From an uncultured virus (IMG/VR IMGVR_UViG_3300031951_000045) (lineage: Duplodnaviria; Heunggongvirae; Uroviricota; Caudoviricetes): DNA of 53,891 nt. Positions 1 through 53,891 of this stretch are shown here, piece by piece. A program made the translations under genes and the position numbers. Below the pieces are notes generated by a model. That model made no database searches, was not told where the DNA came from, and saw nothing but the letters and a program-made list of their open reading frames with translations. Position 1 is the first letter of the stretch; each line of letters begins with the position of its first letter. The DNA lies in IMG/VR virus record IMGVR_UViG_3300031951_000045; one strand, 5' to 3'.

Positions 1-1
1 A

Positions 2-364
2 ATCCCACCAATAACAAATTATCTCGGTGACTGCTTTTTAAAGATTGCAACACATTTATCATATCGTCCTAATTTTGTAAATTATATTTTTCGTGAAGAT
101 ATGATTAGTGATGGTGTTGAAAATTGTGTTCAATATATTAATAATTTTGATTTAAATAGGTCAAATCCATTTGCTTATTTTACTCAAATTGTCTATTATG
201 CTTTTTTGCGTCGTATTCAGAAAGAGAAAAAGCAAATGGAAATAAAAGAAAAGATTATTGAAAGAAGTGGATACGAGCAGTTGTTTTATGTGGATGATGA
301 CTCACCAAATTCTTCTGACTATAATACAATTAAAGAAAATATTCAAATGAAATCATATCAATGA
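2..364 (+). CDS. gp55: T4-like late-transcription sigma factor gp55 (5' truncated by window edge)
   Basis: Frame is open from position 2 (IPPITNYLGDCFLKIATHLSYRPNFVNY..EDMISDG..NPFAYFTQI..AFLRRIQKEKKQ), typical gp55 motifs; lies upstream of gp47/gp46. Confidence 0.93.
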   Translation: MPPITNYLGDCFLKIATHLSYRPNFVNYIFREDMISDGVENCVQYINNFDLNRSNPFAYFTQIVYYAFLRRIQKEKKQMEIKEKIIERSGYEQLFYVDDDSPNSSDYNTIKENIQMKSYQ

Positions 365-1401
365 AAATTGGAATTATAACTGATACTCATTATAATTTTC
401 GTAAAGCTAATAAGGCATTTCACGAATACTTTGAAAGATTTTATAATGATATATTTTTTCCAAACTTAAAGAAAAATAAAATTAAAACGGTTGTTCATCT
501 TGGAGATGCTTTTGATAATCGTAAAGGAGTAGATTATTGGGCATTGCAATGGGCAAAACGGAACGTATACGATAAGTTTGAACAACTTGGAATCACTGTA
601 TACAGTATTGTTGGAAATCACGATGCATATTATAAAAATACTAATGAAGTAAATTCAATTGATGTTTTATTAAACGAGTACTCAAACATTGTAAAAATAT
701 CAAGTCCAACTGAAATTTTTATTGACGATACTGAGTGTGTTTTTTTACCCTGGATTTGCACTGACAATGAGAAGGACACATTCTCACTATTAGAAGAATC
801 AACTGCAAAAATTGTATTTGGTCACCTTGAACTGTCTGGATTTTCTGTTTATCCTGGACACGTTCAGGAAAACGGACTGAATAAAAATGTATTCAAAAAG
901 TTTGATAGAGTTTTTTCTGGGCACTATCATACTTCTAGTAATGATGGCAAGATTTTTTATCTTGGGAATCCATATCAAATGTTTTGGTGTGATGTGAACG
1001 ATAAAAGGGGATTTCATATTTTTGATACTGATGATTATGCATTAGAAAAAATTGAAAATCCTTACACTATGTTTGAAAAAGTTTATTATGATGACGATAG
1101 TGAGGATATTGATTTTTCCTCACTATCAAACAAGATGATTAAACTTTTTGTACAGAAAAAAGAAAATCATTTAAAGTTTGATAAGTTTGTAAGTCAAATT
1201 GTAAATGCAAATCCATTAGAATTTAAAATTGTTGAGAATTTTGATGTTTATGATGATGATGTGAATTCTGATGAATTTTGTATGGAAGATACACTTAGTA
1301 TTCTGGATAAATACGTTGAAGAGTCTGAATTTAATTTAAATAAAACAATCATCAAAAATCTTTTAAGAGATGTTTACAAAGAAGCATTAGAGATAGAGTA
1401 A
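361..1401 (+). CDS. gp47: Recombination endonuclease subunit gp47 (Mre11/SbcD-like)
   Basis: Metallophosphoesterase motifs DTH, GDAFD, GNHD, GH, SGHYH; synteny. Confidence 0.95.
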   Translation: MKIGIITDTHYNFRKANKAFHEYFERFYNDIFFPNLKKNKIKTVVHLGDAFDNRKGVDYWALQWAKRNVYDKFEQLGITVYSIVGNHDAYYKNTNEVNSIDVLLNEYSNIVKISSPTEIFIDDTECVFLPWICTDNEKDTFSLLEESTAKIVFGHLELSGFSVYPGHVQENGLNKNVFKKFDRVFSGHYHTSSNDGKIFYLGNPYQMFWCDVNDKRGFHIFDTDDYALEKIENPYTMFEKVYYDDDSEDIDFSSLSNKMIKLFVQKKENHLKFDKFVSQIVNANPLEFKIVENFDVYDDDVNSDEFCMEDTLSILDKYVEESEFNLNKTIIKNLLRDVYKEALEIE

Positions 1402-1688
1402 TGTACGTACTATCAATTAAAGAACAAGAAGATGAAGGTGCATATGCAGTAATGAATGAAGATGGTGATAAAACTTTGTATATATTTGAAGAAGAAGACG
1501 ATGCAGAAAGATATGCTGGTCTCTTAGAAGCAGAAGACTATCCAGAGATGTCTGTGGTTGAAGTAGAAGACGAAGTAGCAATAAAAACCTGTGAAGTATA
1601 TGGATATAGTTATGCTATAATTACCCCTAATGACTTTGTAATACCCCCACGAGATTATGATTCTGTTCAAGAAAATTTCATATCGTAA
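1401..1688 (+). CDS. Acidic hypothetical protein between gp47 and gp46
   Basis: 95-aa ORF coupled to gp47 (TAATG) and overlapping the gp46 start. Confidence 0.75.
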   Translation: MYVLSIKEQEDEGAYAVMNEDGDKTLYIFEEEDDAERYAGLLEAEDYPEMSVVEVEDEVAIKTCEVYGYSYAIITPNDFVIPPRDYDSVQENFIS

Positions 1689-3372
1689 TTTTTTATCATC
1701 TGGAAATCAACCTACACAAATTAATCTTTCAGAAAATCAAACAACATTAATTGTGGGGTCTAATGGTTCTGGAAAAAGTACCTTATTAGATGCTTTGTGT
1801 TTTGTGTTGTTTAATAAAGCATTCCGAAAAATTACAAAACCTCAACTTATAAATTCAACTAATTCTAAAGATTGTTTGGTTGAAATAGAGTTTAGTATTG
1901 GCACTAAAGAATATAAAGTAGTAAGAGGAATTAAACCAAATATTTTTGAGATTTGGGTAGATGGAGTTTTGCAAAACCAATCCTCGGCTACGGTGGACCA
2001 GCAAAAACAACTAGAAGAGAGTATTCTTAAATTGAATTATAAGTCATTTACTCAAATTGTTATTTTGGGAAGTGCATCTTTTGTTCCCTTTATGCAACTT
2101 TCTGCTTCAACAAGAAGAGAAATTGTTGAAGATTTGTTGGACATAAAAATATTTTCCTCTATGAATTCTGTAATTAAAGATAAAATTCGTAAAATCAATG
2201 AAGAAATAAAGGACTCATCTTTTATTGAAAAGACAACAGAAGAAAAAATTGAGATGCAAAAGAGTTTTATTGAGGAACTTGAGAATCGTGGTAATGCCAA
2301 CATAAATGCCAATAAGGAAAAGATTGCCAAGTTAAATACTGAAATTGACAATTATGAGGCAGATAATGATGCCATAGGATATGGTCTTAAGGGTCATCAA
2401 AAAGATCAAGAAGAACTCATTGGTGCTGATGATAAGTTAGTAAAACTAAACAATCTCAAAGGTAAAATCTCTCAGAAAGTATCTGTGATTACTAAAGAGC
2501 ATAAGTTTTTTACTGAAAATACGGTCTGCCCTACTTGCACTCAAACAATTGAAGAAGAGTTTCGGTTAAATAGAATTACAGACGCTCAAAATAAAGCAAA
2601 GGAACTCCAGAAAGGGTTTCAAGAACTTGAGGAGACTATAAAGTTAGAACAAGAGCGAGAGCGTCAATTTGTTGTTCTTTCTAAGGAGATCACTAAACTT
2701 ACATATGAAATTTCTCAAAACAATACTCGGATCAGTTTCAATCAAAGACAAATCCGAGAACTTGAATATGAAATTCAAACTATTACCGACAAAAGTAAAA
2801 ACAGAACTTCTGAGAGAGATGAATTAAAAAAGTTAGAAAAACAACTTATTGAAATAACGAAGAATAAAGTTAAACATAAAGAAAATATTTCTTATTATGA
2901 TTTTTTGCATTTATTGATGAAAGATGGTGGAATTAAGGCAAAAATTATACAAAAATATTTGCCTTCTATGAATCAACTTATCAACAAATATTTGCAATTG
3001 ATGGACTTTTATATCAATTTTACTTTTGATGAAGAATTTAAAGAAATAATCAAATCCCCAATTTATGAGGACTTTAGTTATGATTCCTTCAGTGAAGGAG
3101 AAAAGATGAGAATTAATCTTGCAATTTTATTTACTTGGAGAGAAATTGCAAGACTTAAAAATTCTGTAAATACTAATCTTCTTATTCTAGATGAAGTATT
3201 TGATAGTTCTTTAGATTTTGCTGGAACTGATTATTTTACAAAAATTATTAAGTTTATGATTAGCAATACTAATGTATTTGTCATATCACATAAGACAGAT
3301 GAATTAATTGATAAATTTGACAAAGTGATTAAATTTGAAAAAGTTAAAGGATTCAGCAAAATGGTTGACTGA
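1657..3372 (+). CDS. gp46: Recombination ATPase gp46 (Rad50/SbcC-like)
   Basis: Walker A GSNGSGKS, coiled coil with CPTC zinc hook, FSEGEK signature, LILDEVFD Walker B. Confidence 0.96.
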   Translation: MILFKKISYRNFLSSGNQPTQINLSENQTTLIVGSNGSGKSTLLDALCFVLFNKAFRKITKPQLINSTNSKDCLVEIEFSIGTKEYKVVRGIKPNIFEIWVDGVLQNQSSATVDQQKQLEESILKLNYKSFTQIVILGSASFVPFMQLSASTRREIVEDLLDIKIFSSMNSVIKDKIRKINEEIKDSSFIEKTTEEKIEMQKSFIEELENRGNANINANKEKIAKLNTEIDNYEADNDAIGYGLKGHQKDQEELIGADDKLVKLNNLKGKISQKVSVITKEHKFFTENTVCPTCTQTIEEEFRLNRITDAQNKAKELQKGFQELEETIKLEQERERQFVVLSKEITKLTYEISQNNTRISFNQRQIRELEYEIQTITDKSKNRTSERDELKKLEKQLIEITKNKVKHKENISYYDFLHLLMKDGGIKAKIIQKYLPSMNQLINKYLQLMDFYINFTFDEEFKEIIKSPIYEDFSYDSFSEGEKMRINLAILFTWREIARLKNSVNTNLLILDEVFDSSLDFAGTDYFTKIIKFMISNTNVFVISHKTDELIDKFDKVIKFEKVKGFSKMVD

Positions 3373-3393
3373 TTCCAAGTTAACTGATATGAT
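3365..3393 (+). promoter_or_regulatory. Sigma70-type promoter
   Basis: TTGACT-17nt-TATGAT. Confidence 0.55.
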
Positions 3394-3474
3394 TGATGAA
3401 GGTTATTATGACTTTCCCTAATTATGTTTGGACCAGAAGATTAACGCAACCGTGCAAATAAATTCACACCCATT

Positions 3475-3822
3475 ATGAATGATCATAATGGACTAAATGA
3501 TATTACAAAAAAACCTACTTTTATGACCGAAAACACAAATACTAATGGTTTCTGGAAATACAATGAAGATAAAATCCTGAAACAACTTGAAGAATATATT
3601 GCTGGCACTTATAATCAGCATTATCTTGATAAGAGTTCTGGTGGAACAGAACAGACACAGGATAAAATCAAACACAATCGTCGTGAAGGTTTCTTTGCTG
3701 GCAACATTACTAAGTATGCTGATCGTTATGATACCAAAGGAACTCCTCGTGCTGACTTGTTCAAAGTATTGCACTATACTATTCTTTTGATCAATCATCT
3801 CAATCTCGTTGAAAATAAGTGA
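3475..3822 (+). CDS. Cyanophage-type hypothetical protein
   Basis: WKYNEDKIL..TY..HY..GNITKYADRY..K..DLFKVLHY pattern; lies upstream of gp45. Confidence 0.75.
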   Translation: MNDHNGLNDITKKPTFMTENTNTNGFWKYNEDKILKQLEEYIAGTYNQHYLDKSSGGTEQTQDKIKHNRREGFFAGNITKYADRYDTKGTPRADLFKVLHYTILLINHLNLVENK

Positions 3823-3839
3823 AACTGAAACCAAAAATT

Positions 3840-4505
3840 ATGAAACTTTCTGAAACTACTCTCACTATTCTAAAAAACTTTTCTTCAATTAATCAGTCTA
3901 TTTTGGTTAAGGAAGGTTCCAAACTTCGCACAATTTCTGTGATGAAAAATATTCTTGCGGAAGCAGAAATTAACGAAGAGTTTCCAAAGGACTTTGCAAT
4001 TTATGACCTCAATCAATTTCTAAATGGTCTTGGGTTGCATCAAGATCCAGATCTTGATTTTGAAAATGATTCCCACGTAATTATTCGTGAAGGAAAACGT
4101 AGGGTAAAATATTTCTTTGCTGATCCTGAAGTGATTGTGTCACCACCAGAAAAGGAAATTTCTCTTCCATCGCAGGATGTTTGTTTTCAATTAGAACATT
4201 CTCAAATGGAAAAATTGATTAAAGCATCTGCAGTTTATCAACTTCCAGATCTTTCTGTTATTGGTGAGAATGGTGTAATTAAACTGGTGGTTCGTGACAA
4301 AAAGAATGATACTTCCAATGAATATTCAATTATTGTAGGTGAAACTAATAAAACATTCACGTTCAATTTTAAGGTGGAAAACATTAAGATTATTCCTGGT
4401 GCCTATGACGTTATAGTGTCTTCTAAACTTTTGTCACAATTTAAGAATAACAAGTACAATCTTTGCTACTATATTGCTCTTGAACCCGATTCTTCTTTTG
4501 AATGA
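3840..4505 (+). CDS. gp45: Sliding clamp gp45
   Basis: MKLSETTLTILKNFSSINQS..FAIYDLNQFL..YYIALEPDS. Confidence 0.95.
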   Translation: MKLSETTLTILKNFSSINQSILVKEGSKLRTISVMKNILAEAEINEEFPKDFAIYDLNQFLNGLGLHQDPDLDFENDSHVIIREGKRRVKYFFADPEVIVSPPEKEISLPSQDVCFQLEHSQMEKLIKASAVYQLPDLSVIGENGVIKLVVRDKKNDTSNEYSIIVGETNKTFTFNFKVENIKIIPGAYDVIVSSKLLSQFKNNKYNLCYYIALEPDSSFE

Positions 4506-5014
4506 ACATCTTTGCAACTTGCCCTTGGCCTGCTGAAAGTGCTATTTGTCTTCCCGATAAACATATCGTCAAGATGCCTCTGGAATGCTGCCAAATGCTT
4601 TCTATTGTGGCATCTAAAAAATGGGGTCATAATTATGGAACACTTCCTAAAGCAGATGGAACTCCTTATGCAACTGAAAAAGGTGCTTTTCGTAATCACC
4701 CCTGCACTAAATGGGCATCAGAAACTATTGATAATGCCTATTGGTTGATTAAGCACGGAATGAATTTATGTGATGAATATCATTTAAGATATGGAAAACA
4801 ACATTCGTGCTATAATACTTTACTTCAAGCATATTATATTTTTCCAAAAGGAAAAATAGATAATATAACTCCATTTGCTCGTGCTATGCCTGATGAGTAT
4901 AAACTTGATACAAGCATTGACACTTTTACTGCTTACAAGATGTATATCGCATCCAAACCTTGGGTTGCATCTAATTATCTTCGTATGCCTCAACGAAAAC
5001 CTGAATGGATCTAA
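4502..5014 (+). CDS. Pyrimidine-dimer DNA glycosylase (DenV-like) family protein
   Basis: MNIF..DKHIVKMPLECCQML..NHPCTKW..EY..RYGK.H..AMPDEYK motifs. Confidence 0.75.
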   Translation: MNIFATCPWPAESAICLPDKHIVKMPLECCQMLSIVASKKWGHNYGTLPKADGTPYATEKGAFRNHPCTKWASETIDNAYWLIKHGMNLCDEYHLRYGKQHSCYNTLLQAYYIFPKGKIDNITPFARAMPDEYKLDTSIDTFTAYKMYIASKPWVASNYLRMPQRKPEWI

Positions 5015-5017
5015 ATT

Positions 5018-5962
5018 ATGACAAGTGAATTTCTTTTTGTGGAGAAGTACCGTCCTAAAGTAATTGAGGACTGTATTCTTCCTGATGATACTAAAAAAAC
5101 ATTTAAGGAGTTTGTGGAGAAGGGTGAGATTCCCAATCTCCTTCTCGCAGGACCTCCTGGTATTGGTAAAACTACAATCGCAAAAGCATTGTGCAATGAA
5201 TTGGGAGCAGATTATTATGTCATCAACGGATCCGACGAAGGACGTTTCTTGGATACTGTACGAAACCAAGCAAAGAACTTCGCTTCGACCGTCTCACTTA
5301 CGGGATCTTCTAAACACAAAGTCATCATCATCGATGAAGCTGATAACACAGGAAACGACGTACAACTCCTACTACGGGCGAATATTGAGGCATTTTATAA
5401 TAACTGCAGATTTATCTTCACCTGCAATTATAAAAACAAAATCATTGAACCTCTCCATTCCCGATGTGCAGTCATTGATTTCGCAATCAAAGGAAAACAG
5501 AAAGCACAACTCGCAGGAAGTTTCTTCAAGAGAGTTCTCCAAATCTTGGATCAGGAAAAAATTGAGTACGATCAAAAAGTCGTTGCTGAACTTGTATCCA
5601 AGCACTTTCCTGACTTCAGGAGAGTCCTTAATGAATGCCAAAGGTATTCTACTGGAGGAAAAATAGACTCTGGCATTCTTGTATCTTTTTCGGACGTTAC
5701 TGTAAATGAACTTGTTAAACATCTTAAAGAAAAAAATTTCTCAGAAGTCCGAAAGTGGGTGGTCTCCAACTTGGACAATGATTCTTCTGTCATTCTTCGC
5801 AGGGTTTATGACACCCTTTATAGTGTTCTACTCCCCCAGTTTATCCCCGCTGCCGTTCTTGTTATTGCTAAGTATCAATACCAATGTGCGTTCGTGGCTG
5901 ATCAAGAAATTAACCTCCTAGCAGCATTAACTGAAATTATGTGTGAGTGTGAATTTAAATGA
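5018..5962 (+). CDS. gp44: Clamp loader large subunit gp44
   Basis: VEKYRP, GPPGIGKT, DEAD, SRC motifs. Confidence 0.96.
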   Translation: MTSEFLFVEKYRPKVIEDCILPDDTKKTFKEFVEKGEIPNLLLAGPPGIGKTTIAKALCNELGADYYVINGSDEGRFLDTVRNQAKNFASTVSLTGSSKHKVIIIDEADNTGNDVQLLLRANIEAFYNNCRFIFTCNYKNKIIEPLHSRCAVIDFAIKGKQKAQLAGSFFKRVLQILDQEKIEYDQKVVAELVSKHFPDFRRVLNECQRYSTGGKIDSGILVSFSDVTVNELVKHLKEKNFSEVRKWVVSNLDNDSSVILRRVYDTLYSVLLPQFIPAAVLVIAKYQYQCAFVADQEINLLAALTEIMCECEFK

Positions 5963-6165
5963 GTTTTTATAAAATTAATAAGACATCTTTTCATGAGATT
6001 CCAGCAAAAACAACACCACAGAATGTTCAAGAAGCAAATGAAGGTTTGTTTCGGGCAAAGATGACTCTTCCTGCTGCTGCAAAACATTGTGGTATGACAC
6101 AGAAAGAAATGAAACTTACTTTTTTTGAGTACTTAAAGTACAATAGACCTGATTATGAAAGTTGA
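5959..6165 (+). CDS. Small hypothetical protein (possible HTH)
   Basis: 68-aa ORF overlapping gp44 and gp62; MTLPAAAKHCGMTQKEMK resembles an HTH. Confidence 0.6.
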   Translation: MSFYKINKTSFHEIPAKTTPQNVQEANEGLFRAKMTLPAAAKHCGMTQKEMKLTFFEYLKYNRPDYES

Positions 6166-6541
6166 ACTTAAAGATTGGTTGAATTCAATAAATCAAACAA
6201 AAAATAATTTAATTGATGAAAATATAGAACTAGAAAAAGAATATCCTCCTTACATTATTAATCGGTGTTTTTCTGGGCACATTGATGCAATAATGTTTGC
6301 AAATGAAATGAACAGATTTCATTTTCTTCCCAAAAAAATGCAATATGATTTTTATATAAATATTTTGAGGAAAAAGAAAAGATTTTCTCCTTGGATTCGT
6401 AAAGATGCAATTAAAGATATTGATTGCGTTAAACATTATTATGGATACAGCGATGAAAAGGCAAAACAAGCTTTGAAAATTTTAACAAAAGAGCAAATCA
6501 ATTTTATAAAATCAAAATTTGAAACTGGAGGAATGAAATGA
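6155..6541 (+). CDS. gp62: Clamp loader small subunit gp62
   Basis: LKDWLNSIN..YPPYIINR..ANEMN..QYDFY..RKKKRFSPW..YYGYS. Confidence 0.93.
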   Translation: MKVELKDWLNSINQTKNNLIDENIELEKEYPPYIINRCFSGHIDAIMFANEMNRFHFLPKKMQYDFYINILRKKKRFSPWIRKDAIKDIDCVKHYYGYSDEKAKQALKILTKEQINFIKSKFETGGMK

Positions 6542-6978
6542 CTACTATTGTTGAACCTATTGTGAATTGGACACCAGAACACATGATTGAAGTGGTTCTT
6601 AATGAACCAGATGACTTCCTCAAAGTTCGTGAGACACTGACCAGAATTGGAGTGGCATCACGAAAAGAGAAGAAAATCTATCAGTCCTGTCATATCCTTC
6701 ATAAGCAAGGTCGTTATTATATTGTTCACTTTAAAGAACTTTTTGCACTTGATGGCAAGTATGCAAATTTAACTTTAAATGATATTCAGAGGAGAAATAG
6801 AATTATTCAACTATTATCAGATTGGGGGTTGATTACAGTCGTTAAAGTTGAAAAGATTGTAGATATTGCTCCTCTAAATCAAATTAAAGTTATTTCTTAT
6901 AAGGACAAGGGAGACTGGATTTTAGAAACCAAATACAATATTGGTGCTAAGAAGAAAAAGGTTGAGGAAACCGAATAA
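6538..6978 (+). CDS. regA: Translational repressor RegA
   Basis: DDFLKVRETLTRIGVAS..QSCHILHKQGRYYIVHFKELFALDG. Confidence 0.97.
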   Translation: MTTIVEPIVNWTPEHMIEVVLNEPDDFLKVRETLTRIGVASRKEKKIYQSCHILHKQGRYYIVHFKELFALDGKYANLTLNDIQRRNRIIQLLSDWGLITVVKVEKIVDIAPLNQIKVISYKDKGDWILETKYNIGAKKKKVEETE

Positions 6979-6983
6979 AAAGA

Positions 6984-7010
6984 GGACGGGTTTCCAACCC
7001 GTCTTTTTTT
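6984..7010 (+). terminator. Rho-independent terminator after regA
   Basis: GGACGGGTT-tcc-AACCCGTCT followed by a T tract. Confidence 0.85.
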
Positions 7011-7086
7011 GTGATCTTTTATAATTATATACGGATGCCGTAAGGATCCACAAAACGTAAACCTCGCTTTTAAAGGAGATACCATA

Positions 7087-7527
7087 ATGACTAACCTTGC
7101 AACATCACGGTTTACTGCGTCCGATCTTCCCGCTTTGATGGAAAGAATCACTCGCAATAGTATTGGAATGGACGAATATTTTGATCGTCTATTTAATCTT
7201 CACGAAACTACAAATAACTATCCACCTTATAATCTAGTTCAGGTAAATAATGTGGAGTCTCTTTTAGAGATTGCACTTGCCGGATTCAAGAAGGAAGAGG
7301 TGAATGTTTTCACAGAGTATGGAAAACTTTTTGTCGAAGGGCAAAAATCAGATACAGAATCGGATAGAAAGTTTGTCCACAAGGGTCTGGCTCAACGAAG
7401 TTTTAAAAGGATATGGACTCTCTCCGACGACACCGAAGTCCGAGAAGTCATCTTTGAAGATGGATTACTTACCATTCGATTAGGAAAGATTGTTCCAGAA
7501 CATCATAGTCGCAAAGATTACCTCTAA
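7087..7527 (+). CDS. hsp20: Small heat shock protein Hsp20
   Basis: NYPPYNL..LEIALAGF..HKGLAQRSF..FEDGLL alpha-crystallin domain; AAGGAG SD. Confidence 0.95.
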   Translation: MTNLATSRFTASDLPALMERITRNSIGMDEYFDRLFNLHETTNNYPPYNLVQVNNVESLLEIALAGFKKEEVNVFTEYGKLFVEGQKSDTESDRKFVHKGLAQRSFKRIWTLSDDTEVREVIFEDGLLTIRLGKIVPEHHSRKDYL

Positions 7528-7562
7528 ATACTTAAGGCTGCCCTACAAATATTGTTGCCGCA

Positions 7563-7615
7563 GGGAGGTAACTGGCAAAAACCAGTTTGACACCTCCCTT
7601 TTTTTGTAGTAAAAT
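7563..7615 (+). terminator. Terminator hairpin overlapping a sigma70 promoter
   Basis: GGGAGGT..AACTGG/CCAGTT..ACCTCCC plus T tract; TTGACA (7587)-17nt-TAAAAT (7610). Confidence 0.7.
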
Positions 7616-7635
7616 CTTAAAAAAGGTATGATAAA

Positions 7636-8007
7636 ATGACTGTAAAACTTGCGATATTGAAATCTGGAGAAGATGTGATTGCAGACATTAAAGAATTGGT
7701 TTCAGACGAAGAAAAAGTAATTTCTTATGTCTTTTCAAATCCATTTGTAGTTAAACTAATTGAACCAGAAATTTTAACAAATGATGATCAATCAACAGTA
7801 AACAGACAATATGGTTTGTCTGTTTATCCGTGGATTCCACTTACTGAACAAAAAGACATTGTAGTAAATCCAGATTGGATTGTCACTGTTGTGGAACCTG
7901 CTACAACTTTAAAAAAATCTTATGAGGAAAAAAATTATGGAAGAGGCAACAAAGAGTCAAGTGATTCAAGTTCTGATACTACAGAATCAGTTGAATTTAA
8001 TAACTGA
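7636..8007 (+). CDS. Cyanophage-type hypothetical protein
   Basis: MTVKLAILKSGEDVIADIKE..PWIPL..DWIVTVVEP; lies between hsp20 and gp43. Confidence 0.8.
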   Translation: MTVKLAILKSGEDVIADIKELVSDEEKVISYVFSNPFVVKLIEPEILTNDDQSTVNRQYGLSVYPWIPLTEQKDIVVNPDWIVTVVEPATTLKKSYEEKNYGRGNKESSDSSSDTTESVEFNN

Positions 8008-8209
8008 AATTGAAGAAGTTCTTGTTGAATTTGGTGAACCAAATTGCAAATTGACAAAACCATATTTGATTTCTGATGATGGAAGTCTTTCTCCTTGGTT
8101 GAAGTCATTTACAAATGACACAGAAATTATGATGAGTTCTGATAAGATTTTAACTCTTATTGAACCAAACGGAAAATTACTTGATGAATATACTGAACTT
8201 ACAAAATGA
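7937..8209 (+). CDS. Cyanophage-type hypothetical protein
   Basis: GEPNCKLTKPY..PWL..SDKILTLIEP; coupled to the gp43 start. Confidence 0.75.
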   Translation: MEEATKSQVIQVLILQNQLNLITEIEEVLVEFGEPNCKLTKPYLISDDGSLSPWLKSFTNDTEIMMSSDKILTLIEPNGKLLDEYTELTK

Positions 8210-10701
8210 GATTTTATACCAACGTCTATGAAAAATTTAATAAAATGTTGGTCCGTGGTTATGAAGACGGTAGGTATTTTCAGTCAGAGGAAGAATTTCA
8301 ACCAACTCTTTATGTAACTTCTAAAAAACAAAGTAAGTATAAAACTCTTGATGGGTTGAATGTTGAACCAATTCAACCTGGAAAGATTTCTGATTGTAAG
8401 GATTTTTTAAAGAAATATGAAAATGTAGAAGGATTTACTGTTTATGGTAATGATAATTACAAAGCACAATATATTTCTGAAACTTATCCAGAAGATGAAA
8501 TTAAGTTTGATATTAAAAAGATTCGTCTTGTGACAATCGATATTGAGGTTGCATCCGAGAATGGATTTCCAAATGTATTTGATTGTGCAGAAGAACTTTT
8601 GGCAATTACATTACAAAACTACGCAACAAAGCATATCATTTGCTTTGCTTCTCGTCCTTATATTAATACTCGTAAGGATGTTATGTATGTTGAATGTAGG
8701 GATGAAATTGATTTGATTCAACACTTTCTCGCATTTTGGGAAAAGGAAACTCCTGATGTAATTACAGGTTGGAACTGTGAGTTGTATGATATTCCTTATA
8801 TTGCTGGAAGAATTGATAGAATTCTCGGTGAAAAGGAAGCACGTCGTCTTTCTCCTTGGGGAAATATTCGTAGAAGAGAACTTGTAATTAAGGGTAGGGA
8901 ACAAATCTCTTATGAAGTTGCTGGGGTTTCAATTATTGACTATCTTGACCTTTATAAGAAGTTTACTTATAAGGCACAGGAATCTTATCGTCTAGACCAT
9001 ATTGCAAATGTTGAACTGGGACAAAAAAAACTAGACCACTCTGAGTTTGAGACCTTTAAAGATTTTTATACAAAAGATTGGCAAAAGTTTATTGATTATA
9101 ATATCCGAGACGTTGAACTTGTAGATCAATTAGAAGATAAAATGAAGTTAATTGAACTTTGTTTTACGATGGCATATGATGCTAAGGTCAATTTCAATGA
9201 TGTGTTCTTTCAGGTAAGAACTTGGGATGCAATCATTTATAACTACTTGAAAAAAAGGAATATTGTTATTCCACCTAAGGACCGTTCGGAAAAGAGTGAT
9301 AAATTTGCTGGAGCATATGTTAAGGAACCGATTCCTGGAAAGTATGATTGGGTTGTTTCTTTTGACCTCAATTCTCTTTATCCTCACCTCATTATGCAAT
9401 ACAACATCTCACCAGAGACACTCTTGGAAGAAAGACATCCCAGCGCAACTGTTGAAAGGATATTAAATCGTCAAGTCAAATTTGATAATTATAATGAATA
9501 TGCGATATGCCCGAATGGTGCAATGTATCGTAAAGATGTTCGTGGGTTTCTTCCAGAACTAATGGAGAAAATGTATAACGACCGTGTAATCTTTAAGAAA
9601 AAGATGTTGGTTGCAAAGCAGCAATACCAAAAGACTAAGACAAAAGAATTGGAAAAAGAGATTTCTAGATGCAACAACATCCAAATGGCAAAAAAGATTT
9701 CTCTTAACAGTGCTTATGGTGCTATTGGTAATCAGTATTTTAGGTATTATAAACTAGCAAATGCCGAAGCAATCACAATGTCTGGGCAAGTTTCCATTCG
9801 TTGGATTGAAGGTAAAATGAATTCTTACTTAAATAAAATTCTTAAAACTAATGATATTGATTATGTTATTGCTTCAGATACTGATTCTATCTATCTTAAT
9901 CTTGGTCCTTTTGTCCAAACTGTATACAAAGGAAGAGAAAAAACTACTGAGGAAATTGTTGGCTTCCTTGATAAGGTCTGTAAGATGGAATTTGAAAAAT
10001 ATATTGAAAGTTCTTACCAAGAATTGGCGGACTATGTGAATGCTTATGACCAGAAGATGCAAATGAAACGGGAGAATATTGCTGACCGTGGAATCTGGAC
10101 TGCCAAAAAGCGTTATATTCTTAATGTTTGGGATAGTGAAGGTGTTCGTTATGAAGAACCTAAATTAAAAATTATGGGATTGGAAGCAGTTAAATCTTCT
10201 ACTCCTGCTCCTTGTCGTCAAAAGATTAAGGATGCTCTCAAAATTGTGATGACTAAAACGGAAGACGAAATGATTTTCTTTATAGATAATTTTCGTAAAG
10301 CATTTAATCAACTTCCCCCAGAAGAAATTTCATTTCCACGTTCAATTAATGACGTAGATAAACATAAATCTTCATCAACTCTTTATAGTAAAGGAACTCC
10401 AATTCACGCGAGAGGAGCACTTCTTTATAATCATCTAATTAAAGAAAAGAAGTTGGATAAGAAGTATGCGAAAATTCAAAATGGTGAAAAGATTAAATTT
10501 TGTTATTTGAAACTTCCAAATCCAATTCACGAAAACGTAATTTCTTATATTCAAGAATTTCCAAAGGAATTTGGACTAGACAAATACATTGATTATGACC
10601 TACAATTCAGTAAAGCATTTTTGGAACCAATGAAAGTCATTCTTGACGCAATTAATTGGAGAGTTGAAAAAACTGTAAACCTTGAATCATTTTTCTCTTG
10701 A
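8206..10701 (+). CDS. gp43: Family B DNA polymerase gp43
   Basis: Exonuclease DIEV, SFDLNSLYP, KISLNSAYG, DTDS motifs; no intein visible. Confidence 0.98.
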   Translation: MRFYTNVYEKFNKMLVRGYEDGRYFQSEEEFQPTLYVTSKKQSKYKTLDGLNVEPIQPGKISDCKDFLKKYENVEGFTVYGNDNYKAQYISETYPEDEIKFDIKKIRLVTIDIEVASENGFPNVFDCAEELLAITLQNYATKHIICFASRPYINTRKDVMYVECRDEIDLIQHFLAFWEKETPDVITGWNCELYDIPYIAGRIDRILGEKEARRLSPWGNIRRRELVIKGREQISYEVAGVSIIDYLDLYKKFTYKAQESYRLDHIANVELGQKKLDHSEFETFKDFYTKDWQKFIDYNIRDVELVDQLEDKMKLIELCFTMAYDAKVNFNDVFFQVRTWDAIIYNYLKKRNIVIPPKDRSEKSDKFAGAYVKEPIPGKYDWVVSFDLNSLYPHLIMQYNISPETLLEERHPSATVERILNRQVKFDNYNEYAICPNGAMYRKDVRGFLPELMEKMYNDRVIFKKKMLVAKQQYQKTKTKELEKEISRCNNIQMAKKISLNSAYGAIGNQYFRYYKLANAEAITMSGQVSIRWIEGKMNSYLNKILKTNDIDYVIASDTDSIYLNLGPFVQTVYKGREKTTEEIVGFLDKVCKMEFEKYIESSYQELADYVNAYDQKMQMKRENIADRGIWTAKKRYILNVWDSEGVRYEEPKLKIMGLEAVKSSTPAPCRQKIKDALKIVMTKTEDEMIFFIDNFRKAFNQLPPEEISFPRSINDVDKHKSSSTLYSKGTPIHARGALLYNHLIKEKKLDKKYAKIQNGEKIKFCYLKLPNPIHENVISYIQEFPKEFGLDKYIDYDLQFSKAFLEPMKVILDAINWRVEKTVNLESFFS

Positions 10702-10838
10702 TGAATTTACCGATTAACGAAAAAGAATTAGATATAATTATCAATTCATTGAAAGGAAAATTTCCCAGTTTATATGCAAAACTTTGGTCACATAAAATAA
10801 ATTATTCAAAAAAGGAGACTAAAAATGGATTTTCTTAA
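10701..10838 (+). CDS. Small hypothetical protein (45 aa, not in ORF track)
   Basis: TGATG coupling to gp43; [45 protein letters not shown]. Confidence 0.55.
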
Positions 10839-11829
10839 AGATATTGTAAAAGAAATTGGAGGTGAATATACGCAACTTGCATCTGATATTGATGAGACTG
10901 AAACTTATGTTGAAACAGGTTCATACATTTTTAATGCACTGGTTTCAGGTAGCATATTTGGTGGTGTATCTGGGAATAAGATTACTGCTATTGCTGGAGA
11001 ATCTTCTACTGGAAAGACTTTCTTCTCTCTCGCTGTGGTTAAGAATTTTCTTGATAATCACCCCGATGGTTATTGTCTCTACTTTGATACTGAAGCTGCT
11101 GTAAGTAAATCCTTACTTCAAGGTCGTGGTCTTGACATTAACCGAATTGTAGTCGTTAATGTAGTCACAATTGAAGAGTTTAGAAGCAAAGCATTAAAGG
11201 CAGTTGATTTGTATCTGAAAAAGAAGGAAGGAGAACGCAAACCTTGTATGTTTGTTTTGGATTCTCTGGGAATGCTTTCTACTGAAAAAGAGATTGAAGA
11301 TGCATTGAATGATAAACAAGTTAGAGATATGACTAAATCCCAACTTGTAAAAGGTGCATTCCGAATGCTTACTCTTAAACTTGGACAGGCAAAAATTCCT
11401 ATGATTGTGACCAATCACACTTATGATGTTGTGGGTTCTTATGTTCCTATGAAAGAAATGAGTGGTGGTTCTGGTCTTAAATATGCAGCATCTTCTATTA
11501 TCTATCTTTCTAAGAAAAAAGAAAAGGATGGAACAGAAGTTGTTGGTAATATCATCAAATGTAAGACACAAAAGTCTCGTTTGAGTAAAGAAAATAAAGA
11601 AGTGGAGGTGCGTTTGTATTATGATGAACGTGGTCTTGATAAGTATTATGGTCTTCTTGATCTTGCTGAAAAGTATGAAATCTTTAAGAAGGTGGGAACT
11701 CGTTATGATATTGGAGATGGTACAACTCAATTTGGAAAAACTATTAATGAAAATCCAGAGAAGTACTTCACGCCAGAAATAATGCAGGCATTAGATGAAG
11801 CAGCAAAAAAAGAATTTTCTTATGGGTGA
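10825..11829 (+). CDS. uvsX: RecA-like recombinase UvsX
   Basis: GESSTGKT Walker [24 protein letters not shown]. Confidence 0.95.
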
Positions 11830-12380
11830 TGAGAAACATTCGGGTCATAAAAACTGGAATTGATGTATCTAAAATTTTAGAACAAATAAAACAATATCCA
11901 GAAGATTGGGGTTCACAAAAAAATATTAAAGATAAAAAAATAAAACAACTTGACCCAACAAAATATACTGTTACAGTAGACGTTCTTCAATTAATAATGG
12001 GAGGAATAAAAAAGGAAGGTCAGTATGTTGGTGATACTGAAATTTGCATTCAAACACCAGCATACGAAAAACACACAGAAATTCTTAAATTCTTAAAGAC
12101 ATATTTTAAGAAAATACGTCGTTGTGCTTTTCTTTCTTTGCCTATTGGTGAAATAGTAGGTTCTCATATTGATGAAGGAACTTATTATCTTACGAAAGAT
12201 AGATATCACCTTTCCATTCAGGGAAAATACAGGTATAGTGTAGGTGATGAAACTATGATTGTTGAACCTGGAACTTTCTTTTGGTTCAATAATAAACTTC
12301 CCCATAGTGCTGAAAATATTGGTGATGAAGTTAGAATTACTTTTGTATTTGATGTGCCTCATCATAAAAAAAATCCATAG
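11826..12380 (+). CDS. Asp/Asn beta-hydroxylase-like 2OG-Fe(II) oxygenase
   Basis: [21 protein letters not shown] jelly-roll HxD..H motif. Confidence 0.8.
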
Positions 12381-12391
12381 TTAGAGGAGAA

Positions 12392-13768
12392 ATGGAAAAA
12401 GTTGAAACTACGATTCTTAGAAATCTCTTATTTAATAATGATTATTGTAGAAAGGTATTACCTTTTATAAAAAATGAATACTTTGAGAATCTTCACGAGA
12501 AAGTAGTTTTTGAGGAGATTTGTAAATTTATTGTTGCTTACGAACAACTAGCAACAAAAGAAGTTCTTTTGATTGAAACAGAAAAAAGAACTGATATTAC
12601 AGAAGATACTTACAAAATTATTTGTGATTATATTTCTAAACTTGATGATGCTCCAGCAGATAAACAATGGTTGGTAGATACTACTGAAAAGTGGTGTAAA
12701 GACCGAGCAATTTATCTTGCTCTTATGGAAAGTATTAAAATTGCTGACGGGCAAGATGAAAAGAAATCTAGAGATTCCATTCCAACAATTTTACAAGAAG
12801 CACTTGCTATTGGATTTGATAGCCACATTGGACACGATTACCTAAAAGATTACCAAGAACGATATGACTCTTATCACAGGAAAGAAGACAAAATTCCATT
12901 TGATTTGGAATATTTTAACAAAATTACCAAAGGGGGCATCCCTAACAAAACTCTTAATATCGCACTTGCTGGTACAGGTGTCGGGAAATCTCTATTCATG
13001 TGCCATGTGGCTAGCTCCGTGTTGCTCCAAGGACGGAACGTATTGTACATTACGCTTGAAATGGCAGAGGAGAAAATTGCTGAACGAATTGACGCAAATC
13101 TCTTAAATGTTAATATCAAAGATATTGAAACATTGCCAAAAGTAATGTTTGATACGAAAGTAAATAATATTGCGAAGAAAACACAAGGAACTCTGATTAT
13201 CAAAGAGTATCCAACTGCTTCGGCACACGCAGGTCATTTTAGAGCACTTCTTAATGAACTCTCTCTTAAGAAATCATTTAAGCCTGATATTATTTTCATT
13301 GACTACCTTAATATTTGTGGGTCCTCAAGATATAAGAGTAATTTTTCAGTCAATTCTTACTCTTATGTTAAAGCAATTGCGGAAGAACTTCGTGGTCTTG
13401 CAGTTGAGGCAAATGTTCCAATTGTTTCCGCTACCCAAACTACTCGTAGTGGATTTTCTAGCTCCGATCCTGATCTTACTGATACTAGTGAATCCTTTGG
13501 TCTTCCTGCTACTGCTGACCTTATGTTTGCCCTTATTAGCACAGAAGAGTTGGAACAACTTGGGCAGATTATGGTAAAACAATTGAAGAATAGATATAAT
13601 GACCCAACAATGAATAAAAGATTTGTAGTTGGAATTGATAGAGCAAAAATGCGTCTTTATGATGTGGAACAAAGTGCTCAAAAGGATATACTTGACTCTG
13701 GACAAGAGGAAGAGTATAATTATGAAGAAAAGAAACCTAAAAAGTCGTTTGAAGGATTTAAATTTTAA
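12392..13768 (+). CDS. gp41: Replicative helicase gp41
   Basis: AGTGVGKS, ITLEMAEE, IDYLN, SATQTTR, SESFGLPATAD, KNRY. Confidence 0.97.
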   Translation: MEKVETTILRNLLFNNDYCRKVLPFIKNEYFENLHEKVVFEEICKFIVAYEQLATKEVLLIETEKRTDITEDTYKIICDYISKLDDAPADKQWLVDTTEKWCKDRAIYLALMESIKIADGQDEKKSRDSIPTILQEALAIGFDSHIGHDYLKDYQERYDSYHRKEDKIPFDLEYFNKITKGGIPNKTLNIALAGTGVGKSLFMCHVASSVLLQGRNVLYITLEMAEEKIAERIDANLLNVNIKDIETLPKVMFDTKVNNIAKKTQGTLIIKEYPTASAHAGHFRALLNELSLKKSFKPDIIFIDYLNICGSSRYKSNFSVNSYSYVKAIAEELRGLAVEANVPIVSATQTTRSGFSSSDPDLTDTSESFGLPATADLMFALISTEELEQLGQIMVKQLKNRYNDPTMNKRFVVGIDRAKMRLYDVEQSAQKDILDSGQEEEYNYEEKKPKKSFEGFKF

Positions 13769-14184
13769 TGGAAACTGCTAAACACGTAGATTTTGATAAG
13801 TATGCTGAGTTTGTGGATGCTGTAACTTCTGATGCATCTAAAGACTTTCTTTCTTTGTCTGATAGGCTTGTTGCACTGGATGAAAAGGGTGCAAATATTG
13901 AACGACTCCTGACTGCTGGTGTTGGTATTAATGCCGAGGGTGGGGAGTTTCTTGAAATCATTAAAAAAATGATTTTCCAAGGAAAACCTTTCAATGAAGA
14001 TAACCGAGAACATCTGATTATTGAACTTGGAGACATTATGTGGTATGTTGCTCAAGCTTGTATGTCACTTGGTGTCAGTATTGATGACGTAGTTGCTCGT
14101 AACGTTCAAAAACTTCTCAAGCGTTATCCTGAAGGTGCTTTTGATGTTTATTTCTCTGAAAACCGTGCTGCTGACGACCGATGA
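13768..14184 (+). CDS. mazG: MazG-like nucleotide pyrophosphohydrolase
   Basis: AEGGEFLEIIKK..ELGDIMWY..N..KL.KRYP. Confidence 0.92.
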   Translation: METAKHVDFDKYAEFVDAVTSDASKDFLSLSDRLVALDEKGANIERLLTAGVGINAEGGEFLEIIKKMIFQGKPFNEDNREHLIIELGDIMWYVAQACMSLGVSIDDVVARNVQKLLKRYPEGAFDVYFSENRAADDR

Positions 14185-14366
14185 CTAAAGAAAAACAAGT
14201 AACAGTTAAAATGAATGTTCGTGCTGCTGCTGCAGTTCGTCAAATTTTATATGAAGCACAAAAAGGATACACGACAGACATAAACAATGTCCCTCCACGT
14301 ATTTTTGAAATTCGTGAAGTTATTGCAGATTTTGACGATGCAATCACCCAAGTAGTAGAAACCTGA
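14181..14366 (+). CDS. Hypothetical protein
   Basis: 61-aa ORF with ATGA coupling to mazG. Confidence 0.7.
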   Translation: MTKEKQVTVKMNVRAAAAVRQILYEAQKGYTTDINNVPPRIFEIREVIADFDDAITQVVET

Positions 14367-14376
14367 ACTATATTAT

Positions 14377-14416
14377 AAATCCCTAATTTCTAAATAAAAG
14401 AAACTAGGGATTTTTT
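14377..14416 (+). terminator. Hairpin/terminator with late-promoter-like CTAAATA across its loop
   Basis: AAATCCCTAATTTCT-aaataaa-AGAAACTAGGGATTT followed by TTT. Confidence 0.65.
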
Positions 14417-14417
14417 A

Positions 14418-15560
14418 ATGGCAATTATTAATAGTAGTGGATACAAATTACTAAATGCCACAACAGTAATTAATATTTTAAAATCTAGTGCGGTTCAAAA
14501 TCAAAATTATCCTCATGTAAGGTCTAGATTTTATGATTTAAAGAGAACAAGTGATAGTAAAATTTTATTAACTGTGAAGTCTCAGTATTCTTCTAATTTG
14601 GAAAGAATATATGATGATATAACTAAATTATTTTCTACTGACGTTTTATTAAATGGAAAAAGTATTTTTGTTACTGGAAGACAATCCAATGTTTTGGGTG
14701 TAGATTTTATATTAACTTTACAAAAAGCAACCTCTAAATTTGAAATATTTTTTAAAAGTCAAAAATCAATAAAACCAAAAGTTCCAGAATTATTAAGGCC
14801 AGGTATTTTGAATGAAGAATATTTTGTTTCAAAAATTAATGATCAGGTAAAAAAAATTAATGAGGCAAAAAATACGATTGCTTTGCCAAATTTATTTGAC
14901 CCGAATTTGAATTTAGTTTTATATGAAAATAATCAGCAAAAATATACAATAAATGGAATAAAATCAATTGAGAGGGTTGGACAACTTTTAGGGAAAGAGG
15001 ATGTTTCAATTAAAACTAAAAATAATAAAAAAATTAAAATTTCTTTAAAAAAGGAAAATTTTTCTTTTTGGGGAAGTGCGAGTCAATATTCTGCAGCAAA
15101 TGATATTTTGGATTATCTGATAAAATCTAATTTGATTTCAGTGTCAAATTCTTCCGGAAGGGGGGTTTTGACTGATATTTCTACTGGAAAACCATTAATT
15201 GGCATTAGATTAAAAGCAACAATTGGAGAAATTAAAAAATATTGTTTTGGTGAAGGTATGAATAAAGTTGATTATATTTTAATACAATCATTTAATGTTG
15301 GAGATTTCAGGGATATTAGAAAAGTTGGAGGTGGTCAAGATTATAAGTTGGAACTAAATTCTTCAATAATATATAAAGAGACTTCAAATGACATAATAAG
15401 AATGAGAGATAATGTTTATTTGACAATTGTTCCTAGTTCTAGCAATTCTTCTGCCTTGATGCCAAATTATCCTGGATTTAGAATACAATTTGCCACTAAA
15501 GGAGCATCAAAGGGTTATTATGAACCATCACTTGCTAATATTTCGTTAGGAAGATTGTAA
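14418..15560 (+). CDS. Hypothetical protein, possible PD-(D/E)XK nuclease fold
   Basis: 380 aa, very AT-rich; GILNEE..GKEDVSI..KISLKK motif spacing. Confidence 0.5.
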   Translation: MAIINSSGYKLLNATTVINILKSSAVQNQNYPHVRSRFYDLKRTSDSKILLTVKSQYSSNLERIYDDITKLFSTDVLLNGKSIFVTGRQSNVLGVDFILTLQKATSKFEIFFKSQKSIKPKVPELLRPGILNEEYFVSKINDQVKKINEAKNTIALPNLFDPNLNLVLYENNQQKYTINGIKSIERVGQLLGKEDVSIKTKNNKKIKISLKKENFSFWGSASQYSAANDILDYLIKSNLISVSNSSGRGVLTDISTGKPLIGIRLKATIGEIKKYCFGEGMNKVDYILIQSFNVGDFRDIRKVGGGQDYKLELNSSIIYKETSNDIIRMRDNVYLTIVPSSSNSSALMPNYPGFRIQFATKGASKGYYEPSLANISLGRL

Positions 15561-15561
15561 T

Positions 15562-15569
15562 TATAAATA
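15562..15569 (+). promoter_or_regulatory. T4-type late promoter
   Basis: Intergenic TATAAATA, 18 nt before ATG. Confidence 0.75.
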
Positions 15570-15587
15570 TTTAAAAAACAAGTAATA

Positions 15588-16787
15588 ATGAAGAGTTTTA
15601 CTCAATTTGTAAGAGAAGCAGTAGAAACCCTTGCATCTACCGAAGCAAAAAATCGTGGTCTTGTTGGAAACGGACACGGTGATTGGTATGATAAGCAAGG
15701 AAATTTTGTTGCGAAAACAGTAAACGGAAAATTAAAGTTTTTTGGTCAAGGTGATACCACATCTCAAGACGGAATACCCGGAGAAGAAACAAAAAAACAA
15801 AGTAGTGCAACTCAAGCAGCACCACAACCATCTACAACAGAAAAACTACCAGCAGAACAAACTGCAAATGGAATTGTAGTAGTTTTAGGGAGATTTAACC
15901 CCCCATCCAAAAATCACGAACAATTATTAAAAGCAGGATTTAATAATGCAAAAAGAATGGGATATGAGTATAGAATATATCCAAGTAGAATCCAAGATGG
16001 TCAATCAAATCCATTAAGTCCAAAAACAAAAATTTCTCTTATGAGAATGATGTTTAAAAAATATTCTGAATATATTGTTGATAGTGAAGAAACTAGAACT
16101 GTTTTTGATTCTTTAGTCTCAATTTATAATGATGGATATACTGATGTTACTATTGTGGTTGGGCAAGACAGATTGGGAGAATTTCAAAGTTTAGTTCATA
16201 AGGGAGAGGGTCAAGACTATCAGTTTAATAATATTCAAGTTATATCTGCTGGAATTAAAGACCCTGATGGTGAAATTGAAGACCCTGGTTCTTCTGCAAA
16301 AATGAGAACATCTGCAGCAGTAGGAGATTATGCTGGATTTGTTCAGGGAATTCCTTCTGGAATAAGTCAGGCAGACAAAGAAAAAATATTTAATATGGTT
16401 TCAAAATCTATGAATGTAACTGAAGACACAGAAGTTTGGAGAATTGTTCCTGAACTTGATTATGATGGATTGAGGTGGAATTATAAGAACAATGGACTTT
16501 TTGAAGTTGGTACATTTGTGGAAAGTTTGAGTAGTGGTCTTATTGGAAAAATATTCCGCAGAGGTTCTAATTACTTGATTTGTGTAACTGAAGATGGAAA
16601 GATGTTTAAAAATTGGTTGAAAGATGTTCGTGAAGTTTATGAAGTTGGAACTTGTAATTACAGAAAGCACACACAGGAAATGACACCTAAAGAACCTGTG
16701 GTTTCTTTTACTGATGTTGAAGTTAAAGAAACTATGCCAAAGAAAACGATAAATATCAATAGGAAAAAATTATCTACAAAAAGATGA
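15588..16787 (+). CDS. Cytidylyltransferase-like (HIGH-superfamily) nucleotidyltransferase
   Basis: GRFNPPSKNH, NPL, VVGQDR, SAG..DPD..SSAKMR motifs; CTS-like N-terminus. Confidence 0.8.
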   Translation: MKSFTQFVREAVETLASTEAKNRGLVGNGHGDWYDKQGNFVAKTVNGKLKFFGQGDTTSQDGIPGEETKKQSSATQAAPQPSTTEKLPAEQTANGIVVVLGRFNPPSKNHEQLLKAGFNNAKRMGYEYRIYPSRIQDGQSNPLSPKTKISLMRMMFKKYSEYIVDSEETRTVFDSLVSIYNDGYTDVTIVVGQDRLGEFQSLVHKGEGQDYQFNNIQVISAGIKDPDGEIEDPGSSAKMRTSAAVGDYAGFVQGIPSGISQADKEKIFNMVSKSMNVTEDTEVWRIVPELDYDGLRWNYKNNGLFEVGTFVESLSSGLIGKIFRRGSNYLICVTEDGKMFKNWLKDVREVYEVGTCNYRKHTQEMTPKEPVVSFTDVEVKETMPKKTININRKKLSTKR

Positions 16788-18175
16788 AAGATTGGGCAGA
16801 GATTATTTCTGAAGCAAAAGATAAAAATAAAGAAAAAGCAGAAAGGCAAAGAAGACTTAAAATTGCTAAGACTGCATTGAAGGGTTCTGCTCTTTTGGAT
16901 AAAGGGAAAACTGGAAAAAAGGAAGATAAAAAAGATTCTAGATATTTGGATTATCTTGAGCGTCGTCAAGCAACAAGAGAACAAGAAATTGAAAAGCAAA
17001 GAGGACAGGAAGAAGAAAAGAAAAAGCAAAAATTAATGAGAATAAAAGAAAAAAATCTTGAAAAATCAAAAGAAAGAATCAAGTCAGCAATTGGTGGTGT
17101 AAAAACTGATACGATTGGTTCCAAAGAAGGTGGGGCAACTGCCACAATGAAAGCACTTGGCAATTTAGGTTCTCTTGCAGGTGGATTGGCAAAAGCAGCA
17201 ATTCATACTCCTGGTTATTTAAAAGCAAAAGGAGAATATAAAAAAGCAAAGGAAACTAAAGTCACCTCAAATCAACCAGAAAAAGCAAGAGAAAGAAAAA
17301 AACCAGGAAGACCAAAAAGACCTCCAGTTTCATTATCAACTCAACAATCTTCATCAAGTCCAGAACAAAAAAGACCTGTTCCTGCAACTAAGAGACTTGT
17401 TCCTGCTACCAAGAGACTTCCATCATCTGGTGGTGTTCCTGAGGGGTCAAGAGGTCCAAAAGCAATGACTTTGGGGCAGAGGGCAAGACAAAATCCAAAA
17501 ATCAAAGCAGGACTTATTGCCCAAAGAAATGAAGAATATTCAAATTGGAGAGAAGAATTCTTGTTTGAAGTTGATGAATTAAAGAATGAAAAAACTGCAA
17601 AGACAAAAAACAAAAAAGATAAGATTGATGTGATGAAGGGCACTAACTCAAAATTTATTGAGATTAATCCAAATATTTCTGAGGACCATAAGGAAATTGC
17701 CAGTGGTAAGAAAAAAGATGATGAAGGTTATATGGCAAATGTTGAATTGGACCAAATGGAAAGAGCAATCAAAGCACTTCGCAAAAAGATAAAAAAAGCA
17801 GATATGCAAATGCCTGCTTGGGTTCAATCAAAAATTACTAGAGCAGCAGATTATATTGATACTGCTTCCGAATATCTCCAAAGTGATGAAGGTCTTTCTG
17901 AATCTGTTGATAAAGATGCAATGAAGTGCAACAAACCAAAATCACAAGCACACGGGTCTGGTGAAACTGGAAAGTCACATATTGTAAAGGCTTGTGAAGG
18001 TGGAACAGAAAAAATTATTCGTTTTGGGCAACTTGGTGTAAAAGGTTCTCCAAAAAAAGAAGGTGAGTCTGAGGCATATGCAAGTCGTCGTCATAGATTC
18101 CAAACAAGACACGCAAAGAATATTTCTAAAGGAAAAATGTCTGCTGCTTATTGGGCAAATAAAGTTAAGTGGTGA
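16784..18175 (+). CDS. Lys-rich modular late protein
   Basis: 463 aa; contains PAWVQSKIT..A.DY and IIRFGQ.G..F..RH..SAAYWA..W modules and a short (KRL/PVPAT) tandem repeat. Confidence 0.7.
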   Translation: MKDWAEIISEAKDKNKEKAERQRRLKIAKTALKGSALLDKGKTGKKEDKKDSRYLDYLERRQATREQEIEKQRGQEEEKKKQKLMRIKEKNLEKSKERIKSAIGGVKTDTIGSKEGGATATMKALGNLGSLAGGLAKAAIHTPGYLKAKGEYKKAKETKVTSNQPEKARERKKPGRPKRPPVSLSTQQSSSSPEQKRPVPATKRLVPATKRLPSSGGVPEGSRGPKAMTLGQRARQNPKIKAGLIAQRNEEYSNWREEFLFEVDELKNEKTAKTKNKKDKIDVMKGTNSKFIEINPNISEDHKEIASGKKKDDEGYMANVELDQMERAIKALRKKIKKADMQMPAWVQSKITRAADYIDTASEYLQSDEGLSESVDKDAMKCNKPKSQAHGSGETGKSHIVKACEGGTEKIIRFGQLGVKGSPKKEGESEAYASRRHRFQTRHAKNISKGKMSAAYWANKVKW

Positions 18176-18224
18176 TTGATGACTAGTTTGAGATAAATAA
18201 AATTGAACCTAATAAGAGGGGATT

Positions 18225-18398
18225 ATGGGAGTAGTAGTTGCATTGGTAAAACCACTCATTCTTCAAATTGCTACACATCCAGAAGTTAAGAAACTTGTAA
18301 TTGAACTTCTTGAGAAATATGTAAAAACAACCGATAACACAATTGATGATATGGTTGTTGTGTTAGTTAAAGAAAAACTCTTTACTCCACAAAAATGA
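18225..18398 (+). CDS. Small hypothetical protein (57 aa, not in ORF track)
   Basis: GAGGGG SD, GATAAATA upstream; MGVVVALVKPLILQIATHPEVKKLVIELLEKYVKTTDNTIDDMVVVLVKEKLFTPQK. Confidence 0.7.
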   Translation: MGVVVALVKPLILQIATHPEVKKLVIELLEKYVKTTDNTIDDMVVVLVKEKLFTPQK

Positions 18399-18559
18399 TA
18401 ACTTGTTTTATAACAAATTGGGGAGTAACTATTATTTTAGGTTTATTGTTGACTGCATCTGAGTGGTTAGCAAAAACAAAAAAATTTGAAGAAAATGGAT
18501 TACTAGATTTAACTACTAACTTTTTAAAAATAATTTTACGCAAAGAAGACAAAAAATAA
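18395..18559 (+). CDS. Small membrane protein (54 aa, not in ORF track)
   Basis: ATGA coupling; MITCFITNWGVTIILGLLLTASEWLAKTKKFEENGLLDL..; one hydrophobic helix and a basic tail. Confidence 0.65.
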   Translation: MITCFITNWGVTIILGLLLTASEWLAKTKKFEENGLLDLTTNFLKIILRKEDKK

Positions 18560-18581
18560 AGGTCTTCTTTTTTTATAAATA
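18542..18581 (+). terminator. Terminator followed by a late promoter
   Basis: AAAGAAGAC/GTCTTCTTT stem plus T tract; TATAAATA at 18574-18581. Confidence 0.6.
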
Positions 18582-18613
18582 TCAGTATAAGAAAAACTTA
18601 CGGAAAAAAAGAC

Positions 18614-19501
18614 ATGGCACTTTGGGGTAAGGCAGACGGTGTATTTTCACCAGGAACAGTTACTGTCAACTATACAAATAAAACAATTACTGGTGCTGGA
18701 ACATCATTTAGAGCAGTAGGTGTCACTACTGGTGCAGTAATTACCATCGGTGCTGGAGGAACTTTTGGAAATGCGGTAATTTCTGGAATTACTTCGGAGA
18801 CTCAAATTTCAATTGCAACAACTCAGTATCTGAGTGGTGCTGCTATTGCTGGAATTGCATATTCAATATCTCAAAAACCAGTTTATACTTTAGAAGATAC
18901 AAACTTTGCTACTATAACTGGAACTGGCAATTCTGCATCAACTAATAGAGTATATGGTGTTGATGAGTTTGAGCAAACTGCTGCTACCGAAAGTGGTTCA
19001 AAATATGCTGCGGCACACGCAGGTTGGGTGGGAGTTCATACATATATTGATTGTGAGAATCAACTGAGAGTTAAGACCGAAGTGTTGGTTGCAATGTCTG
19101 GAATTAGCACATCTGCACTCGCAACATATTCAGCAACTGGTGATGCTGCTGATGATGCAGTATATGCAGACAATTACATTACGATTAGTGCTCAACCATC
19201 AAATAGAGTTGGAATTGCTACAACCGTTGCAACCACATTCGCAGTTACTGCAGCAGCAAATGATTCTGAAGCACTTTCTTATCAGTGGCAGTTCTCAACT
19301 GCTGTTGGAGCAGCATTTACCAATGTTACTACTGGATTGCTTGGTGGTCTTATTTACACCAACCCAACTACAGCAACTCTTGGTATTGCGGCAACAACTA
19401 CAACTGCCAACAGACCTAATGGTTACTACTATAGAGTTAACATTACTACTGCTGCTGGTGCTGCGAAGACTTCCGATACAGCAAGACTTACTTATGCGTA
19501 A
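18614..19501 (+). CDS. Virion structural protein (Ala/Thr/Gly-rich, C-terminal Ig-like domain)
   Basis: MALWG start, HAGWV..RVKTEVLVAMS, ITISAQP..LSYQWQ..GYYYRVNI Ig-like motif; late promoter upstream. Confidence 0.75.
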   Translation: MALWGKADGVFSPGTVTVNYTNKTITGAGTSFRAVGVTTGAVITIGAGGTFGNAVISGITSETQISIATTQYLSGAAIAGIAYSISQKPVYTLEDTNFATITGTGNSASTNRVYGVDEFEQTAATESGSKYAAAHAGWVGVHTYIDCENQLRVKTEVLVAMSGISTSALATYSATGDAADDAVYADNYITISAQPSNRVGIATTVATTFAVTAAANDSEALSYQWQFSTAVGAAFTNVTTGLLGGLIYTNPTTATLGIAATTTTANRPNGYYYRVNITTAAGAAKTSDTARLTYA

Positions 19502-19508
19502 TTGATAT

Positions 19509-19880
19509 ATGAGATTTGATGAGTTGAATGAAGATAATTATTTAATGTTTGCAATTAAACATTATGATAATCCACAATCAATGACCCAAGATGATTTTTA
19601 TGAAGATCTGAAAAGATTTAATTGGATTAATAGATTATTGAAAAAATATAAATCATCTGGGTCATTAAATATTCATTTGTTAATTAATCATTTTATAATT
19701 CTTTATAATGTATTTGGAGATGCTACAACTCCTTTATTGTTTTATAAAGTGGATAGTCAATTTTGGAGTATCATTAAAACTTTTATTGTTTATTTGGGAA
19801 GACTTCCAGAATACCCAAAGACTGATATCCATAGCATACCAGTAGATATAGATTTTTTAAAACAATTAAATGTGATCTAA
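19509..19880 (+). CDS. Conserved T4-like hypothetical protein
   Basis: FAIKHYDNP..FYEDLKRF..LLINH.IILYNVFG. Confidence 0.8.
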   Translation: MRFDELNEDNYLMFAIKHYDNPQSMTQDDFYEDLKRFNWINRLLKKYKSSGSLNIHLLINHFIILYNVFGDATTPLLFYKVDSQFWSIIKTFIVYLGRLPEYPKTDIHSIPVDIDFLKQLNVI

Positions 19881-20101
19881 TGGATAAAGTAGATAGATTA
19901 ATTAAAATAATTCGTAACATTAAAGAGGAGATGGGTTCTCCTGTGATTGCTAATTCCACAAACAACCCAAACGGTCCGATTAATATTGCAGGATTGCCAC
20001 CAGATCAACCACCAGTTGATTTGAGAAAAGGAAGAAGAAGAAATTGGAACCCATTTTTTAAAGATCTTGCAAAAATTCAGAGAAGAAAACCTCAAAAATA
20101 A
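19880..20101 (+). CDS. Hypothetical protein
   Basis: 73-aa ORF with TAATG coupling. Confidence 0.65.
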   Translation: MDKVDRLIKIIRNIKEEMGSPVIANSTNNPNGPINIAGLPPDQPPVDLRKGRRRNWNPFFKDLAKIQRRKPQK

Positions 20102-20109
20102 TTAAAAAA

Positions 20110-20532
20110 ATGTTTCAACAATCATCTACCGAAACAAAAATAGCTCTCCTTGAGGAGAGAATAAATGTATACGAGCAGATGATGGAACGCATTGATACTG
20201 CGATTCAGAAGATAGGAGAAACGAGTCAAAATATCAGTCAAATGCTTGCCATTCATAATGAAAAGATTGAGCAGTGCAATAGAACAGACAATATTATTGT
20301 AAAGATGATTGAAGATATTAAAGTATCATCAAAAGAACAACACGAACAAATAAGTGAAAAGTTGGGTGAAAGAATAGGGAAAGTAGAAGAAAAGGTAGAA
20401 AGTATTTCAAAATTTAGATGGCAAGTACTGGGTGGTTTAGCAGTAGTTGCCATCTTCATTAAATTTGCCCCACCCGCATTAAATCTCTTGACAACACATC
20501 ATAATTCAAGTAGCATAGAGAGAACGAAGTAA
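20110..20532 (+). CDS. Coiled-coil protein with C-terminal TM helix
   Basis: Heptad pattern followed by KFRWQVLGGLAVVAIFI. Confidence 0.7.
   Translation: MFQQSSTETKIALLEERINVYEQMMERIDTAIQKIGETSQNISQMLAIHNEKIEQCNRTDNIIVKMIEDIKVSSKEQHEQISEKLGERIGKVEEKVESISKFRWQVLGGLAVVAIFIKFAPPALNLLTTHHNSSSIERTK
20488..20516 (+). promoter_or_regulatory. Sigma70-type promoter for primase/nrd genes
   Basis: TTGACA-17nt-TAGCAT, 30 nt before the primase ATG. Confidence 0.55.
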
Positions 20533-20546
20533 TATTCTTTTTTGTA

Positions 20547-21548
20547 ATGAGTTTTGTTGATTCCAAATACATCGGGCTGGTATCTTCCCGACTGGATAAG
20601 TTTGCTAAGAAAAAAGAAGGTCTTTATAACTTTCGGTGCCCTTACTGCGGTGACAGTCAAAGGACAAAGAGTAAGGCAAGAGGATATATTTACCAATTAA
20701 AGAACGACCATAATTTTAAGTGTCATAATTGTGGAACTTCTAGAACATTTACAAACTTTCTCAAAGACTTAGATGTTGTTCTTTACGACCAGTATGTGAT
20801 GGAAAGATATAAAGAAGGAACTACTGGAAAAAGGTCTCAAACAAAGAACCCAGAGTTTAAGTTTGAGAAACCAAATTTTTCAAAAAAGGCATTTGACCTG
20901 CCTACCATCGCAGAACTAAATAAAGAACATTCTGCAAGAAAATACTTAGAAGATAGAAAAATACCTAACAACTATCTGTGTGAATTGTATTTCTGTGAAA
21001 AGTTTAAAGAATGGACCAACACGCAAAAACACACCTTTGATAAAGTAGAACGGGACGAACCACGAATTATTATTCCTTTAATCAATAAAGGAGAAATATT
21101 TGGATTTCAAGGTCGTAGTTTAAATAAAAAATCAAAGGTGAAATACATTACAATTATTCTTGATGATACACATCCAAAAATTTACAATTTGGATAAACCA
21201 GACTACGACAAAATTGTTTATGTTGTTGAAGGACCAATTGATAGTATGTTTTTGGATAATTCAATTGCTATGGTTGGTGCAGACATCGATAAAATGTTTT
21301 TCATATCCAACTTTGCAACAGAATTTGTAATGGTGTATGACAATGAAAAACGAAATAAACAGATCGTAGATAGAATGGAAAAAGCAATACAAATGCGATT
21401 TCCAATCGTCATTTGGCCGAATGACTTGAAAGAAAAGGATATTAATGATATGATCCTTTCAGGAATTGATGCCCCAAAAATCATCAAGGAAAATACTTAT
21501 ATGGGATTAGAAGCAAAAGCAAAACTTATTGGATGGAAACGAGTATGA
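20547..21548 (+). CDS. gp61: DNA primase gp61
   Basis: CPYCGDS..CHNC zinc finger, FQGR, VEGPIDS TOPRIM, KDIND. Confidence 0.96.
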   Translation: MSFVDSKYIGLVSSRLDKFAKKKEGLYNFRCPYCGDSQRTKSKARGYIYQLKNDHNFKCHNCGTSRTFTNFLKDLDVVLYDQYVMERYKEGTTGKRSQTKNPEFKFEKPNFSKKAFDLPTIAELNKEHSARKYLEDRKIPNNYLCELYFCEKFKEWTNTQKHTFDKVERDEPRIIIPLINKGEIFGFQGRSLNKKSKVKYITIILDDTHPKIYNLDKPDYDKIVYVVEGPIDSMFLDNSIAMVGADIDKMFFISNFATEFVMVYDNEKRNKQIVDRMEKAIQMRFPIVIWPNDLKEKDINDMILSGIDAPKIIKENTYMGLEAKAKLIGWKRV

Positions 21549-23239
21549 GCAACGGTACAAAGGTAATTAAGAGAAGTGGTGATAATGAACCTCTTGATCT
21601 CAATAAACTTCACTTAATGGTTGAGGAGGCATGTAGGGACCTCTCTGGTGTTTCTGCATCACAGGTCGAGATGCAATCTGGTATTCAATTCTATGATGGA
21701 ATTACAACAGCAGAAATTCAGGAAATTTTAATTCGTTCTGCATCTGATTTGATTGATTTGGAAAATCCAAATTATCAATTTGTTGCAGCAAGACTACTTC
21801 TGTTTTCGGTGAGAAAATCTTTGTATGGAAGAGTTCAAGATCATCCTACTTTTGTAGATCATATTAAGAAATGTGTTCTTGCTGGAGTATATGATCCAGA
21901 AATCTTGACTAACTATACAGAGGAAGAACTTAATCGTCTTGGTGGTTATATTAATCATAACCGTGATTATCTATTTACTTATGCTGGTCTTCGTCAAGTA
22001 GTTGATAAGTATCTTGTTCAAGACCGTAGTGCTGGGCAAGTATATGAAACTCCACAGTTCATGTATATGATGATTTCTGCGACTATTTTTGCTAGATATC
22101 CAAAAGAAACTAGAATTTCTTATGTCAAACGATACTACGACGCAATCTCCAAACACAAAATCAACATTCCCACACCTATCATGGCAGGAGTGCGAACTCC
22201 ACTTCGACAATTTGCTAGCTGTGTTCTTGTTGATGTTGATGACACCCTCGATAGCATCTTTAGTTCTGATATGGCTATCGGCAGATATGTTGCACAAAGG
22301 GCGGGAATCGGCATCAACGCAGGTAGAATCCGTGGCATCAACGCTAAAATCAGAGGTGGAGAAGTTCAGCACACAGGTGTTGTCCCATTCCTCAAAAAGT
22401 TTGAAGCAACTGTCAGATGCTGCACTCAAAATGGCATCCGTGGTGGATCAGCAACTGTCCACTTCCCAATCTGGCACCAAGAGATCGAAGACATCCTAGT
22501 ATTAAAAAATAACAAAGGAACCGAAGACAACCGTGTTCGTAAGTTAGACTACTCTATCCAAATCTCTAAACTGTTCTATGAACGATTCATCAAGAATGAA
22601 GAGGTCTCTCTCTTCTCCCCACACGCAGTTCCTGGTTTGTATGATGCTTTTGGAACTGATGCTTTTGACGAGTTATATGTACGTTACGAACGAGATGAGT
22701 CTATTCCTAGAAAGACTATCGGAGCTCAAGAACTCTTTTTGGACCTCCTGAAAGAACGTGCTGAAACTGGTCGTATTTACATTATGAATATCGACCACTG
22801 CAACTCTCACTCATCCTTTATGGATAAGGTTGAGATGAGTAATCTTTGTGTTTCTGGTGATACTAAAATCAAAATTAGATATCCAGAACCCATTTATAAT
22901 GATATTGGTGAAGTATCTGATTGGAGAGTTTGTGAGATTGAAATTCATATTGAAGATTTAGAAATTTACCTTTCTGATAGGATAGCTATAATTGCATGTC
23001 TTTGTGATGATGTTCCTCAAATAGAAGTTCTTTCTTATAATATAGAAACTAATCAACAAGAATGGGCACCTATTACAGCATTTGCCGAAACATCACCAAA
23101 AGCAAAGGTAATGAAAATTACTGATGAAGAAAGTGGTAAGAGTATTGTAGTTACACCAGAGCATCAAGTATTCACAAAAAATCGTGGATATGTAGTGGCA
23201 AAAGACCTAACCGAAACCGATGAGTTGGTAATTAACTAA
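21545..23239 (+). CDS. nrdA: Class Ia ribonucleotide reductase alpha, N-terminal part fused to split-intein N-fragment
   Basis: ATP cone, PTPIMAG..QFASC, RRG-like IRGG region, up to EMSNL; then the intein from CVSGDT to a stop codon. Confidence 0.95.
   Translation: MSNGTKVIKRSGDNEPLDLNKLHLMVEEACRDLSGVSASQVEMQSGIQFYDGITTAEIQEILIRSASDLIDLENPNYQFVAARLLLFSVRKSLYGRVQDHPTFVDHIKKCVLAGVYDPEILTNYTEEELNRLGGYINHNRDYLFTYAGLRQVVDKYLVQDRSAGQVYETPQFMYMMISATIFARYPKETRISYVKRYYDAISKHKINIPTPIMAGVRTPLRQFASCVLVDVDDTLDSIFSSDMAIGRYVAQRAGIGINAGRIRGINAKIRGGEVQHTGVVPFLKKFEATVRCCTQNGIRGGSATVHFPIWHQEIEDILVLKNNKGTEDNRVRKLDYSIQISKLFYERFIKNEEVSLFSPHAVPGLYDAFGTDAFDELYVRYERDESIPRKTIGAQELFLDLLKERAETGRIYIMNIDHCNSHSSFMDKVEMSNLCVSGDTKIKIRYPEPIYNDIGEVSDWRVCEIEIHIEDLEIYLSDRIAIIACLCDDVPQIEVLSYNIETNQQEWAPITAFAETSPKAKVMKITDEESGKSIVVTPEHQVFTKNRGYVVAKDLTETDELVIN
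22847..23236 (+). mobile_element. Split intein N-fragment (130 aa)
   Basis: Block A CVSGDTKI, block B VVTPEHQVFT, ends GYVVAKDLTETDELVIN-stop. Confidence 0.93.
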
Positions 23240-23243
23240 TAGG

Positions 23244-23297
23244 ATAGGGAGTGTAATTTCTACATTTTATAAATAGTTATGAGATTACACTTCCTAT
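23244..23297 (+). promoter_or_regulatory. 17-bp RNA hairpin covering the endonuclease translation-initiation region, with late promoter TATAAATA in the loop
   Basis: ATAGGGAGTGTAATTTC (23244-60) pairs with GAGATTACACTTCCTAT (23281-97), two G-U pairs; TATAAATA at 23268-75; ATG at 23299. Confidence 0.8.
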
Positions 23298-23298
23298 T

Positions 23299-23970
23299 AT
23301 GAAAACCTATATTGTATATAAAATTACGAATAAGAAAAACGGAAAGTCTTATATAGGAAAATCTGAATATCCATTAGAGCATCGTTGGAATCGTCATTTA
23401 TCATCAGCAAGAAATGGTTCTAAATTTAGATTTCATTCTGCTATTAGAAAATATGGGGAAGATTGTTGGGACTTATCTGTGATTGAAACTTACCAAACTG
23501 AAGATGAAAACTTTATTAATGAAAAGGAAACTCACTTCATTAAACTCTTTGAAAGTGATACTAAAGGTTATAATGCTACTTCGGGGGGAACTGGTGGATG
23601 GATGCTTCCAAGATGCTCACAGGAGGTTCAGGAAGAGTGGAGAAATGGTATTTCCATAAGAACTATTGGTTACAATAATCCAAACTATTCTGGATACACT
23701 GATGAGGAACTCATAGAAGTAGGTGTAAAGTTTGCTAAAAAATATGGATTTATTGGTGGAAGGAAAAGAATAGTTGAGTTTGCTCTTAGTGAATTAAATA
23801 TTAAGTTTCCAAAACATTTCTCCAAAAATAGATTTGACGGAAACCATCAAAACTTTTATAAATCTATTGAAGAACAAACTGGATTGGTGTATAATCCTTA
23901 TTATAGAGACGAAACTCAAAGAAAACTTGCTAAACAACTTTTAGAACAAAATAGGAGAAAAAAATGCTAA
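23299..23970 (+). CDS. Free-standing GIY-YIG homing endonuclease inside fractured nrdA
   Basis: YIVYKITN..KSYIGKS..RW..H..AIRKYG..E..I..GYN.T.GG. Confidence 0.9.
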   Translation: MKTYIVYKITNKKNGKSYIGKSEYPLEHRWNRHLSSARNGSKFRFHSAIRKYGEDCWDLSVIETYQTEDENFINEKETHFIKLFESDTKGYNATSGGTGGWMLPRCSQEVQEEWRNGISIRTIGYNNPNYSGYTDEELIEVGVKFAKKYGFIGGRKRIVEFALSELNIKFPKHFSKNRFDGNHQNFYKSIEEQTGLVYNPYYRDETQRKLAKQLLEQNRRKKC

Positions 23971-24062
23971 AGATTGAATATCTTGAAGAAGAAATCCCAG
24001 TTTATGATATTACAGTAGAAGGAACTCATAATTTCTTCGCAAATGATATTCTAGTCCATAAT
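23964..24062 (+). mobile_element. Split intein C-fragment (33 aa)
   Basis: Blocks F/G: VYDITV..HNFFAN.ILVHN followed by Cys(+1). Confidence 0.93.
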
Positions 24063-25058
24063 TGCCAGGAAATTACTCTTCCAACAAAACCACTTCAACA
24101 CATTGATGATCCCAATGGGGAGATTGCACTTTGTATTCTTTCTGCTGTTAATGTTGGCAAAGTAAAGTCTGATGATGAATTTGAAGATCTTTGTAATCTT
24201 TCTGTTCGTGGTTTGGAAGAATTGATTGATTATCAAAACTATCCTGTAGTTGCTGCAGAGATTGGAACCAAAGCACGTAGATCTTTGGGTGTTGGGTATA
24301 TTGGTTTGGCACACTATCTTGCTAAACTTGGTTTTAATTACGATACTCAAGAAGCTTGGGATGCGGTTCATCAATTGTCTGAATCGTTCCAATATTTCCT
24401 TCTAAAAGCATCAAATGAAGTTGCTAAAGAAAAGGGTGCCTGTGAATATTTTAATCGCACTAAGTATTCGCAAGGTATTCTTCCAATTGACACTTACAAG
24501 AAAGATGTGGATGAAGTTTCTTCTGTTCCTCTTCATCACGATTGGGAATCGTTAAGGCAATCAATCAAAGAGTTTGGTCTCAGGCACTCCACTCTTACAG
24601 CACAGATGCCATCTGAATCCAGTTCTGTCGTCTCCAATGCCACAAACGGCATCGAACCACCTCGTGGATTTTTATCAATTAAGAAATCTAAAAAAGGTCC
24701 TCTCAAACAAATTGTTCCTCAATATCAACATCTTAAAAACAACTATACGTTGCTTTGGGATATGCCTAGCAATCGTGGTTATATTAATATTGTTGCAGTT
24801 ATGCAGAAATTCTTCGATCAAGCAATTTCTGGAAACTGGTCGTATAATCCAGAAAATTATGCCAATAATGAAGTTCCTGTTAGCGTAATGGCACAAGATA
24901 TGCTTACTTGTTTTAAACTTGGGCATAAGACGGCATATTATCAAAATACATATGACAATAAGACCGACGAAATTAAGGAGGAAAAAACTAATATTGACGA
25001 TTTGGTTAAAGAACTTTTAGAGGGGGGGGAAGACGACTGTGAATCCTGTAAAATTTAG
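23964..25058 (+). CDS. nrdA: Split-intein C-fragment fused to ribonucleotide reductase alpha C-terminal part
   Basis: AGGAG SD; 33-aa IntC ending VYDITVEGTHNFFANDILVHN, then CQEITLP..ALCILS..NGIEP..DQAISGN..TAYY..CESCKI. Confidence 0.95.
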   Translation: MLKIEYLEEEIPVYDITVEGTHNFFANDILVHNCQEITLPTKPLQHIDDPNGEIALCILSAVNVGKVKSDDEFEDLCNLSVRGLEELIDYQNYPVVAAEIGTKARRSLGVGYIGLAHYLAKLGFNYDTQEAWDAVHQLSESFQYFLLKASNEVAKEKGACEYFNRTKYSQGILPIDTYKKDVDEVSSVPLHHDWESLRQSIKEFGLRHSTLTAQMPSESSSVVSNATNGIEPPRGFLSIKKSKKGPLKQIVPQYQHLKNNYTLLWDMPSNRGYINIVAVMQKFFDQAISGNWSYNPENYANNEVPVSVMAQDMLTCFKLGHKTAYYQNTYDNKTDEIKEEKTNIDDLVKELLEGGEDDCESCKI

Positions 25059-26223
25059 AATCACTGCAGAGAAAGAAAAAATGATTCAAGGAATGACCGT
25101 ATTTAATACTCAAGAGGTAGATGCCAAAAAGCAACCTATGTTTTTTGGTGCTCCTCTTGGAGTTCAAAGATATGATTCTTATAAGTATCCTGTCTTTGAT
25201 AAATTAACTCAACAACAGTTAGGATATTTCTGGAGACCTGAAGAAGTTTCTTTGCAGAAAGATCGTTCGGATTATCAAACTCTTCGTCCAGAACAAAAAC
25301 ATATCTTCACTTCTAATTTGAAGTATCAAATTCTTTTGGATTCAGTTCAAGGTCGTGGTCCAGGGATGGCATTTGCACCTTACTGTTCACTTCCAGAATT
25401 GGAAGCCTGTATGAAGGTTTGGGAGTTTATGGAGATGATCCATAGTCGTTCCTATACATACATTATTAAGAATGTTTATTCTGATCCAACAGAAGTTTTT
25501 GATTCCATTTTAAATAATGAAAAGATTTTAGAAAGAGCATCATCAGTTACTGGTGCTTATGATGACTTTATTAATTCCGCACAACTTTATGGAAACTCAA
25601 ATCTTTGGGTTCACGCACAAGAAGGTGTTGGAACTGCAAAAGAACAAAGATATGAACTAAAAAGAAAACTTTATCGTGCAATTGCAAATGTCAACATTCT
25701 CGAAGGTATCAGGTTTTATGTCTCGTTCGCTTGCAGCTTTGCGTTTGGTGAACTCAAACTTATGGAAGGATCCGCTAAAATTATCTCTCTCATCGCAAGA
25801 GACGAAAATCAGCACCTTGTTATTACTCAAAACATCCTCAATAAGTGGCGTGAAGGGGATGATCCAGAAATGCAACAAATTGCTAAAGAAGAAGAGGAAT
25901 GGGTAAGAGGTGCCTTTGAGAATTGTGTAAATGAGGAAAAGAGGTGGGCAGAGTATCTGTTCAAAGATGGTTCTATGATTGGTCTAAACGATAAACTTCT
26001 TTGGAGTTATGTTGAATGGGTTGCGAATCGTCGTATGAAAGCAATTGGACTTAAACCACTCTATGATATTTCTGCAAAGAATAATCCACTTCCTTGGACT
26101 GAGCATTGGATTTCCTCTAAGGGACTTCAAGTTGCTCCACAGGAAACGGAAGTAGAATCTTATGTGGTTGGTGGCATTAAGCAGGATATTACAAAAGATT
26201 CTTTTAGTGGATTTAAACTCTAA
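25039..26223 (+). CDS. nrdB: Ribonucleotide reductase beta subunit (start may be 25081)
   Basis: FWRPEEV, LDSVQGR, EMIHSRSY, LEGIRFYVSF, RDENQH, VAPQETEVESY. Confidence 0.97.
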   Translation: MNPVKFRITAEKEKMIQGMTVFNTQEVDAKKQPMFFGAPLGVQRYDSYKYPVFDKLTQQQLGYFWRPEEVSLQKDRSDYQTLRPEQKHIFTSNLKYQILLDSVQGRGPGMAFAPYCSLPELEACMKVWEFMEMIHSRSYTYIIKNVYSDPTEVFDSILNNEKILERASSVTGAYDDFINSAQLYGNSNLWVHAQEGVGTAKEQRYELKRKLYRAIANVNILEGIRFYVSFACSFAFGELKLMEGSAKIISLIARDENQHLVITQNILNKWREGDDPEMQQIAKEEEEWVRGAFENCVNEEKRWAEYLFKDGSMIGLNDKLLWSYVEWVANRRMKAIGLKPLYDISAKNNPLPWTEHWISSKGLQVAPQETEVESYVVGGIKQDITKDSFSGFKL

Positions 26224-26249
26224 AATTGTAACAAAAATAACAAAAAAAA

Positions 26250-26279
26250 TTGACTATATAACGTACAAGGGAATATAAT
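26250..26279 (+). promoter_or_regulatory. Sigma70-type promoter upstream of riboswitch-like RNA
   Basis: TTGACT-18nt-TATAAT, ending 10 nt before the first aptamer. Confidence 0.65.
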
Positions 26280-26289
26280 AAGTCCCTAA

Positions 26290-26351
26290 CGTTCATCTGC
26301 TATTTGCGAATTGCGAATGTAGACGGAAGTAAGCCGACTCGGAACGGAACG
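26290..26351 (+). ncRNA. Glutamine riboswitch-like aptamer 1 (glnA/Downstream-peptide family)
   Basis: P1 CGTTC/GAACG; P2 TCTGC..GTAGA; GACGGAAGTAAG E-loop-like strand; GCCGAC. Confidence 0.7.
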
Positions 26352-26518
26352 TTCATCTATGGAAGCACTCATTCTATCTTGCTTACAAGCACAATTAATT
26401 GTAGGAAGAGTTCATAAACAAGACATTCCTAAACAAGCAAAGAATGATTTAATTTGGGAGATTAAACAAATCTCACCAAAGACGTGTAAAATAGACGCAA
26501 AAGCCGACTGAAGGAACG
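26350..26518 (+). ncRNA. Glutamine riboswitch-like aptamer 2 with ~130-nt expanded P2 loop
   Basis: CGTTCATCTAT..ATAGACGCAAAAGCCGACTGAAGGAACG repeats the architecture of aptamer 1. Confidence 0.62.
26359..26511 (+). CDS. 50-aa ORF nested inside aptamer 2 (not in ORF track)
   Basis: MEALILSCLQAQLIVGRVHKQDIPKQAKNDLIWEIKQISPKTCKIDAKAD; ATG in the P2 5' strand, TGA in the aptamer core. Confidence 0.55.
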   Translation: MEALILSCLQAQLIVGRVHKQDIPKQAKNDLIWEIKQISPKTCKIDAKAD

Positions 26519-26549
26519 CTCTTTAACCTAAAAACTAAGGAGAAACCTA

Positions 26550-26714
26550 ATGTCAAAAGTTGTATACCGTGGTGTTGAATATGACACTACAAACCGTCCT
26601 AATCAAACATTTAAATGTGAACCAAGAGTAGAAATTTATCGTGGTGCTATGTTTTATGTTGATGAAAATGGAAACAAACTTTCTATGCAGAAGTCGGGGG
26701 AAACAATTAAATGA
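26550..26714 (+). CDS. DUF4278-type small protein (54 aa, not in ORF track)
   Basis: AAGGAG SD; MSKVVYRGVEYD..EIYRGAMF with two YRG motifs. Confidence 0.8.
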   Translation: MSKVVYRGVEYDTTNRPNQTFKCEPRVEIYRGAMFYVDENGNKLSMQKSGETIK

Positions 26715-26803
26715 AAAAAATTAATGTCCTTCAACTTATTAAAGAACAAAAACAAAAAGAAAATCGTCGTCACCAAGCTAAAATAGTGATGATTAAAAAG
26801 TAA
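26711..26803 (+). CDS. Small basic peptide (30 aa, not in ORF track)
   Basis: ATGA coupling; MKKINVLQLIKEQKQKENRRHQAKIVMIKK; followed by a terminator. Confidence 0.55.
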   Translation: MKKINVLQLIKEQKQKENRRHQAKIVMIKK

Positions 26804-26807
26804 ATTG

Positions 26808-26845
26808 ATAGGAGGGGCAATACCCCTCCTATTTTTTTATAAATA
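26808..26845 (+). terminator. Terminator followed by a late promoter
   Basis: ATAGGAGGGG-caata-CCCCTCCTAT plus T tract; TATAAATA at 26838-45. Confidence 0.88.
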
Positions 26846-26865
26846 ACTAAAAACAGTCTAAAAAG

Positions 26866-28251
26866 ATGTCTTTAAGAAATTCATATAAAAGTTTTTATAC
26901 TGAAGGTGTTGCAGCAGAACATCCAGATATTGCGGGACAAAAAGAATTTGCAAATAAGGCAGATGCTGAAATTGCTCGTAGAAGAGCAGCAAGAGCAAAG
27001 AAAGCAGGACCACAACTTCCTGGTTTTGTTGCGTCAGTAAAGAAAGAAGAAGTTGAAGTAAATGAAGCACACTGGAATCCAGTAACAAAAAAAATTCAGG
27101 ATAAACCACCATCAAAGGAAGAAATTGAATCTTTGGCAGCAAAAGCAAGAACTAAGAAAAAAGTAAGAAAACCACAAGGTTCTATTCGTAAAACTAGTGG
27201 AACATTTAAACCATCATCACCAGAAGAAGCAAAAGCAAATAAAGCATCTTGGGGTGACTATTGGAGTTCTGCAGCAAAAGGTTACAAAGAGGAATATGTA
27301 AATGAAAAAATTGACGTAGGTGCTGATGTCAGTAAAACAATTAGTGATTTCGTTCATTCAAAGAGCAAAACCTTCAAAGGTGATAGTAAGAAGCAAAGAA
27401 TTAAGAGAGCACTTGGTGCTTATTATGCAGCACAAAGAGAAGAAACAGAAAACATTTATAATTATGTAATTGAAACTTTAGTTGATGCTGACTTCGCAGA
27501 AAGTTATGAAGCAGCAGAAGTAATGTTTGAACATATTAGTGATGAGTTTACTGCAGCAATTCTTGAGGAATATATTGAAGAAAAGGCAAGAGGAACCAGA
27601 AAGAAAACAACAGTTCACGCATATGACGTTGATGAAACCTTATTTGGGCACGGCAAAAAGGGCAAACCAAATGTTCAGGTTCACGTTAAAGACGCATCAG
27701 GAAAAAGAGTTAAGAGTCTAAGCAACCAAGAGTTCAATACTCATAAGTTGGAGAAGGGTCATTCTTATGACTTTAGTGAGTTCCAGAGTGCTAAGAAGTT
27801 CAAAGAAACTTCAAGTCCAAATAAAAAAGTAATCAAGGATATTAAGAGAAAGCAGGCAAGAGGACAAAATGTTCATCTTATTACTGCTCGTTCTAAGTTT
27901 GATAAACCAAGTGAATTCCAAGGTCATCTCAAGAAGCACGGTGTTGATGTAGATAAGTCAAAGATTCACTATACTGGTGGGATGAAAGGTGGTGATATTG
28001 GTAAGAAGAAAGTGGATGTTGCGAATGCAGTAGCAAAGCAAAGTGGGGCTAAGAGCATTCATATGTATGATGATGCTGCAAAAGTTCATAAGGCATTTGA
28101 AAAAGAAAAGAAAGAAGCACCAACATCAAAGAAAATCAAAACACATATGGTTGCACCAGATAAAAAAGGTGAATCAAGAGTTCGTTCTTATCAAGCAACT
28201 AAGAACGAAGAAATGAGTTCTTACGAGTACTGGAAACAATTTATTGATTGA
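26866..28251 (+). CDS. Modular late protein with C-terminal HAD-superfamily domain
   Basis: HAD motifs YDVDETLF, LITARS, K, MYDD; late promoter upstream. Confidence 0.72.
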   Translation: MSLRNSYKSFYTEGVAAEHPDIAGQKEFANKADAEIARRRAARAKKAGPQLPGFVASVKKEEVEVNEAHWNPVTKKIQDKPPSKEEIESLAAKARTKKKVRKPQGSIRKTSGTFKPSSPEEAKANKASWGDYWSSAAKGYKEEYVNEKIDVGADVSKTISDFVHSKSKTFKGDSKKQRIKRALGAYYAAQREETENIYNYVIETLVDADFAESYEAAEVMFEHISDEFTAAILEEYIEEKARGTRKKTTVHAYDVDETLFGHGKKGKPNVQVHVKDASGKRVKSLSNQEFNTHKLEKGHSYDFSEFQSAKKFKETSSPNKKVIKDIKRKQARGQNVHLITARSKFDKPSEFQGHLKKHGVDVDKSKIHYTGGMKGGDIGKKKVDVANAVAKQSGAKSIHMYDDAAKVHKAFEKEKKEAPTSKKIKTHMVAPDKKGESRVRSYQATKNEEMSSYEYWKQFID

Positions 28252-28288
28252 TAAATAAGTATAGAAAAGTACTTTTTATTACTAAAAA

Positions 28289-29836
28289 ATGAATAAGCAG
28301 GACTTGGATGCTTTAGCAAACTTGTATGGGGAAGTTTATTATCCTCAGGATGTAGAGCAACTTGATGAAATTTCTGTTAATTTTGGAGGACAAGCAGCAG
28401 TTGATAAAGTTAGATCGCAAATGGCAGCACAAAGAAATATTAATGCAACAAATCAAAGAGCACAGTTGGGAGTAGTAAAAACAAATAAAGGATATATTGC
28501 AAAACCTGGAGAAACTTCATATGACCCAGAAAAGGGTGCTGAAGCAATAAGACTTGCGAATAGATTGAATAGAGAAACTGGTTTGGGTAAACCTCAGGCA
28601 CCAAGACCAGCAGGTTCTCCTCCACAAAGACCAGCAGCAGGTTCAGGTTCAACACCTCCATCAAGACCAGCAGCATCTTCAACGGTGCTTGCAAAACAAA
28701 AAGGAGTTGAAGGGAAATTAGATAAAGCAACTGGTAAGTTTACTGCTGGTGCTTTTAGTGGTGCAGAGAAGTCCCGTTATGCAAGTGTTGCCGCACAAAA
28801 TGCAGCAAGGAATTCTGCATCATCGGCACCAAAACCTCCAACACCAGCAGTTGGAAAGTTGGGAAATACTTCATTTGAAAGAAGAACTCCAACATCTGCT
28901 GAATTAAGAGCAGCACAATCAGCAAGAGCAAGTGGTGCGTCTCCAGAAAAAGCACTTCAAGCAGCACAAAAAACCAATCTTCCAACTCAAGGTCCTACTC
29001 CTGCAATCCCTGATTTGAAAAGTATAAATGCAGATTTAGCAAAAGCAAACTCTCCTGCTGTTATAAATAGACCAGCACCAGCAGGTACTGCACTTGCAGC
29101 ACAACAATCACAACAAAAAAAACCCCCAACTCCAGGAACAGGAGCAATAAAACCAATGACGCAAAAATCATCTTACGAATGGCCTTCTGCTAAAACAATT
29201 AAAGATATTGCAGATGCTTATTCATCAATTTACGAAGCAAAGAAAAAAGTAGACCAAGATAAAGATGGTGATAATGACTTTGCTGATGTAAGAATTGCAA
29301 GAATGGTTGCTTCTGGTGTTCCCAAAGAAGTAGCAATCGCAAAGGTAAGAAATAAATCATATAATGAAGAAGTTGAGATTGACGAAGCAACTGCAATGGC
29401 TAAGAAAGGTTATGATGAAACTGCAATCCGTAATAAGATTGCAAAATCAACAGGTGGTGGAAAATCTGCTGATAGAGCAACTGCACTTGAAAACAGACCA
29501 ACTTATGGAGATAGTGCAAAGCAAAAAGCAAGACAAAATCTTGCCAGAGCACAAAGAGGTGATTTCCGTAAGACAACTTCTTCAAATCCTGGTCTTCACG
29601 GATACGCTCACAAGTCTAATGACCCTGCCGTAAAAGCAAAGCAGGCAGCAAGAGGAGCACAAAGAGGTGCTCTGACCCCTAGAGAGAAAAAGCAACTCAA
29701 TAGAGAGGCATATGAAGCATATGAATTTGTAGTATCACATCTTCTTGAAAATAACTTTGCATCAACAGTTGAGGATGCAAATATAATTATCAACAATATG
29801 AGTGAAGTTTGGTTCAATCATATTATGGAAGGTTGA
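28289..29836 (+). CDS. Modular Ala/Pro/Lys-rich late protein
   Basis: GATAAATA upstream; DQDKDGDNDFAD EF-hand-like loop; C-terminal module similar to one in 26866..28251. Confidence 0.72.
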   Translation: MNKQDLDALANLYGEVYYPQDVEQLDEISVNFGGQAAVDKVRSQMAAQRNINATNQRAQLGVVKTNKGYIAKPGETSYDPEKGAEAIRLANRLNRETGLGKPQAPRPAGSPPQRPAAGSGSTPPSRPAASSTVLAKQKGVEGKLDKATGKFTAGAFSGAEKSRYASVAAQNAARNSASSAPKPPTPAVGKLGNTSFERRTPTSAELRAAQSARASGASPEKALQAAQKTNLPTQGPTPAIPDLKSINADLAKANSPAVINRPAPAGTALAAQQSQQKKPPTPGTGAIKPMTQKSSYEWPSAKTIKDIADAYSSIYEAKKKVDQDKDGDNDFADVRIARMVASGVPKEVAIAKVRNKSYNEEVEIDEATAMAKKGYDETAIRNKIAKSTGGGKSADRATALENRPTYGDSAKQKARQNLARAQRGDFRKTTSSNPGLHGYAHKSNDPAVKAKQAARGAQRGALTPREKKQLNREAYEAYEFVVSHLLENNFASTVEDANIIINNMSEVWFNHIMEG

Positions 29837-29855
29837 TATAATATTACAATTCATT

Positions 29856-29892
29856 AAGGCACCTTGACAGGTGCTTTTTTTATGACTATAAT
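29856..29892 (+). terminator. Terminator with a consensus sigma70 promoter embedded
   Basis: AAGGCACCT-tgac-AGGTGCTTT plus T tract; TTGACA (29864)-17nt-TATAAT (29887). Confidence 0.8.
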
Positions 29893-29955
29893 CACTCTGT
29901 TAGGGTTGAAGATAAGTTATACCTATAAATAACTTGAATATTATTAGGAACCCGA

Positions 29956-30393
29956 ATGAGTTATGAAAACCCTTGGAGATATCAAGGAAGGATATTTGAA
30001 TCAGAAGATATTCAAGATTATTTTGGGTTTGTTTATTTAATTGAATGTTCTCAAACTAACAGAAAATATTTGGGTAGAAAATACTTTTGGTCTTTTAGAA
30101 CTCCCAAAGGAAAGAAAAGAAAAGTAAAACAAGAATCAGATTGGAAAAATTATTATGGTTCTTGTCCTGAGTTAAAAGAAGATATAAAAAAAATAGGAAA
30201 GGATAAGTTTCAAAGAACTATTTTATCACTTCATAAAACTGTTGGTAAAACCAACTATGAAGAAACAAGGCAATTGTTCTTAAACAATGTCTTAACTGAG
30301 TCTCTTGACAATGGGTTTCCTGCGTATTATAATTCGAATATACTTTCGAGATATTTTAGGAAGGATTACTTCAATGAAGATTCACGCCAATAA
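29956..30393 (+). CDS. GIY-YIG family nuclease (short, single domain)
   Basis: GFVYLI..RKYLGRK..WKNYYGS..FQRTIL..E..YYN.NI; TATAAATA at 29924. Confidence 0.75.
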   Translation: MSYENPWRYQGRIFESEDIQDYFGFVYLIECSQTNRKYLGRKYFWSFRTPKGKKRKVKQESDWKNYYGSCPELKEDIKKIGKDKFQRTILSLHKTVGKTNYEETRQLFLNNVLTESLDNGFPAYYNSNILSRYFRKDYFNEDSRQ

Positions 30394-30571
30394 AATGTGT
30401 AATGATGTGATTGATAATCATATTAATCGTATGCATTTTTTGTGTGATGAAAAAAGAATTAGAGATGCTGAAAGTGTCTATAGTGAAATTCGTGATTGGG
30501 TAATTCAAAAAGAAAATCTTGAAGTGTTATCTTTAGAATATATCAGTGATTATTTTGTAGATTTTGAGTAA
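30374..30571 (+). CDS. Hypothetical protein
   Basis: 65 aa from ATG 30374, overlapping the previous gene. Confidence 0.55.
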   Translation: MKIHANKMCNDVIDNHINRMHFLCDEKRIRDAESVYSEIRDWVIQKENLEVLSLEYISDYFVDFE

Positions 30572-30661
30572 AATCTAAATAATCTGATATAATGAAAAAA
30601 TCCTTAAGGATTCCTATTATGAGTAGGTTTTTATAAAATGAGTTTTTGACTGTGAAAATTA

Positions 30662-30724
30662 GAGCCGTGGAAGGTGCCTCCCGAGAGGGTTGGTGTACCC
30701 CCCTTCTATACGGATGTAGAGTTC
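30662..30724 (+). ncRNA. GC-rich structured leader RNA upstream of lysozyme gene
   Basis: Nested stems CCGTGGAAGG/CCTTCTATACGG, GTGCC/GGTGT and CCC-GAGA-GGG in AT-rich intergenic DNA. Confidence 0.5.
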
Positions 30725-30735
30725 AATTAATTTAA

Positions 30736-31383
30736 ATGCAAAACATCTTTACTGTAGCCCTGCCTCTTCTGGCATCGGTTACAACCAGTACGGCATCACT
30801 GCCATTCGTCAACTACAAGATGAAAAGTCCTCCTCCCCCGTTGGAAGAGACAATTAAATTGAATCTTGTAGATGAAAAGAAGACAGCAATCCGAGAGGTT
30901 GCTCCCGAAAAACCAAAAGAGAAAAGGCTAATTTGTAAAGGGTGTTCAGAACATGAACAACTTGCTGTGGATTATTTCCAAGAGCAAGGAATTAAAGACA
31001 GAAACGCCCTTGCTACTATCCTGGGCAATATTAAGCAAGAATCTATGTTCGTGCCTAATATTTGTGAAGGTGGTAGTAGGACTCAGTACCATCACTGCGG
31101 TCGTGGTTATGGTCTGATCCAATGGACATCTGCCGATCGTTATTATGGATTGGGTGATTTTGCTAAGAGATTTGGTGGAAATCCATCATCTCTTCAAACG
31201 CAACTTGGTTATCTAACGACTGAGGTTCAGTGGAAACGAATTGCTGATAGGATGAAAACTCCTGGAAAATCTATCAATCGTTACATGGACTATGCGTATA
31301 GTTGGATTGGTTGGGGCATTCATGGTGCTCGCACATCATATGCTCATGAATATGCTAACCGACTGATCACGGTAGAAGTTTGA
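30736..31383 (+). CDS. Phage tail lysozyme-like muralytic protein with signal-peptide-like N-terminus
   Basis: ALATILGNIKQES..GYGLIQWT..QLGYL motifs. Confidence 0.8.
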   Translation: MQNIFTVALPLLASVTTSTASLPFVNYKMKSPPPPLEETIKLNLVDEKKTAIREVAPEKPKEKRLICKGCSEHEQLAVDYFQEQGIKDRNALATILGNIKQESMFVPNICEGGSRTQYHHCGRGYGLIQWTSADRYYGLGDFAKRFGGNPSSLQTQLGYLTTEVQWKRIADRMKTPGKSINRYMDYAYSWIGWGIHGARTSYAHEYANRLITVEV

Positions 31384-31439
31384 CACAATAGAATAATATG
31401 GGGGGTCAATATAAATCCCCCCTCTTAAACAAATTTTAA

Positions 31440-31468
31440 TTGACATAATACAAAAGTTGATTTATGAT
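31440..31468 (+). promoter_or_regulatory. Sigma70-type promoter of porin gene
   Basis: TTGACA-17nt-TATGAT. Confidence 0.7.
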
Positions 31469-31565
31469 GTTGGTCATCTTAAGATTTGCTTAAGACGAAT
31501 AAATAACGAAGATTTGCTTTGTTGTAAATCTTCACAATGTCGTTTAGTACACAAAAAACATTTTT

Positions 31566-33065
31566 ATGAAAATCAAACAACTGATGTTTGCACCTGTTGC
31601 TCTTGGTATGGTTGCTCCTGCTTTTGCGAATGCCGCAGATCTTAATATGGCAGCAGTCAATCAATATTCCAGTTCAGAACAAGTCTCAAGTATCACTCAA
31701 TTGTCTGATGTAAAGCCTACTGATTGGGCATATCAGGCACTCAGCAATCTTGTCGAACGTTACGGTTGCGTTGCTGGTTATGAAAACGGAACTTACCTTG
31801 GTGGTAAGGCAATGACCCGGTTTGAGGCAGCAGCACTTCTGAATGCTTGTCTGGATCGTGTAACTGAAGTTACCGATGAACTCAGTCGTCTTTCGAAAGA
31901 GTTTGCTGATGAACTACTTGTCATTCGTGGTCGTGTTGCCAAACTAGAAACACAGGTTGGTCAACTTCAGGCAACTCAGTTTTCTACTACTACCAAACTC
32001 AAAGGTGAAGCAACCTTTGTTCTTGGTGGTGTAGAAGGTGCTCGTCTTGCTAATGGAACCAATGTTGGAAATACTGCATTCAACTATGATGTTCGTCTAA
32101 ACTTTGACACTTCCTTCACTGGTAAGGATTTGCTGAAGACTCGTCTGCGTTCTGGCAACTTCTCTTCACAACCTTTTGGTTCTTCTTCTTCTCTGTTCAA
32201 ACTGGACAAGGCAGAAAGTCTTGCAAATGCAGTGCAACTTGACCGTCTTTACTACAGTTTCCCCGCACTTGCTAAAGGTGTGACTCTGACTGCCGGTGCT
32301 CTGGTTCGTAACACTGAGATGGCATGGACTCCTAGTGCTTACAAGTCTGATATTCTGGACTTCTTTGCTGTTGCTGGTGCTCCTGGTGTCTATAACAAGG
32401 CAACTGGTTCTGGTTTTGGTATTCAGTATGCTCAACCTGGTAAGAAGGGTGGTATTGTTGCTGGTCTGAACTATGTTGCTCAGAATGGTAATGATAGTTC
32501 CAAGGGTCAATTTGATGAGACTGGTGCTCTGAACACTCTTGCTCAGATTGGTTATCGTGCTCCTCAGTATGGTATTGCATTTGGTTATCGTTATGGAACC
32601 GAAGGCACTCGTGTTCGTACCTTCAATGCTATTAACGGTGGTTCTGGTGCTCTTGCTTCTGGTCAATCTTCCAACAGCTATGCTATCAATGCTTACTGGC
32701 AACCTAAGAAGTCTGGTATTGTACCTTCAATCTCAGGTGCTTATGGTTGGAATGATGTTAGCCTGAATTCTCTTGGTAAGACAACTCCTACTGGTGCTAC
32801 CAACTCCCAGACCTGGTTTGCTGGTCTTCAGTGGAGTGATGTGTTTGCTAAGGGAAATGCTGCTGGTTTTGCCATCGGTGCTCCTGGTAATGCTGCTTCA
32901 CTTACTGATAGTCAGAAGGCTCTGATGTGGGAAGCTTTCTATCGTTACAAAGTCAGCGATAACATTAGCATCACTCCTGCTGTGTTTTATGTTTCCAACA
33001 ATCAAGGACTCAAGAATGCTTCAGATAACTATGGTGGTGTGATTCAGACGACTTTTAGGTTTTGA
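31566..33065 (+). CDS. Cyanobacterial outer-membrane porin (Som/OprB-type with SLH domain)
   Basis: Signal peptide, SLH motif DVKPTDWAYQAL..LVERYGC..TRFEAAALLNACL, coiled coil, QFSTTTKLKGE, beta strands, terminal F. Confidence 0.93.
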   Translation: MKIKQLMFAPVALGMVAPAFANAADLNMAAVNQYSSSEQVSSITQLSDVKPTDWAYQALSNLVERYGCVAGYENGTYLGGKAMTRFEAAALLNACLDRVTEVTDELSRLSKEFADELLVIRGRVAKLETQVGQLQATQFSTTTKLKGEATFVLGGVEGARLANGTNVGNTAFNYDVRLNFDTSFTGKDLLKTRLRSGNFSSQPFGSSSSLFKLDKAESLANAVQLDRLYYSFPALAKGVTLTAGALVRNTEMAWTPSAYKSDILDFFAVAGAPGVYNKATGSGFGIQYAQPGKKGGIVAGLNYVAQNGNDSSKGQFDETGALNTLAQIGYRAPQYGIAFGYRYGTEGTRVRTFNAINGGSGALASGQSSNSYAINAYWQPKKSGIVPSISGAYGWNDVSLNSLGKTTPTGATNSQTWFAGLQWSDVFAKGNAAGFAIGAPGNAASLTDSQKALMWEAFYRYKVSDNISITPAVFYVSNNQGLKNASDNYGGVIQTTFRF

Positions 33066-33087
33066 TAAGTACTCATAAGATGATTGG

Positions 33088-33130
33088 AACCACCCCTTTC
33101 TGGGGTGGTTTTTTTTAACTAGTATAAATA
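33088..33130 (+). terminator. Terminator followed by a late promoter
   Basis: AACCACCCC-tttct-GGGGTGGTT plus T tract; TATAAATA at 33123-30. Confidence 0.88.
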
Positions 33131-33167
33131 AGTAAAATATTTTGAAATTTATTTATAGGATTGGAAT

Positions 33168-33425
33168 ATGGAAAATATAAAAATTAGATGTCGTTCTTGT
33201 GGAAAAGAATTGGAGGGGCATCCAATAAAAACTATAACTTGTGGTTGTCCAAATATGGCAACTATTCGTGGTGGAGTCATTACAGCATTAGATTTATCTA
33301 ATATAGTAATGCTGAATTTTTTTCACACCAAAGAAAAAAATAATGTATTGACAAATGAAGACATTGCTTGGCAAGAAGCACGTCGTCAAAGGAAAGTAGG
33401 ACGATTGGATTTTGAAGTTCGTTGA
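33168..33425 (+). CDS. Small zinc-ribbon protein
   Basis: CRSC..CGCPN motifs. Confidence 0.7.
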   Translation: MENIKIRCRSCGKELEGHPIKTITCGCPNMATIRGGVITALDLSNIVMLNFFHTKEKNNVLTNEDIAWQEARRQRKVGRLDFEVR

Positions 33426-33539
33426 TATAAGTTTTGTAAAGTACTTTACATTTTTTTAATGTCTGTTTGGTAATCAACACAAACTTGACAACCATAATGT
33501 GCTGATTATTATAACTAATAATATTCAACTTAAAACCCT

Positions 33540-33689
33540 ATGGATCAGCACACCTATGATAATTGGGTGAAGATTAAGGCAACTTTTGAATCTTCTGGCA
33601 ATACTGACAATATGTTCTACAAGAGGGCAGTTGAAATTGTAAAGACCAGAAGAGACCCTCTGGCAAAGTTTCTTGGTGATGAAAAATGA
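33540..33689 (+). CDS. Small hypothetical protein (49 aa, not in ORF track)
   Basis: MDQHTYDNWVKIKATFESSGNTDNMFYKRAVEIVKTRRDPLAKFLGDEK; coupled to the next ORF. Confidence 0.7.
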   Translation: MDQHTYDNWVKIKATFESSGNTDNMFYKRAVEIVKTRRDPLAKFLGDEK

Positions 33690-33889
33690 TGTATGAGCAA
33701 GAAGAGTTTATTACACGCACAGAAGTTCAGGAGATGATCGATGCTTCTATACGAAGACACAACCGTAATGCTTCTATCATTAGTATGTGCGTCGGTTGGG
33801 TGGTTCTTGCTCTATTTGCTGAGGGACTTTTAAGGTTGATTGGTGTTATTCCACCATTACTTCCATTTCTTAAAATTACTCTAAACTAA
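33686..33889 (+). CDS. Small membrane protein
   Basis: EVQEMID..IRRHNRNAS followed by a hydrophobic segment. Confidence 0.7.
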   Translation: MMYEQEEFITRTEVQEMIDASIRRHNRNASIISMCVGWVVLALFAEGLLRLIGVIPPLLPFLKITLN

Positions 33890-33898
33890 TCTTTTTAT

Positions 33899-34003
33899 AT
33901 GGAAAAAGAAAATATGAGTAGCACAATATTTTCAGCAATGATTATTTTTGGTATAATCGGACTATTCATTGTTTGGGCACTCAATCACGCATATCCACAA
34001 TGA
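33899..34003 (+). CDS. Small single-TM peptide (34 aa, not in ORF track)
   Basis: [34 protein letters not shown]. Confidence 0.55.
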   Translation: MEKENMSSTIFSAMIIFGIIGLFIVWALNHAYPQ

Positions 34004-34122
34004 TTTTTCATATTGTAGAAGCACTTGCAGATAGTCCAATATGGTTAGGACTTTGTGGAGCAGGTTTGACTATTGCTCCGATTATTGGTATAATGATAAT
34101 TCACAGATCACCTAAAAAGTAA
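34000..34122 (+). CDS. Small single-TM peptide (40 aa, not in ORF track)
   Basis: ATGA coupling; [40 protein letters not shown]. Confidence 0.6.
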
Positions 34123-34132
34123 TATTTTTTTC

Positions 34133-35134
34133 ATGAAAATAGCATTAATCACTGGCATTACTGGGCAGGATGGTTCTTATCTTGCTGAATTACTTTTAGG
34201 AAAAGGATATGAAGTTCATGGTATTATTAGGAGGTCTTCTCTTATTAATACTTATAGAATTGATCATATTTACAATCACATTAAATTGCATTATGGAGAC
34301 CTCACAGACTCAACAAATCTTGTAAGGGTGATTCAGCAAGTTCAACCAGATGAGATTTATAATCTAGGTGCTCAGAGTCATGTGAAGGTTTCTTTTGAGA
34401 TGCCTGAATATACAGGACAAACAGATGCATTGGGGACTCTTCGTATTCTTGAAGCAGTTCGTTTGCTTGGGATGGAGGATAAAGTTCGTATCTATCAAGC
34501 ATCTACATCTGAGATGTTTGGATTGGTTCAAGAAATACCACAAAAAGAAACAACACCATTCTATCCTCGTTCTCCCTATGGGTGTGCTAAAGTTTATGGG
34601 TATTGGATTACTAAAAATTATCGTGAAGCATATGGAATGTATGCTTGCACGGGGATTCTTTTTAATCATGAATCTCCTCGCAGGGGTGAGACATTTGTTA
34701 CAAGAAAAGTTGTAAGAGCATTATCTAAAATTTCTGTCGGACTTCAAGATTGTTTATATCTTGGTAATTTAAATGCTAAAAGAGATTGGGGACATGCAAA
34801 AGATTTTGTGGAAGCAATGTGGTTAATGCTTCAGCAAGATAACCCTGATGATTATGTAATTGCAACAGGGAAACAATATTCAGTTAAAGAATTTGTAAAT
34901 GCTGCCGGTCCTTATTTTGGTCTTCATATTGAATGGAAAGGTGAGGGGTTGGATGAAGTTGGAGTTGAAAAGTTTAGTGGAAAACCAATCATTCGTGTTG
35001 ATTCTAAATATTTTAGACCGACTGAAGTAGAGACTTTATTGGGTGATGCTACAAAAGCAAAGGAAAAATTAGGTTGGGAACCTCAAATTTCATTTGAGCA
35101 ATTAGTTGAGGATATGTGTATTCATGGACAATAA
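34133..35134 (+). CDS. gmd: GDP-mannose 4,6-dehydratase
   Basis: [49 protein letters not shown]. Confidence 0.97.
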
Positions 35135-36086
35135 TTCTAAAATATTGGTTGCTGGTGCCAACGGAATGGTTGGATCGGCAATTGTTAGAAATCTTGAAAG
35201 TAAAGGTTATACTAACATCATCAAAGGAACTCGTGATGATGTAGATTTCACGAATCAAGATGAAACCGAAAGGTATTTTTGCTCAGAAGAACCTGAATAC
35301 GTGTTTGTTGCTGCTGCTAAAGTTGGCGGTATTATGGCAAACAACAACTATAAGGCAGACTTTCTGACTGAGAATATCCAAATACAAACTAATCTTATTC
35401 AGCAGTCTTATAACTTTGGTGTAAAGAAACTGTTGTTTCTTGGTTCATCTTGCATTTATCCTAAGTTTGCAACTCAACCAATTGCAGAAGACCAATTGAT
35501 GACTGGTCCTCTGGAACCGACGAATGATTCCTATTCAATTGCCAAGATTGCTGGTATTATGATGTGTCAAGCATACCGTCAACAGCACGGTTTTAATGCT
35601 ATCTCTCTGATGCCTACCAATCTTTATGGACCTAATGACAATTTCAATCTGGAAACTTCACACGTTCTTCCTGCAATGATTGCTAAGTTTCATAAGGCAA
35701 AGGAAGATGGGTATGTAATTGATTATGGTGGTCCTTGGTATGGACCATCCGTAAAACTCTGGGGTGATGGTTCTGCAATGAGAGAGTTTCTGCACGTTGA
35801 TGATTTAGCAGAGGCATGTTATGTCTGTATGCAGAGTTATGATGAATTAGAGCATATTAATGTTGGTACTGGTGAAGATGTTAGAATATGGGAACTTGCA
35901 AATATTATTTCGGATGTAGTTGGTTTTCCTGGAGAGATTTCTTGGGACTTCACTAAACCAAATGGAACTCCACGTAAAGTTCTTAATGTGGATAAGATTA
36001 AATCACTTGGATGGAAACCTAAGATTGGTCTTCGTGATGGTATTGAAAAAACTTACGAATGGTATAAAAATTATGCACAATCATAA
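35124..36086 (+). CDS. fcl: GDP-L-fucose synthase
   Basis: [51 protein letters not shown]. Confidence 0.95.
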
Positions 36087-36873
36087 TTTTCCAACGATTT
36101 ATTGTGCGAGTCTAAAAGAAAGCAAAGATCGTCAAGAAAATATAAAAAGACAATTTTTAGAAAATAATATTCAATCATTTCAATTTCTTTTATCAGATAG
36201 ATTTGAAAATACAAATGATATAATTGAAGGTTCTAAAGTATTTTATATTGATGATGGAACAAAGGGAGCAATAACTTCACATCTTAGAATGATAAATTAT
36301 TGGTATAATAATACTAATGAACCTTATGGTTTCTTTTGTGAAGATGATCTGAGTTTAGAAACTATTCAATATTGGAATTTTACTTGGGAAGAATTTATTG
36401 AAAATCTACCAAAAGATTGGGATTCGATTCAATTAATGTGTGCAAGTGAAAATTCTGATGATATTAGATTGAGAAGAAGAACTTGGGATGATTTTTCTGT
36501 TGGTGCTTATATTGTCACAAGAAAGTTTGCAAAAGTTTTAATTGATTCTTTCATAAAAGAAGATAAATTTCTTTTGGAATTTCCAAATAATAATGATTGG
36601 GTTCCTTTAGCAGAGCATTTAATTTATTACTCACCAAAAAGTGTTGTAGATAGTCAAAACTTGCAATATAATGTTTATGTTCTTCCTTTATTCGTAGAAG
36701 AAATAAAATTTACTACTACTTTTTTTGAAAGAAAATCAAAATATTGGGGAGAAGATACTGGACTATATAAAGAAACACATAAAGGTCATCATATTGATTC
36801 TTATCATAAAGTTTTAAATTGGTGGAAAAATGTGGGAAAAAATTTATCTTTGAATGAAATATTAAATAAATGA
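36073..36873 (+). CDS. Glycosyltransferase, GT25-like
   Basis: SL..S.DR..SH...I..W..EDD..LP.DWD.IQL..AY pattern. Confidence 0.7.
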   Translation: MHNHNFPTIYCASLKESKDRQENIKRQFLENNIQSFQFLLSDRFENTNDIIEGSKVFYIDDGTKGAITSHLRMINYWYNNTNEPYGFFCEDDLSLETIQYWNFTWEEFIENLPKDWDSIQLMCASENSDDIRLRRRTWDDFSVGAYIVTRKFAKVLIDSFIKEDKFLLEFPNNNDWVPLAEHLIYYSPKSVVDSQNLQYNVYVLPLFVEEIKFTTTFFERKSKYWGEDTGLYKETHKGHHIDSYHKVLNWWKNVGKNLSLNEILNK

Positions 36874-37535
36874 AATTTTTAACATTCTTGAATAGTGGAT
36901 GCATAAACATTTGCAAAAATATGTTAATTTCTGCAGAAAGAGTAGGAATTGATGTAAATGATTTTTATATTGCTTGTTTAGATAGTAATGCATATGAAAA
37001 TCTAAATGAATATAAAAATGCTTTTCTTTATGTTGATCAACCAGTAGTTGAATATCAAAATTGGACTTTTGATGAAAATAGTGGGTTTAGAAATATTGTA
37101 AAAAATAAATGGAGCATTATTCAAAAAATTTATCAAGAACATAAAAATTTATGTTGGGTTGATACTGATATTGTATTTGTTGAAAATCCAATTGAATATA
37201 TTTCAGGACACGAGGAAGTTCTTTTTCAGGGGGATTCTCCTGGGTCTACTTTGTGTTCTGGATTTATGGTTTTCAATGAAAGTAAAGAATGTAAACAGAT
37301 GATAAACGATTGTGCTTCTTCTGAGGGGCAGGACGATCAATTAATTATTAATGATGTAGCAATTAATAAATATCCAGAAAATATTGCTATCCTAAATCGT
37401 GACTTGTTTCCAAATGGGTATGCATATTATACTGAAGGAAAAAAAGAAAATGCACTCATAGTTCATAATAATTGGATGGTTGGTGTAGATACTAAAATTG
37501 AAAAGTTTAAGGAGGAAAATTTATGGTACTTATGA
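36870..37535 (+). CDS. Nucleotide-diphospho-sugar transferase (GT77-like)
   Basis: DTDIVF.ENP, CSGF, DDQ, FPNG, VHNNW.VG..K. Confidence 0.75.
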   Translation: MKFLTFLNSGCINICKNMLISAERVGIDVNDFYIACLDSNAYENLNEYKNAFLYVDQPVVEYQNWTFDENSGFRNIVKNKWSIIQKIYQEHKNLCWVDTDIVFVENPIEYISGHEEVLFQGDSPGSTLCSGFMVFNESKECKQMINDCASSEGQDDQLIINDVAINKYPENIAILNRDLFPNGYAYYTEGKKENALIVHNNWMVGVDTKIEKFKEENLWYL

Positions 37536-38386
37536 AAAATGATGCATTAAGACCTGCATCAATATCTCCCACATATCCTCCTTATCATACTGGAGAATAT
37601 CTTGAAGAATATTTCTTTAAGAGGTGGAACAAAGAAAATATTCAATCAAATAGAGAATATATTGATGTCTTCTGGACGAATAATTTTTGCAATTCAATGT
37701 TTGCAGGTCAACAGTATGAAAATATTCAAGAAGAGTTAGATGATGCATTAGATTCGGATGGAAAATATTTTACAGTATCTCAATTTGACGATGGGCCTTT
37801 TGAAAAATTTCCAAAAGATACTTTAATTTTTTCTGCTGGTGGGAATCGTGAAGGAGATAATATTATCCCAATTCCTTTGATTTGTAGTCCAATTCCAAAA
37901 GAATGGATTCCAAATAAAGAAAAAACCATTTTTGCTTCTTTTGTTGGTTCTAGAAATACGCATCCCATTCGTATGGATATGTGTAATCATTTATCAGGAA
38001 AGGATGGGTATAAAATTTCTGCTGGAAATTGGTCTACTGAAGTCCCTATAGACAACTTTAAACGGTTTCTAGACATAACCTGCTCTAGTAAATTTGGACT
38101 TGCTCCAAGGGGATATGGAAAGAGTAGTTTCAGATTATATGAAATTCTTCAATTGGGTACTGTTCCTGTTTACATTTCTAACGAACACTATATTCCTTGG
38201 ATGGATGAATTAGATTGGAATGATTTTTGTGTTCCTGTAAATGAAGATGAAATTGAAGACATTGATACTATATTAAAATCAATAGATGATGTAGAGTACA
38301 ATAGACTTCTTGAGAATGGTAGAAAGGTTTATCAGGAGCATTTTTCTCTTGAAGGGGTATTTAAAAATATTATAAAAAGATTATGA
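37523..38386 (+). CDS. Exostosin-family (GT47-like) glycosyltransferase
   Basis: F.G..THPIR..SKFGLAPRGYG.SSFRLYE..GTVPVYIS. Confidence 0.8.
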   Translation: MVLMKNDALRPASISPTYPPYHTGEYLEEYFFKRWNKENIQSNREYIDVFWTNNFCNSMFAGQQYENIQEELDDALDSDGKYFTVSQFDDGPFEKFPKDTLIFSAGGNREGDNIIPIPLICSPIPKEWIPNKEKTIFASFVGSRNTHPIRMDMCNHLSGKDGYKISAGNWSTEVPIDNFKRFLDITCSSKFGLAPRGYGKSSFRLYEILQLGTVPVYISNEHYIPWMDELDWNDFCVPVNEDEIEDIDTILKSIDDVEYNRLLENGRKVYQEHFSLEGVFKNIIKRL

Positions 38387-39294
38387 ATATAGCATTATTA
38401 TCTGATTATTCCATAGAAGAATATAAAAAATGTGGAAAAGAAAAATATTGGTCAACACCTAGAGGAATATATGATGCTTTTCTAAAAGACGAAAGAATAT
38501 CTGAAATAAGATGGTATCCATTACCTAGAGGGAATGAGTTTGGATTTATTGAATTGAAAAAACAATATGATGATGGGGAATTTGTTCCTGATATTATTTT
38601 TTATATGTCTTGTGGACCTGCTAATGCGGATAAATTTTTTAATAAAGAAAATTTCCCAAAAAGTAAATTGGTTGTGGAATGTGGAGATGAACCTCAAACT
38701 TTTTCTTACAATGTAGAGAGAACTAAAAATGCGGATTTAATACTTACTCCCGATGTTGAGTGTTATTTGCATTATAAATCAATCGGTTATGACGTAATAT
38801 TTACTTCACATTGGACTGATATGAATATTTTTTATTCATCTTTTACCACATATGAACCATTTGATGTTGTAACTTCTATGTATGGTGAAAGGGGTGAAGT
38901 TGTTAGTTATCTCCAAGAAAATCTTGGATCTTCTTTTTATCTTAAAAATAATTTAAAAGATATTGAAAATGGAGATCTTTATAGAAATGGAAAAATAGTT
39001 TTCCAAAAAGCAAGAGCTGGTGAAGTCACTCGACGTATTTTTGAAGGAATGTCTTGTAAAAAAATGGTAATAACAGATAGACTTGATAAAAATAAACAAC
39101 TTGAAAATATTTTTGTTGAGAATGAAGAAATTATATTTTATTCTTCCAAAGAGGAAGCACTTGAAAAGATACAATTTTATTTAAATAATGATGATGAAAG
39201 AAATCGTATAGCAGAAAATGGATATAAAAAAGTAATAGATTGCTTTACTACAAAAAATATTGTAGAATATGTTTTAACCGGAAAAGATGAATGA
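38383..39294 (+). CDS. CgeB-like GT-B glycosyltransferase
   Basis: RRIFEGMSC..ITD..EEII.Y..I.FYL....ER.RIAENG. Confidence 0.75.
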   Translation: MNIALLSDYSIEEYKKCGKEKYWSTPRGIYDAFLKDERISEIRWYPLPRGNEFGFIELKKQYDDGEFVPDIIFYMSCGPANADKFFNKENFPKSKLVVECGDEPQTFSYNVERTKNADLILTPDVECYLHYKSIGYDVIFTSHWTDMNIFYSSFTTYEPFDVVTSMYGERGEVVSYLQENLGSSFYLKNNLKDIENGDLYRNGKIVFQKARAGEVTRRIFEGMSCKKMVITDRLDKNKQLENIFVENEEIIFYSSKEEALEKIQFYLNNDDERNRIAENGYKKVIDCFTTKNIVEYVLTGKDE

Positions 39295-40046
39295 AAAAAA
39301 TACTATTAGTTTTTGCTGACTATAATGACAATCGGCAAGAGTTTTTTGATAAGTATATGTCTCCAAGAAATCAAGAATATGCAGACAAGCATGGATTTGA
39401 GTATCTTGAGTTAAAAGAAAATTTATACAAGTATCGTGGAAGTTATACCTGGTTAAAATTTACTGTTCTTGAGCAAATGCTTGATGAAGGATACATCAAA
39501 GATGGGGATATTATAACACACCTTGATGCTGATATGTGCGTTGCAAAAATAGATATTCCATATGAGACAACAAAATCCTTTTCATATTCTATTGATTCTG
39601 GAAATACCCATTGTATGGGATCTTTTTCTATTAAAATTAATGAATGGTCTAGACAATTAATTTCAAATGTTCTTTCTGAAGATAGATATAGATCACTTAA
39701 TGATGCTGTTACCAAACATGAAAGATTTGGATATGTAAATAGTTTTTGGCACGAGTTTAGAGAGCAGGCATCTTGGTATTCTTTAGCAGGAATTAAAAGA
39801 CATTCTGATGAACCATTTTGGAATTTACCTGATTTTGGATGGCATTCATCAAAAGATGAATGGACGGTTTATTCTTTAGAAGAACTTTATGAACACGTTG
39901 AAGTTCTTCCAACTGCTTGGAATGTTACTGAACTTGAGGGGGAATCCTCTTGTGAATTTTTAATAAATAAGGTGTCAAAAGGAGATGTAATTATTCGTCA
40001 TTTTGCTGGTGGACAACAATGGAGAAAGGAGTGGTTTGAACAATGA
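39291..40046 (+). CDS. Galactosyl/mannosyltransferase-like (GT34-like)
   Basis: YADKHGF..W.K..LDAD..EQA..WN..HFAG. Confidence 0.65.
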   Translation: MKKILLVFADYNDNRQEFFDKYMSPRNQEYADKHGFEYLELKENLYKYRGSYTWLKFTVLEQMLDEGYIKDGDIITHLDADMCVAKIDIPYETTKSFSYSIDSGNTHCMGSFSIKINEWSRQLISNVLSEDRYRSLNDAVTKHERFGYVNSFWHEFREQASWYSLAGIKRHSDEPFWNLPDFGWHSSKDEWTVYSLEELYEHVEVLPTAWNVTELEGESSCEFLINKVSKGDVIIRHFAGGQQWRKEWFEQ

Positions 40047-40666
40047 AAAAGTATTTTTTGGATTGTGGAACGAATTTAGCACAAGGTTTGATAAAATTTA
40101 TAGATGATGGAATTATAGATAGTACTTTTGAAATTCATTGTTTTGAACCAAATCCTTATGCAATTGAATTTTCAAAAAACAGATTGTTGAATAGTAAGTA
40201 TAAAAATCATTCTATTATTTTTAATGAGGTTGCTTTATGGACTGAAGAATGTAGTAAAGTTTTAACATTGGAATCATTTGATGGTGAATATTTTTGCCAA
40301 CAAACAGGTAATCTTTTGGGATATGATTTAAAATCTGGTGGTGCAACTAATATTATGGGTGATGAATGGAGCAAACCTGGATGGATTGAGGATAACTGGA
40401 TTGATAAAAGTTTGGAAGTTAAATGTATTGATTTTTCAGAATATTTAAAAAAAACTGTCAATGAAAATGATTATGTCATATGTAAAATGGACATTGAAGG
40501 TGCCGAATATGATGTTCTTGGTAAACTTATAGATGATGATAGTATAGATCTAATTGATGAAATTTATATTGAATGGCACAATCATTTATTGAAGACGAAT
40601 TATGATACGCAAGCATTTATTGATGAAATGAAACGTAGAAATATAAAAGTTGAGAGTTGGATTTAA
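40043..40666 (+). CDS. FkbM-family methyltransferase
   Basis: LDCGTN.., FEPNP, KMDIEGAEY, IEWH. Confidence 0.85.
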   Translation: MKKYFLDCGTNLAQGLIKFIDDGIIDSTFEIHCFEPNPYAIEFSKNRLLNSKYKNHSIIFNEVALWTEECSKVLTLESFDGEYFCQQTGNLLGYDLKSGGATNIMGDEWSKPGWIEDNWIDKSLEVKCIDFSEYLKKTVNENDYVICKMDIEGAEYDVLGKLIDDDSIDLIDEIYIEWHNHLLKTNYDTQAFIDEMKRRNIKVESWI

Positions 40667-40668
40667 TC

Positions 40669-41286
40669 ATGAAAACTTTCATTTGTCATTGGAAAAAGTT
40701 AAAAAAAAGAAAAGAAGTTCTTTTAGAAGTTTTAAAAGAAGAAAAAATAGATGAATATGAATTTGTAACAGATTATGATGTTGATGATTGGAATATAGAT
40801 GAAATTAAAAAAGAATTTCCAAAAATTTTTGAATTAAATCCAAAAGGAAGAAAGTTAAAATATTCTGAAATTTCTTTATCTTTAAAGCATATTAAAATAA
40901 TTAATGAAGTCGCAGAAAAATACGATTATGCTTTAGTTTTGGAAGATGATGTAATTCTGTGTGATAATTTTCAAGAAGAATTTTTAAAGACTTTTCAACA
41001 ACTTCCAGAAAATTGGGATTTGGGGTGGGCTGGAACTTGTTGCAATCTACATTCTTATCCACCTAAAGGAATGAGAATATCTAAAACAAATGGTTCTAGA
41101 TGCACTCATGCTTATATTATAAACAATAAATGTGCAAAAAAAATTTTAGATGAATTGAAATATTGTAATGATGGAGCAGATTTTTATTATAATTATTTGA
41201 TTGAAAAATATCAGTTGAATAATTATTGGTTTGAACCTCCATTGGCAATACAAAATCCTGACTTTGATACAACAATACAAAATTAA
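40669..41286 (+). CDS. Glycosyltransferase, GT25-like
   Basis: EISLSLKH, LVLEDDV, LPENWD, CTHAYII, AD, PPL..Q. Confidence 0.8.
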   Translation: MKTFICHWKKLKKRKEVLLEVLKEEKIDEYEFVTDYDVDDWNIDEIKKEFPKIFELNPKGRKLKYSEISLSLKHIKIINEVAEKYDYALVLEDDVILCDNFQEEFLKTFQQLPENWDLGWAGTCCNLHSYPPKGMRISKTNGSRCTHAYIINNKCAKKILDELKYCNDGADFYYNYLIEKYQLNNYWFEPPLAIQNPDFDTTIQN

Positions 41287-41287
41287 A

Positions 41288-42142
41288 ATGAATATATCTT
41301 TTTTAGATTTTTGGCAATACCCAAAAGCATTTAATCCAAATAATAATTTTTTTATTCATGTTATTCGTGAATTATTTGAAGAAGTTCAAGTTGTTCATCC
41401 AGAAGACGCAGATGTAATATTTTTTAGTTCTTTTGGCACTGAAAATAGAATGTATAAAAATTGTAAAAAAGTTTTTTATACGGGAGAAAATCAAAGACCA
41501 AATTTTAAAAAATGTGACTATTCTTTGACATTTGATTATGATAGTTATGATGGAAAAAATTTTCGTCTTCCTCTTTGGTATCTTTACATTGATTGGTTTG
41601 GGGTAATGACGTATGATAATCCAGACTGGTTAATTCCTGAATCTTATCTTTATGATGAAAATGAATTTACAAAAAAAGAAAAGAATAAATTTTGTTCTAT
41701 TGTTTTTGGTTCACCAATAGATAGTAGATTGCAAGCAATTGATAGTATATCTAAATATAAACTAGTAGATGTTTTTGGAAAAGTAAACAAAAAATATTTT
41801 TTACCAGACGGTGAAAAATATAAATTAGATTTAATATCTAATTATAAATTTTCACTTTGTTACGAAAATTCGATTCATTCTGGATATCATACAGAAAAAT
41901 TTTTACACGGAAAAATTGCAGGAAATATTCCAATTTATTATGGGAGTGATACCGTAAGTATTGATTTTAATGAACATTGTTGTATTAATGCTAGTAATAT
42001 GAGTTTGGAACAATTAAATGAAAAAATTAAACAAATAGATAGTGATGATAAATTATATCAAGAAATTTTAAATCAACCTTTATTTACAGAAAAGATAAAT
42101 CTTGATATAATAAAAGAATCTTTTTATTGTATTTTAAAATAA
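41288..42142 (+). CDS. Alpha-1,3/4-fucosyltransferase (GT10-like)
   Basis: FYTGEN.RP, RLPLW, YKFSLCYENS...GY.TEK....AG.IPIYYG. Confidence 0.88.
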   Translation: MNISFLDFWQYPKAFNPNNNFFIHVIRELFEEVQVVHPEDADVIFFSSFGTENRMYKNCKKVFYTGENQRPNFKKCDYSLTFDYDSYDGKNFRLPLWYLYIDWFGVMTYDNPDWLIPESYLYDENEFTKKEKNKFCSIVFGSPIDSRLQAIDSISKYKLVDVFGKVNKKYFLPDGEKYKLDLISNYKFSLCYENSIHSGYHTEKFLHGKIAGNIPIYYGSDTVSIDFNEHCCINASNMSLEQLNEKIKQIDSDDKLYQEILNQPLFTEKINLDIIKESFYCILK

Positions 42143-42156
42143 ATTACTAAAAAATT

Positions 42157-42795
42157 ATGAATTATCAAAGACAACCTGATTTGCCTTATCCACAACCTTG
42201 GGAATGGATTAAAGATAATATAGAATTTTCTGATGATGAATGTTTATATGTTGATGTTGGGGCAAATGATGGTTTGATTGTTTCCAATACAGCATATTTT
42301 GATCTTGACCTTAATTGGAAGGGAATATGTATAGAACCACATCCTAGAGCATTTTCTGAATTAATAAAAAATAGAACTAATTCTATTAATTTAAATATTT
42401 GTATTTCTGATGAAGAAGGTGAAGTTGATTTTTGTGCTGTGAGTGGATATGCAGAAATGCTTTCTGGGATAGAAAAATGTTACCATCCAGACCATAAAAA
42501 AAGGATAAAATCAGAGATTGAAAAATATGGTGGCAATAAAGAAATTGTAAAAATAATTTCAAAACCATTACGACAAGTTTTATCTGAAAATGAAGTAAAA
42601 AAAGTTGATTATCTTTCAATAGACACTGAAGGATCAGAATTGCAAATTCTCAAAAGTATTGATTTTGATGCTGTAGATATTAGAGTAATTTCCACTGAAA
42701 ATTCTTCTAAATCTGATATAAAAATATTTTTAGAAAGTAAAGGATTTGTTTTTGCTGATATGGTATGTTGTGATGAAATTTATTATAAAAAATAA
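42157..42795 (+). CDS. FkbM-family methyltransferase
   Basis: VDVGANDG..SNT..WKGICIEP..LSIDTEGSE. Confidence 0.88.
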   Translation: MNYQRQPDLPYPQPWEWIKDNIEFSDDECLYVDVGANDGLIVSNTAYFDLDLNWKGICIEPHPRAFSELIKNRTNSINLNICISDEEGEVDFCAVSGYAEMLSGIEKCYHPDHKKRIKSEIEKYGGNKEIVKIISKPLRQVLSENEVKKVDYLSIDTEGSELQILKSIDFDAVDIRVISTENSSKSDIKIFLESKGFVFADMVCCDEIYYKK

Positions 42796-42798
42796 ATT

Positions 42799-43524
42799 AT
42801 GAAAATAGCAGTTTGTTTTTCGGGAAAAACTAGAAATTTTGAAGATACTTATCCTTATTTTAAAAAAAATTTATTTGATAAATTTGATACTGATGTATTT
42901 GTATTTTCATCTCCCAATAAACATGGATATGATTATAATATAAACAAAATTAAAGAATTGTATGATCCTAAAAAAATTATTTTAAATGATGATAATTTTT
43001 ATAAAAATATATCTAAGGAATATAATTTTAAAGACCCATTAATACAAATGTGGTATAATATTTTTCATGCCGATAAACTAAGAAGGGATTATGAAATTAA
43101 AAATGATTTAAAATATAATTATGTTTTTAGAATGAGATTTGATTTCTTTTTTATTAAAACTTTAAATGAAGTTTCAATAAAATTAAATGAAATAGATGAT
43201 AACACTGTTGCAATTCCATATAGGTGGAATTTTTCGGAAGTTCATCCTATGGCAAAAACTGACATGTTTTCTATAGGTACTTCAACATCTATGACAAAAT
43301 ATTGTAATTTATTTGAATGTATAAATGATTATATTTTTTCTTTGCCAAAAAATAGTAATGGAACCCCTCATCCAGAATCTTTACTTGGAGTTTATTTAAA
43401 TTCAATTGGATTGAATGTGATTCCAACCGAATCACCATATGAATTTGAGTATCCTAATGAAATAGATATTGGATCTAAAGAACTTTCGTTTATATCAAAT
43501 TATAGAAAATCTGCATTTGATTAA
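42799..43524 (+). CDS. Putative glycosyltransferase-like protein, paralogue of 46849..47532
   Basis: MKIAVCFSG.TR..Y.P...MWY..YNYVFRMRFD..D.F.IG..M..Y..PE..L. Confidence 0.6.
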   Translation: MKIAVCFSGKTRNFEDTYPYFKKNLFDKFDTDVFVFSSPNKHGYDYNINKIKELYDPKKIILNDDNFYKNISKEYNFKDPLIQMWYNIFHADKLRRDYEIKNDLKYNYVFRMRFDFFFIKTLNEVSIKLNEIDDNTVAIPYRWNFSEVHPMAKTDMFSIGTSTSMTKYCNLFECINDYIFSLPKNSNGTPHPESLLGVYLNSIGLNVIPTESPYEFEYPNEIDIGSKELSFISNYRKSAFD

Positions 43525-43567
43525 CTATTGTTATTGTGATATAATACCTGTAGTAGTTTTTTTTTTT

Positions 43568-44194
43568 ATGACTGAAAGATCATACTCTAACGATCCAACA
43601 AATGTAATAACGGAGTATCAATTCTGTCCGAATGATTGTCCTTCTCAAGTATTTGATTTGCCAAATAAAAATGAAATATCAATAGTGGTTGTTGGTGCTC
43701 ATGATGGTGTTAATGGAGAACAATATGGATTGATGCCATTTCTTGATAATATTGATAATTTTAAAATCTATCTAATAGAACCAATAAAGTCATGGTTTGA
43801 TCAGTTGTACGAAGTTTATGGAAAATTTGGAGAACGTGTAGTATATTTAAATTATGCAATTACTGAAAAAACTTCAAAAATAAAAATGATAGATCAGGGA
43901 GTCATGTCTAAAATTGGTGATGGGAATTTGGTAGTTGAATCAAAATCTTGGAATGATTTTATATGTGAAAATAAAATTAATTCTATAGATATTTTGCTTT
44001 TAGATTGTGAGGGGTATGAATTTAATATCTTGAAGCAAATTAATTATGAAAAAAATCCACCAAAAAATATTAGATATGAATATGTACATTCCCAAGATAA
44101 AGAGGAGATGGATTTGTTCTTAAAAAAAATGGGTTATGATATAACCTTAGATGATACTGACCCGACATATAATAAAGTTGCTAAAAGAGTATGA
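43568..44194 (+). CDS. FkbM-family methyltransferase
   Basis: VGAHDG, LIEP, NYAI, LLLDCEGYE, YE..H. Confidence 0.8.
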   Translation: MTERSYSNDPTNVITEYQFCPNDCPSQVFDLPNKNEISIVVVGAHDGVNGEQYGLMPFLDNIDNFKIYLIEPIKSWFDQLYEVYGKFGERVVYLNYAITEKTSKIKMIDQGVMSKIGDGNLVVESKSWNDFICENKINSIDILLLDCEGYEFNILKQINYEKNPPKNIRYEYVHSQDKEEMDLFLKKMGYDITLDDTDPTYNKVAKRV

Positions 44195-44985
44195 AGATAA
44201 AAGTTTTTGTAGTAACCTATAATAATTTTGAGTATTTAAAAAATAATATAGTATCTATTTTAAACTCTGATTTAGTTAATTATAATTATTCAATAAATGT
44301 TATTGATAATTATTGCCAGGGAAATAAAGTAAAAAACTTTTGTTATGAAAATAATATAAATTTATTTGAAAATAAGTTAAGACCTTCTTTTTCTACAGGG
44401 CATCTATCCAGAAGTTGGAATCAATGTATTATTAATGGATTTAAAGATTTAAATAATCCCGATTGTGATATTCTTGTTTTGTGTCAAGATGATAATTTAT
44501 TTTTATCTGAATGGTGCAATGAATTGATTGGTCATCATGATACTTATGAATTTATTTCTATGGGTGGTGGTGATCAATTCCATTCATATAAACCAGAACA
44601 TATTAAAAAAGTAGGTTTATGGGACGAAAGATTTTGTAATATAGGTTATCAAGAATATGATTACTTTATTAGATCTTATATTTACAATAAAGAATATTCT
44701 TCTATTAATGATCGAAAACACAAAAGATTATATAATACTATTGGAGATAAATTTATAAGTCATGATGACCATTTGATTGGTGGTATGAGAAGTGATCCAA
44801 GACATTTAAATAGTACAAAATATCATAATATATCACATCAAATTTTAATTCAAAAATGGGGAAGTGAAATTTGGAATATTGACTACTTAAACACTTTATG
44901 TGTAAGTAAAATACCAAATTATGTATATTATCCTTATTTTGAAAAGGACATATATAATTTGAAAGAAAAAAATTATTTGATTTAA
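44191..44985 (+). CDS. GT2/GT-A-like glycosyltransferase
   Basis: VVTYN..IDN..SWN..QDD..VGLWDERF..E.DY..R. Confidence 0.7.
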   Translation: MKIKVFVVTYNNFEYLKNNIVSILNSDLVNYNYSINVIDNYCQGNKVKNFCYENNINLFENKLRPSFSTGHLSRSWNQCIINGFKDLNNPDCDILVLCQDDNLFLSEWCNELIGHHDTYEFISMGGGDQFHSYKPEHIKKVGLWDERFCNIGYQEYDYFIRSYIYNKEYSSINDRKHKRLYNTIGDKFISHDDHLIGGMRSDPRHLNSTKYHNISHQILIQKWGSEIWNIDYLNTLCVSKIPNYVYYPYFEKDIYNLKEKNYLI

Positions 44986-45011
44986 TTTTTTTATTTATTT
45001 TTATTTTTTAA

Positions 45012-46379
45012 ATGAACAGTTTAGTTATCTTTGATTTGGATGGTGTCCTAATCGACAGTAAAGATTATCATTATGAAGCATTAAATCAAGCACTTGGAAA
45101 TGAGTATGCTATCGGTAGAGAAGAACATGTAAGCATTTATGATGGTCTTCCCACAAAAGCAAAATTAGAACTTTTAACCAAGAATAAAGGTCTTCCCGTA
45201 GATCTTTATGATAAAATTTGGAGAGAAAAGCAAGAAGCAACTCTCAAAATCTTTAATGACTGCGTTGCAAAAGATTATGAGTTGATGGGATATTTCCAAC
45301 AACTTGTAGATGCTGGATATAAGATTGCTGTTGCATCTAACAGTATTCGTAATACTGTAAAGATTATTCTCTTACGTCTTGGGCTTCTGGAATTTATTGA
45401 TATGTACGTCTCCAATGAAGACGTTGTTCGCAATAAACCATTCCCAGCAATGTATTGGAAGTGTATGACTGCTTTAGGTGCTCTTCCAGCAGACACTGTA
45501 ATTGTTGAGGACAGTCATATTGGTAGACAGGGAGCATTGGATAGTAAAGCGCACCTTGTTCCAGTGGAGAATAGAAAAGATTTAAATCAAGAAAAGATTA
45601 ATAGGATTAAAAAGATTCTTAATGGCAAAAAACAAAAGGTTGCATGGGAGAGCAAAACTATGAATGTTCTGATCCCTATGGCAGGTGCTGGCAGTAGATT
45701 TGCTAGCCAGGGATACACCTTCCCCAAACCTCTGATTGAAGTTAGAGGTAAACCAATGATCCAAGTAGTGGTTGAGAATCTAAACATTAAAGCAAACTAT
45801 ACTTTTATTGTTCAAAAGGAACACTATGAAAAGTATAATTTAAATTATCTTCTTCCACTGATTGCTCCTAATTGCAACATTGTTCAAGTAGATGGCATTA
45901 CTGAAGGTGCTGCTTGTACTACTCTCTTAGCTAAACAGTTTATTGATAATGATGAACCTCTTGTAATGGCAAACTCAGATCAGTTTGTTGTTTGGGATTC
46001 AAATGAAACTCTTTATGCTTTTCAGAATGGAGAATGTGATGGAGGTATCCTGACATTCCCTGCAACTCATCCCAAGTGGTCCTATGCTAAACTTGGTGAA
46101 GATGGATATGTTGAAGAGGTTGCTGAGAAGAAGCCAATTTCAGAACATGCAACTGTTGGAATTTATTATTGGAAGAAAGGTTCTGACTATGTTAAGTATG
46201 CAGAACAAATGATTAAAAAAGATATTAGAGTCAATAATGAGTTCTATGTTTGTCCTGTATTCAATGAAGCAATTTCTGATGGAAAGAAAATCAGAATTAA
46301 AGAAATAGAGAAAGATGGAATGTGGGGAATTGGAACACCCGAAGATCTAAACTATTTTTTGGAGAACTACAAAGAATGA
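45012..46379 (+). CDS. HAD phosphatase fused to sugar-phosphate nucleotidyltransferase
   Basis: N-terminal FDLDGVL..SNS..KP.P..EDS..G; C-terminal IPMAGAGSRF..PKPLI..GAACT..NSDQ..EKKPIS..GTPEDL. Confidence 0.9.
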   Translation: MNSLVIFDLDGVLIDSKDYHYEALNQALGNEYAIGREEHVSIYDGLPTKAKLELLTKNKGLPVDLYDKIWREKQEATLKIFNDCVAKDYELMGYFQQLVDAGYKIAVASNSIRNTVKIILLRLGLLEFIDMYVSNEDVVRNKPFPAMYWKCMTALGALPADTVIVEDSHIGRQGALDSKAHLVPVENRKDLNQEKINRIKKILNGKKQKVAWESKTMNVLIPMAGAGSRFASQGYTFPKPLIEVRGKPMIQVVVENLNIKANYTFIVQKEHYEKYNLNYLLPLIAPNCNIVQVDGITEGAACTTLLAKQFIDNDEPLVMANSDQFVVWDSNETLYAFQNGECDGGILTFPATHPKWSYAKLGEDGYVEEVAEKKPISEHATVGIYYWKKGSDYVKYAEQMIKKDIRVNNEFYVCPVFNEAISDGKKIRIKEIEKDGMWGIGTPEDLNYFLENYKE

Positions 46380-46831
46380 AATTGATCGCACATAGAGGAA
46401 ATTTGAATGGACCAAATCCCACTAGAGAAAATAGTATTGATTATATTGAAGAAGCTATATCTGAAGGTTTTGACGTAGAGATTGATTTGAGACATAAAGA
46501 TCAACGTTTTTATTTGGGACATGATGAACCACAATATCATGCACCTATGACTTGGTTAGTTAAATGGAAAGACAATCTTTGGATTCATTGTAAAGAACTA
46601 GAATCTTTAGACAAAATTTCCAATAGTCCAATAGATTTTAATTATTTTTGGCATCAGGAAGATGACTTTACGTTGACAAGCAAAAAATATATTTGGACTT
46701 ATCCTGGAAAATCTTATACATCAAATTCTGTCATTGTTATGCCAGAAATAAATTTAGATATAAATTCATTTAGTAAATTAAGAACATATGAATGTTTTGG
46801 TGTTTGTAGTGATTATCTGAATAAAATTTAA
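46376..46831 (+). CDS. Short glycerophosphodiester phosphodiesterase (GDPD)-like protein
   Basis: IAHRGN..EN..GFDVEID..LGHD..WIHCK..GVCSD. Confidence 0.75.
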   Translation: MKLIAHRGNLNGPNPTRENSIDYIEEAISEGFDVEIDLRHKDQRFYLGHDEPQYHAPMTWLVKWKDNLWIHCKELESLDKISNSPIDFNYFWHQEDDFTLTSKKYIWTYPGKSYTSNSVIVMPEINLDINSFSKLRTYECFGVCSDYLNKI

Positions 46832-46848
46832 AAAGAAGTTTTTTTACA

Positions 46849-47532
46849 ATGAAAATAGCACTTTGTTTATCTGGTCAACCTAGATATTTGGACGAAGGAT
46901 ACAAACAAATTTATGAAAATATATTATCAAAATATTCTGTTGATACATTTATTCATACTTGGTGGGATTCTGCAATTACTAATCAAAAAATGATAGGTTC
47001 TGATCATAATAGAACATATTTTTGGAAAGAAGATACTATACAATTAATAAAAGAATATTATTCCCCTATTGAATTTTTGTATGAACCACAGATAGAATTT
47101 GAAACATATTCTGATGTGAATTATGAATTACTTACTCCAATGAATGTTCATAGTATGTTTTATTCAATCCAGGAGTCGAATGAATTAAAAATAAAATATG
47201 AACAAGAGAATAATTTTGTTTATGATGCAGTAGTTAGATGTAGATTTGATATTTTATTTAATAAATTTGATATTAAACTTATTGATTTGGATTTGAATTT
47301 AATCAATTGCTATATGCTTAATGATGAATTTCCAAATGATCAATTTGCAATTTCATCATCATTTAATATGAACATATACTCTAAGATTTTTAGTAATTTA
47401 GAAAAGTATAAACAATCTGGATGGACTGGATTTATTGGAGAAAGGATTTTAAAGCATCATTTAGAAATGAATAATTTAAATTTTAATAAAAAAATTCAAG
47501 ACAAAATAAACGTTAATATTATAAAAAAATGA
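46849..47532 (+). CDS. Putative glycosyltransferase-like protein, paralogue of 42799..43524
   Basis: MKIALCLSGQPR..D.FIHTW..SMFYS..YDAVVRCRFD..NDQFAI..M..Y..E..L. Confidence 0.6.
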   Translation: MKIALCLSGQPRYLDEGYKQIYENILSKYSVDTFIHTWWDSAITNQKMIGSDHNRTYFWKEDTIQLIKEYYSPIEFLYEPQIEFETYSDVNYELLTPMNVHSMFYSIQESNELKIKYEQENNFVYDAVVRCRFDILFNKFDIKLIDLDLNLINCYMLNDEFPNDQFAISSSFNMNIYSKIFSNLEKYKQSGWTGFIGERILKHHLEMNNLNFNKKIQDKINVNIIKK

Positions 47533-48482
47533 AAATAGCATTTCATGATAATTCTCTTTCTTTGAGGGGAACTACTGTAGCAATTTATGATTGGGCATAT
47601 TGGACTAGGCATTATCTTGGAATTGAACCAATTATTATGTTTGATGTGAATCATTCTGCAAATGATTCTGGTGTTATTGAAAAATTTGAATCTGAATTTT
47701 CGGTATTTGGGTATTCAAATTTAAGCCAAATTGATACTATTTTGGAAAAAAATAATTGTGATGCCTTTTTGATGGAAAAGGGAGGTGAACCAGATGGGGT
47801 ACTTTCATCTGTATGTAAAAATTTAATTAATGCTATTTCTGGAAATTGGAAATCAGAATGGGTGCATGGAGATGTTTATGCTATGGGATCTAAATGGTTA
47901 TCAAAAATAACTGATTATAAAATTCCATATGTTCCTTACATGGTTTATCTTCCCAATACTGATGAAAATATGAGGAATGAACTGGGAATTCCTCAAAATG
48001 ATTTAGTTTTTGGTAGAAATGGTGGATGGGAAACTTTTGATTTGGATTTTGTGAAGCAAGCAATTGTTGAAGTTTTGGAAGAAAGAACTGACATTTGGTT
48101 TGTTTTTCAATTTACCGAACCCTTTGTCAATCACGAAAGAGTGATATATCTTCCTGGAACTGCTAATTTGGAAACAAAAGTTAAATTCATTAATACATGT
48201 GATGTTATGCTTCATGCAAGACAAGTTGGTGAATCTTTTGGATTATCTTGTGCGGAATTTTCAATCAGAAATAAACCTGTTATTACTTATTACAATTCAC
48301 CAGAAAAAAATCACATAGATACTTTAGGAGAAAAGGGAATTTATTACGAAAATAAATCAGATATTCTTCATATTCTTAGAAATTTAGATAAAAATGAAAT
48401 AAATGTATTAGAATGGAATTGTTATCGGGAGTATTCTCCAGAAAAAGTAGTTCAAAAATTTAAAGAGGTTTATTTGAAATGA
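47529..48482 (+). CDS. GT-B (GT4-like) glycosyltransferase
   Basis: RGTTVA.YD.A..R.ELGIP..GR.GG..CDVMLHAR..GESFGL..AE. Confidence 0.75.
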   Translation: MKIAFHDNSLSLRGTTVAIYDWAYWTRHYLGIEPIIMFDVNHSANDSGVIEKFESEFSVFGYSNLSQIDTILEKNNCDAFLMEKGGEPDGVLSSVCKNLINAISGNWKSEWVHGDVYAMGSKWLSKITDYKIPYVPYMVYLPNTDENMRNELGIPQNDLVFGRNGGWETFDLDFVKQAIVEVLEERTDIWFVFQFTEPFVNHERVIYLPGTANLETKVKFINTCDVMLHARQVGESFGLSCAEFSIRNKPVITYYNSPEKNHIDTLGEKGIYYENKSDILHILRNLDKNEINVLEWNCYREYSPEKVVQKFKEVYLK

Positions 48483-49372
48483 AATCATTAGTAACAGGTG
48501 GAGCAGGATTTATTGGATCAAATCTTGTTGATGAATTGATTGAACTTGGACATGAAGTTATTGTAATTGATAATGAATTTTCCGATGTTCATGATCAATT
48601 TTATTGGAATACAAAAGCAAAAAATTATAAGTATGATATTCGGGATTATGAAAATACGCGACCTTTGTATGAAGGTGTAGATTATGTATTTCATCTTGCT
48701 GCTGAGGCAAGGATTCAACCAGCAATTTTAAGTCCTATTGAAGCAGTTAGTATTAATTGTGTAGGTACTGTTACAGTCCTTCAGTGTGCTAGAGAAGCAG
48801 GAGTAAAGAAAGTGATTTATTCTTCTACATCTTCTGGTTATGGATTTAATGAAAAACCAAATCACGAAAATCAACGAGATGATTGTTTAAATCCATATTC
48901 GGTATCTAAAGTTGCTGGAGAAAAACTCTGCAAAATGTATAATGACTTATTTGGTCTTAAAACAATTTCCTTTAGGTATTTTAATGTTTATGGTGAAAGG
49001 CAACCTTTAAAAGGACAATATGCTCCAGTTATTGGTATTTTCTTACGTCAACGAAAGGATGGTGAACCTCTTACTATTGTTGGGGATGGGGAACAACGTA
49101 GAGACTTTACACACGTATCTGATGTAGTTCAAGCAAATATTCTTGCAGCAACAAAAGATATTGATGATGAATATTATGGTGAACTTTATAATGTGGGTAA
49201 TGGTGTGAATTACTCAATTAATGAAATTGCAAATGTTATATCTGATAAACAAATAAATATTCCAGCAAGAATTGGAGAATCACGAATTACTCTTGCAAAT
49301 AATGGAAAATTGAGAACCATTTTTGGATGGAGACCTCAAGTAAATTTAATGGATTGGATTAAAACTCAATGA
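48479..49372 (+). CDS. NAD-dependent nucleotide-sugar epimerase/dehydratase
   Basis: VTGGAGFIGS, HLAA, SSTSS, PY..SK, RYFNVYG, RDFTHV. Confidence 0.92.
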   Translation: MKSLVTGGAGFIGSNLVDELIELGHEVIVIDNEFSDVHDQFYWNTKAKNYKYDIRDYENTRPLYEGVDYVFHLAAEARIQPAILSPIEAVSINCVGTVTVLQCAREAGVKKVIYSSTSSGYGFNEKPNHENQRDDCLNPYSVSKVAGEKLCKMYNDLFGLKTISFRYFNVYGERQPLKGQYAPVIGIFLRQRKDGEPLTIVGDGEQRRDFTHVSDVVQANILAATKDIDDEYYGELYNVGNGVNYSINEIANVISDKQINIPARIGESRITLANNGKLRTIFGWRPQVNLMDWIKTQ

Positions 49373-50073
49373 ATTTATTGATAGAATATTTTAGATCCCC
49401 TGATTATCAGAGGCATAGTGAATATCTTACTTGTATTCACGAGAATTTGGAAAATGAGTACATTGATAAAGTTTATATTTTTATATCAGATGATGCAAAG
49501 TTAAATTTTCAATCTGATAAAATAGAAATCATTCAAAGGGAAGAACGACCAACATATAAAGATCTTTTTGAATTTTGTAATGAAAATCTAAAAGATCAAA
49601 TTTGTATTATTGCAAATGCTGATATTATTCTTGATGAAACTTTATCTGCAGTTAAAGAAACTAATTTAGATAATATTTTTGTTGCTTTAACACGATGGGA
49701 AGTATTTTGCCAAAATGGTGAGTGGTGTATTGCTCCATTTGATAATTCTTCTTCCCAAGATGTTTGGATATTTACTTCACCAATTAAAACAACTGATGAG
49801 ATGGAATTTACTTTAGGTAAACCTGGATGTGATAATAAAATTGCTAAATTGATGGCAGAACAGGGATACATTTTAAAAAATCCAGGAAAACAAATAGTAT
49901 GTGCTCATTATCATATTTCTGGACATAGAAATTATAATAATGGTGATAGAATTCCTGGTCCATATACTTGCTTAGTGCCAAATAATGATATTAATACAGA
50001 AACACAACTTATTGAAATTGATGGTTTTGATGAACAAGGACGAGCATACATTATACAGAAGGAAAGATCATAA
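49369..50073 (+). CDS. Putative glycosyltransferase-like protein
   Basis: R..E...C...N..RPTY..ANADI..ALTRW..SQD.WIF..G..GCDN. Confidence 0.55.
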   Translation: MNLLIEYFRSPDYQRHSEYLTCIHENLENEYIDKVYIFISDDAKLNFQSDKIEIIQREERPTYKDLFEFCNENLKDQICIIANADIILDETLSAVKETNLDNIFVALTRWEVFCQNGEWCIAPFDNSSSQDVWIFTSPIKTTDEMEFTLGKPGCDNKIAKLMAEQGYILKNPGKQIVCAHYHISGHRNYNNGDRIPGPYTCLVPNNDINTETQLIEIDGFDEQGRAYIIQKERS

Positions 50074-50873
50074 TGAAAGTTGGAATAATCGGAAATGGAT
50101 TTGTTGGTAATGCCATATACCAAAATCTAAAAAATAAGATTCAAAATTTATTTGTTTTTGATGTTGATGAAAACAAATCTTTAAATTCTTATGATGAAAC
50201 TATAAATTCAGATATTGTTTTTGTTTGTCTTCCAACACCAATGAAAAATAAAATGGGTGGAGGGTGTAATTTATCTTATATTGAATCATTTTTTGATACT
50301 CTTCCTAAAAATCTATCTGGAATTTTTGTTATAAAATCTACTGTTCCTATTGGAACTACCGAGGAATTGAGTGAAAAAAGATTAGATCTAAAAATAATTC
50401 ATAATCCAGAATTCTTAACTGCCAGAAATTCTGTAGAAGATTTTAATAATGCTGATAGAAATATTATTGGTGGAGAAAAAGAATCATCTCAAAAACTAGA
50501 AAATTTTTATTTAAACTATTTTCCTCATATCAAAACTATTTTAGTTTCTTCTGAAGAATCTGAATCAATAAAATACTTTTCTAACACATATCTTTCAATG
50601 AAAGTTACTTATTTTAATTTAATGTTTGATTTATGTGACAAACTTGGAATTGATTTTGAAAAAGTTAGAAGTGGTGTTTGTTTGGATAAAAGGATTGGTG
50701 AATCTCATAGTTTGGTTCCGGGTATTGATGGAGACAGGGGATTTGGTGGAACTTGTTTTCCGAAAGATTTAAATGCTCTTAATGAAACTTTTAATGATAA
50801 CGATTTGAATAGTTCTATATTTTCTGAGATTTGGAATTATAACATTAAGATTAGAAAAAATATTGATTGGTGA
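50073..50873 (+). CDS. UDP-glucose/GDP-mannose dehydrogenase family protein (short form)
   Basis: GNGFVG, CLPTP, IKSTVP.GT, NPEFL, KY..N, GFGGTCFPKD. Confidence 0.85.
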   Translation: MKVGIIGNGFVGNAIYQNLKNKIQNLFVFDVDENKSLNSYDETINSDIVFVCLPTPMKNKMGGGCNLSYIESFFDTLPKNLSGIFVIKSTVPIGTTEELSEKRLDLKIIHNPEFLTARNSVEDFNNADRNIIGGEKESSQKLENFYLNYFPHIKTILVSSEESESIKYFSNTYLSMKVTYFNLMFDLCDKLGIDFEKVRSGVCLDKRIGESHSLVPGIDGDRGFGGTCFPKDLNALNETFNDNDLNSSIFSEIWNYNIKIRKNIDW

Positions 50874-50918
50874 ATATAATTTAGAAAATCATAATACAAT
50901 TAGGTATAAATTACTACT

Positions 50919-50955
50919 AGAGGGGCTTGACCCCTCTTTATTTTTGCTATATACT
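50919..50955 (+). promoter_or_regulatory. Terminator hairpin with embedded sigma70 promoter for hli cluster
   Basis: AGAGGGG-cttga-CCCCTCT plus T-rich tail; TTGACC (50927)-17nt-TATACT (50950). Confidence 0.7.
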
Positions 50956-50982
50956 TTTGTAATGTTTCTTAACAAAACTTAT

Positions 50983-51192
50983 ATGACTGTAACAACCAAT
51001 GAACGTGGTCAGCAAAATATGTGGGCAATTGAACCCCCTGTTTATATTTCTGACGAAGATGCTATCAAATATGGAATGAAGACTTATGCTGAACGTGCAG
51101 AACTTGCCAATGGACGCTGGGCAATGGTCGGTTTTGTTGCTGGTATCATTTCTTATGCTAGCACTGGCAACTTCTTCTTCGGAGTCTTCTGA
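50983..51192 (+). CDS. hli: High-light-inducible protein with N-terminal extension
   Basis: AELANGRWAMVGF chlorophyll-binding helix; MTVTTNERGQQNMWAIEP leader. Confidence 0.9.
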   Translation: MTVTTNERGQQNMWAIEPPVYISDEDAIKYGMKTYAERAELANGRWAMVGFVAGIISYASTGNFFFGVF

Positions 51193-51278
51193 TGACTGAA
51201 GTAATCTTCACACTCACTGCAGTTGCCTTTTTCGTACTTTTGGGTTATGCTGTAGAGAAAGTCGCAGAAACTTACTGA
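51192..51278 (+). CDS. Small single-TM peptide (28 aa, not in ORF track)
   Basis: TGATG coupling on both sides; MTEVIFTLTAVAFFVLLGYAVEKVAETY. Confidence 0.6.
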   Translation: MTEVIFTLTAVAFFVLLGYAVEKVAETY

Positions 51279-51442
51279 TGAGTGCTGGAATGCTTGGGCA
51301 ACTTAGTCTTGCCCTTCAACAACTTGTAGAAGAAGGTGCCTGGTCTGATGATGATGAACTTAAAGTTTGTATCGCAGGCACCCTAAAGAAAGACAAATTT
51401 ATTGTTATTCAAAACACAACTAAAAGAGGAGAAACAAAATGA
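51278..51442 (+). CDS. Small hypothetical protein (54 aa, not in ORF track)
   Basis: MSAGMLGQLSLALQQLVEEGAWSDDDELKVCIAGTLKKDKFIVIQNTTKRGETK; coupled on both sides. Confidence 0.65.
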   Translation: MSAGMLGQLSLALQQLVEEGAWSDDDELKVCIAGTLKKDKFIVIQNTTKRGETK

Positions 51443-51558
51443 AAAATCTTTTTACTGAAAAGGCGGAACGTATTAATGGTTGGTTTGCAATGATTGGATT
51501 CGTTGCTGCTGTCGGTTCTTATCTTGTTACTGGGCAAGTAATTCCAGGTGTATTTTGA
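51439..51558 (+). CDS. hli: Second high-light-inducible protein (39 aa, not in ORF track)
   Basis: AGGAG SD; MKNLFTEKAERINGWFAMIGFVAAVGSYLVTGQVIPGVF with TGQ.IPG.F tail. Confidence 0.9.
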   Translation: MKNLFTEKAERINGWFAMIGFVAAVGSYLVTGQVIPGVF

Positions 51559-51569
51559 TGGAGGTTACT

Positions 51570-52097
51570 ATGCGTAAAGAACAATATCAAGTTCCTCAAG
51601 TAGAATTCGTATTTCGTGAGTCTGGTGAGTTTGTAAATAAAACATCTGCAGATCTTTTCGATGGAAAACGTGTGGTTATTTTTAGCTTGCCTGGTGCTTT
51701 CACTCCTACTTGCAGTGCCTATCAGTTACCTGGATTCGAAGAGAAATATGACGACTTTCTGGGTCTCGGCATCGACGATATTTACTGCATCTCTGTTAAT
51801 GATGGGTTTGTGATGAATGCCTGGGCACAAGACCAAAACATTGAGAAAGTCAAACTCATTCCAGACGGCAATGCTTACTTCACACGTTCTATGGGAATGC
51901 TTGTCAATAAGTCTAACCTTGGTTTCGGAGATCGCTCTTGGCGTTATGCTGCAGTCGTGGATAACGGAATCATCGAAAAACTATTCGTTGAAGTGGGGCA
52001 ACGGGACAATGCAGACACCGACCCTTACGAAACGACTACTCCAGAAGTGGTTTTCGAATATGTGAAGATAACTGTTAGGGAAACATCACAAGTTTGA
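51570..52097 (+). CDS. Peroxiredoxin (Prx5/type II)
   Basis: GGAGG SD; FSLPGAFTPTCS..SVND.FVM.AW..DGN..RSWRY. Confidence 0.92.
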   Translation: MRKEQYQVPQVEFVFRESGEFVNKTSADLFDGKRVVIFSLPGAFTPTCSAYQLPGFEEKYDDFLGLGIDDIYCISVNDGFVMNAWAQDQNIEKVKLIPDGNAYFTRSMGMLVNKSNLGFGDRSWRYAAVVDNGIIEKLFVEVGQRDNADTDPYETTTPEVVFEYVKITVRETSQV

Positions 52098-52116
52098 AAT
52101 AATAAGATATAATATG

Positions 52117-52150
52117 AAACCCTGTTGCTAAATAAGCAGCAGGGTTTTTT
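52117..52150 (+). terminator. Terminator with late-promoter-like CTAAATA across its loop
   Basis: AAACCCTGTTGCT-aaata-AGCAGCAGGGTTT followed by TTT. Confidence 0.8.
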
Positions 52151-52156
52151 AGTATT

Positions 52157-52321
52157 ATGCCACGCGGACAATTGACCAAAGAAATCATTAAGTGTGAAGT
52201 TCTCAAATTAAAATCTGAGTTAGATAAGGAGTGGATGAATAAAACTGAATATGATCCAAAATGGTTGGCACACCATTATTTAAATAAGGTTATTGACAAA
52301 ATAGAAGAGTATAGGCATTGA
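52157..52321 (+). CDS. Small hypothetical protein (54 aa, not in ORF track)
   Basis: MPRGQLTKEIIKCEVLKLKSELDKEWMNKTEYDPKWLAHHYLNKVIDKIEEYRH. Confidence 0.65.
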   Translation: MPRGQLTKEIIKCEVLKLKSELDKEWMNKTEYDPKWLAHHYLNKVIDKIEEYRH

Positions 52322-52358
52322 AATGGATAAATATCTTCAGTGTTTAGAAATATAAAAA

Positions 52359-53030
52359 ATGACATTAGATCTTCATAACTTTTTCAAGTATTATGATGAT
52401 GGTAATGCGAATCATGTATCAGCAGTTCAATGGTTAGAGGATAACCTTCCTGCTCAATTTATGGATGACTCAGAATCTGAATGGATTGGAATTTTTAGAA
52501 CAAAACCACCAACTCCAGCAGTTCTTGATGTTCCATACTTTAACCAAGTAGACAACTATAGAGATGCACAAAGAACTTGCAACTCTTCATCGTGTGCAAT
52601 GTGTCTTGCTTTCCTCAAACCAGGAAGCATTAAAGGTGATGATGAGTATGTTAAGAAAGTATTTGCGATTGGTGATACTACAGACCATGCAGTTCAAACT
52701 AAAGTTCTACAAGGTTATGGTATTAAATCACACTTTAGTTATAATTTAAGTTTTGTTGATATTGATAAGAGTCTTGATAGAGGAAAACCTGTTGTTATTG
52801 GTATTCTTCACCGTGGTTCTCTAACTTCTCCTACTGGTGGGCACATGTGCGTGGTCATTGGTAAGACTCCAGATGGTAAGGGATATTATATTAATGATCC
52901 TTATGGTTCTCTCAATGACAATTATACTGGTCCCGTAACGAATGGTAAGAAAACCATTTATACCAAAGCAGTTCTTAAGCACCGTTGGGCACCTACCGGA
53001 GGGGACGGATGGGGTCGTATCTTTGATTGA
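52359..53030 (+). CDS. Peptidase C39-like protein (candidate endolysin)
   Basis: VPYFNQ..CNSSSCAM..GGH..V.IG..NDPYG (Q/C/H/D); GATAAATA upstream. Confidence 0.78.
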   Translation: MTLDLHNFFKYYDDGNANHVSAVQWLEDNLPAQFMDDSESEWIGIFRTKPPTPAVLDVPYFNQVDNYRDAQRTCNSSSCAMCLAFLKPGSIKGDDEYVKKVFAIGDTTDHAVQTKVLQGYGIKSHFSYNLSFVDIDKSLDRGKPVVIGILHRGSLTSPTGGHMCVVIGKTPDGKGYYINDPYGSLNDNYTGPVTNGKKTIYTKAVLKHRWAPTGGDGWGRIFD

Positions 53031-53046
53031 TAAATAATAATGCCTT

Positions 53047-53122
53047 AATTGGTTCGCATCTTTAAGGTAGAGGGGGAGCAGAAATGCTCCTTTTCTTGTA
53101 TAAATACTATTGCGAACCAATT
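53047..53122 (+). promoter_or_regulatory. Inverted repeat enclosing a terminator-like hairpin and a late promoter
   Basis: AATTGGTTCGCA (53047-58) and TGCGAACCAATT (53111-22); inner GGAGCA-gaaa-TGCTCC plus TTTT; TATAAATA at 53099-106. Confidence 0.7.
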
Positions 53123-53133
53123 TAAGAGTAGAA

Positions 53134-53769
53134 ATGATAAATCCTAACAGGTTTTATACCTATGCCTATTTGCGTGAGGATAGAACTCCTTATTACATAG
53201 GTAAGGGAGTAAGATATAGATTATTTGAAGGTAGTGGAAAACCTTGTCCTGTTCCAAAAGATAAAAATAGAATAATCTTTCTCAAACAAAATCTTATAGA
53301 AGAGGAAGCATTTAAACACGAAACTTATATGATAAGTGTGTTCGGCAGAAAGATTGATGGTGGAATTCTTTTGAATAAAACTTTTGGTGGTGAAGGTGCT
53401 TCTGGTAGAGTAGTCAAAGATTCCACCAGAGTAATTCTTAAAGAGAAATGTAGTGGGTGGAAACACACACCAGAAGCAATAGAAAAAATAAGACAAAGTT
53501 CTTTGAGTAGGATATATTCCCCAAAAAGTGAGGAAACAAAAAGAAAAATAAGTAATACTCTAAAAGGAAGAAAATTATCAAAAGAGTTGGTAGATAAAAG
53601 AACTCAATCTGTCTGTAAAAATACTTATGTCATAATATCACCAGATGGGGTTAAATATAATACCAATAATTTAAAAGAATTCCAAAGACAAAATAATTTA
53701 AAACATCTTTATGATGTGGTTTCTGGTAAAAGGAAACAAGAGAAAGGTTGGACTGCTTTTAAAATATAA
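53134..53769 (+). CDS. GIY-YIG-type homing endonuclease with NUMOD3-like repeats
   Basis: FYTYAY..PYYIGKG..R..E..I..FGR..L.N.T.GGEG; KHTPEAIEKIR and SEETKRKIS repeats. Confidence 0.85.
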   Translation: MINPNRFYTYAYLREDRTPYYIGKGVRYRLFEGSGKPCPVPKDKNRIIFLKQNLIEEEAFKHETYMISVFGRKIDGGILLNKTFGGEGASGRVVKDSTRVILKEKCSGWKHTPEAIEKIRQSSLSRIYSPKSEETKRKISNTLKGRKLSKELVDKRTQSVCKNTYVIISPDGVKYNTNNLKEFQRQNNLKHLYDVVSGKRKQEKGWTAFKI

Positions 53770-53791
53770 ATAACTAAAAAGGATTCGCAAG

Positions 53792-53891
53792 ATGGACGCA
53801 CAAGATTTTCGTAGTCTTCAAGAAGCATATTTGGAAGTCGTTAGTAATAATAATGAGTTGAGTGAAATGTCTTATAAAAAACTTCCTGTCG
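53792..53891 (+). CDS. Late protein, 3' truncated by window edge
   Basis: TATAAATA at 53765-72; MDAQDFRSLQEAYLEVVSNNNELSEMSYKKLPV.. Confidence 0.7.
   Translation, partial: MDAQDFRSLQEAYLEVVSNNNELSEMSYKKLPV

Follow-up and report, generated by a model that had tools for sequence, protein, structure and literature searches.

Whether an RNA that carries two glutamine-riboswitch-like cores and a complete protein gene inside one of them consists of independent parts or works as one device is the question raised by a short unit (26228-26840) in the 53,891-nucleotide stretch of viral DNA analyzed here (the window). The unit directly follows nrdB (25039-26223), assigned by Pfam as a ribonucleotide reductase small chain. 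Further upstream, nrdA (21533-25058) presumably consists of two ORFs (21533-23239 and 23964-25058), whose facing ends we take to resemble split-intein halves, with a 223-aa ORF between them that we assume to be GIY-YIG-like. Since the closest named relatives of the nested ORF belong to the freshwater Synechococcus phages DSL-LC02 (84%), DSL-LC03, and S-SRM01 of the Kyanoviridae (four records), the window most likely derives from a T4-like freshwater cyanophage.

The unit begins with an NtcA-type box, GTA-N8-AAC (26228-26241, unstranded), which has one mismatch to GTA-N8-TAC and lies 32 nt upstream of the -10 hexamer of a sigma-70-type promoter, TTGACT-18-TATAAT (26250-26279), matching 11 of 12 consensus positions; the promoter and all parts behind it lie on the plus strand. 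Shuffles of the region contain 4.5 promoter-like sites, so that the promoter match is weak by itself. The motif CGTTCATCT then occurs twice, at 26290 and 26350, followed by the nested gene of 50 aa (26359-26511), a DUF4278-like (IF17-like) peptide of 54 aa with two YRG motifs (26550-26714), a basic peptide of 30 aa (26711-26803) whose start overlaps the upstream stop (ATGA), and an intrinsic terminator (26807-26840; stem 26807-26833, then a T run), which gets a terminator score on the minus strand as well, even though the following gene runs in the same direction. Sequence, ORFs, and scan thereby place the promoter, the two cores, the nested ORF, both peptides, and the terminator where an earlier note on this DNA had put them. 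The stem that the note described as closing a loop of about 130 nt in the second copy, TCTAT (26356-60) with ATAGA (26491-95), encloses exactly 130 nt, and the nested ORF does start in the 5' strand of this stem and stop with TGA (26509-11) in the conserved core, inside GACTGAAGGAACG. A proposed overlap of the copies at AACGTT was wrong: copy 1 ends with GGAACG (26341-46), copy 2 begins at 26350, and between them lies a variable linker, GAA in the window. Judged by the linkers of 130 related units (GAT 36, GAG 35, GGTT 11, GAA 10, and others, some longer), the overlap is an accident of the window's own linker.

These units come from two sets of loci. One was selected by the protein (the best 80 of 187 in IMG/VR), with a bias toward a conserved C-terminus; the other was selected by the RNA 3' core alone (at least 120 stretches), with a bias toward perfect cores. 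Pooling 200 loci with three named phages and the window gave 272 distinct core spans; 130 distinct full double units were parsed from 169 of the 204 loci, the 35 unparsed ones having mostly short flanks or variant cores.

The arrangement of the two copies can be read from the long-range pair numbered 23-60 in the glutamine-I riboswitch (passages of PMC6212724). In the window, positions 23 and 60 are G and G within copy 1 and C and C within copy 2, whereas across the copies they give G-C twice. The outer of these linchpins, G26326-C26519, is Watson-Crick across copies in 130 of 130 units (72 C-G, 58 G-C); the inner one, position 23 of copy 2 with position 60 of copy 1 (C26498 and G26347 in the window), is Watson-Crick in 124 and broken in 6. 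Within copies the linchpin is Watson-Crick in just 72 units and mismatched in 58, and of 37 freshwater sequences, 5.4% pair at the one within-copy linchpin and 2.7% at the other. A tree of 106 nested peptides, on which the counts of changes rest on short peptides, has the outer linchpin sites changing six times each, always jointly. The P3 strands (26332-26339 and 26502-26509) behave alike: positions 1, 2, 4, and 5 pair across copies in 130, 130, 128, and 128 of the 130 units, position 3 pairs in 41 and is mismatched in 89, and cognate strands form stronger hybrids than shuffled strands do (25 types; 0 of 100,000 permutations), whereas a within-copy P3 amounts to 2 bp and has no folding energy. 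The cross pairs read AGTCG/CGACT in marine units and AGTCA/TGACT in one locus (L157); in S-SRM01 (L083, 1960-2168), a swap from A-U to C-G in P3 destroys the stop codon, and the protein extends to 55 aa. Loop E, finally, has its AGUA strand in copy 1 alone and its GAA strand in copy 2 alone and forms across copies only.

Unconstrained RNAalifold runs on the 37 freshwater sequences chose the outer P1, the inner P1' hairpin, and P2b. With the interlocked fold, 95.4% of cells are paired and five pairs show double changes (0 of 500 shuffles), versus three such pairs for a side-by-side structure; the outer P1 appears in the minimum free energy structure of seven of seven short-loop (empty) units, and the Rfam model RF01739 fits two short-loop relatives (L097 and L104) each as a single aptamer whose P3 holds the second core as an insertion (43.6 bits). 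Comparative evidence of this kind indicates that the two copies are one interlocked structure, with one core folded inside the other. The outer core is a canonical glutamine-I three-way junction, to which copy 1 contributes its first half and copy 2 its last half. Its P1 pairs 26290-26295, which holds the equivalents of C1 and G2, with 26514-26518; the P2a hairpin (26296-26323) is empty in the window; and its J2/3 (26324-26339) comprises G22 (26325), the linchpin G23 (26326), and the loop-E strand AAGUA (26327-31), running into the 5' strand of the shared P3. At the far end of P3, the inner core is a circularly permuted copy lacking loop E. It consists of the P1' hairpin GAACG-GAA-CGTTC (26341-26355), a helix predicted de novo, of the 5' strand of P2b (26356-26360), which contains the A and U of the nested start codon, and of a 3' part (26491-26509) with the second P2b strand (26491-95), an inner J2/3' without loop E (G26497, C26498), and the 3' strand of P3 (26502-09). 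The same 19 nucleotides serve as the codons I-D-A-K-A-D and the U of the stop. The remainder of the outer core (26510-26519) holds the loop-E strand GAA (26510-12), whose GA is shared with the stop codon, the 3' strand of P1, and the linchpin C26519.

That two independent aptamers stand side by side, as in the literature on tandem riboswitches, is very improbable in the light of these pairings. Single copies can score against RF01739 (31.3 bits in the window, 35.4 to 40.2 bits in six short-loop relatives), the constrained energies of the two folds are only 2.3 kcal/mol apart, and the P1 strands are invariant and identical, so that P1 cannot discriminate between them. The copies do not, however, each fold alone: their own linchpins fail, neither has both loop-E strands, and their own P3 is negligible, so that the cross-copy covariation largely refutes this arrangement. 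Of the tandem glutamine-riboswitch-like aptamers described by the earlier note, the glutamine-I-type cores thus stand, and their independence does not.

In the covariance-model search proposed for the native sequence, copy 1 matches RF01739 with an E value of 9e-5, its score falling short of the gathering score of 35, copy 2 finds no match, and the whole window has no Rfam match at gathering level. Natural short-loop alleles fare better, as 8 of 20 related loci pass 35 bits, all via short-loop cores, and in two of these eight the 3' core is identical to that of the window's copy 2. Among the features of the class, the P1/P2/P3 junction is present in the interlocked fold and the 23-60 pair in nearly all units, while loop E (AGUA/GAA) occurs in the outer core alone. 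The bases contacting glutamine in solved structures, C1, G2:C58, G22, and G59 (passages of PMC6698751), are found in both window cores. A search with RF01704 (glutamine-II) returned no match at E values up to 10, and P3 is a helix between copies. The unit is a variant of the glutamine-I riboswitch rather than a plain member. One may ask whether such a variant still senses glutamine or has passed to another ligand, a protein, or a role in RNA stability. The native score below the Rfam cut-off, the noncanonical inner core, and core deviations in 3 of 92 protein-selected loci would fit a changed role, but the complete set of contact positions in both cores, together with an NtcA box and a DUF4278-like gene that suggest nitrogen control, makes it a remote prospect.

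The closest known relative is the gifB/IF17 leader of Synechocystis, described in passages of PMC6212724, with which the unit shares the P1/P2/P3 junction, the loop-E strands, the 23-60 pair, the ligand-contact bases, a DUF4278-like gene downstream, an NtcA box in the promoter, and a linchpin base within a candidate anti-SD helix. Unlike that leader, the phage unit builds its junction from the halves of two copies, its P3 carries a second, permuted core, and its P2 loop is a protein gene. Tandem glutamine riboswitches, reported as 157 doublets and 4 triplets with pseudo-cooperativity and multiple expression platforms, likewise have two cores per leader, but the phage cores are interlocked via a shared P3 and have one downstream platform; neither "nested" nor "phage" occurs in the passages on tandem glutamine riboswitches in PMC9481103. 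The inner core resembles glutamine-II (the Downstream-peptide motif, RF01704; passages of PMC6698751) in the missing loop E, the same pocket bases, C at position 23, and G at position 60; unlike glutamine-II, the unit has no pseudoknot, and an ORF lies inside it, not just downstream. Glutamine aptamers have been annotated in the T4-like phages S-CREM1 (PMC9964418) and Melnitz (PMC9004378); in the passages available from these papers and from PMC5473149, such annotations are rare single Rfam matches without a nested gene or an interlock.

The nested ORF, to judge by its pattern of substitutions, is a real gene. The Nei-Gojobori dN/dS ratio, calculated after trimming the stem codons and discarding saturated pairs, is 0.19 in the window's own cluster and 0.19 to 0.31 in 10 of 11 clusters, so that the codon-level test suggested by the earlier note came out in favor of coding; the remaining cluster of three sequences has a ratio of 1.09, from a single close pair. 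The linkage between ORF and aptamer halves asked about there also held, well above a chance level, both RNA halves being kept around the ORF in 89 of the 92 protein-selected loci. Core spans fall into two size classes, 97 short (9 to 36 nt) and 175 long (122 to 238 nt), and all of the long spans but one (174 of 175) carry an ATG at offset 9 to 12, in the 5' strand of P2, from which a frame stays open through the rest of the loop. Stops close the two alternative plus-strand frames in 347 of 348 cases. In the second loop (slot B), 129 of 130 ORFs are in frame with the core and 125 stop inside it; since several relatives stop upstream of the core, the stop in the core is dispensable. Gene callers often place the start farther upstream, through the RNA core, as in Syn33 (L222, 626-865), giving proteins of 60 to 86 aa; the start that is conserved is the stem ATG. 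No clear SD sequence precedes the nested ORF. One locus (L013, 1501-1700) has kept the nested ORF with a decayed 3' core and no YRG gene, the gene there outliving its RNA frame.

All 174 peptides contain exactly two cysteines, and C8 and C43 are invariant in 98 of 98 members. AlphaFold2 predicts a helical hairpin for the window's nested protein (pLDDT, 86; helices 8 to 20 and 25 to 37), and in such a model the two cysteines would be joined by a disulfide. The protein is of the Syn9 gp197 type and belongs to PHROG 504; members of the family match PHROG 504, 6471, and 13397, all three without functional annotation, and GenBank notes refer to it as T4-like gene cluster 430. A profile of the family retrieved 427 representatives at an E value of 0.001, headed by two giant repeat proteins that are probably repeat artifacts. 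None of 98 members has a Pfam family, and the window's protein had no usable Atlas match and no PDB fold match at an E value of 0.001; its viral fold matches are uncharacterized phage proteins. Proteins encoded in the first loop (slot A) have a longer hydrophobic N-terminus, which looks like a signal peptide; the window's protein, with its first cysteine at position 8, is too short for one.

Two well-known types of RNA can be compared with such a gene. Leader-peptide attenuators let translation and folding compete and make a disposable leader product; here, the nested product is a conserved folded protein, and an attenuator was rejected, as the 50 aa hold five scattered Gln residues and no run of sensing codons, and the protein is under purifying selection with invariant cysteines. 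In group I introns, an endonuclease ORF sits in a peripheral loop, i.e., a frame is embedded in a functional RNA fold. The phage unit differs in having a metabolite-sensor-type RNA, and a self-splicing or excising element with a loop ORF was dismissed because the unit showed no ribozyme core, splicing signature, or intron-family match. Excision of the ORF was rejected as well, since ORF-less contigs from RNA libraries carry five different small hairpins in its place and are empty alleles. In these libraries, contigs of relatives from four of four runs fall within 26295-26787, one spanning 26322-26545; they are low-share contigs without strand or end information, and empty flanks carry no weight.

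Either loop may be filled or empty. Among the 130 units, 80 have a gene in the second loop only, 32 in both, 11 in the first only, and 7 in neither, i.e., P2a contains a homologous ORF of 61 to 75 aa in 43 units and P2b lacks a gene in 18; the genes in both slots belong to the same two-cysteine family, and natural empty units measure 86 to 94 nt. One empty double unit (L137, 586-780) is followed about 230 nt downstream by a manA RNA (188.7 bits). In Syn9, both loops are filled (gp196 and gp197), and gp198 and talC follow. A marine nested protein used as query matched 315 phage records, many of them near-identical isolates, and the double unit was present in 12 of 12 cultured-phage loci opened (8 of the 315 records, Syn9, and three freshwater phages), with exceptions in detail: Syn30 has a changed inner junction, and two phages have AAA for the loop-E GAA, losing the loop-E G while keeping the stop. 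From these counts, the glutamine sensor appears to be common and masked by its own gene. Evidence for a chromosomal copy in hosts was not obtained: the exact 3' core pattern, a search blind to diverged cores, occurs in 15 stretches among 185,579 GTDB genomes, seven of them with phage-type halves and all seven on MAG or SAG contigs, and the two inspected have phage-like neighbors. These carriers (L205, L206, L208, L210, L213, L217, and L218), from MAGs and SAGs of varied labels, are probably phage contigs binned together with cells.

Is the gene, then, a mere passenger of the RNA? The same interlocked riboswitch might control the downstream DUF4278-like gene only, with the nested gene translated cotranscriptionally before P2b closes and its position reflecting compact packing. 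Empty alleles occur often and can be interchanged with filled ones, the state of slot A, filled or empty, switches about 24 times along the nested-peptide tree, P2b closes without ligand in the model, and P2 loops tolerate inserts in the family seed: in the first 23 rows of the 2010 glnA seed alignment, broad gapped columns mark the P2 and P3 loops (PMC2864571, in part). Against this stands the start codon, which keeps its offset in the stem in both slots despite loop lengths of 142 to 238 nt. The P2b stem, moreover, covaries across 130 to 220 nt (position 3 is C-G in 96, U-A in 74, and U-G in 5 of 175 spans), and the change at position 3 alters the residue preceding a conserved Asp, so that stem covariation changes the encoded protein. 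The coding interiors also seem selected for compact folding: that of the window folds better than its shuffles (z, -3.8), and 28 sampled slot-B genes reach a mean z of -2.8 against synonymous shuffles, compared with -1.75 for downstream genes (n = 24) and -0.74 for window controls (n = 18). RNAalifold found no shared fold of the interiors; the consensus pairs there are few and weak, and a double change occurs in one of them, so that the interior represents compaction and not a fixed structure. On balance, we regard a passenger gene as rather unlikely.

Several observations connect the unit to nitrogen. Of 106 distinct upstream stretches of 100 nt (from those of the 130 units with enough flank), 94 contain the exact NtcA consensus box GTA-N8-TAC, compared with 11 of 555 windows taken as background and 3% of the shuffles, which strengthens the link to host nitrogen status suggested in the earlier note; NtcA boxes are known generally in cyanophages (passages of PMC3037559). 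A -10-like hexamer stands at the same place in 75 of the 106 stretches, and the box mostly lies 31 to 32 nt ahead of it, though its position varies. The box ends in AAC in the window; among 11 near-identical loci, it ends in AAC in 10 and in TAC in one (L006). Six matches and three cultured phages have the box over the start site, by the host rule a repressing position (passages of PMC6212724); in three loci (L220, L223, and L225), it is found behind a TATAAATA-like element and covers the start site at -13/-14, the usual position being -51/-52. The mismatch in the window's box and the variable box position count against the reciprocal switch proposed below.

Downstream of the core, a YRG/FRG motif is present in 122 of 122 units with enough flank, in line with the DUF4278/YRG linkage given in the earlier note. 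The match to PF14105 (DUF4278) stays below the cut-off of 25.3 bits for all six downstream peptides scanned (20.3 to 23.3 bits); the window's YRG peptide scores 23 bits (E value, 1e-4). A possible role of the YRG peptide, taken from its host counterparts, is to act on glutamine synthetase, though short forms lack residues needed in Synechocystis (passages of PMC6212724). An ORF at the stop of the YRG peptide is found in 42 of 46 distinct tails and is fused to it in others; the 30-aa peptide matches phrog_545 (E value, 0.0014). In five loci (L034, L037, L048, L065, and L071), the YRG and 30-aa-type peptides form one ORF, and many marine units have the two modules fused in reverse order.

The candidate expression platform is an anti-SD hairpin (26519-26542) in which CTCTTTA (26519-25) pairs with TAAGGAG (26536-42), so that it begins at the linchpin C; it appears in all three predicted folds and in tails of the C60 type. 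It is not universal: some C60 units lack it or form it only weakly, and G60 units have a different hairpin upstream of the SD. For gifB, a model has been postulated in which the linchpin C lies in an anti-RBS helix melted by the ligand (passages of PMC6212724), and because C26519 begins the anti-SD hairpin in the same manner, glutamine should switch the downstream peptides on.

From these elements, we propose a nitrogen-responsive cyanophage operon in which a reciprocal switch would favor either the nested protein or the downstream peptides, and assign it a probability of about 0.55; the interlocked pairing, the coding status of the nested ORF, its stem-fixed start codon, and the NtcA box are, at the level of sequence, already established. 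At high glutamine, the folded sensor would draw C26519 into the linchpin and weaken the anti-SD hairpin, so that the DUF4278-like and 30-aa peptides would be made, and the same fold would lock the AUG of the nested gene inside P2b, adjacent to the P1' hairpin. At low glutamine, or if a ribosome loads first, translation of the nested gene would traverse P2b, P3, and loop E and reset both cores. The idea that a ribosome on the nested ORF unfolds the second aptamer is thereby widened: because covariation shows one interlocked structure, a translating ribosome would break both cores and not only the second. Ligand-free pairing is predicted at 0.89 for P2b, 0.08 for the outer P1, and 0.26 for the inner P1', and given the value for P2b, the nested AUG may be buried regardless of glutamine. 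Further points against a reciprocal switch are the inner core, which lacks loop E and has its linchpin broken in some units, the loss of the loop-E G in two cultured phages, the lack of a clear SD for the nested ORF, the platform that is not universal, and the empty alleles.

A ribosome stopping at 26509-11 could, furthermore, open the anti-SD hairpin and so reverse the logic. In a coupled operon of this kind, ribosomes finishing the nested gene would melt the hairpin, and glutamine would shut the whole operon by burying the nested AUG. The stop lies 8 nt from the start of the hairpin at 26519, presumably within reach of a terminating ribosome, and stops in the core are the rule in slot B, but they seem dispensable, as noted above; such coupling strikes us as quite unlikely, and the reciprocal switch is retained as the preferred reading.

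A gene inside a riboswitch loop, or interlocked glutamine cores, was not described in the literature searched, which did not include Ames & Breaker 2011; no such architecture appears in the passages available from PMC9964418, PMC2864571, PMC12379486, PMC9004378, PMC6698751, PMC5473149, PMC9602691, PMC3037559, PMC8115048, PMC9481103, PMC7657543, and PMC6212724. Four motif probes of the 2010 glnA seed alignment (PMC2864571) found nothing, although alignment gaps can hide motifs. Because the gap columns of that alignment could hold such inserts, curators may have held them, and the novelty of the architecture is only probable.

A survey, in the passages available, states that phages rarely use metabolite riboswitches and counts two glutamine aptamers in cyanophage genomes (PMC5473149). 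The present units tentatively suggest, at somewhat less than even odds, a widespread architecture masked from RNA scans, in which two glutamine pockets share one helix, genes form the hairpin loops, and a reciprocal switch integrates glutamine, translation load, and NtcA. "Tandem" glutamine riboswitches can also be reread as an interlocked two-pocket RNA, which is testable on the natural empty units. Within a single mRNA, the sensing of nitrogen in the host is probably in competition with translation of the nested gene; if the proposal is true, the fold would form only on glutamine-bound, ribosome-free mRNA. With gp196 to gp198 of Syn9, the unit gives direct access to the question of how host nitrogen is read by cyanophages.
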